Under the pieces are notes generated by a model. That model was given only the letters and a program-made list of their open reading frames with translations, did not search any database and was not told the DNA's origin. DNA of 64,000 nucleotides from a virus, in IMG/VR virus record IMGVR_UViG_3300036760_000689, positions 46,117 through 110,116 of that record, one strand, 5' to 3'. Numbering within the stretch: position 1 is the first letter of the stretch; every line of letters starts with the position of its first letter. This document shows positions 1 through 64,000 of the stretch, in pieces. Made by a program: the position numbers and the translations under genes.

Positions 1-3000
1 AGCATTTTCCTCTCCGGGGACAGGTTCCAGAGGCGGAATCTCTGCCTCGGCAGCCGCAGGCAACACTTCCTCAGGCGGTTCTGCCAACGTCATAGATACC
101 AGTCTTCGTTCCAGCTTCCTGTCGGGGAGTCGCGGTGGGCGACCCGACTCGGAAATTCGCATGACATCCTTGGCCCAGCGTCCCACAGATCTGCCATCGG
201 GCATCCTTATCGTGAGACGTTGCCTACCCTGGAAATCAGCGATATTGGTGATCCTACCGATACCAAGATCGACATCGGCATCTGTGAAGATGTCACTCTC
301 AGTGAAGATATTGTTTTTAGGTTCATTCTTGGCCAGAATGCTCTGTGCTTGTTCTGGTCGAAGGCGGCCGATGATATTGTCGCTATAATCCAATCCGCGC
401 AACTTATCTTCCTGGTCTCGAGTGATCACAAATGCCGCCAAAGGTTGCGGCGTAGGTTCTTGAGCTTTCTCGATTTCTTCGGCTGCAACAGCAAATTTGG
501 CGCGGGTGTCCTTCAACTCATCGGCGATCTTTTCTCCCGGCTTGACCGCGAACGTCGATCCAGTTTGCGTGTCAGTATAAAGGAAGAATACGGTATTGCC
601 TTGTAGATCTTGCTGTGGGCCGTTATAGACGACGCCTTCTGGAAGTTCTTCCATCTCATGAGGCGCTGCCACCTTGCCGATATCCTCGGGTCTAGGCAAT
701 GGTTCTGGCTGAGGAGCCACTGGAATCGGCGGTTTAATTGGTAACTCCGTTGGCGGAATTTCGGTCACTGTCGGAAGCATCCCTAGCGGTGCCTCGGGCG
801 CTGCCGCCGCGACCTCGGGTTCAACTGTTTTGCCGGAAAATTCATTGGCCCTGCGCGCGGCATCTGTCAGATCTTCTGGGGTAATCCCAGCGACAATCTG
901 TTTGCGTTCTTGACCGCTCATATCGGCAAAACCTACGGTCATTTCGGAAGGTGTCATGGCGCGCCCATATTTGGCCTGAAACGCGCGCGCGATTGACGGA
1001 ATGTGGAATCCGGCGATCTGGAGAAATGTTATGAAACCATCTTCACCAGCAGCAGAAAGTCGTGTTGCGAGATTTCCGGGGGTCTCCACCGCTGTAATGC
1101 CAGCCGCCGCCAGACCATAGGATACCGCGCTCTGGAGAGCCGTTCCGATTGAGGTGCGATGCGTTTCGTTCGCGTAATCCTCGATAAACTTCTTGAACTG
1201 TTCATATTCTGGATAACGCGCGCGGGCCATATCACGAATGGTGTCCACAACCGAAAAGCGAAAGGCATTGGGATCCACCATGCCCCTATTAACGGCATCG
1301 CCGACCCACGCACGCGCTACCGCCTGCGCCGCGAGCAAATCCTCTTTTGTGGCCGTAGTAGGATCAAGGAGCGTGCCAGACCATCCCGCCCTGGATGCCG
1401 CCAACAACTCCGCTTGTATCTTGATGGTTTCGGCTTCCTCTTTGTTAGCGACCGTCGCCATCCCGCGAAGTAATTGCGATATCTTTGGATCCGTGATATC
1501 CATTTTGAAGGTTTGGGCAAGATTCCTGATTCCCGGTGCATATTTCAGAACTTCGCCACCGACGCCGAAGGCAACTGCCCTTGCGATAGCATTGGGGACA
1601 CTTTCCCCTCTTCCGAGCGCCGTAATAGTTCCGGCTGTAGCCAAAGCCAAACTATTCTCTGCCCCGGCGATTCCTCGAACGGCCCAGGATAATTTGTTGG
1701 GATTTTCCAGTCCCCATAGGAGTGTCTTTTCGAAGTTGGGATTTTTTAGGGCCTGTTGGGCCAAAACCTTGACGGCTAACTTTGCCGATGTCTGATCAAC
1801 TTCCTTAATGGCTTTCACGGCTTCGATGGCTTTCTTGGCCGCTGGCAATACACGGAGCCGTTCAAGCCAATTGGCCACAACAGGAATCTGCCCGATCTTG
1901 CCGGATATCCCGATCATTTCGGCCATGGTACCGCCGCCAAGAAATGCCATACTGCCAAGGAATCCTGGAACGCCAGCAACCATTCGTACCAGTTCCTCGC
2001 CCTTATATTCTTCGGGTTGGAATTTGCCGATGTTGTAAGCCCAAGCATTGCCAAAACTTTCGATCGCAGAGACGTAGATTTTTTCCGCCAGGGAAGGTTG
2101 GCCATAACCTTCGGGGACCTCCCCATAGCGCATCGCCGCCGCTTGCTCTGGGGGTAACGCGCTGATGAAGGGGCCTTTGGCAGTCTTCATCCGATCCATC
2201 ATGGCGCGAAGGTCTTTATCTACAGGAGCGCCAGCAACTTTGATAGCGCCGATCTCTTGACCCAGGGTAATCAGATCACCCAGAGCCTTTATCTTCGGGC
2301 CGGCCTCACCAATGACCGATCTGATTTTGGTGACTCTCGAGTTATATTCGTTCACATCCTCTCTGTTGGTTGTATCAGGTCCACCCGGCCACCTATCTTT
2401 GATTTCGGCGGAGAGAAGATCGATATCCTGTCTATGGACTCCAATTTCCCTTGAGAGTCGGTCGATATCTCCGCCGACTTCCCTTTGTTCGGGCGGTTTC
2501 CCAACCTTTGTACTCGGCACTGGCATGGGTGGCTGTTTATTCAGCCAATCCTGAAATGATTCCCGTTTCTCGAACTGAGGGACCGCAGGATATTTTAGCC
2601 GTTCGGAAATCTCAGGAGGCGGAGCAAGTGGGGCTGAAACAGCAGGTGCGACTTGGGGAGTTGGTTCAGGAGGCGGAGCGAATGTGGCTGGAATGCCTGG
2701 ACCAGAAGGAACAACGGCACGCATTCTCTGAGTCGGGGAAACAAATGCTCCTGTAATCAGGTCTTCCGTCTGTCTGACTTTCTGCTTTGTCCAGTTCAAC
2801 AGGTCATCTAACCACCAAGTTTCCTTCGTCTCAGGTGTGTTCTTGAAATAGTCGTTCCACGTCCCCTTATCGACATTCAGTTCATTATCCTGGCCTTCTT
2901 TGGGGGCATTGGCGAACTCTGGCGACACCTTGTTCAGAATATATCTGCGGGTTTCCATGTCTAACTGATGGAACCAATCCTGAGTTAGCACATCCTTGGG

Positions 3001-3150
3001 TTTGATCGAGGCCCAATCTGGTTGAGACACCTTGGCCTTTGGAGGCGCGACTGGCGTCTTCGGAGGGACAGGTGGTTTCGGTTCTTGATCCTGCGATCCT
3101 TCATTATCAGGAGGAAGAGGCAGAGGTTGGTCGAACAGATTTGCGGCCAT
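1..3150 (-). CDS. Large internal virion / DNA ejection protein, partial (>1050 aa, runs off the window start; absent from the ORF track)
   Basis: ATG at 3150 after GAGGA (MAANLFDQPLPLPP...). The frame is open at the spots checked (RLRVLPAAKKAIEAVKAIKE at 1801-1860; PAAAEAEIPPLEPVPGEENA at 1-60). Pro/Ala/Glu-rich and last in the structural operon. Confidence 0.7.
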   Translation of the reverse strand, partial: MAANLFDQPLPLPPDNEGSQDQEPKPPVPPKTPVAPPKAKVSQPDWASIKPKDVLTQDWFHQLDMETRRYILNKVSPEFANAPKEGQDNELNVDKGTWNDYFKNTPETKETWWLDDLLNWTKQKVRQTEDLITGAFVSPTQRMRAVVPSGPGIPATFAPPPEPTPQVAPAVSAPLAPPPEISERLKYPAVPQFEKRESFQDWLNKQPPMPVPSTKVGKPPEQREVGGDIDRLSREIGVHRQDIDLLSAEIKDRWPGGPDTTNREDVNEYNSRVTKIRSVIGEAGPKIKALGDLITLGQEIGAIKVAGAPVDKDLRAMMDRMKTAKGPFISALPPEQAAAMRYGEVPEGYGQPSLAEKIYVSAIESFGNAWAYNIGKFQPEEYKGEELVRMVAGVPGFLGSMAFLGGGTMAEMIGISGKIGQIPVVANWLERLRVLPAAKKAIEAVKAIKEVDQTSAKLAVKVLAQQALKNPNFEKTLLWGLENPNKLSWAVRGIAGAENSLALATAGTITALGRGESVPNAIARAVAFGVGGEVLKYAPGIRNLAQTFKMDITDPKISQLLRGMATVANKEEAETIKIQAELLAASRAGWSGTLLDPTTATKEDLLAAQAVARAWVGDAVNRGMVDPNAFRFSVVDTIRDMARARYPEYEQFKKFIEDYANETHRTSIGTALQSAVSYGLAAAGITAVETPGNLATRLSAAGEDGFITFLQIAGFHIPSIARAFQAKYGRAMTPSEMTVGFADMSGQERKQIVAGITPEDLTDAARRANEFSGKTVEPEVAAAAPEAPLGMLPTVTEIPPTELPIKPPIPVAPQPEPLPRPEDIGKVAAPHEMEELPEGVVYNGPQQDLQGNTVFFLYTDTQTGSTFAVKPGEKIADELKDTRAKFAVAAEEIEKAQEPTPQPLAAFVITRDQEDKLRGLDYSDNIIGRLRPEQAQSILAKNEPKNNIFTESDIFTDADVDLGIGRITNIADFQGRQRLTIRMPDGRSVGRWAKDVMRISESGRPPRLPDRKLERRLVSMTLAEPPEEVLPAAAEAEIPPLEPVPGEENA

Positions 3151-3157
3151 TGATTCC

Positions 3158-4756
3158 TCAACGTTTAATATACTGCGGCTCAGGACCGGGTGCCGGTATC
3201 CCTCCTCGTCCTGCCGCCTGGGGCAGATTGGTTTTAATAGCGTCGATCGCTTTTTCCTCAGAAGTTATCTCTGGGGATCCAGCCCTACGGATCGCCTGAA
3301 CAGTTTCCCATGAAACTCCTACGTAATCCTCAACATAGCGCATCATCCATGAGTTGACTTCTCTCGCATTCCTAGTCTTGGTTATACCATCTTGATCAAG
3401 TTGCACCGGAACCATCTGCATCGCAAAGGTCTGCGCCGCCTGCATGATTTTGGCCGCATCCTGTTTTGTCAGTTTTCCGCTTTGGGCCGCAGTCTTCAAA
3501 TCCATGGCCTGCTGCCTCGATTCGGAGAGCAATCGAGCATTCGTAACTTCTTGCTGCCTGAGCATCCTGCTGGCCGTCAGATCATCGACATAACTCTTAT
3601 CGGCGACAACTCGGGCTTGGTCATAATTCTCGATCTTTTTACCATTGATTGTCTGACCGATAAGCGCGATCGCCTGTTGCTCATAGGTAGTCGGTTCGAT
3701 CTCATCCCTCGTTCCAATCTCGGCACCCGTTTCGGTATCATAAGCCGCTTTATAGCGTAATCCAGTCCTTGGATCTCGGCCAGTAATGTTGATGAGTTTG
3801 CCAGGTCTGTCCTGAATCGGTTTCCCATAGCGAAGGAACGAATAGATTTCGTTGTAATAGTTCCTGTCCTTAGTTTTAGTTTCCTGGGCATCTGGAGTCG
3901 CAGCCCAATCTTCGGCCCGCTTCTTGTACCACTCCTCATTAGCGGTCTGATCCGCTTGTTTTTGCGCGGATTCGGCCTTGATTCTCGCCTCCTGAATTTG
4001 GATTGTGCTCCCAGTCTGCTTGGCAGTATCGTAATCGGTCATGGCGCGATGCAAAGCAAACTGTGCTCGTTGGTTGGGACTCAGACCTGTCAGATCAGGT
4101 TGGGCCTGAGGAGCAACGCCAGGGATTCCAACAGGTGCCGCAGCAGCAGCACGGAACTGAAAACGAGATACAGGAAATGCCCCCGGAGCTTGGGGTTGCG
4201 CCTGTGGAGTCATAAACTGCCCCCCCTGAACCGTCGTTGGGCTAATCGGGATCGTTGGCGGCGGAGGTTGAGCAGGAGGCGGGGTCACGAATCTTCCACC
4301 CTCCACAGTTGTCGGAGGTAAGGCCGCTGCAGGATATGTACCGGCGATTCCCATCAGGGAACCTTGAGGCGCAGTCTGAATTGCTCCAGTTGGGGGAGCG
4401 GCCATCCCCTCTTGAGGTCTTTGACCTGGGGTCCCTGTCGCAACAGCCATGTCCGCCGCCTGCGTCATTGATTTATCCTGCGTCCCTTTTCCGCCCGGAC
4501 TGATCAGTTTGCTCACAAGGTTCCATAGGCCAGTCTTCTGCGTTCGAATCTTTTCGGCCTGATTCATCAAATCGACCGCGCGTTCATGAAACATTTGCTG
4601 AAAGTGGGGATCCGTCTCATTGCCGGCCTGAGTGGAAAATTTGATCGACATGTCCTGCAATTGGCGCACTTGTTCGATCTTCTGTTGATGGGCTTGATTC
4701 GATGCCTGGACATAGCCCTTGAGAAATTCCCCAAAGATTCCTGCCGCCTGATACAT
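3158..4756 (-). CDS. Putative internal virion / ejection protein
   Basis: 532 aa, Gln/Ala-rich helical with a Pro-rich linker; lies between pilot-like genes and the giant ORF. Confidence 0.6.
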   Translation of the reverse strand: MYQAAGIFGEFLKGYVQASNQAHQQKIEQVRQLQDMSIKFSTQAGNETDPHFQQMFHERAVDLMNQAEKIRTQKTGLWNLVSKLISPGGKGTQDKSMTQAADMAVATGTPGQRPQEGMAAPPTGAIQTAPQGSLMGIAGTYPAAALPPTTVEGGRFVTPPPAQPPPPTIPISPTTVQGGQFMTPQAQPQAPGAFPVSRFQFRAAAAAPVGIPGVAPQAQPDLTGLSPNQRAQFALHRAMTDYDTAKQTGSTIQIQEARIKAESAQKQADQTANEEWYKKRAEDWAATPDAQETKTKDRNYYNEIYSFLRYGKPIQDRPGKLINITGRDPRTGLRYKAAYDTETGAEIGTRDEIEPTTYEQQAIALIGQTINGKKIENYDQARVVADKSYVDDLTASRMLRQQEVTNARLLSESRQQAMDLKTAAQSGKLTKQDAAKIMQAAQTFAMQMVPVQLDQDGITKTRNAREVNSWMMRYVEDYVGVSWETVQAIRRAGSPEITSEEKAIDAIKTNLPQAAGRGGIPAPGPEPQYIKR

Positions 4757-4772
4757 GATTCCTCCTAACGAT

Positions 4773-5384
4773 CTAGTCGATGCGTTTGGGGTGTTCCTTC
4801 ATCTCGAATCGTTTAATCCAATTGCAGTTGGCACAAAGCAATTGATATTTGTTCGGTACACCGCTGAGAACATCCCGGCATATCGGCCAAACGCCCCATC
4901 CGAGTTTCTTTTTCTCGGCTACACCGCCGCCGTTTATGTGATCTATTTGCAGTACCCGCTTATCCTCTATTCCGCACTTGGCGCACCGATTACCCAAAAA
5001 CTTCAGGGCGGCATCCCTTAGTTGATCTGACACCCTTCTGTGGTTAGCACGTTTCCGAGATTTAAACTCTTCACTGTAATAGGAATTATTGCATTTCTTG
5101 CATGCTGGACTTAATCCATCGCTCGCGGACCTCCTACCAAAAAATTCATGTTTTGGCTTACATTCATGGCATCGACAGCAGGTTTTGCTTCCGGTCCTGT
5201 CAATGATCGAGTTCCGAATCGTATTCTCCTCTAATATCTTGGAGGTCCTATATTTGCGGCATTCCGTGCAAACATTTCTCAACTTCCCAGTATCGCTTCT
5301 AGTCGCAAATTCGTCGCTGGATTTATCTTGTTTACACTTTTTGCAAACCATCACATCACCTGTTTCGCATGCGCCTGCTTCCAT
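4773..5384 (-). CDS. HNH homing endonuclease with CxxC repeats
   Basis: CAKC...LQIDHINGGG...YQLLCANCN. Confidence 0.85.
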   Translation of the reverse strand: MEAGACETGDVMVCKKCKQDKSSDEFATRSDTGKLRNVCTECRKYRTSKILEENTIRNSIIDRTGSKTCCRCHECKPKHEFFGRRSASDGLSPACKKCNNSYYSEEFKSRKRANHRRVSDQLRDAALKFLGNRCAKCGIEDKRVLQIDHINGGGVAEKKKLGWGVWPICRDVLSGVPNKYQLLCANCNWIKRFEMKEHPKRID

Positions 5385-5721
5385 TCCGTGAGGACTTCCT
5401 GACTTTATCCAATTTGCGGAGTATCTCTGCCGGAATTATTATTTCGTTTTTATGCAGCATATAGATCCCAGTCTTCTTGATCCTTCCGCCCTTACGAAAG
5501 CTGGCAAAAGCGCCGAATTCGCCAGCGTTGGGAACTCCGCCGACATTTTCCGTGTCAGTCGATGGGCCACCACGATTTGCGAGTCTTTGCGTTTCGGCCT
5601 TCTGAGTGACCTGCCGAATGGATTCCTTGAGTGTCCTCTGTTTTTGCGCCTGTTTCGCCGGGAAATATATCGAAGAAAATCCCTTCATCAGATTCCCAAA
5701 CGCGTTAGTCGTTGCCATCAT
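5356..5721 (-). CDS. Small basic virion-associated protein
   Basis: Motif FRKGGRIKKTGIYMLHKNE is shared with ORF 38104-38487. Confidence 0.55.
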   Translation of the reverse strand: MMATTNAFGNLMKGFSSIYFPAKQAQKQRTLKESIRQVTQKAETQRLANRGGPSTDTENVGGVPNAGEFGAFASFRKGGRIKKTGIYMLHKNEIIIPAEILRKLDKVRKSSRNGSRRMRNR

Positions 5722-6251
5722 TTACCCTTCATCGCCATGAATCCACCAGCCATGGATCCGAGACCGCCTGCCAAACTACCCCATGCCCCAGCTTGCGATG
5801 CCGATAACTGAGCATATGCCTGACCCGCTTGCCCATATCCGCCTTGCGCCTGTCCATAGGCTCCGATGCCGGCCTGCGTGCCGCCGCTTCCCATTGCAGC
5901 AAGACGCGCCAAAGCTTCGGATACTCCCCCAGAATAGATACCAGTCTTCGTTCCAGCTTCCTGAAGGTTGATATCCCTCATGGTCACATCCCTCAACCCA
6001 CCAGGTGCCATCTCCTGAGCTTGTTTCCGCTGGAGATAGTACTGTTGAGTTGCGGCGTTGATGGAAGGAGCCATGGAACGTTGGAGATCCGCACCTTTGC
6101 CCGTTGCCATGGCCATATAAGCATCCTGGGCTGTTTGGCGAGCTGGGGCAGCTTCCTGTTCCAAACCTTTACCAAGAGTAAAGGTCTGCTGAGCGATATC
6201 CATCATCTGTTTAGTGGCGACATCGGCCTGTTTTGCGGCTCCCTTGCCCAT
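5718..6251 (-). CDS. Putative DNA pilot / ejection protein
   Basis: Ala/Gln/Gly-rich, with hydrophobic Gly-rich C-terminus (GAWGSLAGGLGSMAGGFM). Confidence 0.6.
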   Translation of the reverse strand: MGKGAAKQADVATKQMMDIAQQTFTLGKGLEQEAAPARQTAQDAYMAMATGKGADLQRSMAPSINAATQQYYLQRKQAQEMAPGGLRDVTMRDINLQEAGTKTGIYSGGVSEALARLAAMGSGGTQAGIGAYGQAQGGYGQAGQAYAQLSASQAGAWGSLAGGLGSMAGGFMAMKGK

Positions 6252-6267
6252 CGTAACTCCTTTGCCG

Positions 6268-6891
6268 TCAATAGTTTACGGCCACTCCTCGATAGTCAGT
6301 TGCAGATTGATGTTTCCTGGCGTTACACGATTGACACAATGGCTGGATGTTGGAAATATCACTTAATCCGCCCCGGATAACGGGAATTATATGATCGATC
6401 ACAAGTTTGATTTCAGGTTCGCATCGTTTACAGCATAAGCACATATGTTGATATTTGCTTTTCAATGCTTCCCACTCTTCTAAGGTGAAGGATCCGCGTG
6501 CCGTTGTCTTGCACGCCCTACGATTCGCCTCATACACGGCAAGTTTGCTCTTATTGTTTTGCTTCCATACCTTGATTGAGGCATACGCTTTGTCCAGATT
6601 TTCGCGCTGCCATTTTGCGTTGGCTTCCCTTTTCTGTTCTCGGTGTCTTTCCCTATATTTTCTTTTCTGCTCCCTGTACTTTTGGGGATTGTCCTTCCGC
6701 CATTGCCTTGCCAATTCGTTCAAGTGCGCTCTGTGTTCCTTGCTGTATTTCTTGACCTTAGCTGATAACTCCGCGATGTGATTCAGACGATAGTTTTTGA
6801 ATTCCGCCCCACCGCAAGTTCTGCATGTATTCCTGTACCTTCTAAACTGATCATCCGGTAGAGTCTGCAGGCATCCGTGGCATTGCTTCAT
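6268..6891 (-). CDS. HNH endonuclease
   Basis: CLCC...[11 protein letters not shown]...[13 protein letters not shown]. Confidence 0.9.
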
Positions 6892-6897
6892 CGCAAT

Positions 6898-7515
6898 CTA
6901 TTGTCCTCTGAGTTGGCGGTGTTCCTCTTTCGTCATCATCACGATCGTCGAATTGCTGACGATCCCATGGATTGTGGTGTATTTGGGAATCGTCGCAACA
7001 TGCGTGAATCCAATCCTTTTGACGAATAACTTGGCCGCGATATTTTCTTCTGGGGTTTCCCCGATTATCAGATCAACATTGAGCCGATTAAACCAATAAT
7101 CCAAGACGATCTCGGAGAACTGATCGGTATAAGATGGTTTCTGATAATCTTTGAAAAATACAAAAGATCCGAGCGCCCGTGTCCAATCGCCTTTGCAAGT
7201 CGTAATATCGGCAAGCCAAGCCATACCAGCGATTTCCACGATTTCATCACCATTGACGATCGAAAAGATAGCCAGTAGAGTCTTACCGGAATTGAAAAAG
7301 ACGAGGTAATCAAACAAGCTCATATCAGGATTTTCATGGAATACCGTGTCCCATAAGTCCTCTGAATGGAGCTTTTTATAAAGCATGATGAGCGTTTCGA
7401 CCGTGAACACACCTGTCCTTGGATCGTAAGGCAACGCTGCCAAGTTTCCTCTGACAAACTCAAAATCCTTAACGGCTGTAGTTTCCATAGAATCCTTCCA
7501 TCCCGACTTTATCAC
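6898..7515 (-). CDS. GNAT-family acetyltransferase-like protein
   Basis: C-terminal GETPEENIAAKLFVKRIGF resembles GNAT motif B; position upstream of ejection genes is typical of podoviruses. Confidence 0.65.
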   Translation of the reverse strand: MIKSGWKDSMETTAVKDFEFVRGNLAALPYDPRTGVFTVETLIMLYKKLHSEDLWDTVFHENPDMSLFDYLVFFNSGKTLLAIFSIVNGDEIVEIAGMAWLADITTCKGDWTRALGSFVFFKDYQKPSYTDQFSEIVLDYWFNRLNVDLIIGETPEENIAAKLFVKRIGFTHVATIPKYTTIHGIVSNSTIVMMTKEEHRQLRGQ

Positions 7516-7530
7516 AGCTTCGTCAATCCC

Positions 7531-7908
7531 CTATCCGATATAAGCCCCCATATCACCAGCAAAGACTGGTATCCGAGCATTCGTGAATTTATCAATCGTA
7601 TAAAAAACCACCATGGTATTTGCGCCGCCTTCCCAAAACTGAAGAACGGTATCGGGGGCGGATGGCAGATTGACCTCCATCAGAACTCGGGGAGTATCCT
7701 CCCGATGATAGAAAATCGGTTTTGGAATCGCTGTCTGGGGATGTATCGCCTGAGATTCATAGTATTGAAAATCGGCAGTATTTGCCAGCGACCAGCAATC
7801 CGATAACACAGTATCTGGGGTAGACGGAAGATTGACATTTGCCTGCCATAGATGCAGGCCAAGATTTATCTGCTGAAGAAACCATTGAATGCTACGAACA
7901 ACCATCAT
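7531..7908 (-). CDS. Hypothetical protein with internal duplication
   Basis: VNLPSTPDTVL / VNLPSAPDTVL repeated. Confidence 0.55.
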   Translation of the reverse strand: MMVVRSIQWFLQQINLGLHLWQANVNLPSTPDTVLSDCWSLANTADFQYYESQAIHPQTAIPKPIFYHREDTPRVLMEVNLPSAPDTVLQFWEGGANTMVVFYTIDKFTNARIPVFAGDMGAYIG

Positions 7909-8786
7909 CCCACCCTATAAGCAATCTTATGGTATAGGTAGCCTCCCGCTACTGGACAAGCAACCTGGAAGATTCCAGTCGTGCCTAAGTCGATGGGGAT
8001 TGTCACTCGGGATCGGTTGGGAAATATCTGTCCATAATAATTAGGATAGGGTGCATAGATATGCTGATATCCTCGACCGGCCCAAGTTCTGGTGTTTGCG
8101 CCTGTCGCGGTACACCAATATTCAACTGGCACAAAACGGCAATAGCCACCCGGGGTGGATTGACCGTCGCATGAAGAACCTAAACCCTGAGGTCCACCAC
8201 ATCGTGAGGTGTTTACAGGCGTGACATTATCTATCATCCAAGCGGAGGCGGAATCATTGTATGACAAAGAATCCGCAGTGGTTCTTGACCCTTGGCCATA
8301 AACATAATGCGTGTTTTGCGTCTGGGCTTCGGGAGTAAAATCGGTGATGCCCGCCTTGAAGAATTCGGGCAACTGAGTACCAAAGTAGAACTCGATGCAA
8401 AAATGATACTGGCCAGAAAATACCCAGACATCCCAAGCCGCGCCTGCTGGCGCATTTACTCTTACATTCCAAGCGGGGGTGGTTCCTGTCACGGGACTCG
8501 CGTTTTGATCTGTGAGCGCCATCGACATTTTGAGGTCGCTCGATCCAGCAATATCCGTGAACACCATTTTAAAAAATCGTCCATCCGCATCGTGCGGCGA
8601 TTCAGCCGTAACCGTGGGAGGAGTGCCATCTCTATTATCCGTCAGAGTCCAGGCAGGAGTCTGACCGCTCAAGGCATTATAGATGACGGACAGCCCATGC
8701 GTGTCGCCAGCCGTGCCAAGCATATCAACTACGGCGGCGGCGTGATAGACATGATAACTAGAATTCAAAAACATCGGTACAGCCAT
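7905..8786 (-). CDS. Virion structural / receptor-binding protein, paralog A
   Basis: Start MAVPMFL; C-terminal VTIPIDLGTTGIFQV matches the next gene. Confidence 0.6.
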   Translation of the reverse strand: MAVPMFLNSSYHVYHAAAVVDMLGTAGDTHGLSVIYNALSGQTPAWTLTDNRDGTPPTVTAESPHDADGRFFKMVFTDIAGSSDLKMSMALTDQNASPVTGTTPAWNVRVNAPAGAAWDVWVFSGQYHFCIEFYFGTQLPEFFKAGITDFTPEAQTQNTHYVYGQGSRTTADSLSYNDSASAWMIDNVTPVNTSRCGGPQGLGSSCDGQSTPGGYCRFVPVEYWCTATGANTRTWAGRGYQHIYAPYPNYYGQIFPNRSRVTIPIDLGTTGIFQVACPVAGGYLYHKIAYRVG

Positions 8787-8788
8787 GA

Positions 8789-9619
8789 CTAACTCTTTCT
8801 CCAACACATTTTTCTAATATCCTGGAGGGGTGGGCCAGTTACTCTAAACACTCCAGTTACGCCGGTGTCAATCGGGACGGTAAGTTCGGCATTAAACGCT
8901 TGGAGGCTATCCACCCATAAGACGTTTGGCAACTTGCCAAACACGAGATCATAATTCTGAAACGTGATCGGAATGAACAACAACGCACCGCTCTGGGTTG
9001 TTAAAGAGCTAGGGGTTGTAAAGGGATATCCTACGCAATACCAAGCGTACGAAGGAGTTATATTGTAAGCAAGGCTGCCATATACTTTATTCATCCAATG
9101 GGCTTCATTACTATAATCATATGATGAATGAACATTGGCATTGGTATATGGACCTCCAGCGCATAACCAGACTGGGGGATTGGTAATTTCTGGGTAGGGA
9201 TCCACCTCACAGCACCACCATGTTTGCGGAACCGCCTGTTGGGCATTGATACACACATAGGGTCTGTTTTTGCCGCAATAAGTGCTTACGTCGGAGCCGC
9301 CACCTGCAACGTTGAGGTTTTGGCTGGTTTCATTGTTGATCTGAAGACCATATCCATCCTTGGCGACGATATTTAATTGAGTGGCGGCGGCCCTAGTGAA
9401 TTGGACTGTGAAATAATGCGTTGCCCCGTAATCCCCAACTGGAGACTTGTAGGTCGTGGGCGTCTGCGTCTTACCCCCCACAGTGCAGGTCCAACCGAGG
9501 GTTGTCACAAGATCATCATATAGATCGTCAATGATATCTTGGACGTCGGTTATGCCGGCATGGAGCCTATAGGTGTAATCGATGTTGAGCGTTCCAGCCA
9601 GAAAACTTGGGATGGCCAT
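8789..9619 (-). CDS. Virion structural / receptor-binding protein, paralog B
   Basis: Start MAIPSFL; C-terminal LTVPIDTGVTGVFRV. Confidence 0.6.
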   Translation of the reverse strand: MAIPSFLAGTLNIDYTYRLHAGITDVQDIIDDLYDDLVTTLGWTCTVGGKTQTPTTYKSPVGDYGATHYFTVQFTRAAATQLNIVAKDGYGLQINNETSQNLNVAGGGSDVSTYCGKNRPYVCINAQQAVPQTWWCCEVDPYPEITNPPVWLCAGGPYTNANVHSSYDYSNEAHWMNKVYGSLAYNITPSYAWYCVGYPFTTPSSLTTQSGALLFIPITFQNYDLVFGKLPNVLWVDSLQAFNAELTVPIDTGVTGVFRVTGPPLQDIRKMCWRKS

Positions 9620-9741
9620 TATAAGACCGTTGCCTTTCTGCGTTTCCAGAGTAAAGAGTGGGTTTCGCTCATTTTTCTAATCGTCTCTTCCGAATGATGG
9701 CGGCCAATCCAATTTCTATTGCCGATTGGGGTATTAGGCAT
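9619..9741 (-). pseudogene. 40-aa NUMOD3-only remnant of a homing endonuclease
   Basis: MPNTPIGNRNWIGRHHSEETIRKMSETHSLLWKRRKATVL*; its start and stop overlap the flanking genes. Confidence 0.65.
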
Positions 9742-10921
9742 ATTCTTTCATAAAACCCGTTATGACGAACCGGTCAAGAACGGCGTTATAGATCGCTCCC
9801 AGCATATCCGTTTTCCCAGGTCCAGTACTCAGGGTGATGTCGGGCATGTTTTGTGGAACGCTGAATTTGGTATCCAAAGTTAGCGTCCGATTTCCTGTAG
9901 CATCCTGGGTAAACTCCCAAATGATACGCTGACCATCTACTCCATTGGTTGGATTCCCAAGAATGCGGTTGGCCCCCAATGTTACTCTGAAATGATTTCC
10001 TGCGGATCCATCGGTGGCCAATGGAGAAGCATCACTCATGGCAACGACCGTAGGAAGAATTGAACCTGTCGTGGCCTTTACTTGTCCCTGGACCTCCAGG
10101 GTATAAGTTGGCGCTCCCGTCGTTGCGATACCGATCTTGTTTGAGGACTCTTTGATAACTGAATCGCCGATCGTGCCGGCGGCAGTGAACTTTGGTATGT
10201 TACCTGCTGTGCCGCTGCCACCAACCTTACCGTTGAATGTTGACCAATCGCCAGATGACAGGTAACCGCTTTGACCGGCACCACCCTGTTTAACCTGAAT
10301 GCTTGTGCCGCCCCCGACCACCGCGCCAGTGCCCCCTGAGACGGTCAGAACAGAGGACGTGGCCTCAGTCAGGTTGCCAAAACCGAGGGCATTCTGCTTG
10401 CCATTGAATGTGGCCCAATCAGTGGAAGACAGGTATCCATCCACTGCGGCAGTGGCCTTGGTGATCGAGAGTGTCAGATCACTGCCGAGGTTTCCTCCAC
10501 CTGACAATGGCGAATTGCTGGAGACTTGTCTGATAGCGGGAACAAAACCAGTATGTAATGCTTGGGCATAGTCCAAATGCGACAACAACGCATGATCGGT
10601 TACCCCGCCACCTCCATTGGTTGGGATAGGCAATGGCGTTTTTCCTTTTGATTTTAGGAGATCAAGATAGATGTTTCCCGCCTCAACTGAGGACAGATAA
10701 CTTTTTGTAACATAATCCGTCGCAGTCAAGTTTTTTTGCAACGGCCCCCCAGTGATCGCATGCGCGGTCATCTGGATCGGACTGTAGAACTTTACCGGAC
10801 CTTCCTCACCATGGATGTTTTTAATGATGTTGAAGATCTGTCTGAGGACGAAATTCAACTTTTCCCATTGCTGGGCCTCGGGTGATTTCCGATTGTAATC
10901 GACCTGATAAAACTCTGACAT
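9734..10921 (-). CDS. Tail fibre / shaft protein
   Basis: GYLSSTDWATFNGK repeats, PLSGGGNLGSDLTL, KIGIAT motifs. Confidence 0.75.
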   Translation of the reverse strand: MSEFYQVDYNRKSPEAQQWEKLNFVLRQIFNIIKNIHGEEGPVKFYSPIQMTAHAITGGPLQKNLTATDYVTKSYLSSVEAGNIYLDLLKSKGKTPLPIPTNGGGGVTDHALLSHLDYAQALHTGFVPAIRQVSSNSPLSGGGNLGSDLTLSITKATAAVDGYLSSTDWATFNGKQNALGFGNLTEATSSVLTVSGGTGAVVGGGTSIQVKQGGAGQSGYLSSGDWSTFNGKVGGSGTAGNIPKFTAAGTIGDSVIKESSNKIGIATTGAPTYTLEVQGQVKATTGSILPTVVAMSDASPLATDGSAGNHFRVTLGANRILGNPTNGVDGQRIIWEFTQDATGNRTLTLDTKFSVPQNMPDITLSTGPGKTDMLGAIYNAVLDRFVITGFMKEYA

Positions 10922-10929
10922 TTCGTCTC

Positions 10930-13900
10930 TCAGTATGTCTGCGGTGGTGCCATCTTCTCCCTGCGATAACCATCTTCCATATTCAGATCTTTCAACTCAA
11001 TCTCGCTCTTATCCCAGAAAATGCCGAAGGCGCTAGTGGAACTGAAGATGAGGCGGAACAGTTTGCCTTTTTTCGCGCTGGTCAGATCAATTTTTCTCTT
11101 CGAGAAGGATGGATCTGGACTGGGATTGGCTAGGATATTACCAGAATGCCTCAAAATGTTGTCGATCCAGATCTCGAAATTCACATCAGCGTTGGGATTG
11201 GTCATCGACAACCATAGTCGTCTAAGAATCTTGTAGCGATCATAATTGAAGATCTGAGTCCAAGTATCAGCCAATGTCACATCTGGTGGAAGTTTATCAA
11301 TCACATAGTTGACGGAATAATTCCTCATAATTTTTGCGCTGAAGGTAACCCTGGCGAGTTTCCCGATGGTATCTTTGGCCAAACTGAAAGTGGACAGCAA
11401 ACGGCCAGCATGCGAGAAAGTAAATGTTTGGGCCGTCACAACACCATCAAGCCAGAAGGTCAAAGTAGCTGGCTGACCACCTGTATCGGCTTGGACGACG
11501 ACCTCTTTCCAGAGTTTTTTGTAGGGCCACTCTTCAATCACCCATGGCATCTCGATGATCGTTTCCTCGATGCTATCCTCAAAATATTTGAACTCGTGTT
11601 CGTAAATTGTGAACGGAAAGCCTGAGGTAGCGGTAATCCGCATGATTTTCCCGATCGTGTCGATCGGCAAGGAGAACACCACGCGCGAACGAGCGGACGT
11701 GGCCAGGGTAAAAGTATCTGGTAGACTATAACCATCAACCCAGACTGTTATGGTGACGTTATGTCCCCCGGTGTCGCCTTCCAGGATCACATCCCTCAGA
11801 CGTTTTTGGTTCGAAATGCCTTGATCTGTCCATGGAGATTCATGCCGATATTCCTGAAAAGGTTCTGGAATGGCTTCCACCCATGCTTTCCAAAACCGCA
11901 TCTGAGATCCAGTCTCTGATCTCAAGATGACCCGCCAGAGGATACCAACCGTATCTGGTTCAAAACTGAAGGAATATTGGTCGCGCCCCAGATCCGAAAT
12001 ATATGTGGGAATCGTCGTGACTGAACGGTTATCCACCTGAGTGTCAATTATGATCCCACCTGGGCCGAGGTTGTTTACCTCCACAAGAAGTTTTCGGAAT
12101 CGTTTTCTTTGGTTGGGCGCGCCCTCGTTGCTCCACGGAGTTTCGATGACCGTATTCTCAATCGAATCATCAAAATGGGCGAAGTCACTTCCATAGATCG
12201 TAAATCTCTGATTGGCTACTGCCGTAATTCTTGTGATTTTGCCAATCAGATCCACGGGCAAGGAGTAAACAACTCTTTCCCTATAAGGTGTGTTGAGGAT
12301 AAAGGTATCAGGTAGCGCAGCGCCGTCAACCCACGCCGTGACTATGACATCGTCGCCCGTCGTATCCGCCTCGATAATCAGATCTCTGAGACGTTTCTCC
12401 TGGTCGGTGCCATTATTCGCCCATGGGGATTCATACCGCCATTCGTGGAAAGGTTCTGGAATGGCTTCCACCCATGCCCTCCAGAATCTCATTTGGGATC
12501 CTGGTTCTGATCTCAAAATCACTCTCCACAGAATTCCCACGGTGTCGGGGTCAAAACTAAAGACATATTCGCTCCGGCCCAGAGCGGTGATGGTATCTGG
12601 GGTCGTCAATACCGTTGCATTATCAATCTGGGCTTCAACGGTCACCGCTCCCGGCCCGAGATTGTTGACCTCCACCATGAGTTTTCTAAAACGCTTTTTC
12701 TGGTTAGGCGCGCCCTCATCACTCCAGGGCATCTCGATGATCGTGTTTTCGATGGCGTCGGCGAAATGCGCGAACTCATGGACGTAGATCGTAAACCAAT
12801 ATCCCGATGTTGCCGTTATTCGTGTGATCTTTCCGATCAAATCCACGGGCAACGAGAAAACCACTTTCTGCCTGTCTGGGGTATTCAGAAGAAATGTGTC
12901 TGGAAGGGCGCTACCATCGACCCAGACTGTTATGGTGACGTTGTGACTCCGTGTGTCCGCCTCAATTACCAAATCTCTGAGACGCTTCTCATTGTCCGTT
13001 CCATTGTTGGTCCACGGGGATTCAAATCGTCTTTGTTCGAAAGGTTCTGGGATCGCTTCAACCCAAGCGCGCCAAAAACGCATAACGGATCCAGAATCAG
13101 AGGTAAGAATCACCCTCCAGAGGATACCTACGCTGTCAGGTTCAAAACTAAAAGTATACTCAGATCTGCCCAGTGCGGTAATTCGTGTGGGGGTCGTTGT
13201 CATCGAGGCATTGTCAATCTGAGCATTGACGGTGATGCCACCTGGACCGAGATTGTTCACTTCCACGATTAAATTTCGGAATCTCTTTTTTTGATTGGGC
13301 GCACCCTGATCGTTCCATGGCGTCTCGATAATCGTATCCTGAATCGAGTCATCGAAATGGATAATATCGTGACCATAGATGGTGAATCTGTGGTCGCCTA
13401 TCGCGGTAATCCTTGTGATTTTCCCTATAGTATCCACAGGCAGGGAAAAACACACTCGCGATCTTACCTTTGTATTTACGGTATAGGCGTCAGGCAGAGC
13501 CGCACCATCCACCCATGGAGTAACAACAACATCGTCCCCAACAGTATCCGCCTCAATTACCAGATCTCTGAGACGTTTCTCCTGGTCGGTGCCATTGTTC
13601 GCCCATGGGGATTCATACCGCCATTCCTGAAGAGGTTCGGGAAGAGCCTCTACCCAGGCACGATAGAATCTGAATGTTGACCCAGGATCATTGACCGTAA
13701 TCAACGCACGCCACAAAATTCCGACGGTATCTGGCTCGAAACTGAAGACATATTCCGTCCTGCCATGCTCGGAAACATTGATTCCCGTCGAAGTGATGCT
13801 AACCGATGCGTTGTCCACCTGGGCATCGACGGTCAAACCGCTAGGACCAACATTGTCGGCTTCCACGATCATCTTACGATAACGCTTCCTTTGATTTGGT

Positions 13901-16900
13901 GCGCCTTCATCGCTCCAGGAGGTTTGGATGTTTTCGATTTCAGGTGGTTCGGGAATGACCTTGAAATCGTGACTCCATATCTTTACGAGGGCATCACCAG
14001 AGGGGATAAACTTGAGGCGTATCAGTCTGCCACGGAGATCAGGATCCATCGCCCGGAATATCTGGTGGCGACCATTGGCGACGATATCCGTGAATGTTTG
14101 CGCTATTTGGCCATCCACCTGAACTTCGAGGGACGCCAGCGTTTTTCCGAATGTGTCCAACTCCAACCATAATTCGCGAAGGAATTTGGAACCAGGATTG
14201 CCGTAGTCACTCCAGTCTGTGACGAAAGTTCTGTGGGCTTGAGGCTCAAGTAGGATCCGATGGGCGATCTTATAAAGTCGAGTCGCTGCTATCGAGGAAG
14301 CAGATGTGGTTGCAATGATTCGGATCTGGCAACGAACAGCCAGTTTGCTTTCGCCTTCTCCGCGCAGGACTGGCAGAATGACTCGCTCGCGACCTGCCGT
14401 TTGCACCACGCCAATGGGATCATACATGGCATCATCAAATGCGGCTTCAAACAAAACAGGAACGCCTTGCGTATCAACATCGAGAACAAAATCGATGAAT
14501 CGCTTTTCCTGATCCGGGGCACCAAGGTCATAGTCCTTGGTATCCACAGCCCAGTAGATCCCCAGATAACCTTCCTGGCAGTGATCGGCATAACCCATCT
14601 CTAATTGCATTGGCCATGCGCCACTGTAACGATAATCGGTTGGATCTTCGCTTGGTTCGATCGCATCATCCGATGAGACTATCGTGCCTCCAATCAGGAT
14701 GTTGTTCTCAGGTTCGGTGAAGTAGCAGTACGCTCCATATAGATAGTAATGCCACCGTTCATAGATCGTGTCCCAGACGAGTATACGATTATTCTTGATC
14801 TCGATGTTCTGGTTGGCAGGATAGGAGAAGTAGACCTTTGAATCCCAGAAACCCATGCAACATTCTGTTTCCCTGCCGATCGATATCGGATCAATGTCAT
14901 TCAATCGTTGGCCAAAAAATACTTGATTGATCGGTTCGGAGATTTTTCGCCCAGATGGAAATTCATAAACCCCATCGTAGGCATGCATATAAAGAGATCG
15001 CAGGCCGCGAATGATCCCGAATTTGCTCTTCAGACCCTGGTTTACCGGGGTCGTAACCGCACGATAAGCGCCTCCGCTCCCAATGACCCGATAAACCCTT
15101 GTAAGAGTAAAGACGAAGAGTTCGGCGTCATTTTCCATAACGCGTTGGATCTGTTCGGAGCCGGTACCTACATAGATATAGTTCCCAGCCGGAAAATGTT
15201 CAACTCGCACGGCTTTGGAAAATCGCAAGCGATTAGGTGGCTCAGGGATCAGCAGTCCGTCGTCACTGGTATAATAACCGCCCCAGGTCCACAAACGATC
15301 ATCGTATAGCTCAATGCCCGATACCGCATTCATCGGTAGTTGATTATCTACTTCCAATGGTTGGCCAAGAAGTGCATCTGCTTGATCGTCCGTAACGACA
15401 GGAGATGTTCCTGCCACATAGGGAATCTCGATATCTACCAACTGAAATTGGGTGACCGTTCCCCCCATGCGATAAAGACGGACGAAATCTGGATTGGCCT
15501 TGGGAGGTGTGGTTGATGGTAACGTCGGAATCGTGAGTGTATAGGAATCATACTGCGCACCAGGTGCGGGAACCGCGACCGCTGGGGAATAATCACTCTC
15601 CGTATTTGTTTTGGAATTATAGAAGGTATAGGCCCACTGATAATCCCAACCGAATAATTGTCCCGTGGTCAGCAGAACACAGTTGTCAAATTCCAGATTC
15701 AGGGTCTTGCCTCCCTTGGCGACGGCGATCATAGAACAATCAATTCGGATTGCGGTTACAGTCGTCCAGTTTAGATCAGGGGCTGTGAGGGCATCCCTGC
15801 CGACCCTCTTGAATTCCTCTTGATTTATCCGTTGCCTTATCCAGACACCGGCACTGGGTGGCAAAACCGTCGGTTCTCCAGTGTTATCTCTCGGATCACC
15901 GAATGTCGGATTTTCTGGATCCCACACCAACCCATATTTGTTGGCAAGCAATCCGCGAATATAGATTGGGTCCAACGTTGGAAGATCAGAAGGATAAGCA
16001 TCTAAGAATCCGTTGTTTCTTAGATATGTCAGCAGTTCGGCCCCCTGGTCACGGTCATATAGGACCTTGCCGAAAATGATATCCAAAACGCTTTCTGGCG
16101 TCGAACCAGTATATGTGATCGTTCTGCCACCCGATCCTCCGATGGTAGCAGCTTGAAATGATGAAGGCACGAAAGCCCGTTCATAACGGGTTTGGAAGGT
16201 TATATCGCCAGCAATGTGGGACAATCCAAATGAGATTACAAATTGCGAAAGATTCAGAGACGCTTCCTCGTCAGTGAACTTAACCCACAATTCAATGGTT
16301 TTGTCTGCAGTAATGCCGAGATTGGCCACTACAGGATATCCGCCAACAGTGATGGCTTTCTTTATGCTCCCCGTAGCCCCGTCCCCAGTTGTGATCACCT
16401 TGAGGGCATTTGTGGAAATTATCTCTGTTGGCGGGGTGGAAGCGGCAACTGTGGCATTATCCAGAGTCCATGATCCTGCGGTTTCGAAATCTTCGATATT
16501 TTGGGTGACCTCGCCAGTGTTTGCGCTGACAGTCATTTCGTGCGTGGGTCTTGGAATGCCAATCCTTGTCGCCGAAGTTGCGCCGCCCGAATGTTTGATG
16601 AACGCGGTACCATCCGTCATGAAACTATATGGTTTAATTTCTCTCCCGATCAACGTATAAGATGCAAACAAAGCACGAGGATCGGGTTCCGCTGAAAGAT
16701 TGCTGCCTCCGATAACGGCCTGAAAGTGAGTGTGCTGATTGAGGGGCCAGATCAAATCGCTCTCTGGATCTTCCACGGGGGCCACGTAAAGTTTTCCGCC
16801 AGCGATGCAATATCTCCACTGGTATCCATTCATGTCCTTGAGATAGAAAATTGAATAGGGGGCTGACGGCAAACCATCATTCAATCGATCGAATCCCTTC

Positions 16901-17046
16901 CTGACTGAGATTGAATTTTCTCGGTCTGTAATGACATTGATCAGGGCCTTATAGCCAGTGATTGGCAGTTCATCTGGGACAGTCCTCAATACTATTCCGG
17001 TATTAGCGAACGTGATGGCCACACTACGAATGTCTTGTGTGCTCAT
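10930..17046 (-). CDS. Giant tail protein (nozzle / stabilisation-like N-terminal half plus tandem beta-domain repeats)
   Basis: 2038 aa; beta-propeller-like middle (NRLRFSK, ELFVFT, VYFSYP, NNRILVWD); repeated C-terminal modules. Confidence 0.75.
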   Translation of the reverse strand: MSTQDIRSVAITFANTGIVLRTVPDELPITGYKALINVITDRENSISVRKGFDRLNDGLPSAPYSIFYLKDMNGYQWRYCIAGGKLYVAPVEDPESDLIWPLNQHTHFQAVIGGSNLSAEPDPRALFASYTLIGREIKPYSFMTDGTAFIKHSGGATSATRIGIPRPTHEMTVSANTGEVTQNIEDFETAGSWTLDNATVAASTPPTEIISTNALKVITTGDGATGSIKKAITVGGYPVVANLGITADKTIELWVKFTDEEASLNLSQFVISFGLSHIAGDITFQTRYERAFVPSSFQAATIGGSGGRTITYTGSTPESVLDIIFGKVLYDRDQGAELLTYLRNNGFLDAYPSDLPTLDPIYIRGLLANKYGLVWDPENPTFGDPRDNTGEPTVLPPSAGVWIRQRINQEEFKRVGRDALTAPDLNWTTVTAIRIDCSMIAVAKGGKTLNLEFDNCVLLTTGQLFGWDYQWAYTFYNSKTNTESDYSPAVAVPAPGAQYDSYTLTIPTLPSTTPPKANPDFVRLYRMGGTVTQFQLVDIEIPYVAGTSPVVTDDQADALLGQPLEVDNQLPMNAVSGIELYDDRLWTWGGYYTSDDGLLIPEPPNRLRFSKAVRVEHFPAGNYIYVGTGSEQIQRVMENDAELFVFTLTRVYRVIGSGGAYRAVTTPVNQGLKSKFGIIRGLRSLYMHAYDGVYEFPSGRKISEPINQVFFGQRLNDIDPISIGRETECCMGFWDSKVYFSYPANQNIEIKNNRILVWDTIYERWHYYLYGAYCYFTEPENNILIGGTIVSSDDAIEPSEDPTDYRYSGAWPMQLEMGYADHCQEGYLGIYWAVDTKDYDLGAPDQEKRFIDFVLDVDTQGVPVLFEAAFDDAMYDPIGVVQTAGRERVILPVLRGEGESKLAVRCQIRIIATTSASSIAATRLYKIAHRILLEPQAHRTFVTDWSDYGNPGSKFLRELWLELDTFGKTLASLEVQVDGQIAQTFTDIVANGRHQIFRAMDPDLRGRLIRLKFIPSGDALVKIWSHDFKVIPEPPEIENIQTSWSDEGAPNQRKRYRKMIVEADNVGPSGLTVDAQVDNASVSITSTGINVSEHGRTEYVFSFEPDTVGILWRALITVNDPGSTFRFYRAWVEALPEPLQEWRYESPWANNGTDQEKRLRDLVIEADTVGDDVVVTPWVDGAALPDAYTVNTKVRSRVCFSLPVDTIGKITRITAIGDHRFTIYGHDIIHFDDSIQDTIIETPWNDQGAPNQKKRFRNLIVEVNNLGPGGITVNAQIDNASMTTTPTRITALGRSEYTFSFEPDSVGILWRVILTSDSGSVMRFWRAWVEAIPEPFEQRRFESPWTNNGTDNEKRLRDLVIEADTRSHNVTITVWVDGSALPDTFLLNTPDRQKVVFSLPVDLIGKITRITATSGYWFTIYVHEFAHFADAIENTIIEMPWSDEGAPNQKKRFRKLMVEVNNLGPGAVTVEAQIDNATVLTTPDTITALGRSEYVFSFDPDTVGILWRVILRSEPGSQMRFWRAWVEAIPEPFHEWRYESPWANNGTDQEKRLRDLIIEADTTGDDVIVTAWVDGAALPDTFILNTPYRERVVYSLPVDLIGKITRITAVANQRFTIYGSDFAHFDDSIENTVIETPWSNEGAPNQRKRFRKLLVEVNNLGPGGIIIDTQVDNRSVTTIPTYISDLGRDQYSFSFEPDTVGILWRVILRSETGSQMRFWKAWVEAIPEPFQEYRHESPWTDQGISNQKRLRDVILEGDTGGHNVTITVWVDGYSLPDTFTLATSARSRVVFSLPIDTIGKIMRITATSGFPFTIYEHEFKYFEDSIEETIIEMPWVIEEWPYKKLWKEVVVQADTGGQPATLTFWLDGVVTAQTFTFSHAGRLLSTFSLAKDTIGKLARVTFSAKIMRNYSVNYVIDKLPPDVTLADTWTQIFNYDRYKILRRLWLSMTNPNADVNFEIWIDNILRHSGNILANPSPDPSFSKRKIDLTSAKKGKLFRLIFSSTSAFGIFWDKSEIELKDLNMEDGYRREKMAPPQTY
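11560..13935 (-). repeat. Four tandem 591-bp (197-aa) coding repeats
   Basis: Anchor atc(t/c)ct(g/c)agacg at 11791, 12382, 12973 and 13564, spaced exactly 591 bp apart. Confidence 0.9.
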
Positions 17047-17624
17047 ATGTTAGTCTCTTTGGGCCGCCGCCATCGTTCGGCGATCATCTGGCGACAGTGT
17101 TCAATGTTTTCCGGCCTTTTGGATCGTATTGACTGTTCTCGCTTCCAGTCCTCGGTGTGTTTTGGATGTGATTTCCCAAGATTGGACATCCGTATCTCTT
17201 CGATTACTTTCGATGAATGCTTATATCCTTTCCTCATTCTCGCTGCTTTCGATGCGATGCTACTTCTCAGATCTGGAGACATACGACATTTTGCCGCTCG
17301 TAATTTGGCGCGATGATCATCGCTGAATCGATGTCCAGTCGTCCCCTCGCCTCCGTTGGTTGCGTTTACGAGATTGACCCCAGATTGTCTGAAGCCCAGG
17401 ATCCATGCCTGTTCGGAATCGATGCGGCACCTATCGGCAATGACATCAAGAATTTCAATGAGCGGTTTCAGACCCCGCCGATACACCGATTGGATCCAGT
17501 TACACCGATGATTGTCTCTCTTGTCATTCCGATGTTCCCTCAGACGTTTGGCAACCGATCCGGTCACACCGACATAGCGCGCCTCTCTTGTAATAGGATC
17601 ACGAAGAAGATAGACCGTTTGCAT
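17043..17624 (-). CDS. GIY-YIG homing endonuclease with NUMOD3-like repeats
   Basis: VYLL...RYVGVT...RLREH; LVNATNGGEG; HSSKVIEEIRMSNLGK. Confidence 0.85.
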   Translation of the reverse strand: MQTVYLLRDPITREARYVGVTGSVAKRLREHRNDKRDNHRCNWIQSVYRRGLKPLIEILDVIADRCRIDSEQAWILGFRQSGVNLVNATNGGEGTTGHRFSDDHRAKLRAAKCRMSPDLRSSIASKAARMRKGYKHSSKVIEEIRMSNLGKSHPKHTEDWKREQSIRSKRPENIEHCRQMIAERWRRPKETNI

Positions 17625-17625
17625 T

Positions 17626-18402
17626 TTATCTTCCAGGCACCACGTTAGTTTCTGTCCCCATTGTCAGTCGTTTGGCCAAGGAAACTCCCATCAAATATCT
17701 CTGGTGGGCATAATTACTCCGCGCGACATCTTGGTTGTCCCCATCCTTGCCCAAAGCCAGAGAAAGCACCTCCCATCGAATAAATGGTTCCCAGACAACA
17801 TCCACCGATGTCGTCGTCTCATGTGATTCCGAAACAAAGAATGGCAATGGCGCAACCCTGTCGGTATCGCCATAACGCATAGGATCAATCGGAAATATGC
17901 GCGCGGGATTCGGCAAAGGAAGCGACCGACCTGCGGTTACCACAGTAATCACGGTCGTTGAGGTATGGGGCGGCGGCAAGAGATCACCGATGATCCGATA
18001 ACTTCCACCCTGGAGAGGAACCCGATCAAATTCAAACTGCAAAACTGATGTAAGATGGTCCTCGTGATAGTAACGCGCCTTGCCGTTTGGATTTGCACGC
18101 CATTTCGGATCCTCGCGTTGCAAATCCCATGAAGTTACGCGACGCAGACGTTTTTTATTAAAGGAGATGCGATCAATATCCATCATGTTCGAGGGTTTGG
18201 TGAAGATAAGTTGAACACCTGATATCACTGCGACCGTTGCATCCACTTTGACGATTCCAGTCTGGCGATAGAAATCTCTTTCCGCATGTTCGATATATCC
18301 TATCATCTCATCGACGGTCCACAGGCCAGAGGGAAATGTATTATCTTCCTCATGAAGATCCCGTGCGATTGCCGTCAGGAAGTTATCAATCGAATTCGTC
18401 AT
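17626..18402 (-). CDS. Head-tail adaptor-like protein
   Basis: WTVDEMIGYIEHAERD resembles WTRPELLVFLNDALFE of the adjacent gene. Confidence 0.6.
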   Translation of the reverse strand: MTNSIDNFLTAIARDLHEEDNTFPSGLWTVDEMIGYIEHAERDFYRQTGIVKVDATVAVISGVQLIFTKPSNMMDIDRISFNKKRLRRVTSWDLQREDPKWRANPNGKARYYHEDHLTSVLQFEFDRVPLQGGSYRIIGDLLPPPHTSTTVITVVTAGRSLPLPNPARIFPIDPMRYGDTDRVAPLPFFVSESHETTTSVDVVWEPFIRWEVLSLALGKDGDNQDVARSNYAHQRYLMGVSLAKRLTMGTETNVVPGR

Positions 18403-19094
18403 TACATTCCCTTCGCAACTTTGGGTTGTGGCGCGCCTTCCCTCAAAGAGGTCTCAGACAACTTGCCCTCTCTAATATCCCAAGAGGGCAGACTTCTGAT
18501 TACGTTCCTGCCAGACAACTCTTGTACGGCATCGATGAAACGAGAATAATAAACAAGCGCCTGCTGAAATTCAGCGCCGCCCTCTTTAAACATCCCCCTG
18601 CAAACAATGAAATCTTCAATTGCCCTCTCATATTCCGGACGAATGGGCAGATTCAGATCCACATCCTCAATCGGGTCATGGAATGCTAAGATCTCCACAT
18701 AGATGATTGTGCCGATCAACGGACGTGGATAAATCAGGATCTTCGTCAAACCTATCGGTGCCCAGGAATTGATGCGGAGACGCACTGCCTTGTCAGATTC
18801 CCAGTCAGCCTCGTTGTCAATGTCATTTACCTGCTGGCGTAGGAGATATCCATCTACTGTTCTGACGGACAATGCAGCGATCGTTCCGGGGGGAAGATCG
18901 TAGACGTTATGGGCGCTGTCGGCGGTGATTGTGATGGTGCCTTGGTTGTCGGCGGCGATCAGATTCAGTTCGAAGAGGGCATCATTCAGAAAGACGAGCA
19001 ACTCTGGACGGGTCCATCGGATTGGGGCCGCTGTGTTGTTCATTTCGTTCAGGCGTCTGATTGCCTGATCTATAAGTTCGCGTGCAGTTGCCAT
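18402..19094 (-). CDS. Head-tail adaptor protein
   Basis: TARELIDQAIRRL...RWTRPELLVFLNDA...YDLP...YERAIEDF, typical of podovirus adaptors. Confidence 0.7.
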   Translation of the reverse strand: MATARELIDQAIRRLNEMNNTAAPIRWTRPELLVFLNDALFELNLIAADNQGTITITADSAHNVYDLPPGTIAALSVRTVDGYLLRQQVNDIDNEADWESDKAVRLRINSWAPIGLTKILIYPRPLIGTIIYVEILAFHDPIEDVDLNLPIRPEYERAIEDFIVCRGMFKEGGAEFQQALVYYSRFIDAVQELSGRNVIRSLPSWDIREGKLSETSLREGAPQPKVAKGM

Positions 19095-19126
19095 CTTCGC
19101 CCCTCAACCAGATTGCCATAGCTTTC

Positions 19127-19480
19127 TCATGTTGACTGGGTCACATCTGGCAGAACCACCAAGTTCCCTGAGGCCACCGTGTAAATCATGTCATCCGCGT
19201 CCTTCAGTTGCACGTCCCAAAGCAACAGAGTTTTGACCGCTGGCAGACCATGAGTGTCGGATGGAATCAAAGCCAGAGCTGCCCTTCCGCCGAGGGCGTT
19301 GGTCACAGTGATACCATCGCCGATCGTTTTCTGAAACACGGCTGCCAAGTCTGAATCCTTGTAGGCATATTTCCCCGTGAACCAGATTTCACACCCAGTC
19401 AAGGGGAAGGCTACCGCCGATTTGGTAACCAGCATGTTGAATACCACTGTGTCACCACGATACATCTGCAAGTCCGCCAC
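19127..19480 (-). CDS. BppU-N-like small virion protein
   Basis: YRGDT...LTGCEIWFT...WDVQL...VASGNLVVLPDVT. Confidence 0.65.
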   Translation of the reverse strand: MADLQMYRGDTVVFNMLVTKSAVAFPLTGCEIWFTGKYAYKDSDLAAVFQKTIGDGITVTNALGGRAALALIPSDTHGLPAVKTLLLWDVQLKDADDMIYTVASGNLVVLPDVTQST

Positions 19481-19493
19481 AACCTACCCCCTT

Positions 19494-19796
19494 CTATATC
19501 GCCTCACAAGTTATCCTCGCAATCGGTCCCGGATCCAATGTGAGAAGAGCCACTGGAGGACAGATGTTGCCGCCACTCCCCCCAACTATGATCACGCAAG
19601 GTTCATCTGGATTCGTCGCATTGATCATGCTCTGTAATATCTGTTTGATCGTGAAAAGAGATTCGATAACAACGCTCTGAACGGCTCCAATCTGAAACGG
19701 CAACGGGGCAATCCTATCGGTATCCCCATACTCCAACGGTTCCATCGGGAATATGCGATCTGGATTAGGGATTGGAAGAGTTCGCCCTCGTGCCAT
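19494..19796 (-). CDS. Small virion protein sharing a 31-aa motif with adaptor 17626-18402
   Basis: GRTLPIPNPDRIFPMEPLEYGDTDRIAPLPF. Confidence 0.6.
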   Translation of the reverse strand: MARGRTLPIPNPDRIFPMEPLEYGDTDRIAPLPFQIGAVQSVVIESLFTIKQILQSMINATNPDEPCVIIVGGSGGNICPPVALLTLDPGPIARITCEAI

Positions 19797-22045
19797 CAGT
19801 ACCTCGTGCAGATCCCTTTAATGACCTCAAACTGGGTCAAAGTCGCGTATGATCCCACCCCTGAGGCAGACTGATAATATATTGGAAATGGTCTGATTCC
19901 AAACATATGAACTCCAGCACATCTCCTGACAATTGCCGTTTGGGTGATAGTATTCCAACCGCCGCCGCCGAGTTGATATTCCGCCACACTGAAGATAGCT
20001 TGCTTATCGGTAGGATCCTTTTTGATCCACAATCTCAATTCCACATCGCACGGCATCGTAGGTATGCTTGCATTAGGGATGGTTACCTTGGCACTGGTGC
20101 TGATAGCGGATGGAGTTGCACTTGAATCAAGCGGCGTGTTAATACCCAGTCCAATTTCAAAATCGACAAGATGACTTCCTCCATTTTCTTTATGGCGAAG
20201 AACCAATCCAGGCAGCATAGTGTCATAGCCATAATACATCATTCCGTGCGCAGGAAGTTGGAACAATATTCCAACACCGCCAGCATTGGGACATCCACCG
20301 CTACCGTTGGTAAAGAGGACTGACCATTTTGCGCGGAGCTGAATCTCTCCCTCCGCTCTCGACGGAAATATTCTGAATCGTGCGGCTGGTCCGACGTAAC
20401 CGTATTGGTTGCCCGATGCGCTTCCAGCCGATCCTTTTACAGTCGCATCCGCGAGCATAGTCAAGGTTACGTCTCCACCTTGAATCGTAGGAATCCACCA
20501 ATTTGGATCGTTGAATTGAGTCCAGGTATGATCTCCCTCGACATAATCCGATGTGATGCCCATAAAACTGGTACTGTGAATCAACCCGCCATCCGACCTC
20601 GAGTACCAGTTTTCAAACCAGACGCGGACTTCCACGTTGGTAACGGTGTCTGGAACTTGTACAGGCCCCGTTTGAAAAGATCGGGCCGAGTAGTTCCCAT
20701 AGATCCAATTGCTGCCGGGCGAATTTTCATTCCATATCCCATGGTTCGCCTCCGCGCCAAGGTAACCTTCGGTATTCCACAACCAAGGGGGTTTTACAAT
20801 CTTGATGCGAACCTGGTCAAAGATATCACCCGTTTTATGGGCTGTTGCCTGAAAACGATCCGATCCATCCGTGCCAATGGTGGTGCTCAGAGTGTCAAGT
20901 GTCGCCCAAGTACAATGATCGGCATCAAACGTACCGTTGCCTCTTACGTCAACGAGAATAAGATCGCCGATGCTGGCCGTTCCCCAACCAGCTCCCCCGT
21001 TGCTAAATTCTCCAGTCGCTGGATCGTAATTGTGATTTACACCTGACCCGTCATAATAAGTAACGGCAACCCCAGCATTTGCATCCAAAGCCCTCCAAGA
21101 TCCCGTATCAGCATCCTTAAATTGCGCCCAGAAAAAGAGGATGCAGTTCCCATTGGTTCTTGGCCTTGATGCTGATGCTACGTAGGTATTCGGCACGGAT
21201 CCGGGGCATAAGGTTACTTCCCAATCGGCTGGGGGACCCGCGTCGGAAGCGGTCATTGTATCGGCATATTGATAAACCAAGGCAGGAGTGGGATTTCCGT
21301 CCGTCCAATTCGACCATCCATAAGTGTCTTTCAATCGCCAAGCGAAATACCACCTGCCTTGAGCAAAAGATCTGAAGAGATAGGAACATCCCCTATAAGT
21401 CGCACGAAGGCCCGTAATGATGAGTTGAGTGACGCCATCGTGAACAAACGATCCACCTTCGGCTGGAGTTCTCATGTCCACATAGGCGGGCAATACCGTG
21501 CTCGGGTCCACATACATCGCCCTGAACTCGCCTTCAATAACGGTGGAATTATTATAGGCAGCGATACACGATGAATGCCCCATAAGGCCATCGAACTGCA
21601 ACGCCGCTGCCAGTCCATCGGGTTTGTTGGCGGCAACGATCGCATAAATGGTCACCGCATAGGTGATTGCGATGGCATAGGTATGAGCGCCACTGTCGTT
21701 ATTCTTGATCCTCAGATGCATATGAAGCGAGACATCCAGATCCTCATAATGACAGACGAAGGATTCGTTCCTGCCGAAATAGTTGGCACCGCGCTCTTCT
21801 ACAGGATCATAGAAAGGAACAGTATGACTCTGCGTCCAGGGAGCCGTTGCATAGATCAGATCTGCATCAGCACGGGCCGATGTTTTATGGATGAAAAATT
21901 CCGCTGTTCCGCCAGCACTATTTGGGGTGATCTTGATTCGGAAGATGTCGATGCCATTATCAGGCATGATGCGGTCGATATCCAACGTTGCGCCGGCACC
22001 TACTGAAGCTGTAGTGAAACTATCCTGAGTAAATCTTGATGTCAT
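19796..22045 (-). CDS. Tail / receptor-binding protein, paralog 1
   Basis: GRWYFAWRL, WTDGN, GPPADWEVTL, RPRTNG and LVDVRG are shared with the next two genes. Confidence 0.7.
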   Translation of the reverse strand: MTSRFTQDSFTTASVGAGATLDIDRIMPDNGIDIFRIKITPNSAGGTAEFFIHKTSARADADLIYATAPWTQSHTVPFYDPVEERGANYFGRNESFVCHYEDLDVSLHMHLRIKNNDSGAHTYAIAITYAVTIYAIVAANKPDGLAAALQFDGLMGHSSCIAAYNNSTVIEGEFRAMYVDPSTVLPAYVDMRTPAEGGSFVHDGVTQLIITGLRATYRGCSYLFRSFAQGRWYFAWRLKDTYGWSNWTDGNPTPALVYQYADTMTASDAGPPADWEVTLCPGSVPNTYVASASRPRTNGNCILFFWAQFKDADTGSWRALDANAGVAVTYYDGSGVNHNYDPATGEFSNGGAGWGTASIGDLILVDVRGNGTFDADHCTWATLDTLSTTIGTDGSDRFQATAHKTGDIFDQVRIKIVKPPWLWNTEGYLGAEANHGIWNENSPGSNWIYGNYSARSFQTGPVQVPDTVTNVEVRVWFENWYSRSDGGLIHSTSFMGITSDYVEGDHTWTQFNDPNWWIPTIQGGDVTLTMLADATVKGSAGSASGNQYGYVGPAARFRIFPSRAEGEIQLRAKWSVLFTNGSGGCPNAGGVGILFQLPAHGMMYYGYDTMLPGLVLRHKENGGSHLVDFEIGLGINTPLDSSATPSAISTSAKVTIPNASIPTMPCDVELRLWIKKDPTDKQAIFSVAEYQLGGGGWNTITQTAIVRRCAGVHMFGIRPFPIYYQSASGVGSYATLTQFEVIKGICTRY

Positions 22046-22049
22046 GGCG

Positions 22050-24371
22050 CTAATAGACCTCAGCTAAACCATTGATAATTTCCACTTTGGTAAGCCACGC
22101 CAATGTATATTGTTGAACGCAAGTTGCGACGATCCCCACGAACAGTTCCAGACCGCCTACCTGTGCCGAAAAACCATCCCGTGCCCAGACTGGAAATACA
22201 GGCATGGTTTTGCCCGGCGTTCCAAATACCACTCCTTGAACATCCACTTCAGACATGGCGAATGAAGGCATCGAACTCACAGCATTGTGGAAATACCACG
22301 AAGCCTTGACAGTGATGTTCTCTCCAAAATCTGGAGCAATTACGTTGTTGTAACCTATTGCGTTTGGATACTGGATGATCGCAAATCCAGCCTCGTTTGC
22401 GCGATGTTGAAGCCAGACGCCGTTGACACACATCCATGGTGGAACGTGGCTATCGCCACCAATGGCCGTGAGGGCAGCTCCCATGACTGGATAATTCCAT
22501 CCAGCACTCGGACCAGAAAAGAAGAGACCGATCGCCAATCGATCACCAGTTGAAAGCGGATATATCGTCACATTCTCAAACGTAACTCTGACGGTTAAAA
22601 GACCAGTCGCATCAGGGTAGAGTCTGAATCTGGCCTTCACACCCATGGCAGAGTTGTATCCCTGTTGATAGGTTCCCACCGCCTCCATCACGCACATACG
22701 GCTTGTAAGACCGCCGTGCAACGGGAAGGTTATTTGCCCCCAGTCGGATTGTGGATGGACAGGAATCCAATATTTGGTATCCCCCATGTTTGTGAAGGTT
22801 CTCGGTGCCTGGATTATCCCGACGCCTCCAGTTTTACCTGTACTATGAGTCGCATTATTGTCGGACCGCGAATAGGTATTTTCGAAGAAAACCCTAGCCT
22901 CAGGGTTTGTGATCGAAACAGGAACGGCGATCGGATCGGAGAGGAATTCCAAAGTCGATTTGTCATAGATCTGGGGACTGTTAAAAACTCCGCCACCCGG
23001 ATACCAGACGTTATGCCGGTTGTTTTCGCCTACGTTCCACCATCCACGATTGGCATAAGCCGATCCTCCCAGATATCCATTCGTTGTCCAAGTCCATGGG
23101 GGCCTGACGATCTTGATCCTCAAATCAGTGAATTGTTGTGGGCGGACGGAACTGGACGGCAAAACAAACGGTTGACCGTTTACCGTAAATACATTGCCCA
23201 TCCAAAAGGGTTGCAAGGTCAGGGTCGTTCCGGACACCGCCTTGACAAGCGCCCACTGGCAATGTGCGATGGCAAAATCTCCGCCACGCACATCGATCAA
23301 TACCAGATCATCTGTTTGCGCGACGCCATAAGTTCCTGAAACTTTACCAACGGTTACGCCATCGGCCGAGATCGTGTGGGCAATTGCAGATCCATCATAG
23401 GTAACGGTTCCAGGTGCCGATGCAGTATCCACGGCGACCCAAGATCCTGTACTGGCATCCTTGATCTGCACAGACCAATAGAGAATGGTTCCGCCGTTGG
23501 TTCTTGGCCGGGTAGCGCGCACCATTACGGTGCCGATCGAAGGACCATCCTCCAATGTTACTTCCCAATCGGCTGGCGGACCTATATCTGCTGTTGCGCT
23601 GGATTCTGTATCGACATATTGAAGGACATGATTCGGAACAAGGTTGCCATCGGTCCATCGCGACCAACCAACTGGATTATGCAAACGCCATGCAAAATAC
23701 CATCGGCCTGGTCCAGCAGAAAGAAAGGTATAGTTGGCCCCACCTGAATCGGCCGTGATGTTCTCGATTTGAAGGTTGGTCACGCCGTCTGGGATAAAAG
23801 TGCCACCTTCGGAAACCAAGGAGAGATCGGCATATGCCGTGGCACCAGAAGCATAATATTTTGCTCTGAACTCACCAAGATCGATTGTCGCATTGTATCT
23901 GGAGGCCGTGACAATATTGAGAAGTCTCAAGCCATTCGCAACTGCTCGGCCAACCAAACCCTCAGGAGATCCAGGGACGGCAGCCACATCGGTTGGCATG
24001 ACCTCATATTTGATCGTAACGGTGTAGGTCTTGGCAGCACTGTGATTGTTCTTGAAGGTAAAGTGCAAACATTTGGTATTATCCTCATCGTAATAGGGAA
24101 TGATCCATCCTTCATTGATCTCGGCCCCAGTAGAATCTACAGGATCGATCGATGATGCTCCCGTGAATGCCTTGGTTGACCAGATGATGTCGGATGAACC
24201 GCGAGCGGCCTTTTTATAGATTATGACCTGATCTGTTCCAGCATGAATCGAAGGGATGATTTTAATCAGTCCGATGTCGATCGTATCAAGAAGGATCGTC
24301 AAATCGTAATTCAGGGAGCCTCCCGGTGAGACAGATGAAGTGGTGAAAACTACTGTTGTGAATCGGGCCAT
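22050..24371 (-). CDS. Tail / receptor-binding protein, paralog 2
   Basis: Same motifs; divergent C-terminal domain. Confidence 0.7.
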   Translation of the reverse strand: MARFTTVVFTTSSVSPGGSLNYDLTILLDTIDIGLIKIIPSIHAGTDQVIIYKKAARGSSDIIWSTKAFTGASSIDPVDSTGAEINEGWIIPYYDEDNTKCLHFTFKNNHSAAKTYTVTIKYEVMPTDVAAVPGSPEGLVGRAVANGLRLLNIVTASRYNATIDLGEFRAKYYASGATAYADLSLVSEGGTFIPDGVTNLQIENITADSGGANYTFLSAGPGRWYFAWRLHNPVGWSRWTDGNLVPNHVLQYVDTESSATADIGPPADWEVTLEDGPSIGTVMVRATRPRTNGGTILYWSVQIKDASTGSWVAVDTASAPGTVTYDGSAIAHTISADGVTVGKVSGTYGVAQTDDLVLIDVRGGDFAIAHCQWALVKAVSGTTLTLQPFWMGNVFTVNGQPFVLPSSSVRPQQFTDLRIKIVRPPWTWTTNGYLGGSAYANRGWWNVGENNRHNVWYPGGGVFNSPQIYDKSTLEFLSDPIAVPVSITNPEARVFFENTYSRSDNNATHSTGKTGGVGIIQAPRTFTNMGDTKYWIPVHPQSDWGQITFPLHGGLTSRMCVMEAVGTYQQGYNSAMGVKARFRLYPDATGLLTVRVTFENVTIYPLSTGDRLAIGLFFSGPSAGWNYPVMGAALTAIGGDSHVPPWMCVNGVWLQHRANEAGFAIIQYPNAIGYNNVIAPDFGENITVKASWYFHNAVSSMPSFAMSEVDVQGVVFGTPGKTMPVFPVWARDGFSAQVGGLELFVGIVATCVQQYTLAWLTKVEIINGLAEVY

Positions 24372-24377
24372 AATCCC

Positions 24378-26660
24378 TTACCTCACGAGCCGATGCTGCA
24401 CGACGATTCCCTTAATTATTTCGCATTCCTTGAGCGTAGCGTAGATCCCAGTCGCACTGGGTGCTGCCGTAGCATATGACAGACGGGCGCGGATGATACC
24501 AAACATGGGAGTGAATCCTCGCAAACCGGCCATCTGGTTCCCATATGTGATTAGATGCCACGCAAGTCCCATATTATTATCAATCCAGGTTGCTCCGTTA
24601 TCTAAACTGTAGGCCATTTCAATGGGCGTGAAATCCGTACCATCACGATCCCCATATTTCACCTTGATTTCGAGGTTGTATCCGGCGGCGGGTCTGCTCG
24701 CTGTAATGTAATTTGCGGTCGGTGGTATTCCATAGTGGCTCCAGGGATAGATCGTCCCCTCAGTGGCATTCAGGTAACCGTCCGTCGCCATGAAATCAAT
24801 ATCGGCATTGTTTCTGTAGTTACCCCACAAAATCATTCCCTCAGGAAAGATGTGAACTCCACTGGAATTCGCGTCACAGATGATGAGTGAAGATCTGTCC
24901 TCTTGTGCGCCGATTGTCCACTGATCCAACTGAACGTCTTCAAAACGGACTCGGAGTTCAATCAAACTCTGATCATCGGGATAGATCTCAAAACGGCCCC
25001 TGACTCCCCAGAAATCTCCTGGAGTCGTAATTACGTTGTCACCGCCACCATACTTCTGAATCACCTTGCGAATATATTTGCCGCCGCAACGTACAGACCC
25101 ATTGGAGGCATCGAAGATCACCGATCCTGTTTGTGGGGACGAATAAATCGGAATCCAGTATCTCCGATCGCTGAAATTATTGAAGAGGCGAGATGATGCG
25201 TAGCCGCGTTTACCTGAAGAATGAACTAAAGTGTTGTCATTTCGACAATAACCATTTTCAAACCAGATTCTCGCTTCCGTACTAGTCAGGGATACGGGAA
25301 CCTCGAGGGCAGTAGTTATGAATTCGTCCGTTGACCAATCATCCCAATAGATCAATTGGTCTTCAAGACGTATCGGCCACCATCCGTGATTGGCTTCGCC
25401 GCCTAGATATCCACCATCCTGCCAGCTCATCGGATGTTTGATAACGATCAGGCGCAGATCGGTCATTGTCTGAGGATAAAAGAAGCCAGTGCAAACCAAT
25501 GTCGTAGCACTGACAGAACGAACAAGCGCCCACTGGCAATATTGCTCATCCCAAGTCACCCCACCGCCACGCACATCTAAGAGGACAAGATCTCCCTCTA
25601 TTGCCGTGCCGAACCCCGAGGCAGTGCCGTCCGTGAGCGTTTTATAATCATCGTCCAAATTGTAGGAAATCGCGCGACCATCCTTTTTCATATGATCTAC
25701 ATCGATTCCCTGAAGCAACGTTTTCCAGGTCGCTCCTACTCCATCCTTTAGTTGTACAATGTAGTCGGTGATGACCAATGAATTGGAACGTGGTCTTTGG
25801 GCATTCACAAGGACCGTATTAGTAACAGGTCCATCCTGCAGATATACATCCCATCCACTAGGTTTGTCATCATCCGCCTGCATGTCGGTATCGACGAATT
25901 TGGTTACCTTCGAGGGGGTAACATTCCCATCTGTCCAAACCGAAGGACCTGAAGCATTGACCAATTTCCAGGCATAATACCACCGGCCTATGGATCCTGA
26001 CGTAAAGACATACTGAGATCCAGTTTCGTCGGCTATCAATGAGGTGGCGATGATGGCTGTTGTTCCGTCGTGGACGAGTGTTCCTCCCTCAGAAGGTGTC
26101 CGCAAATCATATTGGGCCTGAACAGGTGATCCGCTTGACACGAGTTTGGCTCGGAACTCGGCTGAATAAATCCCATCAGTATTTTTGAAAGCTTTTACTC
26201 GAGACATCGTCTCGGATCCGCGCCTAATCGCCCGTTGGAGCAGCCAGTCTGGAGTATTTAATATAACAGTCGTCCCGCCGACAGTGATCACTTCATAGGT
26301 GACCGTTCCTGTGTATGTGACGGTGACGGCATGATTATTTTCAATGCGGATGTAGAGTTTGCTGGTCGATGAAAGATCCTCATAAGGGAAGAGAAAGCCC
26401 TGGTTCCGCTCCGAGATGATGACCCCACTCTCTTCGCACGGGTCAATTAAACTTCCTGAATATTCCTTGGTCGCATAAATCAGATCGGCATCCGCATAGG
26501 TGCCGTTTTTGTACATAAACACCTTGGTCGGAGCGTTGAAGATCGAGGGAACGATCTTGATTTTCACGACATTGATGGAATTCGACACCGCAACGTTGAA
26601 GTTCAGATAGGACCCTGCGGCGATCGTTTTGGTGAAACTGACAGTCTGGAATCTAGCCAT
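24378..26660 (-). CDS. Tail / receptor-binding protein, paralog 3
   Basis: GRWYYAWKL, WTDGN, LLDVRGG, EARIWFEN. Confidence 0.7.
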   Translation of the reverse strand: MARFQTVSFTKTIAAGSYLNFNVAVSNSINVVKIKIVPSIFNAPTKVFMYKNGTYADADLIYATKEYSGSLIDPCEESGVIISERNQGFLFPYEDLSSTSKLYIRIENNHAVTVTYTGTVTYEVITVGGTTVILNTPDWLLQRAIRRGSETMSRVKAFKNTDGIYSAEFRAKLVSSGSPVQAQYDLRTPSEGGTLVHDGTTAIIATSLIADETGSQYVFTSGSIGRWYYAWKLVNASGPSVWTDGNVTPSKVTKFVDTDMQADDDKPSGWDVYLQDGPVTNTVLVNAQRPRSNSLVITDYIVQLKDGVGATWKTLLQGIDVDHMKKDGRAISYNLDDDYKTLTDGTASGFGTAIEGDLVLLDVRGGGVTWDEQYCQWALVRSVSATTLVCTGFFYPQTMTDLRLIVIKHPMSWQDGGYLGGEANHGWWPIRLEDQLIYWDDWSTDEFITTALEVPVSLTSTEARIWFENGYCRNDNTLVHSSGKRGYASSRLFNNFSDRRYWIPIYSSPQTGSVIFDASNGSVRCGGKYIRKVIQKYGGGDNVITTPGDFWGVRGRFEIYPDDQSLIELRVRFEDVQLDQWTIGAQEDRSSLIICDANSSGVHIFPEGMILWGNYRNNADIDFMATDGYLNATEGTIYPWSHYGIPPTANYITASRPAAGYNLEIKVKYGDRDGTDFTPIEMAYSLDNGATWIDNNMGLAWHLITYGNQMAGLRGFTPMFGIIRARLSYATAAPSATGIYATLKECEIIKGIVVQHRLVR

Positions 26661-26666
26661 GGTTGC

Positions 26667-27053
26667 CTAGCACCGGGCCATTTGGATTTTGAAGGTAAAG
26701 TTGATAATCCCGCCAATTGCCAACGTGGTTCCGGGAGCCTTAACCTCCCTGAGTAACATGTTTCCACCGGATCCAGCGTCAAAAAGACCCCATTCCGTAA
26801 TCGTCAATACGGCATTCGCCGTAAGCGACCCACTCACCTGATAAGTATCGCCGACCTGGGTGATCGTGATGATGGAGGATACGGCGGTCGCACGTGTATA
26901 TCCGCCCGTTGTATCTTCGGTGGCTAAATGGATATCGGCATTGGTCGGGCCAGTCGTACCAATTCCCCAACCGATATAAAGAGGCTCATCGCCGACACCC
27001 TTGATGCGATTGGCGAGAATGTTAAGCCCCTTATTTGTGATCACTTTGGCCAT
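26667..27053 (-). CDS. Tail collar / fibre-anchor-like small protein
   Basis: ITNKG...YIGWGIGTT...ITEWGLFDA. Confidence 0.65.
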   Translation of the reverse strand: MAKVITNKGLNILANRIKGVGDEPLYIGWGIGTTGPTNADIHLATEDTTGGYTRATAVSSIITITQVGDTYQVSGSLTANAVLTITEWGLFDAGSGGNMLLREVKAPGTTLAIGGIINFTFKIQMARC

Positions 27054-27062
27054 TGTTCCCCC

Positions 27063-27452
27063 TTAAGGTTCGTGTGTCTGACCTTTAACCTCTTCCAAAT
27101 ACCAGAGAAGCGCATATCTCCATTGAACCCAACCCACCGCGATGGCTATTGATTGATCCTTGAGCAGATCCACAAGCCAGTCCAATTGACCCATTGTAAT
27201 CGTGATCTCATTGCTATTTGGCTGCTCGCTTTCTACCAATGTTTCTTGCCAGACCGCCCATATCTTGCCCTCAAGAGGATTCATTCCTTTTGGGAATTTG
27301 GCTTGAACCAGACTGCAGATCACCATTCTGCTGCCATCCCCGATATCGGCGAGGTGATCCCTGTCGGCCTTCAATAAGGCTATCTTGGGTTTGGTCAAAT
27401 CGATCACAACCTCTTTCGCCGATTCATTCAATCTTTGACCGACAATTCCCAT
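27063..27452 (-). CDS. Putative fibre-associated chaperone (paralog of 39468-39887)
   Basis: KEVVIDLTKPK, FPKGM, MGQLDWL, VQWRYALLWYL. Confidence 0.55.
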   Translation of the reverse strand: MGIVGQRLNESAKEVVIDLTKPKIALLKADRDHLADIGDGSRMVICSLVQAKFPKGMNPLEGKIWAVWQETLVESEQPNSNEITITMGQLDWLVDLLKDQSIAIAVGWVQWRYALLWYLEEVKGQTHEP

Positions 27453-27464
27453 GATTTATCCTCG

Positions 27465-28232
27465 CTAGTTCCAAACAGGAATCCATGCCCTGCCATCATC
27501 GGATAGGGTGATCGGCAACCAACCACTCTGGGCGGCACTCTGGGGACCCTCTTCGGTCTCATATCCGATAACGACATGAGCGCCTGAACCAGCATCGGCA
27601 ATTACGGGTATGCCGAACTTAACCGTTGAGTCTGCGGCAATAAGAGTGAGCGGAGATCCTAATTGTCCTGAGGTATGGTTGTAAAACGACAAATCAGTTG
27701 AGTTACCAAGCAGACCCACTGACCACCCATATGTAGTATCTACACCCCGCATAAATCTTATTAGGGCTTCAAACGAAACATAGTAACTGCGGATGGTCAT
27801 ACGAGTATTGTCCGAACTTGTGAGATCTAAGGTGGCACCCATCGCGGCATGAAAGAATGCATGGGTACTAGAAAAATTCGCCGTAGAACCTATTCCCATA
27901 GCGCCATCTGCCAGGACTGCGAAACAGGGATCTTGACCGTGAATTAGCACGGCCATAAGAATTGATTGGCTGTCGTAGGCGGTCTCGGTAACGTCGATCT
28001 GAAATCCGGTAAACTTAACGGCGGCATTGTTCCAGGTGACATTATATGAGAAAGGAGCGTTCGCCGTTATCGTGCCGTGATTGATGGTTACTTGGCCGGT
28101 GAATGTCGGAGATACGGATGGGGCAAAACCAGTGTGACCTGACGCCGCGAAGGTCAAATTAGTTAAAGCCGCGTGATCCGTAACACCAGGAGACCCACCG
28201 CCTCCAGCCATTCCAAGATAACTGACGCCCAT
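27465..28232 (-). CDS. Short fibre protein
   Basis: TDHAALTNLTFAASGHTGFAP...SPTFTG. Confidence 0.65.
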   Translation of the reverse strand: MGVSYLGMAGGGGSPGVTDHAALTNLTFAASGHTGFAPSVSPTFTGQVTINHGTITANAPFSYNVTWNNAAVKFTGFQIDVTETAYDSQSILMAVLIHGQDPCFAVLADGAMGIGSTANFSSTHAFFHAAMGATLDLTSSDNTRMTIRSYYVSFEALIRFMRGVDTTYGWSVGLLGNSTDLSFYNHTSGQLGSPLTLIAADSTVKFGIPVIADAGSGAHVVIGYETEEGPQSAAQSGWLPITLSDDGRAWIPVWN

Positions 28233-28244
28233 GGTTTTGGCTCC

Positions 28245-28544
28245 TTAGAAGACTTCATAAAAAAAGTTGACGCCGTCTCCCATTTCACCGATGAGGTAGA
28301 TCTCGGAGAGATTAACGCAGTTCTGTCCAGTTCCACCAAGGGTCAAGACTGGAATTTGACCAGTAGTGGGCGGGACGGCGATTTCGATGCCTCGGATGGC
28401 GGCTACGGTGTGGTCACCAAGCATAAATGCTGCGTTATTGCCACGGATTGCTTGGATCAGAACCTGATTGCAGATTACCGTTGTTGCCGACAGAGGTTCA
28501 GCGCTCGTGGTCGAAAGCACCTTTTGGGATAGAATCCAACTCAT
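28245..28544 (-). CDS. Small beta-sandwich virion protein (similar to 38769-39095)
   Basis: IQAIRGN...NLSEIYLIGEMGDGV. Confidence 0.55.
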   Translation of the reverse strand: MSWILSQKVLSTTSAEPLSATTVICNQVLIQAIRGNNAAFMLGDHTVAAIRGIEIAVPPTTGQIPVLTLGGTGQNCVNLSEIYLIGEMGDGVNFFYEVF

Positions 28545-28553
28545 GATGCCCTC

Positions 28554-28778
28554 CTACGGGATCTGTCTGCCCTTATCCGTCCCATTTGGAAGATCTTCGT
28601 CATCCAAGACGAACGGTGTTATGAATTGACCCCCTGCCTTGGTACCGCAATCTGGAATGGCGAAGTTCATGCTGGGATCATCTGGGGATCGGCCCTCCGG
28701 GATCTTGTGACCCGTTGGGGCCTGGTTGTAAGTCCGTTGTGATCTCTCGGGTGGATTTGGTATTTCTTTTCTTGCCAT
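28554..28778 (-). CDS. Hypothetical protein
   Basis: GGAGG Shine-Dalgarno before MARKEIP; fills the operon gap. Confidence 0.5.
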   Translation of the reverse strand: MARKEIPNPPERSQRTYNQAPTGHKIPEGRSPDDPSMNFAIPDCGTKAGGQFITPFVLDDEDLPNGTDKGRQIP

Positions 28779-28797
28779 AATTCCTCCAAACATCATC

Positions 28798-29451
28798 TTA
28801 CAATTGTTCTGTCAATCCCCAAGTGGCTTTTGAGTAATCCTCTTCCCCGATCGGAGTCTGACAAGCCATTTGCCGTACCAGGATCCTACTGTCGCACCAG
28901 CACTTGAATCCCAGAAGCATGGCACGTCTGCAAAAGTCAATATCCTCTCCGATTGTCAGATCCAACGTTGGACGGAAATAAGGTGACTCCATGGCCTTGA
29001 AGACTTCCATCTTAACCAGCATGACTCCAGTTCCCACACCTCCAGAACATTCAAATAATGCCTTTTTGGGATAATCCCAGATGGGAACTGGTCGGCCATT
29101 GGTTCCAGATTCGAAACATAAGGGTTTTATTGGAGGGCCAGCCGTGAAAAACAATGGGACAACAATATCCACATCATCTGCCAGAAGATGATCAATCAGT
29201 TTCTGGGGACAAACCATGTCATCGTCAATCTGGAGAAGATGTGAGCAACCCTTTTGCTGGGCTATGCGAACCGCTCCTTCACGAACAGGAATGATCTTGA
29301 CCTTTGGACCTCCTACCATCCAACAAACCGCGTAACGTCCTTCCAGTTCGGCCCTGCCGGTTTCCTGCGACAGGATAAGGAAATGTATGAAAGGATATGG
29401 CTCCACGGCATGATAATTCGGTACTGAAACGAGAATTCTAGGAATCGACAT
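28798..29451 (-). CDS. Glycosyltransferase family 2 (GT-A fold)-like protein
   Basis: HLLQIDDD (DxD), GTGVMLVKMEVF, GEDIDFC. Confidence 0.8.
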   Translation of the reverse strand: MSIPRILVSVPNYHAVEPYPFIHFLILSQETGRAELEGRYAVCWMVGGPKVKIIPVREGAVRIAQQKGCSHLLQIDDDMVCPQKLIDHLLADDVDIVVPLFFTAGPPIKPLCFESGTNGRPVPIWDYPKKALFECSGGVGTGVMLVKMEVFKAMESPYFRPTLDLTIGEDIDFCRRAMLLGFKCWCDSRILVRQMACQTPIGEEDYSKATWGLTEQL

Positions 29452-29480
29452 ATTGCTTATCCTGTGATACAGTCTGCGAC

Positions 29481-30035
29481 ATGATGAACACCGAACTTAG
29501 ACCAGATGAGTCCAGGCGCAAGGAATATGTCGTCAAAACCTGTCCATGTTGTGGAAAAGAGTTTCCTCTCGTTCCTTGGCAAGCGCGAGGGAAGAGGCAG
29601 AGACGGTTTTGTAGTAAACCATGCTCTTCCAGGTTCAATGAGACCGGCAAGATCAAAAGCCCGAGGCAGAAGATGGAATGTCCAATCTGCGGAACCACCT
29701 ACACCAGAACAAAGGGGGAGGCATTGGCTAGACGCAGAGAGACATGCTCCCGAGAATGCGGTTTTAAGAGCATGGCAATCAGAAAGACCAAAACGGAATT
29801 TGGGAGCGCCCCCAACGTTCACAGAGATAATCTCAGGAAAATAAGACCGATGGAACGATGTGAACTCTGCGGATGGAACGCCGAGCCAAGAATTCTTCAA
29901 ATGCATCACATGGACGGCAATGATAAGAATGGCAATCCAGAGAATCTCAAATGGTTGTGTCCAAACTGTCATTCCCTTGAACATTTGCGCTCCAAGACTG
30001 GGTGGTATGCATCCATTCGAAAACGAGCCTCATAA
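29481..30035 (+). CDS. HNH endonuclease with Zn-finger repeats, antisense to the operon
   Basis: CPCCGKEF...FCSKPC; CELCG...HHMDGNDKNGNPENLKWLCPNCH. Confidence 0.9.
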   Translation: MMNTELRPDESRRKEYVVKTCPCCGKEFPLVPWQARGKRQRRFCSKPCSSRFNETGKIKSPRQKMECPICGTTYTRTKGEALARRRETCSRECGFKSMAIRKTKTEFGSAPNVHRDNLRKIRPMERCELCGWNAEPRILQMHHMDGNDKNGNPENLKWLCPNCHSLEHLRSKTGWYASIRKRAS

Positions 30036-30046
30036 TCCCCATAACC

Positions 30047-31228
30047 CTATACGCTGCCGAGAGTTGAGTCAATGTCATGGCTCTGCCAATAGTTGGCACC
30101 ATGCTGGGTAAAGGGGTACCTCGAATACGCCCACTGAAGGTTCTGCATGTAGACGGAATCATCGGCAAAGACAGCCCATTCAAGATCAGACAGGAATTGT
30201 TGCAAAAAACCTGCCGCAACATTGGGATCATAATAGGCGCTCTTCCGATTGTGGATCATGACATCGGCAAGTGCGCCGTGAACCAAGAGATGTGACGGAA
30301 TGCATGGCGGGGGAGTATCCTCATCTTCCGCTAGGTTCGGAATTGTCCGATAGGCAAGATAGGGGAATCCTTGTTCCATGCTCGGTGTCGGGTAGAGTTC
30401 ATACTGCATGCGTCCGATCTCATCCGGGATGTAATCAACCATCATGTAGACCCATCCAGTGGTCTGCCGCCAAGCATCATAGGTATTCAGGACTTCCTGG
30501 GGCATGTTAAGTCTGAGCCGCCAACCCTGGGCCGTATTCAGGACAGACCAGACCATTCTCAGGTTCTGCTCCAGGGTCACGTAAGCTTGGCAGATCTGGT
30601 AGGCAGACAGAGATTGGGAGTTGTGGCCCCAAGGAAGATCGAGCGTTAGGTGCTGATCCGCTGATACCCCGATGATATTGTAGAACGGCCTAGTGGTTCC
30701 AAGACGGAACTGCCGCCTCGACAGGATCGACTTATAGATTGTGGAATGCGCTGCATGCGCAACGGTGGGTTTGGCCTGGAAAGATGAGGAGGTCACGGAA
30801 AGGACTAGAAGATACTCCTGATCTGCCGCCCCGTCACTGATGTTGAGCCAGTCCCCCGCGTTGATCCCAGTCATCGAGTCTGGGGTGATATCCTGATATT
30901 CGCCCGGATAGAGAATCGCGTTTGTAAGATGAGTAGCAATATCCTGGTAGGACCAAGAGGTACCCGTGCCTGTGACGAGCTTTGACCCACGGGTCACGGT
31001 TATTGTGCCAGTCGTGTAAGCTGCTGGAATCGACAGTTCCCCACGCACAAGCAGACCGCCCCACATTCGGCGGTCTTGCACTTGGCGTAGGCGAGTATTG
31101 ATACGCCTCTTCGCTAACTGCGGCGGACAGTCAGGATTGTAACTCAAAACGTGGTCGATCATTTGTCGGAAATTTTCCTGTACCGCTCCGCCCCCTGCCA
31201 TTGGTTGCGTCGGGCCTGTTATTGGCAT
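30047..31228 (-). CDS. Head-tail adaptor with inserted beta domain
   Basis: Helical N-terminus (LAKRRINTRL), YTTGTITVT insertion, ELYPTP...HLLVHGAL C-terminus. Confidence 0.65.
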   Translation of the reverse strand: MPITGPTQPMAGGGAVQENFRQMIDHVLSYNPDCPPQLAKRRINTRLRQVQDRRMWGGLLVRGELSIPAAYTTGTITVTRGSKLVTGTGTSWSYQDIATHLTNAILYPGEYQDITPDSMTGINAGDWLNISDGAADQEYLLVLSVTSSSFQAKPTVAHAAHSTIYKSILSRRQFRLGTTRPFYNIIGVSADQHLTLDLPWGHNSQSLSAYQICQAYVTLEQNLRMVWSVLNTAQGWRLRLNMPQEVLNTYDAWRQTTGWVYMMVDYIPDEIGRMQYELYPTPSMEQGFPYLAYRTIPNLAEDEDTPPPCIPSHLLVHGALADVMIHNRKSAYYDPNVAAGFLQQFLSDLEWAVFADDSVYMQNLQWAYSRYPFTQHGANYWQSHDIDSTLGSV

Positions 31229-31239
31229 ATGGCCCCCGC

Positions 31240-31268
31240 TGGACTTCCTTCGTATGATGATCTACAAT
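31240..31268 (+). promoter_or_regulatory. Sigma70-like promoter in front of the HNH pseudogene
   Basis: TGGACT-17 nt-TACAAT, 7 nt before ATG 31276. Confidence 0.45.
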
Positions 31269-31275
31269 CCACGAT

Positions 31276-31505
31276 ATGGAGAAAACCTGCACAAAATGCC
31301 TTAACTCCTTCCCCATTGAGCACTTTCACCTTAAAGGAAATCTTGACAGGATAAAGAAGGCAGGCCAACAATATCGCAAAACCCACGCCGAGGAAGTTCG
31401 CACGTCGTCCCGCTGTCCCTTGGCGGCGGCAATGGCATTGACAATATCCAGCCCCTCTGTGGAACCTGCAATAGCTCCAAGCAGGCCAAGGCCGTCCGCC
31501 ACTAG
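31276..31505 (+). pseudogene. Internally deleted, frameshifted HNH endonuclease
   Basis: MEKTCTKC... in one frame; HVVPLSLGGGNGIDNIQPLCGTCNSSKQAK* in another. Confidence 0.8.
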
Positions 31506-31567
31506 GCATGATTCCCTCGTGCAAATGCCGGGGCCGCTACAGACCCCGGCCATATTGCGCAGGCTTC

Positions 31568-31816
31568 TTATTTGAAGCCGATAGCCAGAATGCTGGTCGC
31601 GCCGTATGAACCACTGAGAATGAACGTGATGGTTCCCCCACTTACCGTATATCCACCTGTCTGTCCACTGGTTGCGTTGGTGAAACTAACGTGGTCGATG
31701 GCTGACAGTCCGGTAGGGAAGGTATCACCATTGTCGATCGAAGCGGTCTTAGCAACAACCCCATCCCGGCTACCGAGGGACAGATTCTCTTTTAGCGTAG
31801 TTGTGATAACAGGCAT
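31568..31816 (-). CDS. Small head-associated protein (paralog of 32978-33232)
   Basis: NLSLGSRDGVVAK...GYTVSGGTITF...IGFK. Confidence 0.7.
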   Translation of the reverse strand: MPVITTTLKENLSLGSRDGVVAKTASIDNGDTFPTGLSAIDHVSFTNATSGQTGGYTVSGGTITFILSGSYGATSILAIGFK

Positions 31817-31825
31817 TGTCCCCCC

Positions 31826-32380
31826 TTAAAAGGTCATCATGTTGTGCAACAGAACAGCCGCCACGCCGGCAAGATCCTCTTCGAGGGCTACTCCGAATGG
31901 GATCGCCGTCGAGTTGGCATCCGCAGCGTCTCGCCCGAAGGTTAGATCGGTCGTACTATAGATCATAAGATCGCCAACATCGGTGGCACGATCAACCAGA
32001 CAGTCGGCTACACCGCCAACCTGAATCCAGGTATAATGGCCATGCGTAACCGCGCAGCCCAGAATGCCAGCGATCAGATTCCAACCGTTTGTGGCTCCCA
32101 TCCGCAACGCATATGCCGTGCAAACCTCGAATTTGCCCTCATCGGATAAATCGAGTTCATGCCAGTAGACCACACCATTTGCCGCTGCCGCGACAGAAAC
32201 TGCGTCTACCTTGACATAACGATAGACTTGACCCTTGAAACGCAATAACGTTCCGAGAGGTGCCTTCTGAACTGCATCGTTGGTGTTGGCAATGCCTCCA
32301 CCAACGCTCAGATCTGGAGGAACCTCAACGATCTCGTTCGACCCGAAGGTGAACAATCCATCTTTCAATTGAATAGTCAT
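31826..32380 (-). CDS. Capsid decoration / cement protein, paralog 3
   Basis: YRYVK...GHYTWIQVGG. Confidence 0.7.
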   Translation of the reverse strand: MTIQLKDGLFTFGSNEIVEVPPDLSVGGGIANTNDAVQKAPLGTLLRFKGQVYRYVKVDAVSVAAAANGVVYWHELDLSDEGKFEVCTAYALRMGATNGWNLIAGILGCAVTHGHYTWIQVGGVADCLVDRATDVGDLMIYSTTDLTFGRDAADANSTAIPFGVALEEDLAGVAAVLLHNMMTF

Positions 32381-32392
32381 TGTGATTCCTCC

Positions 32393-32962
32393 TTAGAAAC
32401 TCGCCAAAACACCTGGCAGAATCAGTACATAAGACTTGTTGCTGCTCACGGAACTGAGGGCAATGGCGAAAACGACGGACGTAATCTCCGCAGTTGCGCC
32501 TGCGATCCGGTTGAAATACATGGTATCATCAGCCGTACCGATCATCTTGTCTCCAGCCACGGTTGAAGCAGCTACAAACGCATAACCATATCCACCAACC
32601 TGAATCCAGGTGCAGTAACCATCGGTTACTGTGCAGAGTAGCACACCCGCGATGGCATTAAGACCAGCCAAAGCATAGGTGTAGTCTCCAGTTACCGAAA
32701 ACTTTCCCGCCCCTGGATCAAATTGAGTGGTATGCCAAAACATGACAGATCCTAATACCGCTGTGTTCGAGTTCGTCTGTTTTACGAACTTGACGTAGCG
32801 ATATAGTTTGCCCTTATACCGATACAAGGTTCCCAAAGGAACCTTAGCCGTCGCATCATTGGTGTTTGCAATTCCACCGAAGGGGGAAGCGACTAGATCG
32901 GGAGGAATTTCCACCGTCTGAGCATTCCCGAAGGCGGACAAGCCATCACCATAAACAGACAT
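32393..32962 (-). CDS. Capsid decoration / cement protein, paralog 2
   Basis: YRYVK...GYCTWIQVGG. Confidence 0.7.
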   Translation of the reverse strand: MSVYGDGLSAFGNAQTVEIPPDLVASPFGGIANTNDATAKVPLGTLYRYKGKLYRYVKFVKQTNSNTAVLGSVMFWHTTQFDPGAGKFSVTGDYTYALAGLNAIAGVLLCTVTDGYCTWIQVGGYGYAFVAASTVAGDKMIGTADDTMYFNRIAGATAEITSVVFAIALSSVSSNKSYVLILPGVLASF

Positions 32963-32977
32963 AAAGCCTCCTTTAGG

Positions 32978-33232
32978 TCACTTGAAACCGAGAACGAAAA
33001 CGGTGGTGACGCCCAACGTAGCATCGCCACCACCAACCTTGAAGGTGATGATACCGCCTGATACGGTACATCCCACTGTGTGCAATCCGCTGGCATCCAC
33101 GATCTCCACGTGTTCGATGACGCTCATGGGACTTTCCCAGGTGTCGCCTTCGGCAACAGTGGTGAACTTCGCAACGACGCCATCGCGGTTTCCGAGTGAT
33201 AGATTTGCGAGTTGAGTAGGAGTAATTGCCAT
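32978..33232 (-). CDS. Small head-associated protein
   Basis: NLSLGNRDGVVAK...GCTVSGGIITF...LGFK. Confidence 0.7.
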   Translation of the reverse strand: MAITPTQLANLSLGNRDGVVAKFTTVAEGDTWESPMSVIEHVEIVDASGLHTVGCTVSGGIITFKVGGGDATLGVTTVFVLGFK

Positions 33233-33240
33233 GAGTCCTC

Positions 33241-33780
33241 CTACCAATCAAGGTTCTGAAGGAGGACCTTGCCATAGGAATCCGTAACGGACCCCAACTC
33301 GATCATCACGCCGAAGACCATCGCATCTGCGCCAGTAGTGGGAGCTACGGCAGCGAACTTCTTATCCGTCGCGCTGTACTTCATCTTGATGCCCGGAACG
33401 GCTCCCGCCACATAATCCCCAGGCAAGACTGTGAAATCGATGAGAGCACTGGCTACACCGCCAACCTGAATCCAGGTATAGTATCCGTCCGTCACCACGC
33501 AACCGAGGACGCCCGCGACAAGGTTTTTGCCGATGCCATCACTCATGTCAGTAGTAACTGTGAAGACGCCGTTGGCTGGATCGAGGGCATACCAGTGCAC
33601 GACCCCTATGGCAACGGCAGCTACGCCCTGGGCATCAAATTTCACATAGCGCCAGATCTTACCGTTTTCACGATACAAGGCCCCCAAAGGGGCCTTGGCC
33701 GTAGCATGGTTGGCCGTTCCGGGGGAGGACGGAACTTCCGCCGTCTGATCACTGCCAAACAGAAACAATCCGTCAGTCAT
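33241..33780 (-). CDS. Capsid decoration / cement protein, paralog 1
   Basis: WRYVK...GYYTWIQVGG; directly downstream of the capsid gene. Confidence 0.7.
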   Translation of the reverse strand: MTDGLFLFGSDQTAEVPSSPGTANHATAKAPLGALYRENGKIWRYVKFDAQGVAAVAIGVVHWYALDPANGVFTVTTDMSDGIGKNLVAGVLGCVVTDGYYTWIQVGGVASALIDFTVLPGDYVAGAVPGIKMKYSATDKKFAAVAPTTGADAMVFGVMIELGSVTDSYGKVLLQNLDW

Positions 33781-33791
33781 GGATGCCCCCC

Positions 33792-34516
33792 TTATGAGGT
33801 GATGGCACTGAACATGAAGAATAAGCGCGGTGCCGGGAATAACAGGTTTCCTGCGAACAGATACTGCCCCGCCACGTCATCCGTGTTCTGCGCCTCTTTG
33901 AAACCCGTGAACCCGAACTGATATTTGGGAAGGGTCGAGATCCAGAACTGGATGTACTTCGTGTTGAGGCCGAAGATAAAATTTGCTGGGCAATACTGAT
34001 CGACGCAGACGGACGCGCCATTCCAACGCAAACTCTGGAATCCGATCTTCGCCACATCGGTTGATTCTTCCATGTATCTCTGTTGCGGCAGAATCTTGTT
34101 CCAGATGATGTTCCAGAGCGTTTGAGTGGTGACGATCAGGTCGACATGTTCGTTGCCGAACCAAGCAGCACCATAGGCGGTCTGAAATGCGGCCATCGTA
34201 AAGACTGTAGTCGAGGCATTGGAATAACCGTTGATGCCGGCATTGTTGGTGCCGTTAGCTACGCCGAGGTCAGTACGAGTAATACCGCCATATGAGGTAA
34301 ACCCTAAGGCGGTGCCATTATCCAACGCCTGCTGCATCCCATCGAGATTGATGGTTCCAGAGGTAACGCCAGTACCATCAAGGAAGATGTCGGTTCCCAG
34401 CAGTTTTGCCATCTTACCGCTGGCATTCACCATCTTGGATTCGACGTAATTCATCGCAGCCTCGGGGCCACGAGCCAGCACGTTGTCGGTACCGAAGAGG
34501 GTGACGTTCACGTAGT
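33792..34516 (-). CDS. Major capsid protein, exon 2
   Basis: YVNVTLFG...DIFLDGTG...YGGITR...GFQSLRWNGASVCVDQYCP, HK97-fold capsid motifs. Confidence 0.85.
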
Positions 34517-34559
34517 CAGTTATGTTATCGAGCGGTTCTTTATCCGCTCTTCAGCGCGG

Positions 34560-35195
34560 TTACTGGATGCTGCGGGAAATCGCGCTGCTCAGACTATCTC
34601 TTCCCTTTCGGGCCGGGGTCTCTTGGAGAGGATTATCGTTGGGACTCACCTCTCTAGTCGTTACACCTTCCGCAGAACCTTTGCCCTCTGCGGCTTGGCT
34701 CGGCATTGTCTCTCCCGTTGAGAGTTCCACCGATTTCACCCGGTTTGTTCTAAACGCTTGGGCATCCTTATGGTTTAGGAATTGAGTCTTCTGGCAGAGA
34801 GTTATCCGTTGTGCGAATACTTCATCGCTAACAGGCTCGTGGCCACCCTTCTCATACCTCTTGCCGATCTTCTTGCTTGATCGGTTCAACTTTTCTAATT
34901 CCAATACCGTGAACCCCTGTTCCTGTTTGATCCTCAGATAAGGAGATAGCATCTTTGCTGCGGCAATGGATGATCGTGGGGAAAGTTGCAAAGTGTGAAC
35001 CATGGATGTATTGGGCGGAGTGATCGCCCCGCCAACGATATCTCGAATTTCGTACAGTACCCCAAGATTCTGCGAATAGAAGTTGATCTTCGCATAATAT
35101 TCATCTCGGGTCCTGTTGGGACGCCGGGAGTGAACTATCGAGATGCTTCCGTCGCAATCCAGAAATGCTGCAACGTATTCGAGCGCCAAACGCAT
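34560..35195 (-). CDS. Intron-encoded LAGLIDADG homing endonuclease
   Basis: YVAAFLDCDGSI...PYLRIKQEQ; C-terminus overlaps the ribozyme core. Confidence 0.88.
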   Translation of the reverse strand: MRLALEYVAAFLDCDGSISIVHSRRPNRTRDEYYAKINFYSQNLGVLYEIRDIVGGAITPPNTSMVHTLQLSPRSSIAAAKMLSPYLRIKQEQGFTVLELEKLNRSSKKIGKRYEKGGHEPVSDEVFAQRITLCQKTQFLNHKDAQAFRTNRVKSVELSTGETMPSQAAEGKGSAEGVTTREVSPNDNPLQETPARKGRDSLSSAISRSIQ

Positions 35196-35221
35196 AGAGT
35201 ACCTTCTAAGCAGCTACCGGC

Positions 35222-35230
35222 ATTATACCA
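35222..35230 (-). promoter_or_regulatory. Extended -10 promoter inside the intron, for the endonuclease
   Basis: TGGTATAAT, followed by AGAAGGT Shine-Dalgarno and ATG at 35195. Confidence 0.55.
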
Positions 35231-35258
35231 CAATCCAGACCGAATAGCCGCACTAAGT

Positions 35259-35511
35259 ACTTCGGCACGACCTCAAGAGCCGTGTCCGTCTGTACGTAGG
35301 TAATATTGAACGTCCCCCCACGCTGGAAAGCCCCGCCGTTCAGCTCGGCAAATGCGATGGGGTGCCGGATGGAAGTTCCACCCTCAAACCGCTCCGCGTT
35401 GCGAGTCCGAAGACGAGTGAAGACGGGAGAGCTTTTATACACATTATCCACAAGTCTCGGGATTATGTGTTTATTGACCTTTCCCGTTATGTCATCCCAA
35501 GTGAGAGCCAT
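35259..35511 (-). CDS. Major capsid protein, exon 1
   Basis: Strong GGAGGT Shine-Dalgarno; MALTWDDI...VDNVYKSSPVF...GGTSIRHPI. Confidence 0.85.
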
Positions 35512-35731
35512 AACTAATTTAACCTCCTGAGTTTACTGGTAAGTTGAAGATAGAAACAAACATTGCAAATGCTCCATTGGCTCTTACCCAATTGGCACTC
35601 ACCTCTGCTTGTCTCACCTTCCAACTTTCGGTTCTGCCTTTGCGGGGCTTCCGATCGCCGGCTCGGGTAACGCTTCTGGTTTGTGCTACAGGAACGGGGC
35701 CGGAATGAGCCAAGACCGATCCCGTCCGTTA

Positions 35732-36583
35732 TCAGGACTTACCTTCCGCGCGAAATTCCTGCGCAATGAGGCCAGCTAATCTGCCTGAACCATCGGCCTG
35801 AACATCATCAGGAATGCCCGAATCCTTCTTTTGAAGTCGTTGCTGCAAGGGGCCAAGCACTGGTTCCCCCCCGCCTGCTGCGTATGGAGTGTTATCGTTT
35901 TTGTGTTTTTCATCCCATCGCTTTTGCACGTCGGCTTCGATTGTTTCTCTGAGTTTCTTTTCTCGCGACTCCTTGGTCAAAAATTCGTAGGCGGCAGACA
36001 AATCCCCGCCGCGCTTTTGTGCCTCATCGAGGAGTGCTTGCCTCGGGAGTTCAATGCCGAAATCGGCTCGATGTCTTGACTGGAGATCGATGATGTCAAG
36101 AACGGCTGCGCCCAGTGCATCTCCACGCCGATTTACATCATCGGCAGTGAGAAGTTTGCCATCCTTGAGCATTGTTTGAAATTCGGTGACGGTGGTCGCG
36201 ACCGCCTCGAGTTGCAACTTCGTGGCTGCAACTTCCTCGCGCGCTACACGAAGTTGCCGTTGAAGTGCGGCTTGATCATCTGGGGATTCAAGATCATTAG
36301 GGTGATCTTCCCTGGTTTCGAGGGCTGCAAGCCGCTCTTTTGCCTCACGAGCCTCTTTCTGCATAGCCTCATATTGCGGTTTGGCCGTGTCGAACCATTC
36401 CCGATTTTTCCGGTGGATAACCTCGGCCTCCTTATTCCTCTTGTCGAGGTCATTCATCTTGCGCGAGAATTCATCTTGCCGCAAACTACCCTCTTGGAGG
36501 GCACTTAATTCTTTCCTTCTCGCTTCTCGTTCGGCCTCTGGTACATATCCCAGGAGCTTTTCGAGTTCCGCTGAGAGTGGCAT
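35732..36583 (-). CDS. Capsid scaffolding protein
   Basis: Acidic coiled coil with LRQDEFSRKM motif, directly upstream of the capsid gene. Confidence 0.75.
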   Translation of the reverse strand: MPLSAELEKLLGYVPEAEREARRKELSALQEGSLRQDEFSRKMNDLDKRNKEAEVIHRKNREWFDTAKPQYEAMQKEAREAKERLAALETREDHPNDLESPDDQAALQRQLRVAREEVAATKLQLEAVATTVTEFQTMLKDGKLLTADDVNRRGDALGAAVLDIIDLQSRHRADFGIELPRQALLDEAQKRGGDLSAAYEFLTKESREKKLRETIEADVQKRWDEKHKNDNTPYAAGGGEPVLGPLQQRLQKKDSGIPDDVQADGSGRLAGLIAQEFRAEGKS

Positions 36584-36659
36584 GTTATTTCAACATTTCT
36601 CTCACCCCAAAGTAATAGCAACTCCGATGTCCATCAGCATCCAACGGTTGGATTGACGG

Positions 36660-37064
36660 CTACCCCAAAGGTGGCATTCCCCCTCCGCCAGGTGCTGGGG
36701 TCGATCCGGGAGGCATCCCTCCCGCTGGCCCTGCTTCCATGGCTTCAGGTCTTCCTACCTGTGGGGCAGTGCTGACGGCTGACACTCCAGTATCAAGATT
36801 ACTGATCGCTTTCTGAGCAAACGGGGCAAAGACTGGCTCCGCGCCAGCTATCTGTTGGAGAACCCGTTTTACAGCTTCTACCTGAGCCAGCAGAAATCCA
36901 TGCGGATTGGGAATCCCCACACCGCCCGCCGGCCCTTGGGCCGCGTTTCTCTGAACGATCGCTGAGAGACCACCGCCCGGAGGCGGGGTTTGCTGGGGCA
37001 TCCCCATTTGCGATTGGATATCTGGAGATGGCAAAGGTGGTCTGTCCATTCCAGGTATCGGCAT
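36660..37064 (-). CDS. Pro/Gly-rich head-morphogenesis protein
   Basis: GGAG Shine-Dalgarno, composition, position between portal and scaffold. Confidence 0.55.
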   Translation of the reverse strand: MPIPGMDRPPLPSPDIQSQMGMPQQTPPPGGGLSAIVQRNAAQGPAGGVGIPNPHGFLLAQVEAVKRVLQQIAGAEPVFAPFAQKAISNLDTGVSAVSTAPQVGRPEAMEAGPAGGMPPGSTPAPGGGGMPPLG

Positions 37065-37238
37065 CTAGGACTCCTTCCCCTTCTTCCCAGACTCGGTTTT
37101 CTGGTTCACGCTCTTCGGCTCCTGACTTAGGGGCGCGAAGGTTGCGGGACTCTGGATTCCAGCAGGCTGGGTGTTATCACCGTGGCCCTCATAAATTTGT
37201 CCGGGTACGATTTCGTTTCCTTCATCCTTCTTGGCCAT
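37065..37238 (-). CDS. 57-aa hypothetical protein (below the ORF-track cut-off)
   Basis: AGGAG Shine-Dalgarno, MAKKDEGNEIVPGQ... Confidence 0.5.
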   Translation of the reverse strand: MAKKDEGNEIVPGQIYEGHGDNTQPAGIQSPATFAPLSQEPKSVNQKTESGKKGKES

Positions 37239-37279
37239 ACCATTCTCCTTTGAAAATACTCAGTTGCAGCTCCCGACTC

Positions 37280-37444
37280 TTAGCGGCGTCCCGATGCTCT
37301 GGGGGCCTTGCGATCCTTCTTGGCACGATACTTCGAAAGCTCCCCGGCCTGATCCTTGGCCTCGGCTTTCAGTGCGCGTTTACCTCCTGACCTCAGGACT
37401 TTCACTAATTTTTCATGTTCCTGCACCGCATCCTTCTTGGTCAT
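37280..37444 (-). CDS. 54-aa basic protein (below the ORF-track cut-off)
   Basis: MTKKDAVQEHEKLVKVLRSG...RKAPRASGRR*. Confidence 0.6.
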   Translation of the reverse strand: MTKKDAVQEHEKLVKVLRSGGKRALKAEAKDQAGELSKYRAKKDRKAPRASGRR

Positions 37445-37462
37445 GCAGATATTAGGCATTGC

Positions 37463-37684
37463 CTACCTTCTACTGGATCCCCTGGTGGCCTTGCGTCCAG
37501 ATCGTTTCGTCTTTCTCGATGCTCCCGCTTCCGAGAGTGCGATCGCTATTGCCTGTTTTCGGTTCTCTACGGTGGGGCCTGTCTTGCTGCCGGAATGAAG
37601 CGCACCATGTTTGAACTTTGACATTTCCTCGTGGATGCGTTCCTGTTTAGCTCCCTTGCTGGCATTTCTCGCAAGTTTAGGCAC
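37463..37684 (-). CDS. DUF6496-like small basic protein
   Basis: EFK-like MSKFKHGALHSGSKTGPTVENRKQAIAIALSEAG. Confidence 0.75.
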   Translation of the reverse strand: MPKLARNASKGAKQERIHEEMSKFKHGALHSGSKTGPTVENRKQAIAIALSEAGASRKTKRSGRKATRGSSRR

Positions 37685-37988
37685 GGCCTATATTCCTTGC
37701 AGCCGTTCTTCGTCCCTGACGGGCCTTGCCGCGCGGCTGCGGTTTGCGGCCTTCGTTGTTGCCCTCCAGCTGGTCAAGCATGCTGGATTTCCAACGCAGA
37801 TGATCGATGGCTTTCGAATGTCTTCCTGAGTCCTTCCGAAGTTCGGCGTAATCCTCGATCCGACGCGCATCATCCTTGACCTGGTATTCCTCTTCGCGCT
37901 TCTGGGCTGCGGCCGTATCCATCGACGGCCCAATCGGTACCGCCATCGACATCCTGGGGGCTTTCATCTTCGATTTTCTCTTCGCCAT
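37677..37988 (-). CDS. Small basic protein
   Basis: AGGAG Shine-Dalgarno, Lys/Arg-rich termini. Confidence 0.6.
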   Translation of the reverse strand: MAKRKSKMKAPRMSMAVPIGPSMDTAAAQKREEEYQVKDDARRIEDYAELRKDSGRHSKAIDHLRWKSSMLDQLEGNNEGRKPQPRGKARQGRRTAARNIGRA

Positions 37989-38070
37989 AAGCTCTCCTGG
38001 GCAACGCGGTCAGTCCAGCGGGTGAGTGCTCAACTTCCCGCGTTGCCACATCGGGAGTTTGCCGTCACTC

Positions 38071-38094
38071 ACAGCCTAGCATTACCTTGTCAAG
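38071..38094 (-). promoter_or_regulatory. Candidate phage promoter motif, copy 1
   Basis: CTTGACAAggtaaTGcTAGGCTGT. Confidence 0.5.
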
Positions 38095-38103
38095 CCCCCC
38101 CCC

Positions 38104-38487
38104 CTAACTTCGACGACCTGAACGGGATGATTTTCTGGGCTTTTTCCTGGCCACGGCTTCTCCTTTATGGAGTTCGGCCTGTCCGGTCTTTCTGACTAGA
38201 CCGCCCCTTTTATACTGGGGTACGTTTCCAGGTACTTTGCTCGTGCCGGCTGTCATCGCCCTCGTTTCCCTTCGCAACAGTTCCATGCCCATCTTTCGGG
38301 CACTTAATTCGTTCTGGGAAAGCAACTTCGAGTAATCATCACCCAGAGGCATTGGATGCTTGATCTGGCCGATAATATTACGCTCAGAGTGATAGTTCCT
38401 GAATTCCTGGAGTTTCCTGTCGGCATATTGGAGCCAGTCCTTGGATTTTCCAGTCTTAGGAAGGGTTTCGCCTTCAGGCATGGTCAC
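38104..38487 (-). CDS. Small basic protein
   Basis: YKRGGLVRKTGQAELHKGE motif; basic tail. Confidence 0.6.
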   Translation of the reverse strand: MTMPEGETLPKTGKSKDWLQYADRKLQEFRNYHSERNIIGQIKHPMPLGDDYSKLLSQNELSARKMGMELLRRETRAMTAGTSKVPGNVPQYKRGGLVRKTGQAELHKGEAVARKKPRKSSRSGRRS

Positions 38488-38684
38488 CTCCGCGATCCAC
38501 CACGAGCCTTCTTGCGGCCCAATTTACGCAAAGTCATGGCCAATCTGGCCCGACGCCCCACCTTACCCCCTGCGCCTTTCTTTTCCTGGGCATATTCCGC
38601 CACAGATTTCCCCGCCGCTTTGGCGGAAGCAGTGAAACTGCCGGGTTTCTTAATGGCCGAAGCTATCCAACGTTTTTCAGACAT
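38484..38684 (-). CDS. Small basic phage protein
   Basis: WIASAIKKPGSF...GRRARLAMTLRKL. Confidence 0.65.
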   Translation of the reverse strand: MSEKRWIASAIKKPGSFTASAKAAGKSVAEYAQEKKGAGGKVGRRARLAMTLRKLGRKKARGGSRR

Positions 38685-38768
38685 TCTATTGCCTCCTGTC
38701 TCTTGGGACCCCTTATATTAAGATCTCTCAGTTTGAATGCTAATTCCTCTGCCTGCCATTTTCTCCTC

Positions 38769-39095
38769 CTAACTGATTAAAATAGCTCCCGTAACACCAT
38801 CTCCGCCGTTGTCGGCATCGATGTAAACACAAGACATATCCGTGCCGTTGAGTTCGATCCCAATACCTGCAGAGAACGAAGGTTGCGATGCTGAGAGAAT
38901 GCACAGGATCTTGGTCAAGTTGATACGATCATCTATTGGAGATAGAGATACATACACGTCTCCGACGTTGCTCTTTAACCTCTGGAGAGCATAACCATGC
39001 ACATAAAACGGAGCCGTGGGATCGGCACGGTTTTTTGTTGCCCTCTGGGGTTGGCCCGGAATGGCTACTACGATTTTCCCGAGCGAATCTTGCAT
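38769..39095 (-). CDS. Small beta-sandwich virion protein
   Basis: LQRLKSNVGDVYV...DMSCVYIDADNGGDGV. Confidence 0.55.
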   Translation of the reverse strand: MQDSLGKIVVAIPGQPQRATKNRADPTAPFYVHGYALQRLKSNVGDVYVSLSPIDDRINLTKILCILSASQPSFSAGIGIELNGTDMSCVYIDADNGGDGVTGAILIS

Positions 39096-39248
39096 ATTAC
39101 AGTCCTTATCGCTGCGGACAAAAGCCGGTACATTTTACGATTCCAAGTTTTCAACCTGCGCCAGATCGACGGATGGCCGACGAAGGGGATGTGGTAGATC
39201 GCACCTCCCTGTTGCCTGGTGGACATGTCCTCTCCGCCAAGATGAGGG

Positions 39249-39428
39249 TCAAATTTCATATATGCTACCCTCGAGTCGCGTCCACCGTTCATCCGCGCCC
39301 CGGTGAATCTCGTGGCACATTTCTTTTGCGACATATTTCCCGTTCCGAATTTTGTTCACAAGACCACCCGCGCCGAATACCACAACCGCCGCGCCTACGA
39401 GCATGAGCCAAATTTCCGCTGGAGTCAT
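39249..39428 (-). CDS. 59-aa single-TM membrane protein (holin-like)
   Basis: MTPAEIWLMLVGAAVVVFGAGGLVNKIRNGKYV... Confidence 0.45.
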   Translation of the reverse strand: MTPAEIWLMLVGAAVVVFGAGGLVNKIRNGKYVAKEMCHEIHRGADERWTRLEGSIYEI

Positions 39429-39467
39429 GGAAGCCTCTATAATATGTCTATTGTTTGAGTGCCGTTT

Positions 39468-39887
39468 TTATCCAGCCGTGATCTGCCCCTGAGCTTCGGC
39501 GGCCATCTTGAGCTGCTTCAGATACCGAAGTAGGGCACAAACCCATTGCACAAGGGCGGTATCGATTTTCAGGCCATCCTTTTCGATAGTCCTTCGGAGC
39601 CACTCGACTTCTCCGAGCGTCAGTCCCGCTGAAACGATCGTGACATCCGAATTGACAAATTCCTGCAGCAGCTCCCAGTGCTCAGATTCAGCGATCGCCA
39701 TCCCCTGTGGATAGGCGGCAGAGATAACGTGCCGAATTGCCAACTTCGCCGCCTGGCTGACATGATCTTCCGGCGACGTGATCGAAAAGTTTCGGTGATC
39801 GCCGGCGCTGATCGCCATCTTGGGCGCAGTGAAATCAAACGCCACTTCTTTTGATTCAAACACCTTCCTTATTACCGCCTCTCCCAT
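39468..39887 (-). CDS. Putative fibre-associated chaperone
   Basis: Paralog of 27063-27452. Confidence 0.55.
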   Translation of the reverse strand: MGEAVIRKVFESKEVAFDFTAPKMAISAGDHRNFSITSPEDHVSQAAKLAIRHVISAAYPQGMAIAESEHWELLQEFVNSDVTIVSAGLTLGEVEWLRRTIEKDGLKIDTALVQWVCALLRYLKQLKMAAEAQGQITAG

Positions 39888-39908
39888 GATTCCTCCGCGG
39901 GTTAAACA

Positions 39909-40103
39909 TTACCGAATAACTTCTATCCCGTAAACCGGTTTGACGGTCGGGATACCGGTTTTAGGCCCCTCGTTAAACAAAACTTCGTCAAACATATGCC
40001 CATTGAAGCGCGCGTCTACGACAAAGACTGAAGATTCAATCGGCCCATCATTGAACAGCACTTCGTTGAATAAATTCTCGTTAAATAAACCACTGGTGGG
40101 CAT
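39909..40103 (-). CDS. Small FN-repeat protein
   Basis: LFNENLFNEVLFNDGP / FNGHMFDEVLFNEGP. Confidence 0.55.
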   Translation of the reverse strand: MPTSGLFNENLFNEVLFNDGPIESSVFVVDARFNGHMFDEVLFNEGPKTGIPTVKPVYGIEVIR

Positions 40104-40104
40104 T

Positions 40105-41667
40105 TTAGAAACCTGCCTTTGTCATTCTCTGATCCAATTCCTTAATTGCGTTCAACAAAATAAATGGAAGAGCGTGACCTTGATAGCCCAGTAATTCTGT
40201 ATCTTCCGAATCATTGGGATTAAGCCGCATTTTAAGTTTTTCGATCATGTATGGAGCGATGGACATGATTTCCTGCGCGATCACTCCGATGTGTTCCCCA
40301 TCGTCCTTAAATCCACCCAGGCCATTATATCTATACCATACAGGACCAATCTCCCTGATAATATTCAGGCCATCGTGGAATCGGCCGGTTATGGTTTTGA
40401 TTCTCCGGTCGGAAACTATGCCCCATGTACTTGAGGTAGGCTTATAGGCATCATCAGTGCCAATCTCCAGAGCGTGTCCAGGACTCGCCGTCCCGATGCC
40501 GACGTTGCCAGTTCTTAATACTGTAAACACATCTGTCCCGCCAGCCAATCCTTGATCATTTACAGCAAAGACAGCACCGGTAGCATTCTGAGACAATCCT
40601 ATGACCACGGAACCTGGTCTTGTGGAATGAGCGTGACTAAATAAATTGATAGCTCCGCCATATCCAGCAGAACCAACACCAGCTTGGATACGAAGAGATG
40701 CGCTTCCGGTTTGGACAGCATCCGTTATGATATATCTATCAGTCGCCGCTCCTTGAATTTCAACATTTCCAGCAACACTTAATTTTTGTCCCGGACCCGT
40801 CGTCCCGATGCCGACGTAGCCGCCGCTTGGTTGCAGTAACAAGTTATAGACAGCGGTGTTTGCATCATTCCGCTGGACTTGCATCAAAACATCCCCGGTG
40901 CCAGACACCGCAGTATAGAGGCCGTACAACTTGGCTTCGTTCAATATCCCAAAACTTCCTTTTGCTGTGCCGGGTGTCATCCCAGTAGCGGATTGCCCCG
41001 CAACTTCTAACCTCACGTTCGGCCCCGTCGTCCCGATGCCGACCTTACCATTCGATTCAGTGATAACTGAATCACCTATGGCAGAGGCGCTAGTGAACTT
41101 TGCGATCTGCCCACTTGTTCCACTTAGAGCGTTCGCTTTCGCGTTGAATGTGTCCCAATCAGAATGGTCTAAATATCCGTCCACCGACGATGTGGCCTTG
41201 GGAATCGAAACCTGAGTCGCACCTCCGGATACTTGGCGGGTGGCATCGAATGCCAGAGGAGAAACTGCCGTAAGATTCCCCAGGGTCAAAGCACTCTGTT
41301 TCCCATTGAAGGTAGCAAAATCGGTGTGATCTAAATATCCATCCACGGAGGCGGTAGCCTTGGCAACGGCCAGCGTCCGATCAGCACTCAAGTCCCCGCC
41401 ACCTGTAAGGGGTGCTGTGGTGCTGATGGTACGAGTTGTTGGTACCTTACCAGCGAGATCTGTAACAAGACTAGTAACATCACTTTCGGCGTGCGTATGA
41501 GAAGTAGGAGCAAAACCTGAATGCCCTGCATCCGCATAGGCTAGGTGAGCCAGTTGATCGTGGTCTGCTCCAGGACCTGGGGGTCCTTGATCCCCATCTG
41601 GCCCTTTATCGCCTATCGGACCTTTATCACCAGATGCACTTATTTTGAGATCAGCGCCAAGTTCCAT
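40105..41667 (-). CDS. Fibre protein with collagen-like N-terminus and C-terminal intramolecular chaperone (Peptidase S74)
   Basis: GDKGPIGDKGPDGDQGPPG; GNVGIGT repeats; SDRRIK...GVIAQE...LLNAIKEL. Confidence 0.85.
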   Translation of the reverse strand: MELGADLKISASGDKGPIGDKGPDGDQGPPGPGADHDQLAHLAYADAGHSGFAPTSHTHAESDVTSLVTDLAGKVPTTRTISTTAPLTGGGDLSADRTLAVAKATASVDGYLDHTDFATFNGKQSALTLGNLTAVSPLAFDATRQVSGGATQVSIPKATSSVDGYLDHSDWDTFNAKANALSGTSGQIAKFTSASAIGDSVITESNGKVGIGTTGPNVRLEVAGQSATGMTPGTAKGSFGILNEAKLYGLYTAVSGTGDVLMQVQRNDANTAVYNLLLQPSGGYVGIGTTGPGQKLSVAGNVEIQGAATDRYIITDAVQTGSASLRIQAGVGSAGYGGAINLFSHAHSTRPGSVVIGLSQNATGAVFAVNDQGLAGGTDVFTVLRTGNVGIGTASPGHALEIGTDDAYKPTSSTWGIVSDRRIKTITGRFHDGLNIIREIGPVWYRYNGLGGFKDDGEHIGVIAQEIMSIAPYMIEKLKMRLNPNDSEDTELLGYQGHALPFILLNAIKELDQRMTKAGF

Positions 41668-41676
41668 AAACCCTCG

Positions 41677-42117
41677 TCAGAGTGGTCTTCCATCAGGTCC
41701 CAGCAAATCCATCGGGCTTCTGGCGGGCGATCTTGGATCAATTATAATTGATGTAGATCGAGGAGGTGCCAATTCGATCTCCCGATAACACTTGTTGCAT
41801 TTGACCGATACCGACTGTCCAGCGGATCCCATGATCCTGTATGCCGACGCTTTATTCCGCATATCACAACCTGGACAATTGAAAACAATGTAATCCGTTC
41901 CCTTTGTCTTGGGGCCAAACTGCGTTTGACGACGTCCGCCGCCGAGGTTTATGGTCTTGCACTTCCTGCCACCGCCCCGATTGATGATTTTCAGAGCTTT
42001 TCCCTGAAGAATGACCTTTGGCGTGGTCCCTCCACCAAAAGGAATCGCATCCGGTGCCCACACATCTCTTTTCCGATCTTTATAGAGGGCATCTTTGGCT
42101 TCCTTAGACCAAATCAT
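41677..42117 (-). CDS. Zn-ribbon hypothetical protein
   Basis: CPGC...CNKC. Confidence 0.55.
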   Translation of the reverse strand: MIWSKEAKDALYKDRKRDVWAPDAIPFGGGTTPKVILQGKALKIINRGGGRKCKTINLGGGRRQTQFGPKTKGTDYIVFNCPGCDMRNKASAYRIMGSAGQSVSVKCNKCYREIELAPPRSTSIIIDPRSPARSPMDLLGPDGRPL

Positions 42118-42125
42118 GTCCCCCC

Positions 42126-42515
42126 CTATCTCCTCGGTTTATTTCCCCTTAAGGTGGGATTTGCGGCGATCGCTTGCCGTACAAGAGTCTCAACATTGGC
42201 CGCGCAATCGTGCGCTTTATCGTAATCCTTCTTCAGATACCTCATGAGGGTATATTCATAGATCTCGTGCATCATGTTGATGCCCTGATCGATCTCATTG
42301 CGCATATCCTCGACCCAGATTTCATCTTTAGGGATCCAGGAATAGACGTAACCGTGGCCACCTTCGACATAATCGACAAAATATTTCTCTCGAACATGGG
42401 GGCCATCGACAATGAAGATCTGTGTCCCATCCCAGAGTTTTCCCCAAAGTTTCTTCCAGTTCTTACTTTTTCCTTCGTAGAATCTGATGACAGGCCCCAT
42501 GGATGCCATTTCCAT
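42126..42515 (-). CDS. Zincin-like hypothetical protein
   Basis: GGHGYVYSWIP...HEIYE...YDKAH. Confidence 0.55.
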   Translation of the reverse strand: MEMASMGPVIRFYEGKSKNWKKLWGKLWDGTQIFIVDGPHVREKYFVDYVEGGHGYVYSWIPKDEIWVEDMRNEIDQGINMMHEIYEYTLMRYLKKDYDKAHDCAANVETLVRQAIAANPTLRGNKPRR

Positions 42516-42518
42516 CTC

Positions 42519-44387
42519 CTACGATACTAGTTGAGAGCTTGCTGGTGTCATAGGAGCCGTGGCAGGCATCCCTATTCCGCCACCGCCCTGTGCGGCCATT
42601 TTCTGTTTGACGATGTTGATGAGAATCTCTCTTCCTTCCTGCTCCAGATTCTTGCGAACACTATCCTTCATGCTACCCAGATCTAGGGCTTCGAGCGTAT
42701 TGTCTCGGTCAAAATCACCGCGACCGCGAAGACCCAAAATGAGTTGCTGTTGTTGCAACCGACTGGATTTGAGAAGCGAACCTGGCTGAACCATGAATTG
42801 GAATGAGCGCCAGTGCTCTTCAGGTGGTGTTCCTGCTGGGACCATCGTACCAGGATTCCAGTCAAAATCCTCCCACGTCATGCCATCGGATCCCAGCATA
42901 ATGATTCGACGTTGAAGACTATAAAACTGAAAAACATCCGCCATCATCTGTTGGCCTATTTCCTTCAGGAATCCTTCGATATATCTCACCTTGAGGCGAA
43001 CTAGGGTTTGCTGTCCTTCTTTCATCTGCTCCAGGGTATCGGCGGCGGGGATAATCCCTTTGCGACTGACCGCGCCGAGATCCACGAATCCAGCTTGAGA
43101 ATCCATTTCCTGCTGGACATAAAGCATAACCTGAAACACAAAGCCGGGAAGTTGAGGGGCTGGAGCATATTGTGGGGGCGCAATCGATGCCGGGGAATAG
43201 AATACTTTGGCTCCGGGCATGTTCGGATCCAGGTTTTTTCTAGCGGCAGGACCAAGTGCATTGTCGGGCATGATAATGGGTGGATTGACGGCTTTTTTGA
43301 CTGCATCCAGGATCCCGGCAAGAATATTATTCATCGTATCCTGGAGCGGGATCTGGTTACGAAACTCGCTGACTCCGGGCCATTGCCATGGCACTCGATT
43401 TAGTCTCAGGGCGGCGAATGGGAAACAACCATGATAGAATGGGTTGGGGCCATCATACAGAACGATTGGGCCACCCATGCAGATGAGTCGCCCTCTCGGA
43501 TACAACTTTTTCCCCGGTGCGACCACATATCCATGTTCTGTAACGACATCGCCCACAAAGACATCGGCATTTGAAGTGTTTTTTTGGTTATCCCTTAGCC
43601 AGAATTCTCGGTACAGGGACATCGGAATCACTGAATCCCGAAATTGCGAGGCCGACTGCCCAAAAAGTCGTTTCATTTGCGGGGAAAGAATTTGCCAAGC
43701 CCTCCCAAACATGCCCTGCCCAGCATTGCTTGCGGATGACTGAAATTGGGAATATTCCCTATCCGCTGGTACGGCAAATCCTTTGGTAGGATATTTTTCC
43801 TGAAACCATGCCAATGGTTTGGGTGAACGATAAATCACGCCGAGGGATCGTTGGAGAGTATGGCTTGGCCGGATCGGAATCACATCCATAGCCCCACAGG
43901 ATGTAAATTCGATCTCTCCCTCCCCATTTTTCAGATCTGGATTCCAGACGAGTCTGCCATATCCGATCGTAAGGGCAGCGTGGATAATGATCATGGCTAA
44001 GGTCATATCCACGTCCTCATTAAAAAACCATGCCCGAATCACCTTGTTCAGGACCTTGGCATGATCGTCGAAATTTTTGTTGGTGGCTTTGACTTCGAAC
44101 GATTGTCTGATATCGGTTAGATAGGACACCAACTGAATCAGATTGGTCCAGATCCTGTTGGAAACGGGCGCAGCCTTGTAGCTGGGACGCCTCTCTGTCC
44201 ATTGTCGGCCCATCAGGTAGTTGATATATCGATCCAATTGAACAATATCTTCATACCGCTCCAGTTCATCCTTGGCTTCTTCAAAGACAGCCTGACACCA
44301 TGATGAGACCTGCTTGTCGTGGTCGGATTGTTGCATGGAACGATCCATGCCACCAGAATCGTAACTATACCAACCTGGGAGGTTCAT
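42519..44387 (-). CDS. Portal protein
   Basis: 622 aa; NRIWTNL, GYGRLVW, NPFYHGCFPF, FMVQPGS; lies downstream of the terminase. Confidence 0.85.
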   Translation of the reverse strand: MNLPGWYSYDSGGMDRSMQQSDHDKQVSSWCQAVFEEAKDELERYEDIVQLDRYINYLMGRQWTERRPSYKAAPVSNRIWTNLIQLVSYLTDIRQSFEVKATNKNFDDHAKVLNKVIRAWFFNEDVDMTLAMIIIHAALTIGYGRLVWNPDLKNGEGEIEFTSCGAMDVIPIRPSHTLQRSLGVIYRSPKPLAWFQEKYPTKGFAVPADREYSQFQSSASNAGQGMFGRAWQILSPQMKRLFGQSASQFRDSVIPMSLYREFWLRDNQKNTSNADVFVGDVVTEHGYVVAPGKKLYPRGRLICMGGPIVLYDGPNPFYHGCFPFAALRLNRVPWQWPGVSEFRNQIPLQDTMNNILAGILDAVKKAVNPPIIMPDNALGPAARKNLDPNMPGAKVFYSPASIAPPQYAPAPQLPGFVFQVMLYVQQEMDSQAGFVDLGAVSRKGIIPAADTLEQMKEGQQTLVRLKVRYIEGFLKEIGQQMMADVFQFYSLQRRIIMLGSDGMTWEDFDWNPGTMVPAGTPPEEHWRSFQFMVQPGSLLKSSRLQQQQLILGLRGRGDFDRDNTLEALDLGSMKDSVRKNLEQEGREILINIVKQKMAAQGGGGIGMPATAPMTPASSQLVS

Positions 44388-44402
44388 AGGAGTTCCTCAG
44401 GA

Positions 44403-44426
44403 ACAGACTAACACGAGGTTGTCAAG
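44403..44426 (-). promoter_or_regulatory. Candidate phage promoter motif, copy 2
   Basis: CTTGACAAcctcgTGtTAGTCTGT directly upstream of the portal gene. Confidence 0.5.
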
Positions 44427-44436
44427 TACCCCGGTC

Positions 44437-44724
44437 CTAAAAGGTCGTTTGAGGCGGTCGGAAGTCGGCATCCACCATCTTGACCTTGTGTTCGGCTTCA
44501 AGTTGCCGAAGCTGACTTGAACTTTTGACTGTGACAGGTTCTCCCCCCGGAAGGATATTTCTGGTGCTAAAGACCGGAAACATTTTTAGGGCGCTCAGAG
44601 AATAGATGCGATCGCCCAACTCCCCATCCTGGGGACATTCTTCGGTCACGATTTCGTTGGGTCGGGAGCAATAGACCTCAAAAATGCCCTTGCACTTCCG
44701 GCACTGGTATTCATAAATTGGCAT
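44437..44724 (-). CDS. FmdB-family zinc-ribbon protein
   Basis: MPIYEYQCRKCKGIFEV...CP. Confidence 0.8.
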   Translation of the reverse strand: MPIYEYQCRKCKGIFEVYCSRPNEIVTEECPQDGELGDRIYSLSALKMFPVFSTRNILPGGEPVTVKSSSQLRQLEAEHKVKMVDADFRPPQTTF

Positions 44725-44746
44725 ATTTCCTCCGGGATCGGGGAAA

Positions 44747-44992
44747 CTAGAACTTCATTCTGGTCATTGGAAAACGTTGCCCAGTTCTGACCGCCCTCTT
44801 GATGAATTTGCGTTCGTGATAATTCGGCGTTCCCGCTGTGAGCACAATGGTTTGGATGCGGGTTCGCCCCTTGCGCTTCCCTTGAAAGGTGGCCTTAACG
44901 GTCTCAAGGGGATTGATATATTTGACAGCATGTTTTGCCCCACGCATAACCACCTCAATAACGTCGGTAACTGCTTTCATAGAAATTGCCAT
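44747..44992 (-). CDS. Hypothetical basic protein
   Basis: GGAG Shine-Dalgarno, in operon. Confidence 0.5.
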   Translation of the reverse strand: MAISMKAVTDVIEVVMRGAKHAVKYINPLETVKATFQGKRKGRTRIQTIVLTAGTPNYHERKFIKRAVRTGQRFPMTRMKF

Positions 44993-45135
44993 TGGCCATC
45001 TCCTTCAGTAATAATTTCTGTTGGATTGCCCTTTGTGATAGCACAAAGGAAGCATTTGCCAGATTGCGAGGACGGACTTTTGTCCATTCCGACTCCGGCA
45101 TTGCATAAACCTATAACCATGCAAGAGATTGCGCG

Positions 45136-45858
45136 TTAGTAGAACCACATATCATCCAAACCTTGTTCAATACGTGAATTGAGATATCGGATCATATCCA
45201 GACCGTTGGATTCGGCGAGGTCCTGTATCGGTCCAACGTGTCGCTCGGGGATGATGACCTGTACCAAGACATCTCCGCCGATTTTTCTTATTCCAGTCGC
45301 CAGAGTTTTTGCCGTTTCTGCACGTGTGCGCAGTTCCCGTTCATCCGCGAGTTGCATGTTTAAAGAACATACGGCCCCGAATAGTGTTGCAGAATCGGTG
45401 AAATGACCGAGAATGGAAGTAAGTCGGGCGAAATCGACAGGACCAATAACGATATTCTTTGTCCCTACTGGGATAGGAACTGTCAGATCGAGGACAGGTG
45501 GGGGAGATTCCAGAGGATGGATCTCAGTCTGCTGTGTTGTGGCTTCGACAACTGTGAGATCATGATCTGGAACATCTGATGCTTTTTCTGCAAGTTGAAC
45601 CGGCTGCGCGACAGTCTTTGACCCGAGAAGTGATCCAGGTTGAATCTTGAACGGAAACTGCATTCCCGACTCTCGTCTTTTGGCGGATACTTCCACCATT
45701 AAATTTGAGAGTTGTTCGCGGTCGGCAAATTCATGACCCCGATTGCAGAAATGTGAAAACTTGCCCGTTTGATATTGCAACGATTCATTTACGTTATCAT
45801 TCAGAAAACACAAGGGACACAGGTCGGCTGGACGTTCTTTTTTCGATAAATTTGGCAT
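45136..45858 (-). CDS. Hypothetical protein with N-terminal Zn motif
   Basis: CPLC...CNRGH; GGGAG Shine-Dalgarno. Confidence 0.55.
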   Translation of the reverse strand: MPNLSKKERPADLCPLCFLNDNVNESLQYQTGKFSHFCNRGHEFADREQLSNLMVEVSAKRRESGMQFPFKIQPGSLLGSKTVAQPVQLAEKASDVPDHDLTVVEATTQQTEIHPLESPPPVLDLTVPIPVGTKNIVIGPVDFARLTSILGHFTDSATLFGAVCSLNMQLADERELRTRAETAKTLATGIRKIGGDVLVQVIIPERHVGPIQDLAESNGLDMIRYLNSRIEQGLDDMWFY

Positions 45859-45867
45859 GGCATCTCC

Positions 45868-47757
45868 CTAAAGTTGATCGAAAGGGATATCTCCTTCTCT
45901 GTTTTGCATGAGATCATCCCTATCATAAATCATTGAATATTCAGTGTTTTGGAAATCGTGGTCTTTAGGGGGTTCCTCTTCTTTGAGTTCTCCAACCGAT
46001 CTCGGACGTAATTGGGTCGCGCAGTAATAGCAGATCATATGCGCCATCACAGCATCATCATGTTCCGCACCGCTATACCGTTCAGTTCCTTCCTCTTCCT
46101 CAACAAAATCGAACATCTCATCGATATCGTCTTCGCATCTGATGATAACTGTCCATTCGTCAAGGGCTTCCCGGAAACGTCCTATCAGTTCGTTTTTGTT
46201 TCTGAAAGTAGTCTGCCAACCGATCCAATTTGAATAAGCATTTCTGGCTTTGTCCTCGCGCATCCACCGATACCACCTCGGATACATGAGAACCTTGACC
46301 AAATCGGAAGCAACCGTAGTGATCGTATTGCATTCCGGGGCGATCTCAGCCGTGTTGTAATGGAAACCGAGAGCCGCCAGAATGCGTGCGAACTGGGTCG
46401 GCGGTGAATATCCATGCCATCGCGCTACCTGCCTAAGTGGTTGATTGATGTCCTCGGGAATCAGGTAGACTTGGGCGCAACATGGGTCGCCGTTTTCGAT
46501 GCCCATAGAGGGATCGCCGGATATGTAATATTTCAGTTTCTGCCGTGGAGATTCCCAAATCCTCAACTTGCCGCCCTCCTGTCGCGTCAATTTGGGAGTG
46601 AGATTATTTTCCTCTAGACGGATCTCGCCAGTCCACTTCGGCGGTCGGCAGAAGTAGTTGATCATCTCGTTCAGACGGCGTTTGCTGAAGGCACATCGGC
46701 CAGAGGCAACGAAGGCCTCTGCCGGCGTAAAGGGAAATTCCTGGGAAAATTTCTCCGCATCACCATCCGTCGCCTCAAATTCTGCCATCTTTTCCCGTCG
46801 CCATGCCATTTGTCCATCGGTGAGATTGATCTTGAGTTGTTCTTCTGCCTTCCGAATGATGGCATCTTCCTCGTTGGTCTTTGAAAAGTTGGCAGGCACC
46901 GCAATGGAATATCCCGGTTCGCGGAACCATTCAACGAAAACGAACTTCCAACCTAACGTTCCTTTTTCAGCCGCGCGACAGAGGCGAAACCATGTGCTAC
47001 GACGGCCACGGGCCGTTGACTCCATGATTCCAATGGAATGCTTGTAATTGACGAGCGATCCGAAAATTCCCTCAGTGATTGCGTTGGAGTTGCCATATCG
47101 AGCGACTTCTGCGAGATGTGCGCCATAGAGGGATTTGGAATAGGCGGCACCACCTGGCTGTTTGGCCGACTCAAAATAGATGACGGATTGCATGCCGAGA
47201 CTATAATCCCGGTCGATTTCTTTGGCTCGGTCGAATCCAAGAACAGCACTGCGGACATCATATCGTTTCTCGGGTTGCATCCACCAACAGAGGTTCTCAT
47301 AGGCAATCCGAGCCATAGCGAAATTCACATCCACACGAGTGTCCTCGTCCGACATCGAAAGAACATGCATGTAGGGATGGAGAAATGCCAACCAACACAT
47401 CAGGGCCACCGAGATTGTGGTCAATCCGAGCTGTCGCGCCTTGAGAACAATGAGACGGATGGGTTCATTGGCATTAAATTGGGCCATAAAGTTGGCGAGA
47501 AAGATCTCCTGACTATCCCAGAATGGATAGAAAGGTTGCGGCATAGCCTTTTTGGCGCGGATGAAGAAATAATTCTCGAGGAAATAACGAGGATTCTTCA
47601 GACAGCGGTTGACCTCTCGAGCCACAAACTGCAGTTCAAAGTCGGTAAGCGAGGCCCAAGTTCTGACCGCATCACCGCCGCATTCAACGTATTTTGCGTT
47701 GAGTTGGGCGATCGGTTCGATGATGTCCTTGTTCTTGCGCGGAAGCGATATTAGCAA
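45868..47757 (-). CDS. terL: Terminase large subunit
   Basis: LKARQLGLTT (Walker A), HLAEVA (Walker B), ESTARG, SGDPSMG and HDDAVMA nuclease motifs. Confidence 0.92.
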   Translation of the reverse strand: MLISLPRKNKDIIEPIAQLNAKYVECGGDAVRTWASLTDFELQFVAREVNRCLKNPRYFLENYFFIRAKKAMPQPFYPFWDSQEIFLANFMAQFNANEPIRLIVLKARQLGLTTISVALMCWLAFLHPYMHVLSMSDEDTRVDVNFAMARIAYENLCWWMQPEKRYDVRSAVLGFDRAKEIDRDYSLGMQSVIYFESAKQPGGAAYSKSLYGAHLAEVARYGNSNAITEGIFGSLVNYKHSIGIMESTARGRRSTWFRLCRAAEKGTLGWKFVFVEWFREPGYSIAVPANFSKTNEEDAIIRKAEEQLKINLTDGQMAWRREKMAEFEATDGDAEKFSQEFPFTPAEAFVASGRCAFSKRRLNEMINYFCRPPKWTGEIRLEENNLTPKLTRQEGGKLRIWESPRQKLKYYISGDPSMGIENGDPCCAQVYLIPEDINQPLRQVARWHGYSPPTQFARILAALGFHYNTAEIAPECNTITTVASDLVKVLMYPRWYRWMREDKARNAYSNWIGWQTTFRNKNELIGRFREALDEWTVIIRCEDDIDEMFDFVEEEEGTERYSGAEHDDAVMAHMICYYCATQLRPRSVGELKEEEPPKDHDFQNTEYSMIYDRDDLMQNREGDIPFDQL

Positions 47758-47776
47758 CTATCGAATCGCATATTCC

Positions 47777-48274
47777 TCACCCAAGGTTAGCAATATTTCC
47801 CGATGGTTTTTCCTTGGCCAGTTCAGTCCTTATGAAAGCATCAAGTTCTTTTTCGGTCATTGAGGAATCGTCGAACATACCCTGACGGCGTAGGGTTTCG
47901 ACCTGTTCTTGAATGAACATCTCCTCATCCGAATAGGGTTGGAAATCTCCCTCTGTCGGAGCCATTCTCTTGGCAATGAAGTCCCGTAATCTTTCGCCGA
48001 GAACTGGACCTGCGCTCTGTGCGACCTGTGCTGTCAGTTTGGTGTGCTGTTCCGCCAGTTTGGCGGACTCTCCCACGAGATTGCCCTGGGCCTGCAATTC
48101 GCGTAATATCGAGATGTCCAACGTTAGAATCGTGGAGAGGAACTTGAAGGAGACATAGATTATGGATGAGAGGCCAAGCAGAAACAATCCGCCTGCAGCA
48201 AGTAGTGCTGTAACCATCCAAGGCGTTATATCCACCATTGGCAACGAGGGAAAAGCCTCAACCCAGCGTGTCAT
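47777..48274 (-). CDS. Membrane-anchored hypothetical protein
   Basis: N-terminal hydrophobic helix; TATAAT 6 nt before the ATG (possibly leaderless). Confidence 0.55.
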   Translation of the reverse strand: MTRWVEAFPSLPMVDITPWMVTALLAAGGLFLLGLSSIIYVSFKFLSTILTLDISILRELQAQGNLVGESAKLAEQHTKLTAQVAQSAGPVLGERLRDFIAKRMAPTEGDFQPYSDEEMFIQEQVETLRRQGMFDDSSMTEKELDAFIRTELAKEKPSGNIANLG

Positions 48275-48298
48275 GGCGGTATTATACTCGGAAATCGC

Positions 48299-48589
48299 CT
48301 ATTGCAATGGATTTTTTGGTTGTAGGTAATCGATGGGTTTCAGATCGGTCTGCCAGGGATCTCCTGCCACGATTTCGATTTGAGCCAGATATCCTGCAGA
48401 TCCGTAGTACAAATTGATCCAACCTCCTTCCAAAACAAGACTCCCTTCATGTTTTTTCAGAGGTCCAGGATTTGGAACAAATCGGAGAAAAAGACTGTTT
48501 TCCACCGTAATCTTCCCAGTTTCTGCCTCAGTGACAGTGGGATTCTCTGGCGGTCCCTTCTTTGTTATTCTATCGAAACTTATGATCAT
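48299..48589 (-). CDS. Hypothetical protein
   Basis: GGAG Shine-Dalgarno. Confidence 0.5.
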   Translation of the reverse strand: MIISFDRITKKGPPENPTVTEAETGKITVENSLFLRFVPNPGPLKKHEGSLVLEGGWINLYYGSAGYLAQIEIVAGDPWQTDLKPIDYLQPKNPLQ

Positions 48590-48600
48590 GGATTCTCCAC

Positions 48601-48637
48601 AAACGGATCGGTCCGATCCGAAGATCGGACCAATCCG
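48601..48637 (-). terminator. Strong UUCG-capped hairpin closing the TROVE locus
   Basis: CGGATTGGTCCGATC-TTCG-GATCGGACCGATCCG followed by TTTGT. Confidence 0.6.
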
Positions 48638-48673
48638 CGCAGAAAACTGCTTCCTGCGGATTTCCCCTCTGAG

Positions 48674-48982
48674 TCACTCAGGCTCAAGTTGCTTTTCCAG
48701 TTCCTTGATCTTGGCCTCGATCTCCTTGCGCCTCTCGGTCGCGGGTTTCAAGGACTCAAGATGGGCCTTGTGTTCCCGGAGTTCCTTCTCGATCCGATCC
48801 TGCTGGCGAGTATGAATTTCCCTACGCAGTTCCCGCAATCTGGGAGCCAGCCATTCAGGCTCCTCGGCGTTCAGTTTATCGCATTCGGACTGAACGGACC
48901 TTCCAAGGGCAGATAGGGCGACCATCTCCGCATAATCGGCTCGATCCTTGTCAAAGTTCTTCAGGATATCAATCAACGGCAT
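48674..48982 (-). CDS. Small coiled-coil protein overlapping the TROVE-like gene end
   Basis: GGAGGT Shine-Dalgarno inside the upstream gene; MPLIDILKNF...EPEWL...coiled coil. Confidence 0.7.
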   Translation of the reverse strand: MPLIDILKNFDKDRADYAEMVALSALGRSVQSECDKLNAEEPEWLAPRLRELRREIHTRQQDRIEKELREHKAHLESLKPATERRKEIEAKIKELEKQLEPE

Positions 48983-50450
48983 TGACCACCTCCTTTCCCA
49001 CAAACGTATCCTTCAGGGTAAGCAACGGCGTTGCGAAGATTTCATCGATCAGACTATATCGATTTGCGCGCATAGTCGTCACCAAGTTAGGCAGACTGTA
49101 GTAATCCACGCCCTTCGTTAGGTCAAACACCTGAATGTCAAGGTTCTCTTCCTTCATCTGTCCCGGCAGGAACCTGTCAGCATGTCCCACCATACTCGCA
49201 TGGCAATGGTAGAAATAGACTGGAATCTGTTTTCCTGTCGCGCTCACGAGTGCCTTATATTGATCTATAAACAAAGGCGGAGTGTTCTCTAGGCCATCAG
49301 ACACAATGGCAATCCCGTCGATTTCCACCTTGCGTTCGACCGCAGCCAACAACCCGCATCCGACCGAAGTCGCCCCGTTAGCATTGACACTCTTGGTTAT
49401 CCCTAGAAGTTCCTCATAGGTTTTCCCCGTCGCATCAATGAATCGCGGCGTGGCATCGAAGAACACCAGGGCCACGGTTCCCGTGACGTACTTTGCCAAG
49501 GTCGCAGCGACATTCCGCGAGATCTCGATCGCGTTCTCCATGGATCCAGACTTGTCTCCAAGCACAAGCCAGTTTCCTTCGATCCCTTTGGAGGCCATGA
49601 TCTGCTTCTCCTGAGTGGCCGCGAGTTTGGCTTTCAGGGCCACATCAGTCTGAGCCTCTGAAGCGCGAGTGGTCTTCAAGGTCGCCTTTTTAGAACTGGC
49701 CACCTTCTCCAACGCCTGTTCATAAGCGGCACGAAGCGCTGGAACGGTCTTCACACCCAGTTTTTCAAGCATCTTGGTATTGGTCACCAGTTCCGTGGGA
49801 GTCATCTGTCCAATCAGAGCCAGGACCAAATCCGACTCCTTGGCCTTCGCTCCGAGGGCACCCATTGCGATCAGGAAAGGGATCTTCCTATAAACAATCA
49901 CCCCTGCGGCCTCTAGCGTACTCATGTTCTTAAGGTTCGCAACCACCTCAAAAACGGACTCGGACGGATACTCTCTCTTGAACAGAACCCGATTCGCGCG
50001 CTCGGATGGCTTCGTATGCGTAAGAGCATACAATTCTTTCAACACTGTCCGATGCTGTAGGGCAATACGGTCCCAGTTACAACTTTCGATCTTTCGCAGA
50101 TATCGTTCTGCCAACCGTTTGATACTCTTCCCGTTTCCGGGCGTTGGGACTTCAAGGGCAAAACGATAGGCTTTGAGGAACTCCCGAGGATTAAGGAGAG
50201 CCAGATGCGCCAAGGCGTTTTCCGCAAATTCCGGCTGAGTAGGAACGGTAAGGGCCACCACCGGCAGCGCGGCCTTGGCATCCCGAATCTGGCCATGATC
50301 CTTATCCCAAGCAATGAGGTGCGCCAGAAACTCTGGTTCTTCCTTTGCGGCCTTCTGACCGACTGGTATGTATTCGACTAATTTACCGTGGGCCGATCGA
50401 GAAAGCTCGGACAAGATCTGGTTCTTGGTGATTCCGATCTCCTGCTTCAT
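48969..50450 (-). CDS. TROVE/Ro60 (Rsr)-like RNA-binding protein with C-terminal vWA domain
   Basis: Helical basic N-terminal 290 aa (EPEFLAHLIAW..G.IRD; QMTPTELVTN); MIDAS DKSGSM, GATS, SDGLEN; adjacent Y-RNA-like elements. Confidence 0.7.
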   Translation of the reverse strand: MKQEIGITKNQILSELSRSAHGKLVEYIPVGQKAAKEEPEFLAHLIAWDKDHGQIRDAKAALPVVALTVPTQPEFAENALAHLALLNPREFLKAYRFALEVPTPGNGKSIKRLAERYLRKIESCNWDRIALQHRTVLKELYALTHTKPSERANRVLFKREYPSESVFEVVANLKNMSTLEAAGVIVYRKIPFLIAMGALGAKAKESDLVLALIGQMTPTELVTNTKMLEKLGVKTVPALRAAYEQALEKVASSKKATLKTTRASEAQTDVALKAKLAATQEKQIMASKGIEGNWLVLGDKSGSMENAIEISRNVAATLAKYVTGTVALVFFDATPRFIDATGKTYEELLGITKSVNANGATSVGCGLLAAVERKVEIDGIAIVSDGLENTPPLFIDQYKALVSATGKQIPVYFYHCHASMVGHADRFLPGQMKEENLDIQVFDLTKGVDYYSLPNLVTTMRANRYSLIDEIFATPLLTLKDTFVGKEVVNAVD

Positions 50451-50725
50451 GACGGTTCCTTTTCCTCTTTGCTGCAGAATTTCAGGACGCCCTCTACAAA
50501 GATTTCATCAAATCCCAAAATGGCATGTACGTCCCTGAAATGGGTTAATTCAACGATCAGGTAGTCCAATAACTGAGAGAATCTCAAAGGAATTGACTCT
50601 CCTGTTTTTACTGTCATGTTGGCTATAATGGCCATGACGGCTCCTTTATCGTGCGATATGCTTTTACGCCCAAGAATTGACGACTGAATCTGGCCAGCCA
50701 GCACCCGCGCTGAGTTGTCAGCCAC
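50447..50725 (-). CDS. Hypothetical protein coupled to the TROVE-like gene
   Basis: ATGA overlap with the TROVE start; own start uncertain. Confidence 0.4.
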   Translation of the reverse strand: MADNSARVLAGQIQSSILGRKSISHDKGAVMAIIANMTVKTGESIPLRFSQLLDYLIVELTHFRDVHAILGFDEIFVEGVLKFCSKEEKEPS

Positions 50726-50728
50726 TCG

Positions 50729-50915
50729 TTACGCGACGCTCCGGCGTTCCACTCGGTTTGGCGATCATCAGGGCAATCATCCTTGGTTAGAGGAACCGAA
50801 ATCTTCTCCCTGAGTCAGCCGACCCTGCGAGGGTTTCCCCCTCCTGCGCTTGATCGACCTCTCCCGTAATTCACTTCTTAGAGGATGGCTGCTTTCAAGC
50901 CTACCTTTCGCACGC
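50729..50915 (-). ncRNA. Structured RNA starting with a 23S rRNA helix-43 (L11-binding) mimic
   Basis: AAGGTAGGCTTGAAAGCAGCCATCCTCTAAGAAG, followed by hand-paired stems GGtCGATCA/TGATCGCC, GAGGG/CCCTC, TCAGGG/CCCTGA and TTACG/CGTAA. Confidence 0.65.
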
Positions 50916-51380
50916 TTACTCGCGAGAAGTCAGTTCGGGAGATATAGGGCTTGCGGTCCTATGTCGCTTTCGCTTCCAAGTCAAGTGACATGTATCCCGT
51001 ACAAGTACCCGCGATATTTGCTGGCGGAGAGTCCATCGCTTCTTTTCTATGGACTTCGCCCTTTTACATGGATCGCATCGGCAGCCCCTTTTATATCTGC
51101 TCCTCGTCCCATGTTTCTCAACTTGGCCATGAACGATGCGATGACAGCTATAACACAGAGGGATGCATTTGGATAATTCTGGTTCCCTTCGTTCATCCCG
51201 CCAAATCCAGATATGATGACTAACCTTCTTGTCCGGATCTGCATGATGACAAACAAGTTTGTCACTGCTACCGCATCTCGTACATTTGCTGTCATACCTG
51301 GAGAACCACCCTTTCCTTCTTTCGGCGACAAGTATCCTTTGCCGTCTGAGTCTGCCTTCAGCATTTAATGGCATTGGCAT
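50916..51380 (-). CDS. HNH endonuclease
   Basis: CTRCG...CHHADPDKK...ELSKCIPLCYSCH...HGTRSRYKRGCRCDPC. True start is probably 51380, because the upstream codons are the tRNA-like RNA. Confidence 0.85.
   Translation of the reverse strand: MPMPLNAEGRLRRQRILVAERRKGWFSRYDSKCTRCGSSDKLVCHHADPDKKVSHHIWIWRDERREPELSKCIPLCYSCHRIVHGQVEKHGTRSRYKRGCRCDPCKRAKSIEKKRWTLRQQISRVLVRDTCHLTWKRKRHRTASPISPELTSRE
50920..51014 (-). ncRNA. Y-RNA-like element with a two-hairpin payload
   Basis: TCGCGGG-tac..CGGGA-TACAT...TCCCG..GACTT-CTCGCGA; same module as 51387-51525. Confidence 0.6.
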
Positions 51381-51386
51381 TTTTAC

Positions 51387-51525
51387 TGGCGTCAAGTCGA
51401 TGAAGGTTTTTGCTGTTAAAACAGATTTTAAATCTGTCGCGTTTGCCATTCCGCCAGTCGCCCGCATGGTGGGCGACCCACGATTCGAACGTGGAAAAAC
51501 ATGTACCCTTTATCCGTAGACGCCA
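51387..51525 (-). ncRNA. Circularly permuted tRNA-Leu(UAA) / YrlA-like Y RNA
   Basis: T arm CCACG-TTCGAAT-CGTGG, then GTCGCCC-ACCA-tgc-GGGCGAC, D arm TGGCGGAATGGCAAACGCG, anticodon arm ACAGA-TT-TAA-AA-TCTGT, all closed by TGGCGTC/GACGCCA. Confidence 0.85.
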
Positions 51526-51530
51526 TTCCC

Positions 51531-51986
51531 TTAGGCTTTCCGATTATTTTCATACCAGTCTCGGTAAACCTTACTCTTGCATTCTGGGTGTTCTCCGAAT
51601 GATTTCGTATCGTCCCTGTTTCTCCAGACGATCAGATTATTAGGATCGTCGTATTTCTTGCATCTTGGGCATTTTAGCCAGTTTGCATTCCCGCATTGCC
51701 GGAATGCTCTTAGCCGACGATGTAGTAACAGGTGGTATCTCTGACTTTCGCAGATCACCAAATCCTTTGATTCCTTCTTGTTTCCATTGCCGTGATGCAC
51801 TACCGCATTGTCCGGCAATGCTCTTCCGAAAGCTGCTACCGCCATCATTACATAAATCGGGACATAACCGCTCGACCTAGCTCGGGGATGACTGGGGTCG
51901 AGAATCGCAGGATACCCATTGCTCACATCTTTACGCCCACCCTTCCAGTTATTATTGTTTTCCCTAGAACAATCGCTCTTTTTCAT
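51531..51986 (-). CDS. HNH endonuclease (HNH_3-like, possibly degenerate)
   Basis: NNNWKGG...HPRA..GYV...VVHHGNGNK..DLVIC. Confidence 0.8.
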   Translation of the reverse strand: MKKSDCSRENNNNWKGGRKDVSNGYPAILDPSHPRARSSGYVPIYVMMAVAAFGRALPDNAVVHHGNGNKKESKDLVICESQRYHLLLHRRLRAFRQCGNANWLKCPRCKKYDDPNNLIVWRNRDDTKSFGEHPECKSKVYRDWYENNRKA

Positions 51987-52531
51987 GCCGGTTTCCTGTT
52001 TCTCAGGTACTCGCAGATCGCATGATAGTCATACCCCTTTCTGAGACACCAACTTTCGGGATGTTCTGATCCTTTATCCTTATTGTCTCTTTTGCAAGAG
52101 GTCAGATAATTCGTAGCGTCGTTCTTGCCCCCAAGCTCCAATGGCACCCAATGATCAATCGTGAGAAGTGCATCGCCCATTTTCGCGCCACAATATACAC
52201 ACTTAAATCCATCCTTTGACCAAATCCGTTGCTGCACCGATCCGGAAATCTCCCACCGTAGTTTCCGCTGGAAGATCTTCGCATTCCCAACCAGAATCTC
52301 CGGATCATCGCTCCGGTGAATGAAATCGCTCCACTCTTCGTCCGTCAGATCGATGAACGTCCAGTCGAGTCCTTTGTAGGCAACGGCGCTCGGCAACAGC
52401 AAAACCGCAGCGGCTCCGCCGCCACTCACCACAAGGCCGCTGATCTTCAGGAGTGATCCGATGTCGCCATACTGCACCGGCCTGTTCCGGAACTCCATCA
52501 GGTAGAAACGATCTCCGCTTGCACCACTCAT
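51983..52531 (-). CDS. HNH nuclease with an atypical N-terminal domain
   Basis: KDGFKCVYCG...LTIDHWVPLELGG...NYLTSCKRDNKDKG; start at 52531 or 52498. Confidence 0.8.
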   Translation of the reverse strand: MSGASGDRFYLMEFRNRPVQYGDIGSLLKISGLVVSGGGAAAVLLLPSAVAYKGLDWTFIDLTDEEWSDFIHRSDDPEILVGNAKIFQRKLRWEISGSVQQRIWSKDGFKCVYCGAKMGDALLTIDHWVPLELGGKNDATNYLTSCKRDNKDKGSEHPESWCLRKGYDYHAICEYLRNRKPA

Positions 52532-52922
52532 CCTCACTAACCCTCCATATGACGGTATGACCAACAATTCCAACGATGTTCTTAACATAATGGAGGGCAT
52601 TGCAAACCCGGCAAAGGACGTTGTATTGGAATCTGCATGCCTCATCCCGAATGATTTTTCTGTAAAGGGCCACGTTCGAATGCATTGCGCGAGCCTCTTT
52701 ATTTCCACCGCCGTTGATGTGATTGATTTCTAGGATCGCAATTACGTCACAATCGCATATGAAGCATCTAGGCCCTCCCAGGACTTTCATAGCCCCAACC
52801 CTGAGTCTTTGTCTTTGAGCCTTCCAATAAGTCCTATTGTAGAGAACGCGGTGGGTTTTCCTATATTCCCTCATGTAAAAACGCTGGTATTTTGTTCTTA
52901 TCTCCTTGTCCTTATTTGCCAT
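52305..52922 (-). CDS. HNH endonuclease (C-terminus runs over the next gene)
   Basis: CFIC...LEINHINGGG...YNVLCRVCN; same subfamily as 4773-5384. Confidence 0.8.
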   Translation of the reverse strand: MANKDKEIRTKYQRFYMREYRKTHRVLYNRTYWKAQRQRLRVGAMKVLGGPRCFICDCDVIAILEINHINGGGNKEARAMHSNVALYRKIIRDEACRFQYNVLCRVCNALHYVKNIVGIVGHTVIWRVSEDEWCKRRSFLPDGVPEQAGAVWRHRITPEDQRPCGEWRRSRCGFAVAERRCLQRTRLDVHRSDGRRVERFHSPER

Positions 52923-52962
52923 GCGCGTTAGGCGAGCCTTCCAAACTGGGGACGGGGGCTGG

Positions 52963-53039
52963 AAATGTGGGGATCACTTTTGAACCAACGACCTCTTGCA
53001 AAGAGTGTGCATGTAACCTCATCAGTGATCCCCATATTT
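52963..53039 (-). ncRNA. Long hairpin RNA with GGTTACAT motif and tRNA-Ala(UGC)-like fragment
   Basis: AAATATGGGGATCAC/GTGATCCCCACATTT stem enclosing GATGAGGTTACAT-GCACACTC-TTTGCAA-GAGGTCGTTGGTTCAA. Confidence 0.55.
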
Positions 53040-53133
53040 GCTCATGTGCGTTCCCCGATTAGCATGACGCTCGGACCATGCCCACGCGCGGGGGGAAGAT
53101 GTCGGGCCGATGAAGGATTTGGGTCGGATTCTG

Positions 53134-53541
53134 TTATTCGATAACTGGGAGCCAACTACCGTCTTCTGTCCTGACGACCTTTTTTGAGCGATTGAGGGCG
53201 GAATACAGGGTAACCAGAGGCTTTTTACCTCCCACCTGATATCCCCGTCCGTTCAATGCTGCTGAGATTTCTGCCGTTTTCATTGCCTGGTCTTTCGACA
53301 TTACTTCCCAAGCTCTATCAGCCAAACTGATCCTCACGTTCCTTAACGATGGCGGTGAAACCAGTCTTGAATTCTCTAACGGTAGCCGATCCTTCGAGGC
53401 GGCCAAAATCTTGGTTGCTTTCTGGATATCGCTCGTAATCCGCCTCACCTGTGATTGTAGTTTTAGGGCCGCTTCAATCGTTTTGCTCAGATCCGAGCGT
53501 TTATCCTTCAGCAACTCGATTACGTTATCTAAGGTCTGCAT
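53134..53541 (-). CDS. Coiled-coil plus winged-helix DNA-binding protein
   Basis: AMKTAEISAALNGRG...TLYSALNRS...GSW. Confidence 0.65.
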   Translation of the reverse strand: MQTLDNVIELLKDKRSDLSKTIEAALKLQSQVRRITSDIQKATKILAASKDRLPLENSRLVSPPSLRNVRISLADRAWEVMSKDQAMKTAEISAALNGRGYQVGGKKPLVTLYSALNRSKKVVRTEDGSWLPVIE

Positions 53542-53558
53542 GACAACTCCCGATTGTC

Positions 53559-53587
53559 TTTTTACAACGATTAGAATTTCATGTCAA
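53559..53587 (-). promoter_or_regulatory. Sigma70-like promoter upstream of the wHTH/RNA/TROVE block
   Basis: TTGACA-17 nt-TAAAAA. Confidence 0.4.
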
Positions 53588-53601
53588 CAAGAATCTTGCG
53601 C

Positions 53602-53925
53602 CTATTCGTTTTTTCTTGGTCTGCCTCGTCTTCCTGGGTGCTTCGCGGCCTTCAGCGTCTTCCAATAATAATCAAAGGCCCGTTCTTTTTTGCAGGTCCG
53701 GCATACCCTGATTTTGTACTTTCCGCGCATGTAAGAACCAACATTATCACCATCATAGGGATGACCCTTGGGGCAGGATCTTTTTTCCGCGTTCGGCAAA
53801 TTTCCTTTATACCCTCGATTCTTTCGCCTGCATGTCAGGCATTGCCCATCACGGGTCATATTCTTTCGTATCAGCCGATGACCGTGGCAACAGGTTCTAC
53901 GTTCTTGTTTCTTTGTCAATGGCAT
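53602..53925 (-). CDS. HNH-associated Zn-finger repeat protein (no catalytic HNH seen)
   Basis: CCHGH..CLTC; CPKGHPY..CRTC. Confidence 0.65.
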   Translation of the reverse strand: MPLTKKQERRTCCHGHRLIRKNMTRDGQCLTCRRKNRGYKGNLPNAEKRSCPKGHPYDGDNVGSYMRGKYKIRVCRTCKKERAFDYYWKTLKAAKHPGRRGRPRKNE

Positions 53926-54118
53926 TTATTTTCTCGACGGAATCGATGATGATGATCAACTCATTTTCCTGTCCTACGGTAATCCTCACACCCCTGTCGC
54001 TGTACTGCCTGATCATCTGCAATTGCGACTTGTTCAAGGGGCTGGTCGGAACCAAATGGATCTCCGCCAGTTTTTCTTCCAACTTGAAAATCACTTGCAT
54101 ATTTGTTCTAACTCCCAT
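53897..54118 (-). CDS. Hypothetical protein
   Basis: ORF in operon context. Confidence 0.4.
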   Translation of the reverse strand: MGVRTNMQVIFKLEEKLAEIHLVPTSPLNKSQLQMIRQYSDRGVRITVGQENELIIIIDSVEKINAIDKETRT

Positions 54119-54130
54119 ACGTGTGCGTGA

Positions 54131-54478
54131 CTATGTCGGTTCGCCTCGAGAATCTGGAACATTATCGTAGGCATCGATAATGTCCCTTAATCGCGCCAAA
54201 AGCATTCCCCGGATCTCTTGCTTTCGGACTGCCTTTGTGGCTTGGGTTACATATTGGTCTACCTCTTCGAGGCGGCTGCCGATTGCGATATTAAGATTGC
54301 AGGATGCAGAAAAACACATGCCGACTGTCCCTGGGTAGGATGCAAATAATATCCTTCCATCCGGGAGAAACATAAACCATTGAGCTACTAGGCATAGTCG
54401 GTCGGGCGTTGACTTCCAGCCCGTCCAATAGAGTCGGTAGCCCTTGTATGTGATTCCAATCGCCTGATCACGTTTCAT
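54131..54478 (-). CDS. Hypothetical protein
   Basis: ATGA coupling with the upstream gene. Confidence 0.5.
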   Translation of the reverse strand: MKRDQAIGITYKGYRLYWTGWKSTPDRLCLVAQWFMFLPDGRILFASYPGTVGMCFSASCNLNIAIGSRLEEVDQYVTQATKAVRKQEIRGMLLARLRDIIDAYDNVPDSRGEPT

Positions 54479-55353
54479 GCCGCTCTCAATTGATGCTTGT
54501 TTGCCACCCTTTCAAGGGTAACCTCGTCAAATTTGCAAAGAAGGATGTGGGCCGCGACCTGATCGCCTTCAACATATCTCCAGTGGCTTTCCGGATGGAT
54601 GCAGAGCGACAATGTTGTTTCGACCCAAATATCCTTTTCCAGTTTGACGATTCCGATCCGTCTCCCTTTCCGAACGCGGTACATCATGTCTGGAGTCTTC
54701 TTACTCGGAATATCGATAAAACCATTCCCCATGAATTTAGCATATTCGTCGCTTCCCAGAATGTCCTCAAGAAGTCTCTCGCCTTTGCTTACTGCAACGG
54801 CCTTCACCTTGGCGGCAGTTCTGCATCTGGCGGCTTCGGCCAAACAATCCTCTTCCATCCCCTGATTGAGGACCGCGATATTTGCTCGTGAAACTTGCGG
54901 GATGGATTCAACGGCAGAATAAGTAAATCGAATTCCCTTGAGGTCCTGGTTCAGGCCATTGATGATTCCCTGATAGAATGGGATACCGCCTTCTAGAATA
55001 ATCTGGTTAAGTTGTTGCGTGTATAGGTTTCCGATCATTTGCATCCGTTCCTCATAGTATCGGTCGGCCGGATACGAATAATCTCCGAGGTCGTTCGTTG
55101 TGATTTCATATCCATAGGTACTCAACGGATAAGAATCGAATTGGACGGTCCCCGTTGTACCGCCAGCGAGACCATGGTCAATGCCCCAATTCTCACCGCC
55201 AACGTCTATCGATCCTGTGTCTCCAAAGGCAAAAGTCGTAAATGTCGGATATCTTATGGTCGGATATAAGGGATAGATTACCATCCTAATCCTCTTCGTG
55301 CGATCGCAAGGATTTATTACGGTTTTCACCAACGATTTGTAGGGACCCACCAC
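54475..55353 (-). CDS. Hypothetical phage protein
   Basis: 292 aa; C-terminal LCIHP...GDQVAAHILL...ERVAN motif. Confidence 0.55.
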   Translation of the reverse strand: MVGPYKSLVKTVINPCDRTKRIRMVIYPLYPTIRYPTFTTFAFGDTGSIDVGGENWGIDHGLAGGTTGTVQFDSYPLSTYGYEITTNDLGDYSYPADRYYEERMQMIGNLYTQQLNQIILEGGIPFYQGIINGLNQDLKGIRFTYSAVESIPQVSRANIAVLNQGMEEDCLAEAARCRTAAKVKAVAVSKGERLLEDILGSDEYAKFMGNGFIDIPSKKTPDMMYRVRKGRRIGIVKLEKDIWVETTLSLCIHPESHWRYVEGDQVAAHILLCKFDEVTLERVANKHQLRAA

Positions 55354-55355
55354 GG

Positions 55356-55610
55356 TTATCCGCCGGCCACCATCGGCATTCCGACGATTCTCTCTGCGTA
55401 GGGATCGAAAACATAGAGGCGTTCTCCTTTGGTACCGCCTTTGTTCATCCTGTAGAAAAGCATGTTATCTTTCAACGCCTTCTTGAAAGCTTCCTCCGCG
55501 GCCGCAACTTGTTTGGCATCTGTGCTGTCCCACTCCATTTTCAGATCACCAGATTCCGGATCCATGATTCTCATCTCGCACTTTTCGTTAATTTTGGTGG
55601 TTTCTTGCAT
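55356..55610 (-). CDS. Hypothetical phage protein
   Basis: GAGGAG Shine-Dalgarno; GDLKMEWD...FDPYAERIVGMPMVAGG. Confidence 0.6.
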   Translation of the reverse strand: MQETTKINEKCEMRIMDPESGDLKMEWDSTDAKQVAAAEEAFKKALKDNMLFYRMNKGGTKGERLYVFDPYAERIVGMPMVAGG

Positions 55611-55675
55611 TTCGGCTTCTCCTCGATTTTTTCATTGTGCCACAGTTTGACTGCGTTTGTCTACTGAACTTATTT

Positions 55676-55945
55676 CTACTTGATAATATCGTCCTCGAAC
55701 CAACAACAAATGAAAAAGGAGAACCCAACAGTCAAAGAGGCTGACAGATTGTACAGACGAAACCCCGGATCATGTGGGACGCAATCGCTGAGTGACGGAT
55801 TATAAAACCTAAGACGCACAGGAATCATGTCTCTGATCTCGATCCATTTGGAGCGAGGCACCATCAAACATAATTGCCCGTTTACCATCCTTAATTCTTC
55901 GGTCGCCTCAGTTGCTTTGATCCATATATCCCTTGCTGTTGCCAC
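55676..55945 (-). CDS. Hypothetical protein
   Basis: ORF in operon context. Confidence 0.35.
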   Translation of the reverse strand: MATARDIWIKATEATEELRMVNGQLCLMVPRSKWIEIRDMIPVRLRFYNPSLSDCVPHDPGFRLYNLSASLTVGFSFFICCWFEDDIIK

Positions 55946-55968
55946 AAATCACCAGGTTGGAATTATTT

Positions 55969-56172
55969 CTACGTACTCCCCGACAGGGAAACGTTTTTCA
56001 CCACAAGAACTCGCGCCAGATCCCTGTTATCGACAAGGGCCGTCGCGCCGATGGCATGAAAGTAGTACCGATTCCCTGTCACGCTGCCAAAAGTTTGGAA
56101 CGGTTTCCGGCCCAGATAGACTACGCGCGTTTTCTCTTTCTCATCCTTCCTTTTGTCCCCGCAACAACCCAT
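55969..56172 (-). CDS. Small protein (MGCCG start)
   Basis: GAGG Shine-Dalgarno; GSVTGNRYYF; follows the DUF1360-like gene. Confidence 0.55.
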   Translation of the reverse strand: MGCCGDKRKDEKEKTRVVYLGRKPFQTFGSVTGNRYYFHAIGATALVDNRDLARVLVVKNVSLSGST

Positions 56173-56431
56173 AAAGCGCCTCGATGAGCAGAGTCCCTGC
56201 CGATAGCGATAGCCAGGTAAGAACCAACGTTTTCCCCCATTGGCGGTTTAGGTAGGTCGCCACCGGCAGGGACACCCAAATGCTACTGCATCCCACACAG
56301 TCCATTAGGTTTCCCAACATGCCACGCCCGAGCCGTCTGCGCGTTCGCAGAATGATATCCCATGGCCCATCCTCATAAGCCAACATGTGGCAAACACGCC
56401 AGACAGCCAGGCACCCGAGAATGAACTGCAT
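56141..56431 (-). CDS. DUF1360-like membrane protein
   Basis: LAVWRVCHML..EDGP...CVGCSSIW. Confidence 0.75.
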   Translation of the reverse strand: MQFILGCLAVWRVCHMLAYEDGPWDIILRTRRRLGRGMLGNLMDCVGCSSIWVSLPVATYLNRQWGKTLVLTWLSLSAGTLLIEALYGLLRGQKEG

Positions 56432-56748
56432 CAAGGCTCCTCCGATTGCCCTAGCACCGGCATGGGGGAGCGCGGAATGACCCCTCCTTGCATTCCCGGA
56501 ATGGGATGCTGCCTCGACTGCCAACAGGCTGCGATTGCAGCGGCAATTGCCGTGACCAATGCATCCCTGTTTTGATCAAGAAATCTTCCCATCTTTCTTG
56601 CCAACTCATCCGCAACCGTCCTGATTGCTACGGTTTCGACTTTTTCCAGGGCATGACTGAAATACAAACCCATCTGCGCTTCATGGGCATTCAGCCAATT
56701 CGCTACTGCCCGCTCAAACGCCTCGTCATATTCGCCCATTTTTCTCAC
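56431..56748 (-). CDS. Hypothetical protein
   Basis: Translationally coupled on both sides. Confidence 0.5.
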   Translation of the reverse strand: MRKMGEYDEAFERAVANWLNAHEAQMGLYFSHALEKVETVAIRTVADELARKMGRFLDQNRDALVTAIAAAIAACWQSRQHPIPGMQGGVIPRSPMPVLGQSEEP

Positions 56749-56957
56749 CCTTCGGGGATGATATCAATGAATTCCCCTCGGTTTTGCCTACTGCACCTAT
56801 GACAGAGGTTGAATTTATGACTACGTTTCCAACTGATAGGGCAGTCCTGGTGAGCGATCTTTTCATAGAGTTTCCGGCACCATGCACAGTAGTGATAGTG
56901 GAATTGCGCGTGGTGCCATTGCCTGCTGGGGAGAAGATGGATCAATCTTGGTTTCAT
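56745..56957 (-). CDS. Small Zn-finger protein
   Basis: CAWC...CHRC; coupled. Confidence 0.45.
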   Translation of the reverse strand: MKPRLIHLLPSRQWHHAQFHYHYCAWCRKLYEKIAHQDCPISWKRSHKFNLCHRCSRQNRGEFIDIIPEG

Positions 56958-57143
56958 ATCAGCAGATCTTCATTTTTCGTACCCCGGATTTCAAGAGGCC
57001 ATGCCCTGCCCCATTTGGGCATGACTCTCCAAAACCGACCGTCTGGCATCCTGAAAATCTTGAAGAGTTTCGTTTCCCAAAGTACTACAGCTCCACTCTT
57101 CAGGACATCTTGCCACTCGGTCATGTTTCGGATTGACATCTCC

Positions 57144-57524
57144 TCAGATTGCAACACGCCCAATCTTCCTCAGGAGCATCTTGTTTGACTGGGAAATCAA
57201 TGCCGAAGCAGCCATCTTCTTTGCACCCCGCTTCGAGATGGGACGCGGCCGACTGTAACCCGGAGATCTGCCCCGCCATAAACGCCACGCACGCACGGCT
57301 GCGGTTAGAATTCCAGCGTTGGACGAGACGTCAGTCGGCATCCTCTTGCTGACTCCTGGCCATAGGCCCTTGGCGTCCAGGATCACAAAGATTGTGAAAT
57401 TGCCGAGGACGCCATAATGGATGTCGAATGTCTTGTCCTTCAAATCCACATCTCTATGCATGCGTTCCCGCTCGGGAAGCAGGGCAAGAAAGTCATCCCT
57501 GTTCATTTTTGACAACTGAGACAT
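57144..57524 (-). CDS. Hypothetical protein
   Basis: AAGGAG Shine-Dalgarno before MSQLSK; GVSKRMPTD. Confidence 0.5.
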   Translation of the reverse strand: MSQLSKMNRDDFLALLPERERMHRDVDLKDKTFDIHYGVLGNFTIFVILDAKGLWPGVSKRMPTDVSSNAGILTAAVRAWRLWRGRSPGYSRPRPISKRGAKKMAASALISQSNKMLLRKIGRVAI

Positions 57525-57538
57525 GCAATCTCCTTTAT

Positions 57539-57757
57539 CTATTCCTTCCTGAAAGCGTGGTTCTTTTTCAGATACCATACATACTTCCCTTTGGACTCCG
57601 CATGGACGAACGACTGCCATTCCTCCAGACTGACATCCAGATAGACGTAGACATTTTCCCCGCCATGGAACTTGACGGAGCACTCACGCCTCGCTTCATC
57701 ATACTGGATTGCGGCCACATTGCTGCTGCCGTAGACTGGCATCCAACCATTGGACAT
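57539..57757 (-). CDS. KTSC domain protein
   Basis: SSNVAAIQYD...VKFHGG..YVYLDV....FVHAESKGKY. Confidence 0.9.
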   Translation of the reverse strand: MSNGWMPVYGSSNVAAIQYDEARRECSVKFHGGENVYVYLDVSLEEWQSFVHAESKGKYVWYLKKNHAFRKE

Positions 57758-57957
57758 TATTTCTCCTCCTGCAATTCTCCCGCGATATTAAGACTGATGG
57801 ACCAGATCAGCTTTGCCGTCGCACAGGGGATTGGATGCCTACCCTTGATCCAACGCCAGACGGTCTCTGGCCTGACACCGATCTGGCGGGACAACTCCCC
57901 CTGGGACATTCCCAGTTTTGCCAAAATCTGACGCAACTCTTCTCCGGTCATTATCAT
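57757..57957 (-). CDS. XRE-family HTH regulator
   Basis: LGMSQGELSRQIGVRPETVWRWIKG. Confidence 0.85.
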   Translation of the reverse strand: MIMTGEELRQILAKLGMSQGELSRQIGVRPETVWRWIKGRHPIPCATAKLIWSISLNIAGELQEEK

Positions 57958-58010
57958 AAAGCCACCTTTGCCTCTTTATTGACTCGATCTAGGCCATCCA
58001 CCCGCGAATC

Positions 58011-58763
58011 TTACGCAATGATCGTGACCTTCGGCCCGGTGGACTTCACGATCCGCTCCCAGAGGAAGTCCCTGATCTTGGTGATGGCTTCGAGTTTCCA
58101 TTGACCGCCATCGGCCTCAAACAGGGCGATCGAAGGCAATGCGTCCTTTTGTCCGCGCACCCGCACAATGAAAAGGCTCTGCGGTTGTGCGATCTCCCGG
58201 AATGTCCGGTAAGGAGACAGAATCACCGGATTAGGAACCTGAGCCTCTGCCACGGTAGCAACTCCGGTCCTAGCAACGATGGCCTGTTTCATGCCGTCAT
58301 CGTGGGACTCCAAAACCTGTTCGGTTTTAATCATGGAGAAGAGCCGCAGCAACTTATCTCGATCGTCACTCTCGACGAACAGTGCTTGCAACTTCACGAT
58401 GAACTCCTCGTGACCGTAGTAAGTTCCGAAGTTAAAGGTCTTGCCGATGATATCCTCGCATCCGGCCTGACATAGGACATCGCGTTGACGCGCAGCCCCA
58501 TAGAGTGGACTCAGCAAGCGCACCTCATTGTGACTCAATACCTGGATGATCCGACGCTCTCCGCTCGGATCTTCTTCGTTATAGGCCACGTACTCGCAGA
58601 ATCCGGTCAGGGTGTTGACCTCAAGCGTTTCCGGTTGGGGGAGCTTCTTCACCGGGAGCATGTTCAGTGGGCGTGTACTGAATTCGTTTCCTGCTGCGTC
58701 CTTGAGAATAAGCGTTTTGACGCCGTTCTGGATTTCGTTTATAAGTCGTTCAGTTGCCTCCAT
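58011..58763 (-). CDS. Conserved phage protein
   Basis: DDGMKQ...VPNPVILSPYRTFREIAQP...LFEADGGQWK. Confidence 0.75.
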   Translation of the reverse strand: MEATERLINEIQNGVKTLILKDAAGNEFSTRPLNMLPVKKLPQPETLEVNTLTGFCEYVAYNEEDPSGERRIIQVLSHNEVRLLSPLYGAARQRDVLCQAGCEDIIGKTFNFGTYYGHEEFIVKLQALFVESDDRDKLLRLFSMIKTEQVLESHDDGMKQAIVARTGVATVAEAQVPNPVILSPYRTFREIAQPQSLFIVRVRGQKDALPSIALFEADGGQWKLEAITKIRDFLWERIVKSTGPKVTIIA

Positions 58764-59160
58764 CTTTCATCTCTCCAGTCTGTATGTTGACCACTGTCGC
58801 GCGAGGGCCAACCTGATCAAACATTTGTTTTTGGGCAGGGTTATGTTCCACGGCGATCGCACGACCGCCGCGCTTCCCGAAGGAGAACATCGTCCCGATT
58901 GGCTTAGTGGATCCGATCTTGCTGTCCACCGATACGCCGACCATGGCGAAGTTCCGGTTCTCGTCGGGTTTGATCTTGACTAAAATTGAGATCGATCGCA
59001 CGGCGGTCGCCTCGGTATTCAGGTCAAGAATATCGTTGTTGACTCTCTCCAGTTCACGCTCAAACAGTTCTTCGACCGCGCCACCGGCCATTGTGGTTAA
59101 GGTAACGGCTTGTTCTTCACTCACGATCTCCTCCTTCATCTGGTTCGGGTGACTCTGCAA
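58750..59160 (-). CDS. Conserved phage protein (partner of the adjacent gene)
   Basis: AGGAVEELFERELERV..DILDLNT.A...RSISI...KPDENR. Confidence 0.7.
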   Translation of the reverse strand: MQSHPNQMKEEIVSEEQAVTLTTMAGGAVEELFERELERVNNDILDLNTEATAVRSISILVKIKPDENRNFAMVGVSVDSKIGSTKPIGTMFSFGKRGGRAIAVEHNPAQKQMFDQVGPRATVVNIQTGEMKDGGN

Positions 59161-59323
59161 TCAATAAATAGGTTTCGTTGGACCTTGCGTCAAGATGGAC
59201 AACTCCATGATGTGGGAAAAATTGTTTGTGCTGTTGAGCAAAATATTCTGAAAGAAACTCCCTCAGGCAACTACCGCAACGCCATCGCCGTGTGTTCTCA
59301 TCCACCGCAATGCTCCAGGGGGC

Positions 59324-59450
59324 GACGGAGAGGACCCCGGATGGACATCAATTCGGCGCTTCCCACGAACGGTATAGGCGGGGAGTCACCCCCTATAAAC
59401 CCGAGTGCAGAATACGCGATTGATTGCACCGTTTCCCAGTCCTCCCCGTC
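59324..59450 (-). ncRNA. Unassigned multi-branch structured element
   Basis: 12-bp GACGGGGAGGAC/GTCCTCTCCGTC enclosing AACGG/CCGTT, GTGCA/TGCAC and TATAGG/CCTATA. Intergenic; strand assumed. Confidence 0.5.
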
Positions 59451-59466
59451 ATATGTTTACGTGTTT

Positions 59467-59760
59467 TTACTGGATCGTTTCGCCATTCTCATTTCGGATC
59501 CCCTTTGCTACTTCATCTGCAACTTTCACAATCTCCTTGTGGACCGCAATCAGTGCAAGGGTGCATCCAAAAAGTTTTGTGATAAGTTTAACCATAGCGC
59601 GATTGTGATCATTGACCTCCATGTGCGCGCAAACCTTCTCTGCGCCAAGGATCTTCTCTTCCATGTTTGCCATTACCGATACCACGTGACCCAGGAACTG
59701 GGTAACATAATAATGCAAGGCCACCTCATCATTTGTTACCTCTTCCCCCATAATGCTCAT
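59467..59760 (-). CDS. Hypothetical protein
   Basis: Coupled ORF. Confidence 0.45.
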   Translation of the reverse strand: MSIMGEEVTNDEVALHYYVTQFLGHVVSVMANMEEKILGAEKVCAHMEVNDHNRAMVKLITKLFGCTLALIAVHKEIVKVADEVAKGIRNENGETIQ

Positions 59761-60146
59761 TACACACTCTTTACGGGTCCGCCCGAAACAGGATCTGTAA
59801 CGACTTCGATGGCGGTTTCTAACTTCGCCTCGATCTTCTCTTCAACGATGTTGTCGATGATTTCACGAGCGGGAGAGACCAAGCGTTCAAAGATGTGCCA
59901 TGCCACTTGATATCCTGGGACCTGATAGGTAGCGATATACTGCCAGTCGCTCCTCCAAGTAAACGGCATGCCGGTGCGGATCATATGAAACACATGCGGC
60001 CAGGTCCCCGTCTGCGTGTCATCAGTAATCGCGTACAACGTTGGAGTACCATATGCATCCTGCACGGCAAGGGTGCGTGCGTTGAGAGGCATCATGACTA
60101 CCTGACTGGAAAGTTGCTTTAGTTCGTAGGAAAGGATTTTATCCAT
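59760..60146 (-). CDS. Conserved phage hypothetical protein
   Basis: MPLNARTLAVQ...TG...YIATYQ....WHIFE. Confidence 0.65.
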   Translation of the reverse strand: MDKILSYELKQLSSQVVMMPLNARTLAVQDAYGTPTLYAITDDTQTGTWPHVFHMIRTGMPFTWRSDWQYIATYQVPGYQVAWHIFERLVSPAREIIDNIVEEKIEAKLETAIEVVTDPVSGGPVKSV

Positions 60147-60375
60147 CGTTTTTCTCCGGTATGAGCCGCGATTCCGTCTGGGCGCTTCTCAATGCAATCA
60201 GAGCATCTAGTTCCACGGCCTTGGAAATCAGTTTTTCTCCCATTGCTTTCGCATCCTTGGACAGGACTGATATCCAGTTTATCGACCGTTGGAATACGAT
60301 ACCCACGCGGTAGTCTGGAGTGATCCCGATCTCTATTGTAACGTCTTCTTCTGTGATCTCTTCAACTTCCGCCAT
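60139..60375 (-). CDS. Hypothetical protein
   Basis: AAGGA Shine-Dalgarno. Confidence 0.5.
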   Translation of the reverse strand: MAEVEEITEEDVTIEIGITPDYRVGIVFQRSINWISVLSKDAKAMGEKLISKAVELDALIALRSAQTESRLIPEKNDG

Positions 60376-61625
60376 TTTCGGTCCTTATGGCATTAGAACA
60401 TAGATACGGATTTCCTGTCAAGGAAATAATTTATATCAACAGGCACACAAAGTGTTTCACGTTTCACACTTTGCGAGGACGCGAACCTTTTCTTTTGGCC
60501 TTGGCCTTTTGGAACGCACTGACCGTAGCAATCCAATCGATTCACATCGATCTCCATATCCAGTTGGCTATTACTAACCAAAACAGAATGACCAGGCAGA
60601 CAAGACATAGACATCCAAGATTTGGTAGTTTGAACTGTCGGCTCATTTCATACCTCAGATGGGTGGATCCTTGATGGGAATCCCGGGTGCCACGTGAGAA
60701 CCTCCCAGTCCATAGTGTCCGGATTCTGTTCCAACATCCTTATGAGTTCTCTGGTGGCAGAGAGTTTTCACGTTGCATCCCAGACAGATTGTGTGTGTCC
60801 TTCCACGCCGCCGCCCGCGAATCTTAAACTCATTCATCTCCATCCTCCTGCAATTTAAGCAACCAATGATATTCAAGGCCTGCCTTGCATTCACAAAGAG
60901 GATGGGAGTTCATGATTGTTCGGGCCTTTTCCAACATCTCAACTGCCCACTGAATATCAGCATCGGGCAATCCAGCAGCCAATTCCTTGAGTGCTTCTAT
61001 CCGTTTCATTTCTGTCCTCCGCATTCGCGGGCGTCGCGTCGCCGAGGGGAAACGAATGCGCTTCGGACATTCGACGACACGATTCTCACCGCCGAGCCGG
61101 CACCCGCGAAATTCAATCTCCTAAAATACGAGTCAGGATCTCATCCGCCGTCTGCGTTTCATATTTCTCCTTTTGATATCGTTACGGTTTTTACGCGTCT
61201 TTCTTACGTCTTGCCATTTGATCCCCTTCGTTTTCTTGAAGGTTTGTCGGGGTCCACACCGAATATGGCAATAGTCAACCAGGCTACCTGTGGCCTTGTC
61301 ATGCTTATTTCCGTTACTACATACTTCTGATCCTCGCCCATGACAAATCTTTCCGCGACCCATCTGTCGCCATCGTGGGTTAGCGCCATGAATTCATTTA
61401 ATATTGGTTTTGTCACATCTGCCCCACGAGTTACCGCCTGATTACTGTGGATTGGATGGCGGATTCCGGCGACGGTATAATTTCCGTTTTAATGCCTCGT
61501 CATTTAATCGTCGCGCGTGACAGGCGAAGCACATCCCATCATCATACAACCAGTCCATCGCGGGGCAGGAATTGCACCGCGCCAGAGGTTTCTTTTTTCG
61601 GTTCGTTGCGGCCATTCATCTCTCC

Positions 61626-62285
61626 TTAGCGTTCTGGCCATGGTTTAAATATCACGACCCAGACCCAGGGGTTGATATCCCATGGGCCGCGTTTGCCGTT
61701 GATGGAATCCCAAAGTGACCTAAAAGCGTTACGATAAGCGCCATTCCATACCTCTCCATCGATATCAACATCCTGACCGGCTACATTACCATGTTTCGTG
61801 CCTTCTGCAATCGCGTCTTCTTCACTGATTTCCCAGAGGCGTTGCACCCTGATATCGATGATATCCAACGTGATCCTACTGGCCCATCTGGGCATGAAAA
61901 TCGGGGACTTCCAACCCGCACCCTTCCCATCTGGCGACCAGCCAGGATTTAAATGCGTCCCATCGTCGTCTGCTTTATAGACACATCCCCTATTCGTGTC
62001 AGTGCGCCGAAAAGCGGGATACCAAGTTTCCCGAACCCATAAACGCCCAGAATCATGCCAGTCATCCCCTAGTTCTCCATATGGACATGGTATGCGAGCA
62101 AGACAACTTGTTCGATCGCAAATGGCATATGGCCAAGTTGGCTCTCCTTCAATTTCAAATTCACAATCCTTGAATAGTGGACTCATACCGCGAGGCAGTT
62201 TGATAATTCTCCGCGTCTGAGTCTTGCGTCCTTCGAGAATGCTCCGCACAGATTCAGACCTGAATATGATCGGATATTCCTTCAT
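61626..62285 (-). CDS. ASCH/PUA-like conserved phage protein
   Basis: PIIF...VRSILEGRKTQTRR...LWVRETW...WKSPIFMPRWASRITL...NPWVWVV. Confidence 0.8.
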   Translation of the reverse strand: MKEYPIIFRSESVRSILEGRKTQTRRIIKLPRGMSPLFKDCEFEIEGEPTWPYAICDRTSCLARIPCPYGELGDDWHDSGRLWVRETWYPAFRRTDTNRGCVYKADDDGTHLNPGWSPDGKGAGWKSPIFMPRWASRITLDIIDIRVQRLWEISEEDAIAEGTKHGNVAGQDVDIDGEVWNGAYRNAFRSLWDSINGKRGPWDINPWVWVVIFKPWPER

Positions 62286-62387
62286 CAATCGATATCCTCT
62301 TATTCGCGGGCGGGCCGGCTTACCCATATCGTCCTTGCGGCTCTCTATGGCAAGACCCGCCGCCGCCCGCGAATGTCATCCATTCAA

Positions 62388-62519
62388 TTAGGCGTATGGG
62401 ATCTCTCTGATTCTCAAATCGCTTGGAATCAAGGTCCTGCCAGACATTTGTTTTATGAAAAATAGCACGTGCGCACTCTGGCATTGATCCCGAACTGATC
62501 GCGCCCAGTTAGGATCCAT
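62388..62519 (-). pseudogene. C-terminal remnant of a DUF5131 (Gp37Gp68) gene
   Basis: MDPNWARSVRDQCQSAHVLFFIKQM...PSDLRIREIP*. Confidence 0.65.
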
Positions 62520-63044
62520 CTATCTTTTTCTCTCGTATCGCTTTCTTTCGCGCTTCCTCCCTTATCTCGCGCTCCTCCGCCAACTTGCGCGCGCGCGTTC
62601 AATTCGTCAATCAAGAATTCCGCGTAGTTCACCGCCTCCTGCGATCTACACCCATCACCGGCTGCCGCTAAACCCGCCAGCGCCTGCCCCGCAAAATACT
62701 CCAACTTCGTTAGGACAGAATCCCCGTCACTCGGGAATGCCTGGTCGTTGCAGCTCGTCCAATCTCGCATCCCTCACCCCTTTCCCGTATAACCTTTCAA
62801 TTGGGTTTATCCAATTTTGGTGGATCGATGGCTCTCTGAAGGGCGGAAACGAGGCGAGCTATCGCAAGTCCCCGCTCGTAAGAAGAACCGCCCCGCATTG
62901 TTTTGTCCATTTCAACGACAAATTCAGCGATCGCCATTCCCAGACGTTTGATCTCGGCCTCCAGATCGGCGATGCGCTGCTCCACGCGAGTCACGAAGTA
63001 TCCGCCCTTCACTGGATCCATCGCCTCTCCGCATTTCGTGCAGA

Positions 63045-63470
63045 TCATCTCGCCTCCTCCTTCGGCCACCTCGGATCCGGGTGCCCGTCGTACCACTCCC
63101 TCACCGATCTCAGCGTCGGAAACACCCCCGACACGGGACAACTCCCCGTTTCCCGAAACCTCCTCACAATCCGCCGCGCCTTCCGCCGATCCGGCAGAGC
63201 CTCCACATACGCCGCCCCCAACGGAGTTAACCCACCTTCAAACAACTTCATCTGCGCTTCCCGTCGCCGCCTGCGCCTCCCCGACTTTGCCCTCGTCAGC
63301 CCCGCCTTCACCGGCAAAAAATGAGGATCGTCCCGCGCCAGCCCCTCAAAAAACTCCCGACCTCTCCCGCGCCAACTCCCATGGCAAACCCCACCACACC
63401 GGCACTGACACTTCTTCCCCCTTGCCGTCTCGCATGCCGCCGCCTGCATCCCGTTCAACGGCCTCACCAT
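63045..63470 (-). CDS. Hypothetical Cys-rich protein
   Basis: ACETARGKKCQCRCGGVCHG. Confidence 0.5.
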   Translation of the reverse strand: MVRPLNGMQAAACETARGKKCQCRCGGVCHGSWRGRGREFFEGLARDDPHFLPVKAGLTRAKSGRRRRRREAQMKLFEGGLTPLGAAYVEALPDRRKARRIVRRFRETGSCPVSGVFPTLRSVREWYDGHPDPRWPKEEAR

Positions 63471-63874
63471 TCAACCCCCCCCCTCACCCTCCGCGCCCGA
63501 CCCCGCTGATACTTTGGCCTCGCCTCCTTGATGATCCTCACCCTCTCCGGATCCCTCACCAGTCGCTCAAATGCCTCCCAATACACCTTCCCAATTGCCT
63601 TCCCCCCAGTCTCCCATCGACAGATCGTATCGTTGTTCACGCCAAGCTCATTCCCAACTTCTCCTTGCCGAAGTCCAGCCGCCCTTCGTAGATCCCTCAT
63701 CCTTGCCCCGTCCATCGCCCGAATCCTCCTCTCAACCCGAACAACCCGTTCCCTCACCCCGCCCCTTGCCCACCCCACATACCTCCCCCTCACTCCCCGC
63801 CAGTAATCCTTGTACTCTACACCCTTTAGCCCCCTCCCAGTGTGAAACCTTACCTCTTCCCCGTCACTCACCAA
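63464..63874 (-). CDS. XRE-family HTH protein
   Basis: LRRAAGLRQGEVGNELGVNNDTICRWETG. Confidence 0.7.
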   Translation of the reverse strand: MVSDGEEVRFHTGRGLKGVEYKDYWRGVRGRYVGWARGGVRERVVRVERRIRAMDGARMRDLRRAAGLRQGEVGNELGVNNDTICRWETGGKAIGKVYWEAFERLVRDPERVRIIKEARPKYQRGRARRVRGGVEW

Positions 63875-64000
63875 ATACCCCTAAAACCGCCTGTCATAAT
63901 CCGCATGATCAAACCTCTCCCCTTCAAACTCAGATATCTCCCCCCAGCCCCCAGCCATCTCCCTCCGTGGGGTCGGCCCCCCCCGCCGTGCGGGGGCAGA

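Follow-up and report, generated by a model that had tools for sequence, protein, structure and literature searches.

A phage-encoded copy of the GTPase-associated centre of 23S rRNA, a candidate decoy away from the ribosome

Results

The locus

The window analysed here is a stretch of 64,000 nt, positions 46,117 to 110,116 of IMGVR_UViG_3300036760_000689, from an uncultured phage with a genome of 110 kb, and all coordinates below are in window numbering. A gene for an HNH endonuclease of 183 aa (50916-51467, minus strand; PHROG 4234, E 2e-25) is the last of three in tandem, the other two (51531-51986 and 51983-52708) also matching HNH families. It ends 2 nt before a 265-nt element (50650-50914, minus strand) which is the subject of this work. 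Past the element come an SD sequence, AAGGAG (50646-50641), and an ATG (50635), the latter 14 nt beyond the closing stem of the element, which open a 62-codon ORF, ORF62 (50447-50646 including the SD, minus strand). The stop codon of ORF62 overlaps the start codon of the next gene (48969-50450, minus strand), which encodes a Ro60/TROVE-like protein of 493 aa. No homologue of ORF62 was found in relatives or at other loci, and it may not be a gene.

The 493-aa protein was assigned by its fold. The AlphaFold model (pLDDT 68.8) shows a helical ring and a vWA domain, and its top 13 matches in the PDB are all Ro60, the best being Thermus phage phiLo Ro60 (9l5y, E 1e-7) followed by the human and Xenopus proteins and D. 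radiodurans Rsr. The sequence matches PHROG 850, 'RNA-binding protein', with weak vWA matches, and is not reached by a Pfam TROVE search. No promoter or terminator match was found next to the element, which looks as if it lies inside a polycistronic mRNA. Genes for tRNA are absent from the entire 110-kb genome, the window included. In relatives L004-L009 the homologue of the 241-aa HNH protein stands directly before the Ro60-like gene, with neither intervening genes nor the element. At gathering score Rfam matched nothing in the 64 kb, and relaxing the cutoff to E 10 for 50300-51300 brought no match either. An RNA of the HEARO/IscB type, or another known HNH-associated RNA, was rejected given the lack of any Rfam match and the finding that adjacency to HNH genes is not a trait of the family described below.

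Resemblance to 23S rRNA

A sequence-only reading of this DNA had singled out the string AAGGTAGGCTTGAAAGCAGCCATCCTCTAAGAAG as a copy of part of the L11-binding GTPase-associated centre (GAC) of bacterial 23S rRNA. The string is real and occurs once, on the minus strand at 50875-50908, beginning 7 nt past the stop codon of the HNH gene. The 23S sequence quoted in that reading was also essentially right, as Salmonella LT2 23S rRNA has GATGTTGGCTTAGAAGCAGCCATCATTTAAAGAA at the equivalent of E. coli 1056-1089. There it is followed directly by GCGTAATAGCTCAC, i.e. helix 43 (H43) and helix 44 (H44) are contiguous.

The window copy is identical to the Salmonella 34-mer at 24 of 34 positions. The proposed comparison with shuffled controls gave a divided answer. 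When 34-mers were counted the resemblance stood out, only 1 of 200 shuffled windows reaching 24 matches. However, a BLASTN search of the window against the whole 23S rRNA remained at the level of the shuffles (best real match 31.9 bits, shuffles 29.0 ± 2.2). Identity to one 23S rRNA is by itself borderline, because 46 of the 2908 34-mers of the same 23S rRNA reach 24/34 somewhere in the window and the site is not among the top BLASTN matches.

A covariance model, R1, was built from 38 other phage copies, excluding the element under study and a near relative. Searched against the 64-kb window, R1 gave a single match at 50649-50915 on the minus strand with 68.4 bits and E 3.3e-17, spanning model positions 1-179 of 179, and the R1 search found one copy in the whole 110-kb genome. 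Built from phage copies, R1 also recognises the true Salmonella GAC (55.7 bits). The window copy is the most divergent of the copies scored with R1, having 68 bits as against 92-98 for those of L002 (from a sister lineage, L002/G005), GAP32 and Aeromonas phage 4_4572. A second partial match at 57205-57220 amounts to a 16-nt core within coding sequence, without H44 or the stem.

The BLASTN result, no better than shuffled controls, is what one would expect of a chance resemblance or of a decaying scrap of captured host rDNA, but BLASTN against 23S rRNA alone is unable to decide this. The model score and the covariation rule out a chance match. The E value of 3.3e-17 and the presence of compensatory changes argue equally against a scrap, as does a homologous element in another phage lineage whose identity is 70% over 246 nt, compared with only 62% for the neighbouring protein. 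Moreover, the inserted arm, the UUUG linker and the U1090-A1101 pair are family features absent from real 23S rRNA. Chance or rDNA debris is thus counted as already refuted by the tests run, and we regard it as barely conceivable. A plain rRNA gene or fragment is likewise ruled out by the absence of any LSU rRNA match in the window, by an insert of 203 nt and by the family-specific features; with protein genes on both sides, the sequence-only reading was justified in not calling it an rRNA gene.

Architecture of the element

From 5' to 3' the element comprises one strand of a 7-bp closing stem, a copy of H43, the 203-nt arm, a copy of H44 and the second closing strand. The 5' strand of the closing stem, CGUGCGA (50908-50914, minus strand), corresponds to E. 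coli 1049-1055 at the top of helix 42. It forms 7 bp with 50650-50656, and in four of these pairs both bases differ from those of the L002 copy.

The H43 copy (50882-50906, minus strand; 1057-1081) keeps the pairs 1057-1081 (A-U) and 1058-1080 (G-C), both of which covary in the family, as well as 1059-1079 (G-C) and 1062-1064/1074-1076. The G-C at 1058-1080 is compensatory, because this pair is U-A in Salmonella and in L002. The loop, UUGAAAGCA, fits the 9-nt family pattern UURRAAGCA and departs from the consensus UUAGAAGCA at 1067 and 1068, where the GA variant is found in 5 of 88 copies. The junction strand CUAAGAAGU (50873-50881, minus strand; 1082-1090) corresponds to the family junction nUAAnGAGU, with A1084, A1085 and A1088 conserved. 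Within it C1082-G1086 follows a covarying family pair (U-A in 42 copies, C-G in 33, A-U in 5), while A1087 pairs with U1102, a compensated variant seen in 2 of the 88 copies where 81 have G-C.

The observation that H44 does not directly follow the match was literally correct, but a copy of it, GCGTAAAAGC (50669-50660), is present after the insert. Whereas H44 begins about 9 nt after H43 in LSU rRNA, the 203-nt insert here falls between positions 1090 and 1091. The H44 hairpin, GCGUAAAAGC (50660-50669, minus strand; 1091-1100), thus lies 203 nt past position 1090 and is the best match in the window to a profile of the 3' half made from 61 other members. It keeps G1091-C1100 and C1092-G1099 and has U1097 replaced by A, as in 9 of the 88 copies. 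The family form of H44, GCGUAAnAGC with an ACAC-type strand behind it, is found here as GCGUAAAAGC followed by AUAU, in which U1102 compensates A1087. The last segment (50650-50659, minus strand) consists of AUA (1101-1103) and the 3' strand of the closing stem, UCGCACG (1104-1110), and supplies U1090-A1101, A1087-U1102 and the 7-bp stem.

All the covarying pairs of the family are kept in the window copy, including the rare compensatory A1087-U1102 and G1058-C1080, and its loop tips carry the changes A1067G, G1068A and U1097A. The folding energy of the single sequence is unexceptional (z -0.7 to -1.0), so thermodynamics alone would have missed the element. A cos or pac site between HNH and packaging genes was also rejected, as compensatory changes reflect selection on pairing in RNA and not on DNA. 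With its closing stem, H43, H44 and compensatory changes, the imitation of the L11-binding centre is a real structural one. It is moreover complete, going beyond the earlier claim, since its own closing stem and H44 copy rebuild the whole three-way junction. That the window copy is a functional GAC-mimic RNA we consider highly probable.

The inserted arm

The arm and the linker behind it occupy 50670-50872 (minus strand). The arm is closed by a helix of 8 bp between GAAUUACG (50872-50865) and CGUCAAUUC (50682-50674) that is conserved with L002. Three hairpins are predicted inside it, at about 50861-50817, 50816-50763 and 50762-50697, the second containing a conserved loop hairpin, UCCUCUAACCAAGGA, at 50794-50780. 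The 4-nt linker following the arm, UUGG (50673-50670), is unique among 88 copies, of which 67 have UUUG and 12 have UUUA. RNAalifold predicted 63 pairs from the window and L002 copies together, and in 16 of these both bases differ between the two. Pairing at the first 4 bp of the arm reaches 88% of cells across the family, compared with 47% once the partners are shuffled. When viral and metagenome contigs were scanned, the arm type of the window turned up in its own genome and in one other lineage only. Similarity between the arm and the rest of 23S rRNA is at chance level. A sarcin-ricin-like hairpin was searched for in the window's arm and is absent; one is present in the arm of five long-arm members of the family.

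An insert of this kind could in principle be a self-splicing, group I-like intron whose spliced product is a plain GAC copy. It follows a U, ends in G and always occupies the same site, its first bases, AAUUnCGGGA, bring to mind what we take to be the P3/P4 strand of group I introns, and both lineages carry an endonuclease gene just upstream. However, only about one member in ten has a homing endonuclease upstream, and 12 of 88 inserts, those with the UUUA linker, end in A. Family inserts can be as short as 27-61 nt and are then plain hairpins. The two ends of the insert form covarying pairs with one another, and an internal guide sequence is missing. Rfam group I or II models gave no match at E 10 here or at gathering score on 11 other loci. 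The lack of an Rfam match, the short inserts and the pairing of the ends rule out identification as a group I or II intron, and splicing in any such form appears very improbable.

The phage RNA family

The search of phage genomes suggested by the sequence-only reading was productive. At least 120 viral contigs carry such elements, and cultured carriers include Cronobacter phage GAP32, Pseudomonas phage pf16 and Aeromonas phage 4_4572. The family is unannotated and absent from Rfam 15, and no description of it was found in the literature searched. It rebuilds the 23S GAC (top of helix 42, H43 and H44; E. coli 1051-1108) as a free-standing, self-closed three-way junction, to which all members add a variable arm between positions 1090 and 1091.

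Family pairing was found in 97.3% of cells as against 71.7% in shuffles and 33-52% in slid controls. The covariation score was 0.627 compared with 0.147 in shuffles, and 0 of 500 shuffles reached it. The closing stem covaries with 5-6 pair types per position. This covariation is selection acting at the RNA level. U1060, A1088, C1072, G1071, A1084/1085, G1093, A1095 and A1098, which build the tertiary core in GAC crystal structures, show little or no variation among 88 copies, and the window copy has them all. The loop-tip positions 1067, 1068, 1096 and 1097 are variable across the same copies, and no covariation was seen between the two loops (1067/1068 against 1096/1097). The natural variation of the family thereby shows which parts of the GAC the fold needs and which are free to change.

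In bacterial 23S rRNA the GAC, or uL11-binding domain, is contained in E. coli 1051-1108, a 58-nt fragment that binds uL11 and thiostrepton. The phage element shares with it the three-way junction, the helix lengths, the loop sizes and most loop and junction nucleotides. It differs in being free-standing with its own closing stem instead of lying within a 2.9-kb rRNA, and in having the arm and 4-nt linker between 1090 and 1091 as well as U1090-A1101. The tips 1067, 1068, 1096 and 1097, which to our knowledge are fixed in bacterial 23S rRNA, vary in the phage family, the window copy having G1067, A1068 and A1097.

Genes for tRNA surround the element on the same strand in about 44 of 60 other loci, the pf16 copy for instance lying between tRNA-Asn and tRNA-Pro, and several family neighbours are tRNA-repair genes such as polynucleotide kinases. 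Clusters of tRNA genes are a place for stable translation-related RNAs. This setting, frequent though not universal, is taken here as context and not as a trait that defines the family. Phage T4 makes two stable RNAs from its tRNA cluster, species 1 and 2 (rnaC/rnaD), and most family members resemble these in being small phage RNAs amid tRNAs, probably co-processed with them. The 48 phage records that an H43 probe matched did not include T4, and the window copy, unlike the T4 RNAs, sits in a genome without any tRNA gene. It thus widens the picture of the family, whose RNA can exist in a phage lacking tRNA genes, tolerates changes at A1067 and G1068, and can apparently share a transcription unit with a Ro60-like RNA chaperone.

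Relation to the downstream genes

The position of the window copy directly before a ribosome-binding site recalls the operon leaders of ribosomal proteins, in which RNA off the ribosome imitates a ribosomal-protein site; such rRNA-mimicking leaders include that of rplJ/L10 and the one in the L11 operon to which L1 binds. The element could similarly be a cis-acting leader of the ORF62/Ro60-like operon, in which the folded domain would bind uL11 or another factor and control translation or stability downstream. The SD begins only 4 nt past the closing stem, translation of the Ro60-like gene is coupled to that of ORF62, and an SD and ORF also follow the L002 copy, at 22 nt. An SD and ORF directly past the element were found in only 12 of 81 members and so are not a family rule. 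The downstream ORFs of the window and L002 are unrelated, most members lie between tRNA genes, and ORF62, lacking a homologue wherever looked for, may not even be coding. Known leaders are cellular and cis-acting, stand before ribosomal-protein genes and bear a loose likeness to rRNA; the phage element is viral, nearly identical to the rRNA domain and usually located amid tRNA genes. It matches no leader family in Rfam, and the genes directly downstream are ORF62 and the Ro60-like gene. A leader function therefore seems rather improbable.

The Ro60-like gene suggests another role, that of a Y-RNA-like adaptor partnering this protein in the lineage of the window. Its closing stem would serve as the Ro60 site, and its GAC module would link the particle to uL11, ribosomes or rRNA-processing substrates. 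Bacterial Y RNAs are built of modules, combining a stem that binds Ro with a mimic module, which in YrlA imitates a tRNA. The phage element resembles Y RNAs, including bacterial and phage YrlA, in its modular build, in ends that form a stem, in a body that imitates an RNA of translation and in the nearby Ro60-like gene. This gene, recognised by fold, shares the strand of the element, starts 200 nt beyond it and is probably on the same transcript. In the sister lineage both a Ro60-like gene and the homologous RNA have been kept, no more than 3.3 kb apart. In L002, however, nine tRNA genes and an endonuclease gene stand between the two. Four relatives (G001-G004), one of them a complete genome, have the Ro60-like gene without a GAC mimic, while five phages with the mimic lack this Ro60-like family. 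A search of 88 loci outside the clade showed no Ro60-like gene within 4 kb, and beyond the clade the two families do not co-occur. The element, unlike Y RNAs, imitates an rRNA domain and not a tRNA, and gave no Y_RNA match in Rfam even at E 10. A partnership with Ro60 is on this evidence unlikely. In its fuller form, a viral Ro60 particle would have taken on the GAC mimic as its RNA subunit, with a copy of the uL11-binding centre replacing the tRNA-like module. Phage Ro60, together with any nuclease it brought, would then be docked onto uL11, stalk assembly intermediates or host rRNA; we think this a shade less likely still.

Proposed function

The GAC is the site of action for uL11, the stalk, EF-G, EF-Tu, IF2, RelA and the thiostrepton class of antibiotics. 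The phage RNA would most likely present this folded rRNA domain, off the ribosome, to whatever normally recognises it. No conserved protein partner was found among 1024 neighbouring ORFs of 88 loci or among 55 upstream ORFs, and no phage uL11 gene is present in five genomes checked, that of the window's phage included, which points to a partner that is probably a host component. The leading candidate would be the host's own uL11, because it is the known binder of the isolated domain and no phage uL11 gene was found here. Binding could withhold uL11 or alter what uL11-dependent processes see, for example the activation of RelA, which needs uL11. We infer expression as a stable RNA, the ligand and the consequence of binding, and tentatively propose that the element is a decoy for a host GAC binder with uL11 as ligand, a proposal to which we give slightly less than an even chance.

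The distribution of conserved positions bears on the choice of ligand. On the ribosome the loop tips meet factors and thiostrepton. Given that tip positions 1067, 1068, 1096 and 1097 vary while the core is all but fixed, a ligand that reads the fold, such as uL11, fits better than a GTPase, and A1067G, G1068A and U1097A are a slight argument against a RelA- or GTPase-type ligand for the window copy. Against a uL11 decoy, the window copy is the most divergent scored and has G1067/A1068, A1097 and the unique UUGG linker. Its genome has no tRNA genes, so that processing by RNase P/Z at flanking tRNAs is lacking, and it is located within an apparent polycistronic mRNA with no adjoining promoter or terminator match. 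As uL11 is abundant, very high levels of the RNA would be needed for it to act as a sponge.

The sarcin-ricin-loop copy in some members, which uL11 does not bind, points to a GTPase-like or toxin ligand for at least part of the family. The element might be a decoy substrate that soaks up a host defence or toxin enzyme, such as an ADP-ribosyltransferase, nuclease or methyltransferase, which in its absence would disable ribosomes at H43/H44 in the course of infection, much as phage tRNAs replace or shield tRNAs attacked by host defences. We know of no defence system directed at the GAC in phage-infected cells. The location of the family in tRNA clusters with tRNA-repair genes among its neighbours, the near invariance of G1093, U1094, A1095 and A1098 in the H44 loop and the addition by long-arm members of a hairpin resembling another classic toxin target would all suit such a role. 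Enzymes that hit exactly the GAC do exist, Tre23 ADP-ribosylating H44 of 23S rRNA around 1095-1098 and so blocking EF-G (PMC8661411). However, 1096 and 1097 within the Tre23 target window vary freely, 1097 being changed in the window copy, and the RNA would have to compete with tens of thousands of ribosomes. A toxin decoy is thus unlikely, if worth bearing in mind.

If these RNAs act as their structure suggests, phages make a free copy of a functional centre of the ribosome. They would then form a class of viral non-coding RNA that is new, and would give phages a new way of taking over the host or countering its defences through translation or the stringent response. The proposed function is directly testable in the cultured carriers GAP32, pf16 and Aeromonas phage 4_4572.

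An RNA copy of the GTPase-associated centre

The sequence-only reading had likened a 34-mer to the 23S GTPase-associated centre (GAC), and the rRNA sequence it quoted was right in substance, Salmonella LT2 23S being GATGTTGGCTTAGAAGCAGCCATCATTTAAAGAA followed by GCGTAATAGCTCAC. The 34-mer occurs once in the window, at 50875-50908 (minus strand), and shares 24 of 34 positions with Salmonella, a modest raw similarity. A value of 24/34 was reached in one of 200 window shuffles, but a BLASTN comparison of the window with the whole 23S gave scores near shuffle level (31.9 bits against 29.0 ± 2.2 for shuffled sequence) with the site outside the best matches. In addition, 46 of 2908 34-mers from the same Salmonella 23S also reached 24/34 somewhere in the window, and an Rfam search returned no match. 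On raw sequence alone the finding nearly failed the shuffled-control test; its structure and its homologues are what sustain it.

A related phage lineage (contigs L002 and L003) carries GATGTTGGCTTAGAAGCAGCCATCATCTAAGGAG at a different genome position, and its neighbouring 493-aa protein is 62% identical to that of the window. Similarity between the lineages extends over about 260 nt (70% over 246 nt). Both the window and L002 copies have a closing stem (in the window 7 bp, CGUGCGA with UCGCACG), followed 5' to 3' by a copy of H43, a junction strand, an arm with its own closing helix (201 nt in L002), a 4-nt linker, a copy of H44 and the closing strand. It was correct that H44 does not directly follow the 34-mer, since a 203-nt arm intervenes, but an H44 copy, GCGUAAAAGC, is present beyond the arm at 50669-50660 (minus strand). 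With the arm taken out, the joined flanks resemble the Bacillus-type 23S sequence ...AAGAGUGCGUAAUAGC... H44 is therefore present, and the element copies the whole uL11-binding domain (E. coli 1051-1108, numbering anchored on Salmonella 23S) and closes on itself.

Covariation in a phage RNA family

The 18-nt H43 core, GGCTTRRAAGCAGCCAYC, matched at least 120 viral contigs. Among the matches listed, 88 distinct elements of the same plan were extracted, with arms of 27-400 nt and no plain 23S gene among them; the sample derives from matches listed to one H43 core, which hides variation inside the core. Across the 88 copies, pair 1058-1080 (E. coli 23S numbering) is U-A in 40, G-C in 25, A-U in 16 and C-G in 5, pair 1057-1081 is A-U in 70 and C-G in 15, and pair 1082-1086 is U-A in 42, C-G in 33 and A-U in 5. 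The outer closing stem is 82% paired across the family versus 40% with shuffled partners, and the first 4 bp of the arm 88% versus 47%. In an alignment of 38 sequences, 97.3% of cells were paired versus 71.7% in shuffles and 33-52% in slid controls, and the covariation score of 0.627 (0.147 shuffled) was reached by none of 500 shuffles. Covariation in the family is strong. Members were selected for an H43 core and for closing stems no shorter than 3 bp (6 bp in the model set), so the H43-core and closing-stem columns are biased; the others are not. The element is a selected, RNA-level copy of the uL11-binding domain. A chance match to 23S was rejected, as was an intron.

A home-made covariance model, for which E-values are rough, was built from the 38 sequences with the window and L002 left out. 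Its only match in the 64 kb was at 50649-50915 (minus strand; 68.4 bits, E 3.3e-17). L002 scored 98 bits (E 1.1e-25), Aeromonas phage 4_4572 95.9 bits (E 4.1e-25), GAP32 92.4 bits (E 3.8e-24) and the true Salmonella 23S GAC 55.7 bits (E 3.6e-14). A 16-nt H43-core match, GAAGCAGCCATCTTC, lies within coding sequence at 57205-57220 (plus strand); as a second copy it was rejected, having neither H44 nor closing stem and being missed by the model, and it is probably due to chance. Rfam 15 holds no GAC-mimic RNA family, and a full-text literature search gave no description of one.

The window copy is the most divergent among the copies scored. It has G1067/A1068 (a variant in 5 of 88), A1097 (9 of 88), a compensated A1087-U1102 pair (2 of 88) and a UUGG linker unique among the 88. 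Since it keeps every pair and every nucleotide known to build the GAC tertiary core, it looks functional rather than decaying.

Carriers and genomic setting

Cultured phages matched by the H43 probe were GAP32, Serratia BF, Erwinia pEa_SNUABM_12 and relatives, CBB, XacN1, XbC2, Aeromonas 4_4572, Pseudomonas pf16, Astolliot and Paenibacillus Pd_22F; the full element was confirmed by the model in GAP32 and 4_4572 only, and the element plan was extracted from pf16. The site is without annotation in nearly all of these records, and two have a hypothetical protein annotated across it. The family is usually located at sites of stable-RNA production. In pf16 tRNA-Asn and tRNA-Pro flank the element, which takes up the whole interval between them, and tRNA genes lie near it in about 44 of 60 metagenomic loci, on the same strand wherever strands were compared. 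Three tRNA clusters with the RNA (L040, L058 and L070) also contain a phage-encoded tmRNA.

The window phage has a 110-kb genome (110116 bases) rated complete in IMG/VR, with no tRNA gene in the whole of it; the closest sampled relative (107 kb), from the sister lineage, has at least ten near the same RNA. The large terminase gene is at 45868-47757. All genes neighbouring the element are on the minus strand. Three unlike tandem HNH endonuclease genes (241, 151 and 183 aa) occupy 50916-52708, and the 5' edge of the element is 2 nt past the stop codon of the 183-aa gene. The last 37 codons of that ORF, past its PHROG match, contain an 11-bp hairpin, GACAUAGGACC..GCCCUAUAUC, and a motif, GGGAUACAUG, at 50941-50965 and 50989-50998 (minus strand).

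On the 3' side a Shine-Dalgarno sequence lies 4 nt on and the ATG of a 62-codon ORF 14 nt on. A less likely role for the RNA is that of a cis leader to the operon that follows; across the family a Shine-Dalgarno sequence directly follows the element in 12 of 81 members. The stop of the small ORF overlaps the start of the gene for the 493-aa protein (48969-50450, minus strand), which by predicted fold is Ro60/TROVE-like, with a helical ring and a vWA domain. Its top 13 PDB matches were all Ro60, Thermus phage Ro60 first, from a model of only moderate quality (pLDDT 68.8, TM about 0.34), and Pfam TROVE did not detect it. A role as RNA partner of Ro60 in the window lineage is another, less likely explanation. 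Eight other viral contigs encode homologues of the protein (52-62% identity), and in four relatives the Ro60-like gene directly follows a homologue of the 241-aa HNH gene, with no GAC mimic. Compared with these four, the window phage has an extra block of two HNH genes, the RNA and the small ORF, the 241-aa HNH being the only one of the three with homologues at this position in relatives. The stretch separating it from the Ro60-like gene appears to be an insertion hot spot for mobile genes. The homologous RNA of L002 belongs to a tRNA cluster 3.3 kb further along and immediately follows an unrelated His-Me-finger endonuclease gene. Given this different position and the four relatives without the RNA, the element has moved, probably with or beside homing endonucleases.

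Possible ligand

We infer that the RNA works off the ribosome, where it would present the uL11-binding fold to a ligand. Host uL11 is the favoured candidate. It is the established protein partner of the isolated domain, and in the 88 copies the nucleotides that build the fold stay constant, whereas the loop tips that contact factors vary. Five carrier genomes have no uL11 gene, and the 88 loci no conserved phage protein partner: no protein family recurs beside the element (the biggest cluster covers 5 of 88), and among 55 upstream ORFs no PHROG appears more than three times, homing endonucleases making up about a tenth and polynucleotide kinases three. Less probably, the RNA diverts a toxin aimed at the GAC; Tre23 shows that enzymes of this kind exist. 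If host uL11 is the ligand, holding it back could leave ribosomes unable to activate RelA, which is the relC phenotype.

The arm

RNAalifold of the window and L002 copies, two sequences only, gave an 8-bp closing helix and three hairpins, with 16 of 63 pairs changed on both sides; a conserved hairpin, UCCUCUAACCAAGGA, is at 50794-50780 (minus strand). The window arm showed no significant similarity to the rest of 23S and no resemblance to other arms in the family sample, and its type was not found in further contigs. Other arm classes have motifs of their own. Five long arms (L046, L049, L071, L079 and L120; 313-363 nt) carry a sarcin-ricin-like hairpin, for example of the CAGUACGAGAGGAAC or AGUACGAGAGGAAC type, which is absent from the window copy; these members imitate both rRNA halves of the factor-binding site. 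Many arms of about 95-135 nt (L026, L036, L112, L132, L137 and others) share the motifs GUGCGAAAUGC, GGUAAGG and CACCCCGUAA. Of these, the first resembles 23S domain II at about E. coli 1195-1205 and may be a second imitated piece of rRNA. At L035:3724-3775 (plus strand) an H43 core is followed only 11 nt later by an H44-like GCGTAACAGC between non-rRNA flanks; this site failed the closing-stem filter and may be a minimal member without an arm.

What the first reader, a model, noticed from the sequence alone, without database searches (positions are those of the whole stretch)
51387..51525. Circularly permuted tRNA-Leu(UAA) that keeps its anticodon arm, with a Y-RNA-like stem replacing the variable arm
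Seen: the order is T arm (51494-51478), acceptor 3' strand + A73 + CCA (51477-51467), 3-nt linker TGC, complementary acceptor 5' strand GGGCGAC, Leu-type D arm, then a perfect 5-bp anticodon arm with TAA. The ends pair (TGGCGTC/GACGCCA and GATAAAGG/CCTTCATC) at the position of the long variable arm. Established: YrlA has the T-acceptor-D permutation, but its Ro-binding stem takes the place of the anticodon arm. Inference: RNase P cleavage and 3' trimming could give a two-piece, chargeable, Ro-tethered tRNA reading the UUA codon, or this is an evolutionary intermediate between tRNA and YrlA. Standard tRNA finders would probably miss it.
Basis: partly seen in the sequence, partly recalled or inferred. 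Interest (0 to 1): 0.9.

Follow-up and report, generated by a model that had tools for sequence, protein, structure and literature searches.

The report
Phage Y RNA keeping a tRNA anticodon arm
This 139-base phage RNA gene is a back-to-front copy of a leucine tRNA grafted onto the docking stem for the RNA-surveillance protein Ro60, and unlike the published bacterial versions it and a set of relatives still carry a complete anticodon arm.

Summary
On the minus strand of 51387-51525 lie a T arm, acceptor 3' strand, A73-CCA, a 3-nt linker, the complementary acceptor 5' strand, a class-II D arm and a perfect 5-bp/7-nt anticodon arm (UUUAAAA), all enclosed by a two-part terminal stem.

It is not a stray or misassembled tRNA. 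The 493-aa gene 0.9 kb downstream on the same strand folds as Ro60 (Z 17-20 to every solved Ro60), although Pfam TROVE misses it.

In about 190 related phage and metagenome loci, the same conserved stem (YACUG ... NUACAUG ... GACUU) frames arrays of tRNA-like RNAs just upstream of this gene. Rfam's YrlA model gives sub-threshold hits to sibling elements.

Sixteen distinct relatives share the window's full layout, anticodon arm included. Their anticodons differ, and only 4 of 16 keep NCCA. The closest ortholog has a closed acceptor loop without CCA.

Best reading: a YrlA-class Y RNA that mimics a whole tRNA rather than decoding. This copy is probably cut by RNase P, as M. smegmatis YrlA is.

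It is a new variant of a known kind. This scan has already noted related tRNA-shaped Y RNAs beside phage Ro60 genes on other DNA.

The parts
51387..51525 (-). Whole element: a 139-nt YrlA-class Y RNA gene with a permuted tRNA-Leu(UAA)-like body.
   Evidence: Sequence read. Covariance model R1 scores it 127 bits, E 1e-30. It lies between the stop of an HNH ORF (51531) and the likely start of the next HNH ORF (ATG 51380; the PHROG match begins at residue 35 of the long ORF).
51519..51525 (-). Outer terminal stem, 5' strand (TGGCGTC).
   Evidence: Pairs with 51387-51393. In 7 aligned relatives this helix is 100% paired, and 6 of 7 pairs change on both sides.
51500..51518 (-). Internal-loop word UACG, inner stem 5' strand (GATAAAGG) and the conserved word GUACAUG.
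   Evidence: The words YAC(U)G and NUACAUG recur in the 5' strand of the 74 Y-stem elements found in related loci.
51478..51494 (-). T arm (CCACG / TTCGAAT / CGTGG).
   Evidence: The T helix is 97% paired with 4 of 5 pairs covarying. The loop is the canonical TTCRANY.
51457..51477 (-). Acceptor helix: 3' strand GTCGCCC, A73, CCA, linker UGC, 5' strand GGGCGAC. The predicted RNase P site is between 51464 and 51463.
   Evidence: Seven perfect pairs. The helix is 98% paired with 6 of 7 pairs covarying. An NCCA start of the loop occurs in 22 of 72 family members against about 1 expected by chance. RNase P cleavage is inferred from M. smegmatis YrlA (PMC4201824).
51439..51456 (-). U8 G9 and the class-II type D arm (GCG / GAAUGGCAAA / CGC).
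   Evidence: Rfam's tRNA model aligns this half with high posterior probability. It matches the 5' halves of genuine phage tRNA-Leu(UAA) genes seen in control loci.
51421..51437 (-). Anticodon arm ACAGA / UUUAAAA / UCUGU (anticodon UAA at 51430-51428).
   Evidence: Perfect 5-bp stem and 7-nt loop with U33 and A37. The same arm occurs at the same model position in 16 distinct relatives, with U33 in 13 and R37 in 16.
51387..51420 (-). Spacer (UUUAACAGCAAAAA), inner stem 3' strand (CCUUCAUC), conserved word GACUU, and outer stem 3' strand (GACGCCA).
   Evidence: The spacer and inner stem are nearly identical in ortholog L039/L057:5358-5496. GACUN precedes the outer 3' strand across the family.
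48969..50450 (-). Gene for a divergent phage Ro60 (HEAT-repeat ring plus vWA domain), the presumed protein partner.
   Evidence: AlphaFold2 model pLDDT 82. The Foldseek top 12 are all Ro60/TROVE. VIA-align gives Z 16.7-20.2 over 410-437 residues to ten Ro60 entries, then vWA-only matches at Z<=14. phrog_850 'RNA-binding protein' matches at E 2.8e-7. There is no Pfam TROVE hit.
50920..51014 (-). Second Y-stem element of the array, with a 46-nt payload and no T arm.
   Evidence: Model R1 with filters off: 25.2 bits, E 7e-6. It shows the same UAC...AUACAUG...GACUU frame and overlaps the last codons of the HNH ORF 50916..51467.

Best explanation
The element is the gene for a YrlA-class Y RNA, the RNA partner of a divergent phage Ro60 encoded 0.9 kb downstream on the same strand.

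Its 5' and 3' ends pair into a two-part stem. The conserved internal loop (YACUG on one side, GACUU on the other, followed by NUACAUG) is the likely Ro60 docking site.

The stem displays a nearly complete, circularly permuted class-II tRNA-Leu(UAA) cloverleaf. In it the stem leaves the body at the variable-arm position, so the T, acceptor, D and anticodon arms can all fold into the tRNA L-shape.

The tRNA part acts as a mimic that engages tRNA-recognising factors. It is not a decoder.

In this copy the 7-bp acceptor helix, A73, the encoded CCA and the 3-nt linker make cleavage by host RNase P and 3' trimming likely. That would give a two-piece RNA held together by the acceptor and terminal stems, as shown for M. 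smegmatis YrlA.

Shown here: the anatomy, the Ro60 fold, the family, its position and strand, and the conservation of the helices.

Inferred: Ro60 binding, transcription, RNase P processing, and what the anticodon loop contacts.
For: - Anatomy read directly. ARAGORN calls the re-permuted body tRNA-Leu(taa).
- The downstream protein has the Ro60 fold over both domains and matches phrog_850.
- My Y-stem detector, run on both strands, found 74 elements in related loci, all on the Ro60 strand.
- Model R1 gave 203 matches at E<=0.01, again all on that strand. 91 of 149 end within 1 kb upstream of the Ro60 start.
- Only 13 of 680 ordinary tRNA genes in those loci lie inside such a stem, so it is not a general pre-tRNA flank.
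- Every helix covaries: 91.5% of cells are paired against 63% in shuffles (0 of 500) and 32-49% when the register is slid.
- 16 distinct relatives have the full layout including a 5-bp/7-nt anticodon arm.
- Rfam YrlA RF02553 gives significant sub-gathering hits to sibling elements: L039:3735-3865 at 49 bits, E 5e-8, plus L053 and L090.
- Published YrlA genes lie within 4 kb of Ro60 on the same strand. M. smegmatis YrlA is cleaved by RNase P and gains CCA in vivo (PMC4201824).
Against: - There are no expression, binding or processing data.
- The window element itself gets no Rfam YrlA hit even at E<=10.
- The published Ro-binding motif GNCGAAN0-1G is absent.
- The protein has no sequence-level match to TROVE or to Ro60 chains, so the Ro60 assignment rests on a predicted fold and one PHROG.
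- The members used for the covariation count were chosen or model-ranked for having the helices, so the pairing percentages are partly by construction.
- Differences between members could reflect repeated capture of different tRNA pieces from the adjacent tRNA arrays rather than compensatory change in place.
Confidence: 0.77

Rival explanations
1. It is a working two-piece tRNA-Leu(UAA). RNase P and 3' trimming free the CCA end, LeuRS charges it, and it decodes UUA on the ribosome with the long stem tolerated as an oversized variable arm, with or without Ro60.
For: - This copy has a 7-bp acceptor helix, the Leu discriminator A73, an encoded CCA, all tertiary-pair nucleotides and a canonical anticodon loop.
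- ARAGORN calls the re-permuted body tRNA-Leu.
- The phage has no other tRNA gene, while its relatives carry many.
- NCCA is far commoner in the family than chance (22 of 72).
- Chen et al. raised possible aminoacylation for M. smegmatis YrlA.
Against: - The closest ortholog keeps the anticodon arm but has no CCA.
- 12 of 16 anticodon-arm members lack NCCA, and five have 4-nt closing loops.
- Anticodons differ on similar scaffolds and include UCA.
- TTA makes up only 7% of Leu codons, 6 per 1000.
- A stem of about 15 bp bound by a 55-kDa ring at the variable-arm position is hard to fit on the ribosome (inference).
Confidence: 0.08
2. The Y RNA is real, but its anticodon arm is a passenger. Recombination with a neighbouring tRNA-Leu gene recently replaced part of an ordinary YrlA-like module, and the arm has no role of its own.
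For: - Y-RNA arrays in relatives sit directly beside dense tRNA arrays on the same strand, which gives ample opportunity for exchange.
- The 5' half is very like genuine phage tRNA-Leu(UAA) genes.
- Most family members (56 of 72 with a T arm and acceptor helix) lack the arm.
- Many topologies coexist.
Against: - The arm is intact, with U33 and R37, in 16 distinct elements from different phages.
- Near-identical scaffolds carry different, still perfectly paired stems and different anticodons. L040 has ACTGA/TCAGT with UCA, and L042 has ACTGT/ACAGT with CAU. That fits maintenance of the loop shape better than decay.
Confidence: 0.12
3. It is not one gene. It is the leftover 3' half and 5' half of two tRNA genes broken by HNH endonuclease insertions, or an assembly join.
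For: - HNH genes lie on both sides.
- Tandem tRNA genes give the same T-arm/CCA/spacer/D-arm order and score 40-47 bits on my model.
Against: - The two acceptor strands are perfectly complementary to each other, unlike in the 36 tandem-tRNA controls.
- No tRNA body lies upstream of the T arm, and no T arm lies downstream.
- The ends pair.
- The same 139-nt layout recurs in independent contigs without flanking HNH genes.
Confidence: 0.02

Closest known systems
YrlA (Y RNA-like A; Rfam RF02553; Chen et al. 2014, PMC4201824; structure in Wang et al. 2018, bioRxiv 10.1101/312249)
   Same: - Encoded just upstream of a Ro60 gene on the same strand.
- The 5' and 3' ends pair into the protein-docking stem.
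- Permuted order: T arm, acceptor-like helix, D arm, with the tRNA tertiary nucleotides kept.
- Often several Y RNAs in tandem.
- Like M. smegmatis YrlA, a 7-bp acceptor helix that should be an RNase P substrate.
   Different: - It keeps a full anticodon arm with a canonical 7-nt loop. The docking stem therefore leaves at the variable-arm position instead of taking the place of the anticodon stem; S. Typhimurium YrlA 'lacks the anticodon loop'.
- CCA is encoded.
- The conserved stem words are YACUG / NUACAUG / GACUU, not GNCGAAN0-1G.
- There is no RF02553 hit.
- The partner Ro60 is too divergent for Pfam TROVE.
Thermus phage phiLo Ro60 with Yrl1/Yrl2 (PMC12135203; PDB 9KOP, 9L5Y)
   Same: A phage-encoded Ro60 with Y-like RNAs just upstream of its gene. 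It is the best Foldseek match of the window's protein (E 2e-9).
   Different: Yrl1 and Yrl2 were picked by a CGAA motif and are not described as tRNA-like. Identity to the window's protein is only about 15%.
Circularly permuted tRNA genes of Cyanidioschyzon merolae and some archaea
   Same: The 3' half of the tRNA lies upstream of the 5' half, joined across the acceptor ends by a short linker, and the outer ends pair.
   Different: Those are matured through a bulge-helix-bulge motif, splicing endonuclease and a circular intermediate into ordinary tRNAs. Here the terminal stem has a 4x5-nt internal loop rather than a BHB, the setting is a bacteriophage, and relatives without CCA argue against maturation to a tRNA.
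Two-piece (permuted) tmRNA
   Same: A permuted gene whose product stays in two base-paired pieces after processing at the acceptor end.
   Different: No tag reading frame or pseudoknots. ARAGORN, which detects permuted tmRNA, reports none.

Membership tests
YrlA-class Y RNA (Chen et al. 2014; Rfam RF02553) | Encoded within about 4 kb of a Ro60 ortholog and on the same strand | tested here: met
   The element ends 937 nt upstream of the start of the Ro60-fold gene (48969..50450, minus strand). Family-wide, 91 of 149 matches end within 1 kb upstream, all on the same strand.
YrlA-class Y RNA (Chen et al. 2014; Rfam RF02553) | tRNA-like module in the order T arm, acceptor-like helix, D arm, with the conserved D/T-loop tertiary nucleotides | tested here: met
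   Read. The helices covary. The Levitt pair is A15:U48 in most relatives and G15:C48 in L087 (read).
YrlA-class Y RNA (Chen et al. 2014; Rfam RF02553) | 5' and 3' ends form a stem carrying the Ro-binding motif GNCGAAN0-1G | tested here: not met
   The stem is present and covaries, but the published motif is absent. The conserved words here are YAC(U)G, NUACAUG and GACUN.
YrlA-class Y RNA (Chen et al. 2014; Rfam RF02553) | Scores at or above the Rfam RF02553 gathering score (69 bits) | tested here: not met
   No RF02553 match to the window element even at E<=10 in a 1-kb search. Sibling elements reach 31-49 bits, E 5e-8 to 7e-3.
YrlA-class Y RNA (Chen et al. 2014; Rfam RF02553) | Bound by Ro60 in vivo or in vitro | not testable with these tools
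   Needs co-immunoprecipitation or a gel-shift assay.
Ro60 / TROVE protein (partner gene 48969..50450) | HEAT-repeat ring followed by a vWA domain, matching solved Ro60 structures over the whole length | tested here: met
   Foldseek top 12 are all Ro60. VIA-align gives Z 16.7-20.2 with 410-437 residues aligned and rmsd 4.0-5.4. The model pLDDT is 82.
Ro60 / TROVE protein (partner gene 48969..50450) | Match to Pfam TROVE (PF05731) or sequence similarity to solved Ro60 chains | tested here: not met
   No TROVE hit at E<=10 or in the six-frame genome search. phmmer and the family profile find no Ro60 chain. None of 120 listed homologues carries TROVE.
Functional tRNA (Rfam RF00005 / ARAGORN) | Contiguous cloverleaf scoring above threshold | tested here: not met
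   ARAGORN finds 0 genes. RF00005 gives 22.8 bits against a gathering score of 29, on the 5' half only. It is called tRNA-Leu(taa) only after in-silico re-permutation and shortening of the stem.
Permuted tRNA gene (C. merolae type) | Bulge-helix-bulge motif at the paired termini for splicing-endonuclease processing | tested here: not met
   The terminal stem is 7 bp, then a 4x5-nt internal loop, then 8 bp. It lacks the two 3-nt bulges separated by 4 bp.
Two-piece tmRNA | Tag-peptide reading frame and pseudoknots with a permuted tRNA-like domain | tested here: not met
   ARAGORN's tmRNA search is negative. There is no Rfam tmRNA hit on the element.

The most novel reading that the evidence does not exclude
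Because the anticodon loops keep the canonical shape (7 nt, U33, R37) while the triplet itself varies between phages, these Ro60-docked whole-tRNA mimics may be built to be recognised at the anticodon. They could act as decoys or sensors for host anticodon nucleases or other anticodon-reading enzymes during infection. In the NCCA-bearing copies such as this one, they could even be chargeable two-piece tRNAs. Either way, phage Ro60 particles would be working directly on the tRNA-cleavage front of phage-host conflict.
Probability: 0.2. Interest if true: 0.85.

Novelty: new variant of a known kind. Interest (0 to 1): 0.6.

Why it matters
What the tRNA-like module of bacterial Y RNAs is for remains an open question. 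The published examples lack an anticodon loop, so attention has gone to the tRNA elbow.

Here is a large, uncultured phage family: more than 900 Ro60-like proteins that Pfam does not label, found mostly in soil and peat metagenomes. Its Y RNAs come in arrays, and a sizeable minority present a complete tRNA, anticodon loop included.

This gives concrete test objects:
- Does Ro60 bind the YACUG/GACUU stem?
- Does RNase P split the NCCA-type copies?
- Which synthetases, modification enzymes or anticodon nucleases recognise the loop?

The range of topologies in one family also bears on the proposal that YrlA arose from dimeric tRNA transcripts. That range includes permuted bodies with and without an anticodon arm, standard-order tRNA bodies inside the same stem, and bare hairpins.

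Practically, standard tRNA finders and Rfam miss these genes, and gene callers run ORFs through them.

Tried and rejected
- ARAGORN and Rfam on the native sequence gave nothing usable.
- ARAGORN on the re-permuted element with the full 65-nt stem mis-threaded the anticodon arm as an intron. It worked only with a shortened stem.
- A junction-pattern scan of viral contigs returned almost only ordinary tandem tRNA genes. These were useful as a control but not as relatives.
- blastn of the locus against cultured and deposited phages found no match. tblastn of the Ro60 found one uncultured 595-kb phage at 30% identity.
- RNAduplex between the flanks over-extended and was abandoned for motif-anchored parsing.
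- My strict Y-stem detector missed the window element itself because of its A/C mismatch. The covariance model recovered it.
- The promoter/terminator scan was no better than shuffles.
- RtcB and RNA ligase were searched for in the phage genome and not found, so no RNA-repair enzymes support a repair-platform reading here.
- Sequence-level links of the protein to Ro60 failed.
- L017, a permuted Ser(UGA)-like element beside tRNA genes, scores 64 bits. Its 22%-complete contig shows no Ro60, which is inconclusive.
- A word scan for closer Leu(UAA) orthologs found only the L039/L057 contigs.
- The genome-collection scan found only 5 MAG contigs (three Acidobacteriota, one Verrucomicrobiota, one Clostridia), a weak host hint at best.
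I therefore could not check whether published YrlA alignments contain anticodon-retaining members. The held papers mention none.

Full report
WHAT IS THERE

The minus strand of 51387-51525 reads, 5' to 3':
- outer stem strand TGGCGTC
- UACG
- inner stem strand GATAAAGG
- GTACATG and TTTTT
- T arm CCACG-TTCGAAT-CGTGG
- acceptor 3' strand GTCGCCC
- A, CCA, TGC
- acceptor 5' strand GGGCGAC
- TG
- D arm GCG-GAATGGCAAA-CGC
- G
- anticodon arm ACAGA-TTTAAAA-TCTGT
- a 14-nt A-rich spacer
- inner stem strand CCTTCATC
- GACTT
- outer stem strand GACGCCA

All nucleotides that make the tRNA tertiary contacts are in place: U8/A14, A15/U48, G18G19 with T55C56, and T54/A58.

ARAGORN finds no tRNA in the window or in the whole 110-kb virus record. 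Rfam finds nothing at gathering score, and at E<=10 only a 22.8-bit tRNA match to the 5' half. The RNA folds better than all 200 shuffles (z -3.6). When the order is restored in silico and the long stem shortened, ARAGORN calls tRNA-Leu(taa).

SURROUNDINGS

The element fills the gap between two HNH endonuclease genes, with a third HNH gene further upstream. A long ORF nominally starts at the ATG formed by CCA|TGC inside the element. Its HNH match begins at residue 35, however, and an ATG at 51380 is the likely start.

The 493-aa gene at 48969..50450, on the same strand, has no Pfam family beyond faint vWA signals. It matches phrog_850 'RNA-binding protein' and has more than 900 homologues, many on 100-113-kb contigs.

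An AlphaFold2 model built on 31 homologues (pLDDT 82) matches every solved Ro60. The Foldseek top 12 are all Ro60/TROVE. VIA-align gives Z 16.7-20.2 over 410-437 residues, covering both the helical ring and the vWA domain, before dropping to vWA-only matches. Sequence methods do not see the relationship.

So the element lies 0.9 kb upstream of a divergent phage Ro60 gene, the setting in which YrlA RNAs were defined (PMC4201824).

RELATIVES

A first junction-pattern scan returned mostly ordinary tandem tRNA genes, whose two acceptor strands do not match each other. That made a useful control.

I then fetched 56 viral, 80 metagenomic and 5 MAG loci that encode the Ro60 relative. A detector for permuted modules and one for the terminal stem showed arrays of elements just upstream of the gene. 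All are framed by the same stem:
- outer helix
- YAC(U)G
- inner helix
- NUACAUG
- payload
- inner helix
- (C)GACUN
- outer helix

All 74 detected frames are on the Ro60 strand, although both strands were scanned.

A covariance model built from seven window-type elements gave 203 matches at E<=0.01, again all on that strand. The window scored 127 bits. Of the 149 aligned matches, 91 end within 1 kb upstream of the Ro60 start. Tandem tRNAs in control loci reach only 40-47 bits.

These loci also hold 680 ordinary tRNA genes, of which only 13 lie inside such a stem. The stem is therefore specific to the Ro60-proximal array and is not a general pre-tRNA flank.

Rfam's YrlA model gives significant but sub-gathering hits to sibling elements: 49 bits, E 5e-8 for L039:3735-3865, and also L053 and L090.

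In the window itself, the model with filters off finds a second frame at 50920-51014 (E 7e-6) and a weak third at 52968-53034. The window therefore carries a small Y-RNA array that HNH genes have invaded.

THE ANTICODON ARM

Among 72 distinct family members with a T arm and a 7-bp acceptor helix, 16 have a perfectly paired 5-bp stem with a 7-nt loop at the model's anticodon position. Position 33 is U in 13 of these and position 37 is a purine in all 16. The triplets differ:
- UAA (window and L039/L057)
- UGA (three members)
- UCA (two)
- CAU (four)
- UGU, UAG, GAA, UUG and CUU (one each)

On the seven hand-picked members every helix covaries. Overall 91.5% of cells are paired against 63% in shuffles (0 of 500) and 32-49% with the register slid. 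The anticodon helix is 100% paired with 4 of 5 pairs changed on both sides.

These members were chosen for having the arm, so that percentage is partly by construction. The less biased statement is 16 of 72 at a fixed position. The chance of five consecutive pairs at any one given position is under 1% (my arithmetic, (6/16)^5).

Closely related scaffolds carry different but still paired stems and different anticodons, as in L040 versus L042. This suggests that the loop's shape is maintained while the triplet is free.

THE ACCEPTOR END

The acceptor loop begins NCCA in 22 of 72 members (chance would give about 1). It is a 4-nt loop in another 22.

Among the 16 anticodon-arm members only four have NCCA: the window, L091, L084 and L069.

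The closest ortholog of the window element (L039/L057:5358-5496) is also 139 nt, with the same anticodon stem, a CUUAAAA loop and the same spacer. It closes the helix with A-CAUCUAU and has no CCA.

A free, chargeable CCA end is therefore not a conserved property of this design.

For this copy, RNase P cleavage 5' of G1 (between 51464 and 51463) followed by trimming of UGC is a reasonable inference. M. smegmatis YrlA, which also has a 7-bp helix, is cut by RNase P in vitro and in vivo and gains CCA, and both halves stay Ro60-bound (PMC4201824).

MOST LIKELY FUNCTION

The element is best read as a YrlA-class Y RNA. The terminal stem docks Ro60. The payload mimics a whole class-II tRNA, with the docking stem leaving where a long variable arm would.

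I judge decoding unlikely for four reasons:
- the non-conserved CCA
- the varying and partly stop-reading anticodons
- the rarity of TTA (7% of Leu codons)
- the bulk of a Ro60-bound stem (inference)

What the anticodon loop is for is not shown. It may be a contact for an anticodon-reading factor, including a decoy or sensor for anticodon nucleases. It may equally be a passenger acquired from the adjacent tRNA arrays. The phage has no RtcB or RNA ligase, so nothing here ties the particle to ligase-based repair.

COMPARISON WITH WHAT IS KNOWN

Published YrlA RNAs have the same permutation and genomic setting. In them, however, the Ro-binding stem takes the place of the anticodon stem, and S. 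Typhimurium YrlA is stated to lack the anticodon loop and a free CCA (10.1101/312249). D. radiodurans Yrn1 can be drawn with a 5-bp/6-nt 'anticodon arm', but in a different orientation.

The phiLo phage Ro60 paper describes two Y-like RNAs chosen by a CGAA motif and does not describe them as tRNA-like.

I found no paper in the held library describing anticodon-bearing YrlA RNAs or permuted tRNAs in phages. The two Y-RNA reviews, Burroughs & Aravind 2016 and the YrlA supplement could not be read.

Earlier notes of this scan report tRNA-shaped Y RNAs beside phage Ro60 genes on other genomes. One is a complete tRNA with the Y stem as a side arm, and another is a phage operon whose Y-like RNAs share an AUACUG/CGAUUUA loop. 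The general theme is therefore not new to this scan.

VERDICT

This is a real feature, correctly described. It is a member of a large phage Y-RNA family and a new variant of the YrlA kind, because it retains a complete anticodon arm. The chargeable-tRNA reading is possible for this copy but is not supported by conservation.

Noticed in passing
window 50920-51014 (-): A second Y-stem element (UCGCGGG-UAC...AUACAUG...GACUU-CUCGCGA) with a 46-nt payload and no T arm. It overlaps the last codons of the HNH ORF 50916..51467.
   Followed up: partly
window 52968-53034 (-): A weak third Y-type hairpin (13 bits, E 0.013) with UUACAUG but no GACUU word. It coincides with the 21-nt inverted repeat I2 found.
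   Followed up: partly
window 50916-52708 (-): Three HNH endonuclease genes are interleaved with the Y RNAs. In related phages the Y RNAs are packed head to tail with spacers of about 8-10 nt (for example L090:316-1313, six in a row). The HNH genes therefore look like later insertions into the array.
   Followed up: partly
whole genome G000 (110,116 bases): ARAGORN finds no tRNA gene in this phage. The Ro60 loci of its relatives hold 680 tRNA genes, all on the Ro60 strand, in about 1 Mb (for example about 20 in L053).
   Followed up: partly
L040:4121-4247, L043:3818-3940, L090:316-436, L160:546-665, L046:5463-5580, L075:1516-1635, L094:5850-5971: The same Y stem also encloses standard-order tRNA-like bodies that ARAGORN calls tRNA-Phe, Ile, Lys, Ala, Thr and Glu. 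Two are called 'SeC' (tca) and one 'Stop' (tta), so stop-codon-reading anticodons recur among the Y-framed bodies.
   Followed up: partly
L039:3737-3860: A sibling element places a 4-bp/7-nt anticodon-type hairpin (CUUGUAA) on the 5' side of the T arm, so the stem enters between the D and anticodon arms. This is the element that Rfam YrlA scores best (49 bits).
   Followed up: no
L053/L088:4863-5000 and L090:520-663: These elements keep a variable-arm hairpin as well as the Y stem. L053 has a CUUCAAA anticodon loop and a GTGA-closed acceptor helix. L090 has a GAAA-capped helix at the anticodon position.
   Followed up: no
L017:8239-8383: A permuted Ser(UGA)-like element (complementary acceptor strands, ACCA, 15-nt linker, CUUGAAA loop) lies next to tRNA-Asp and tRNA-Gln genes. 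The contig fragment shows no detectable Ro60 and the element has no UACAUG word. It scores 64 bits on my model.
   Followed up: partly
window 48969-50450 (-) and homologues P0004-P0123: More than 900 Ro60-fold proteins, mostly from soil, peat and wetland metagenomes, carry no TROVE annotation in public resources. Only 5 of about 185,000 species genomes hold one, all on MAG contigs (three Acidobacteriota).
   Followed up: partly
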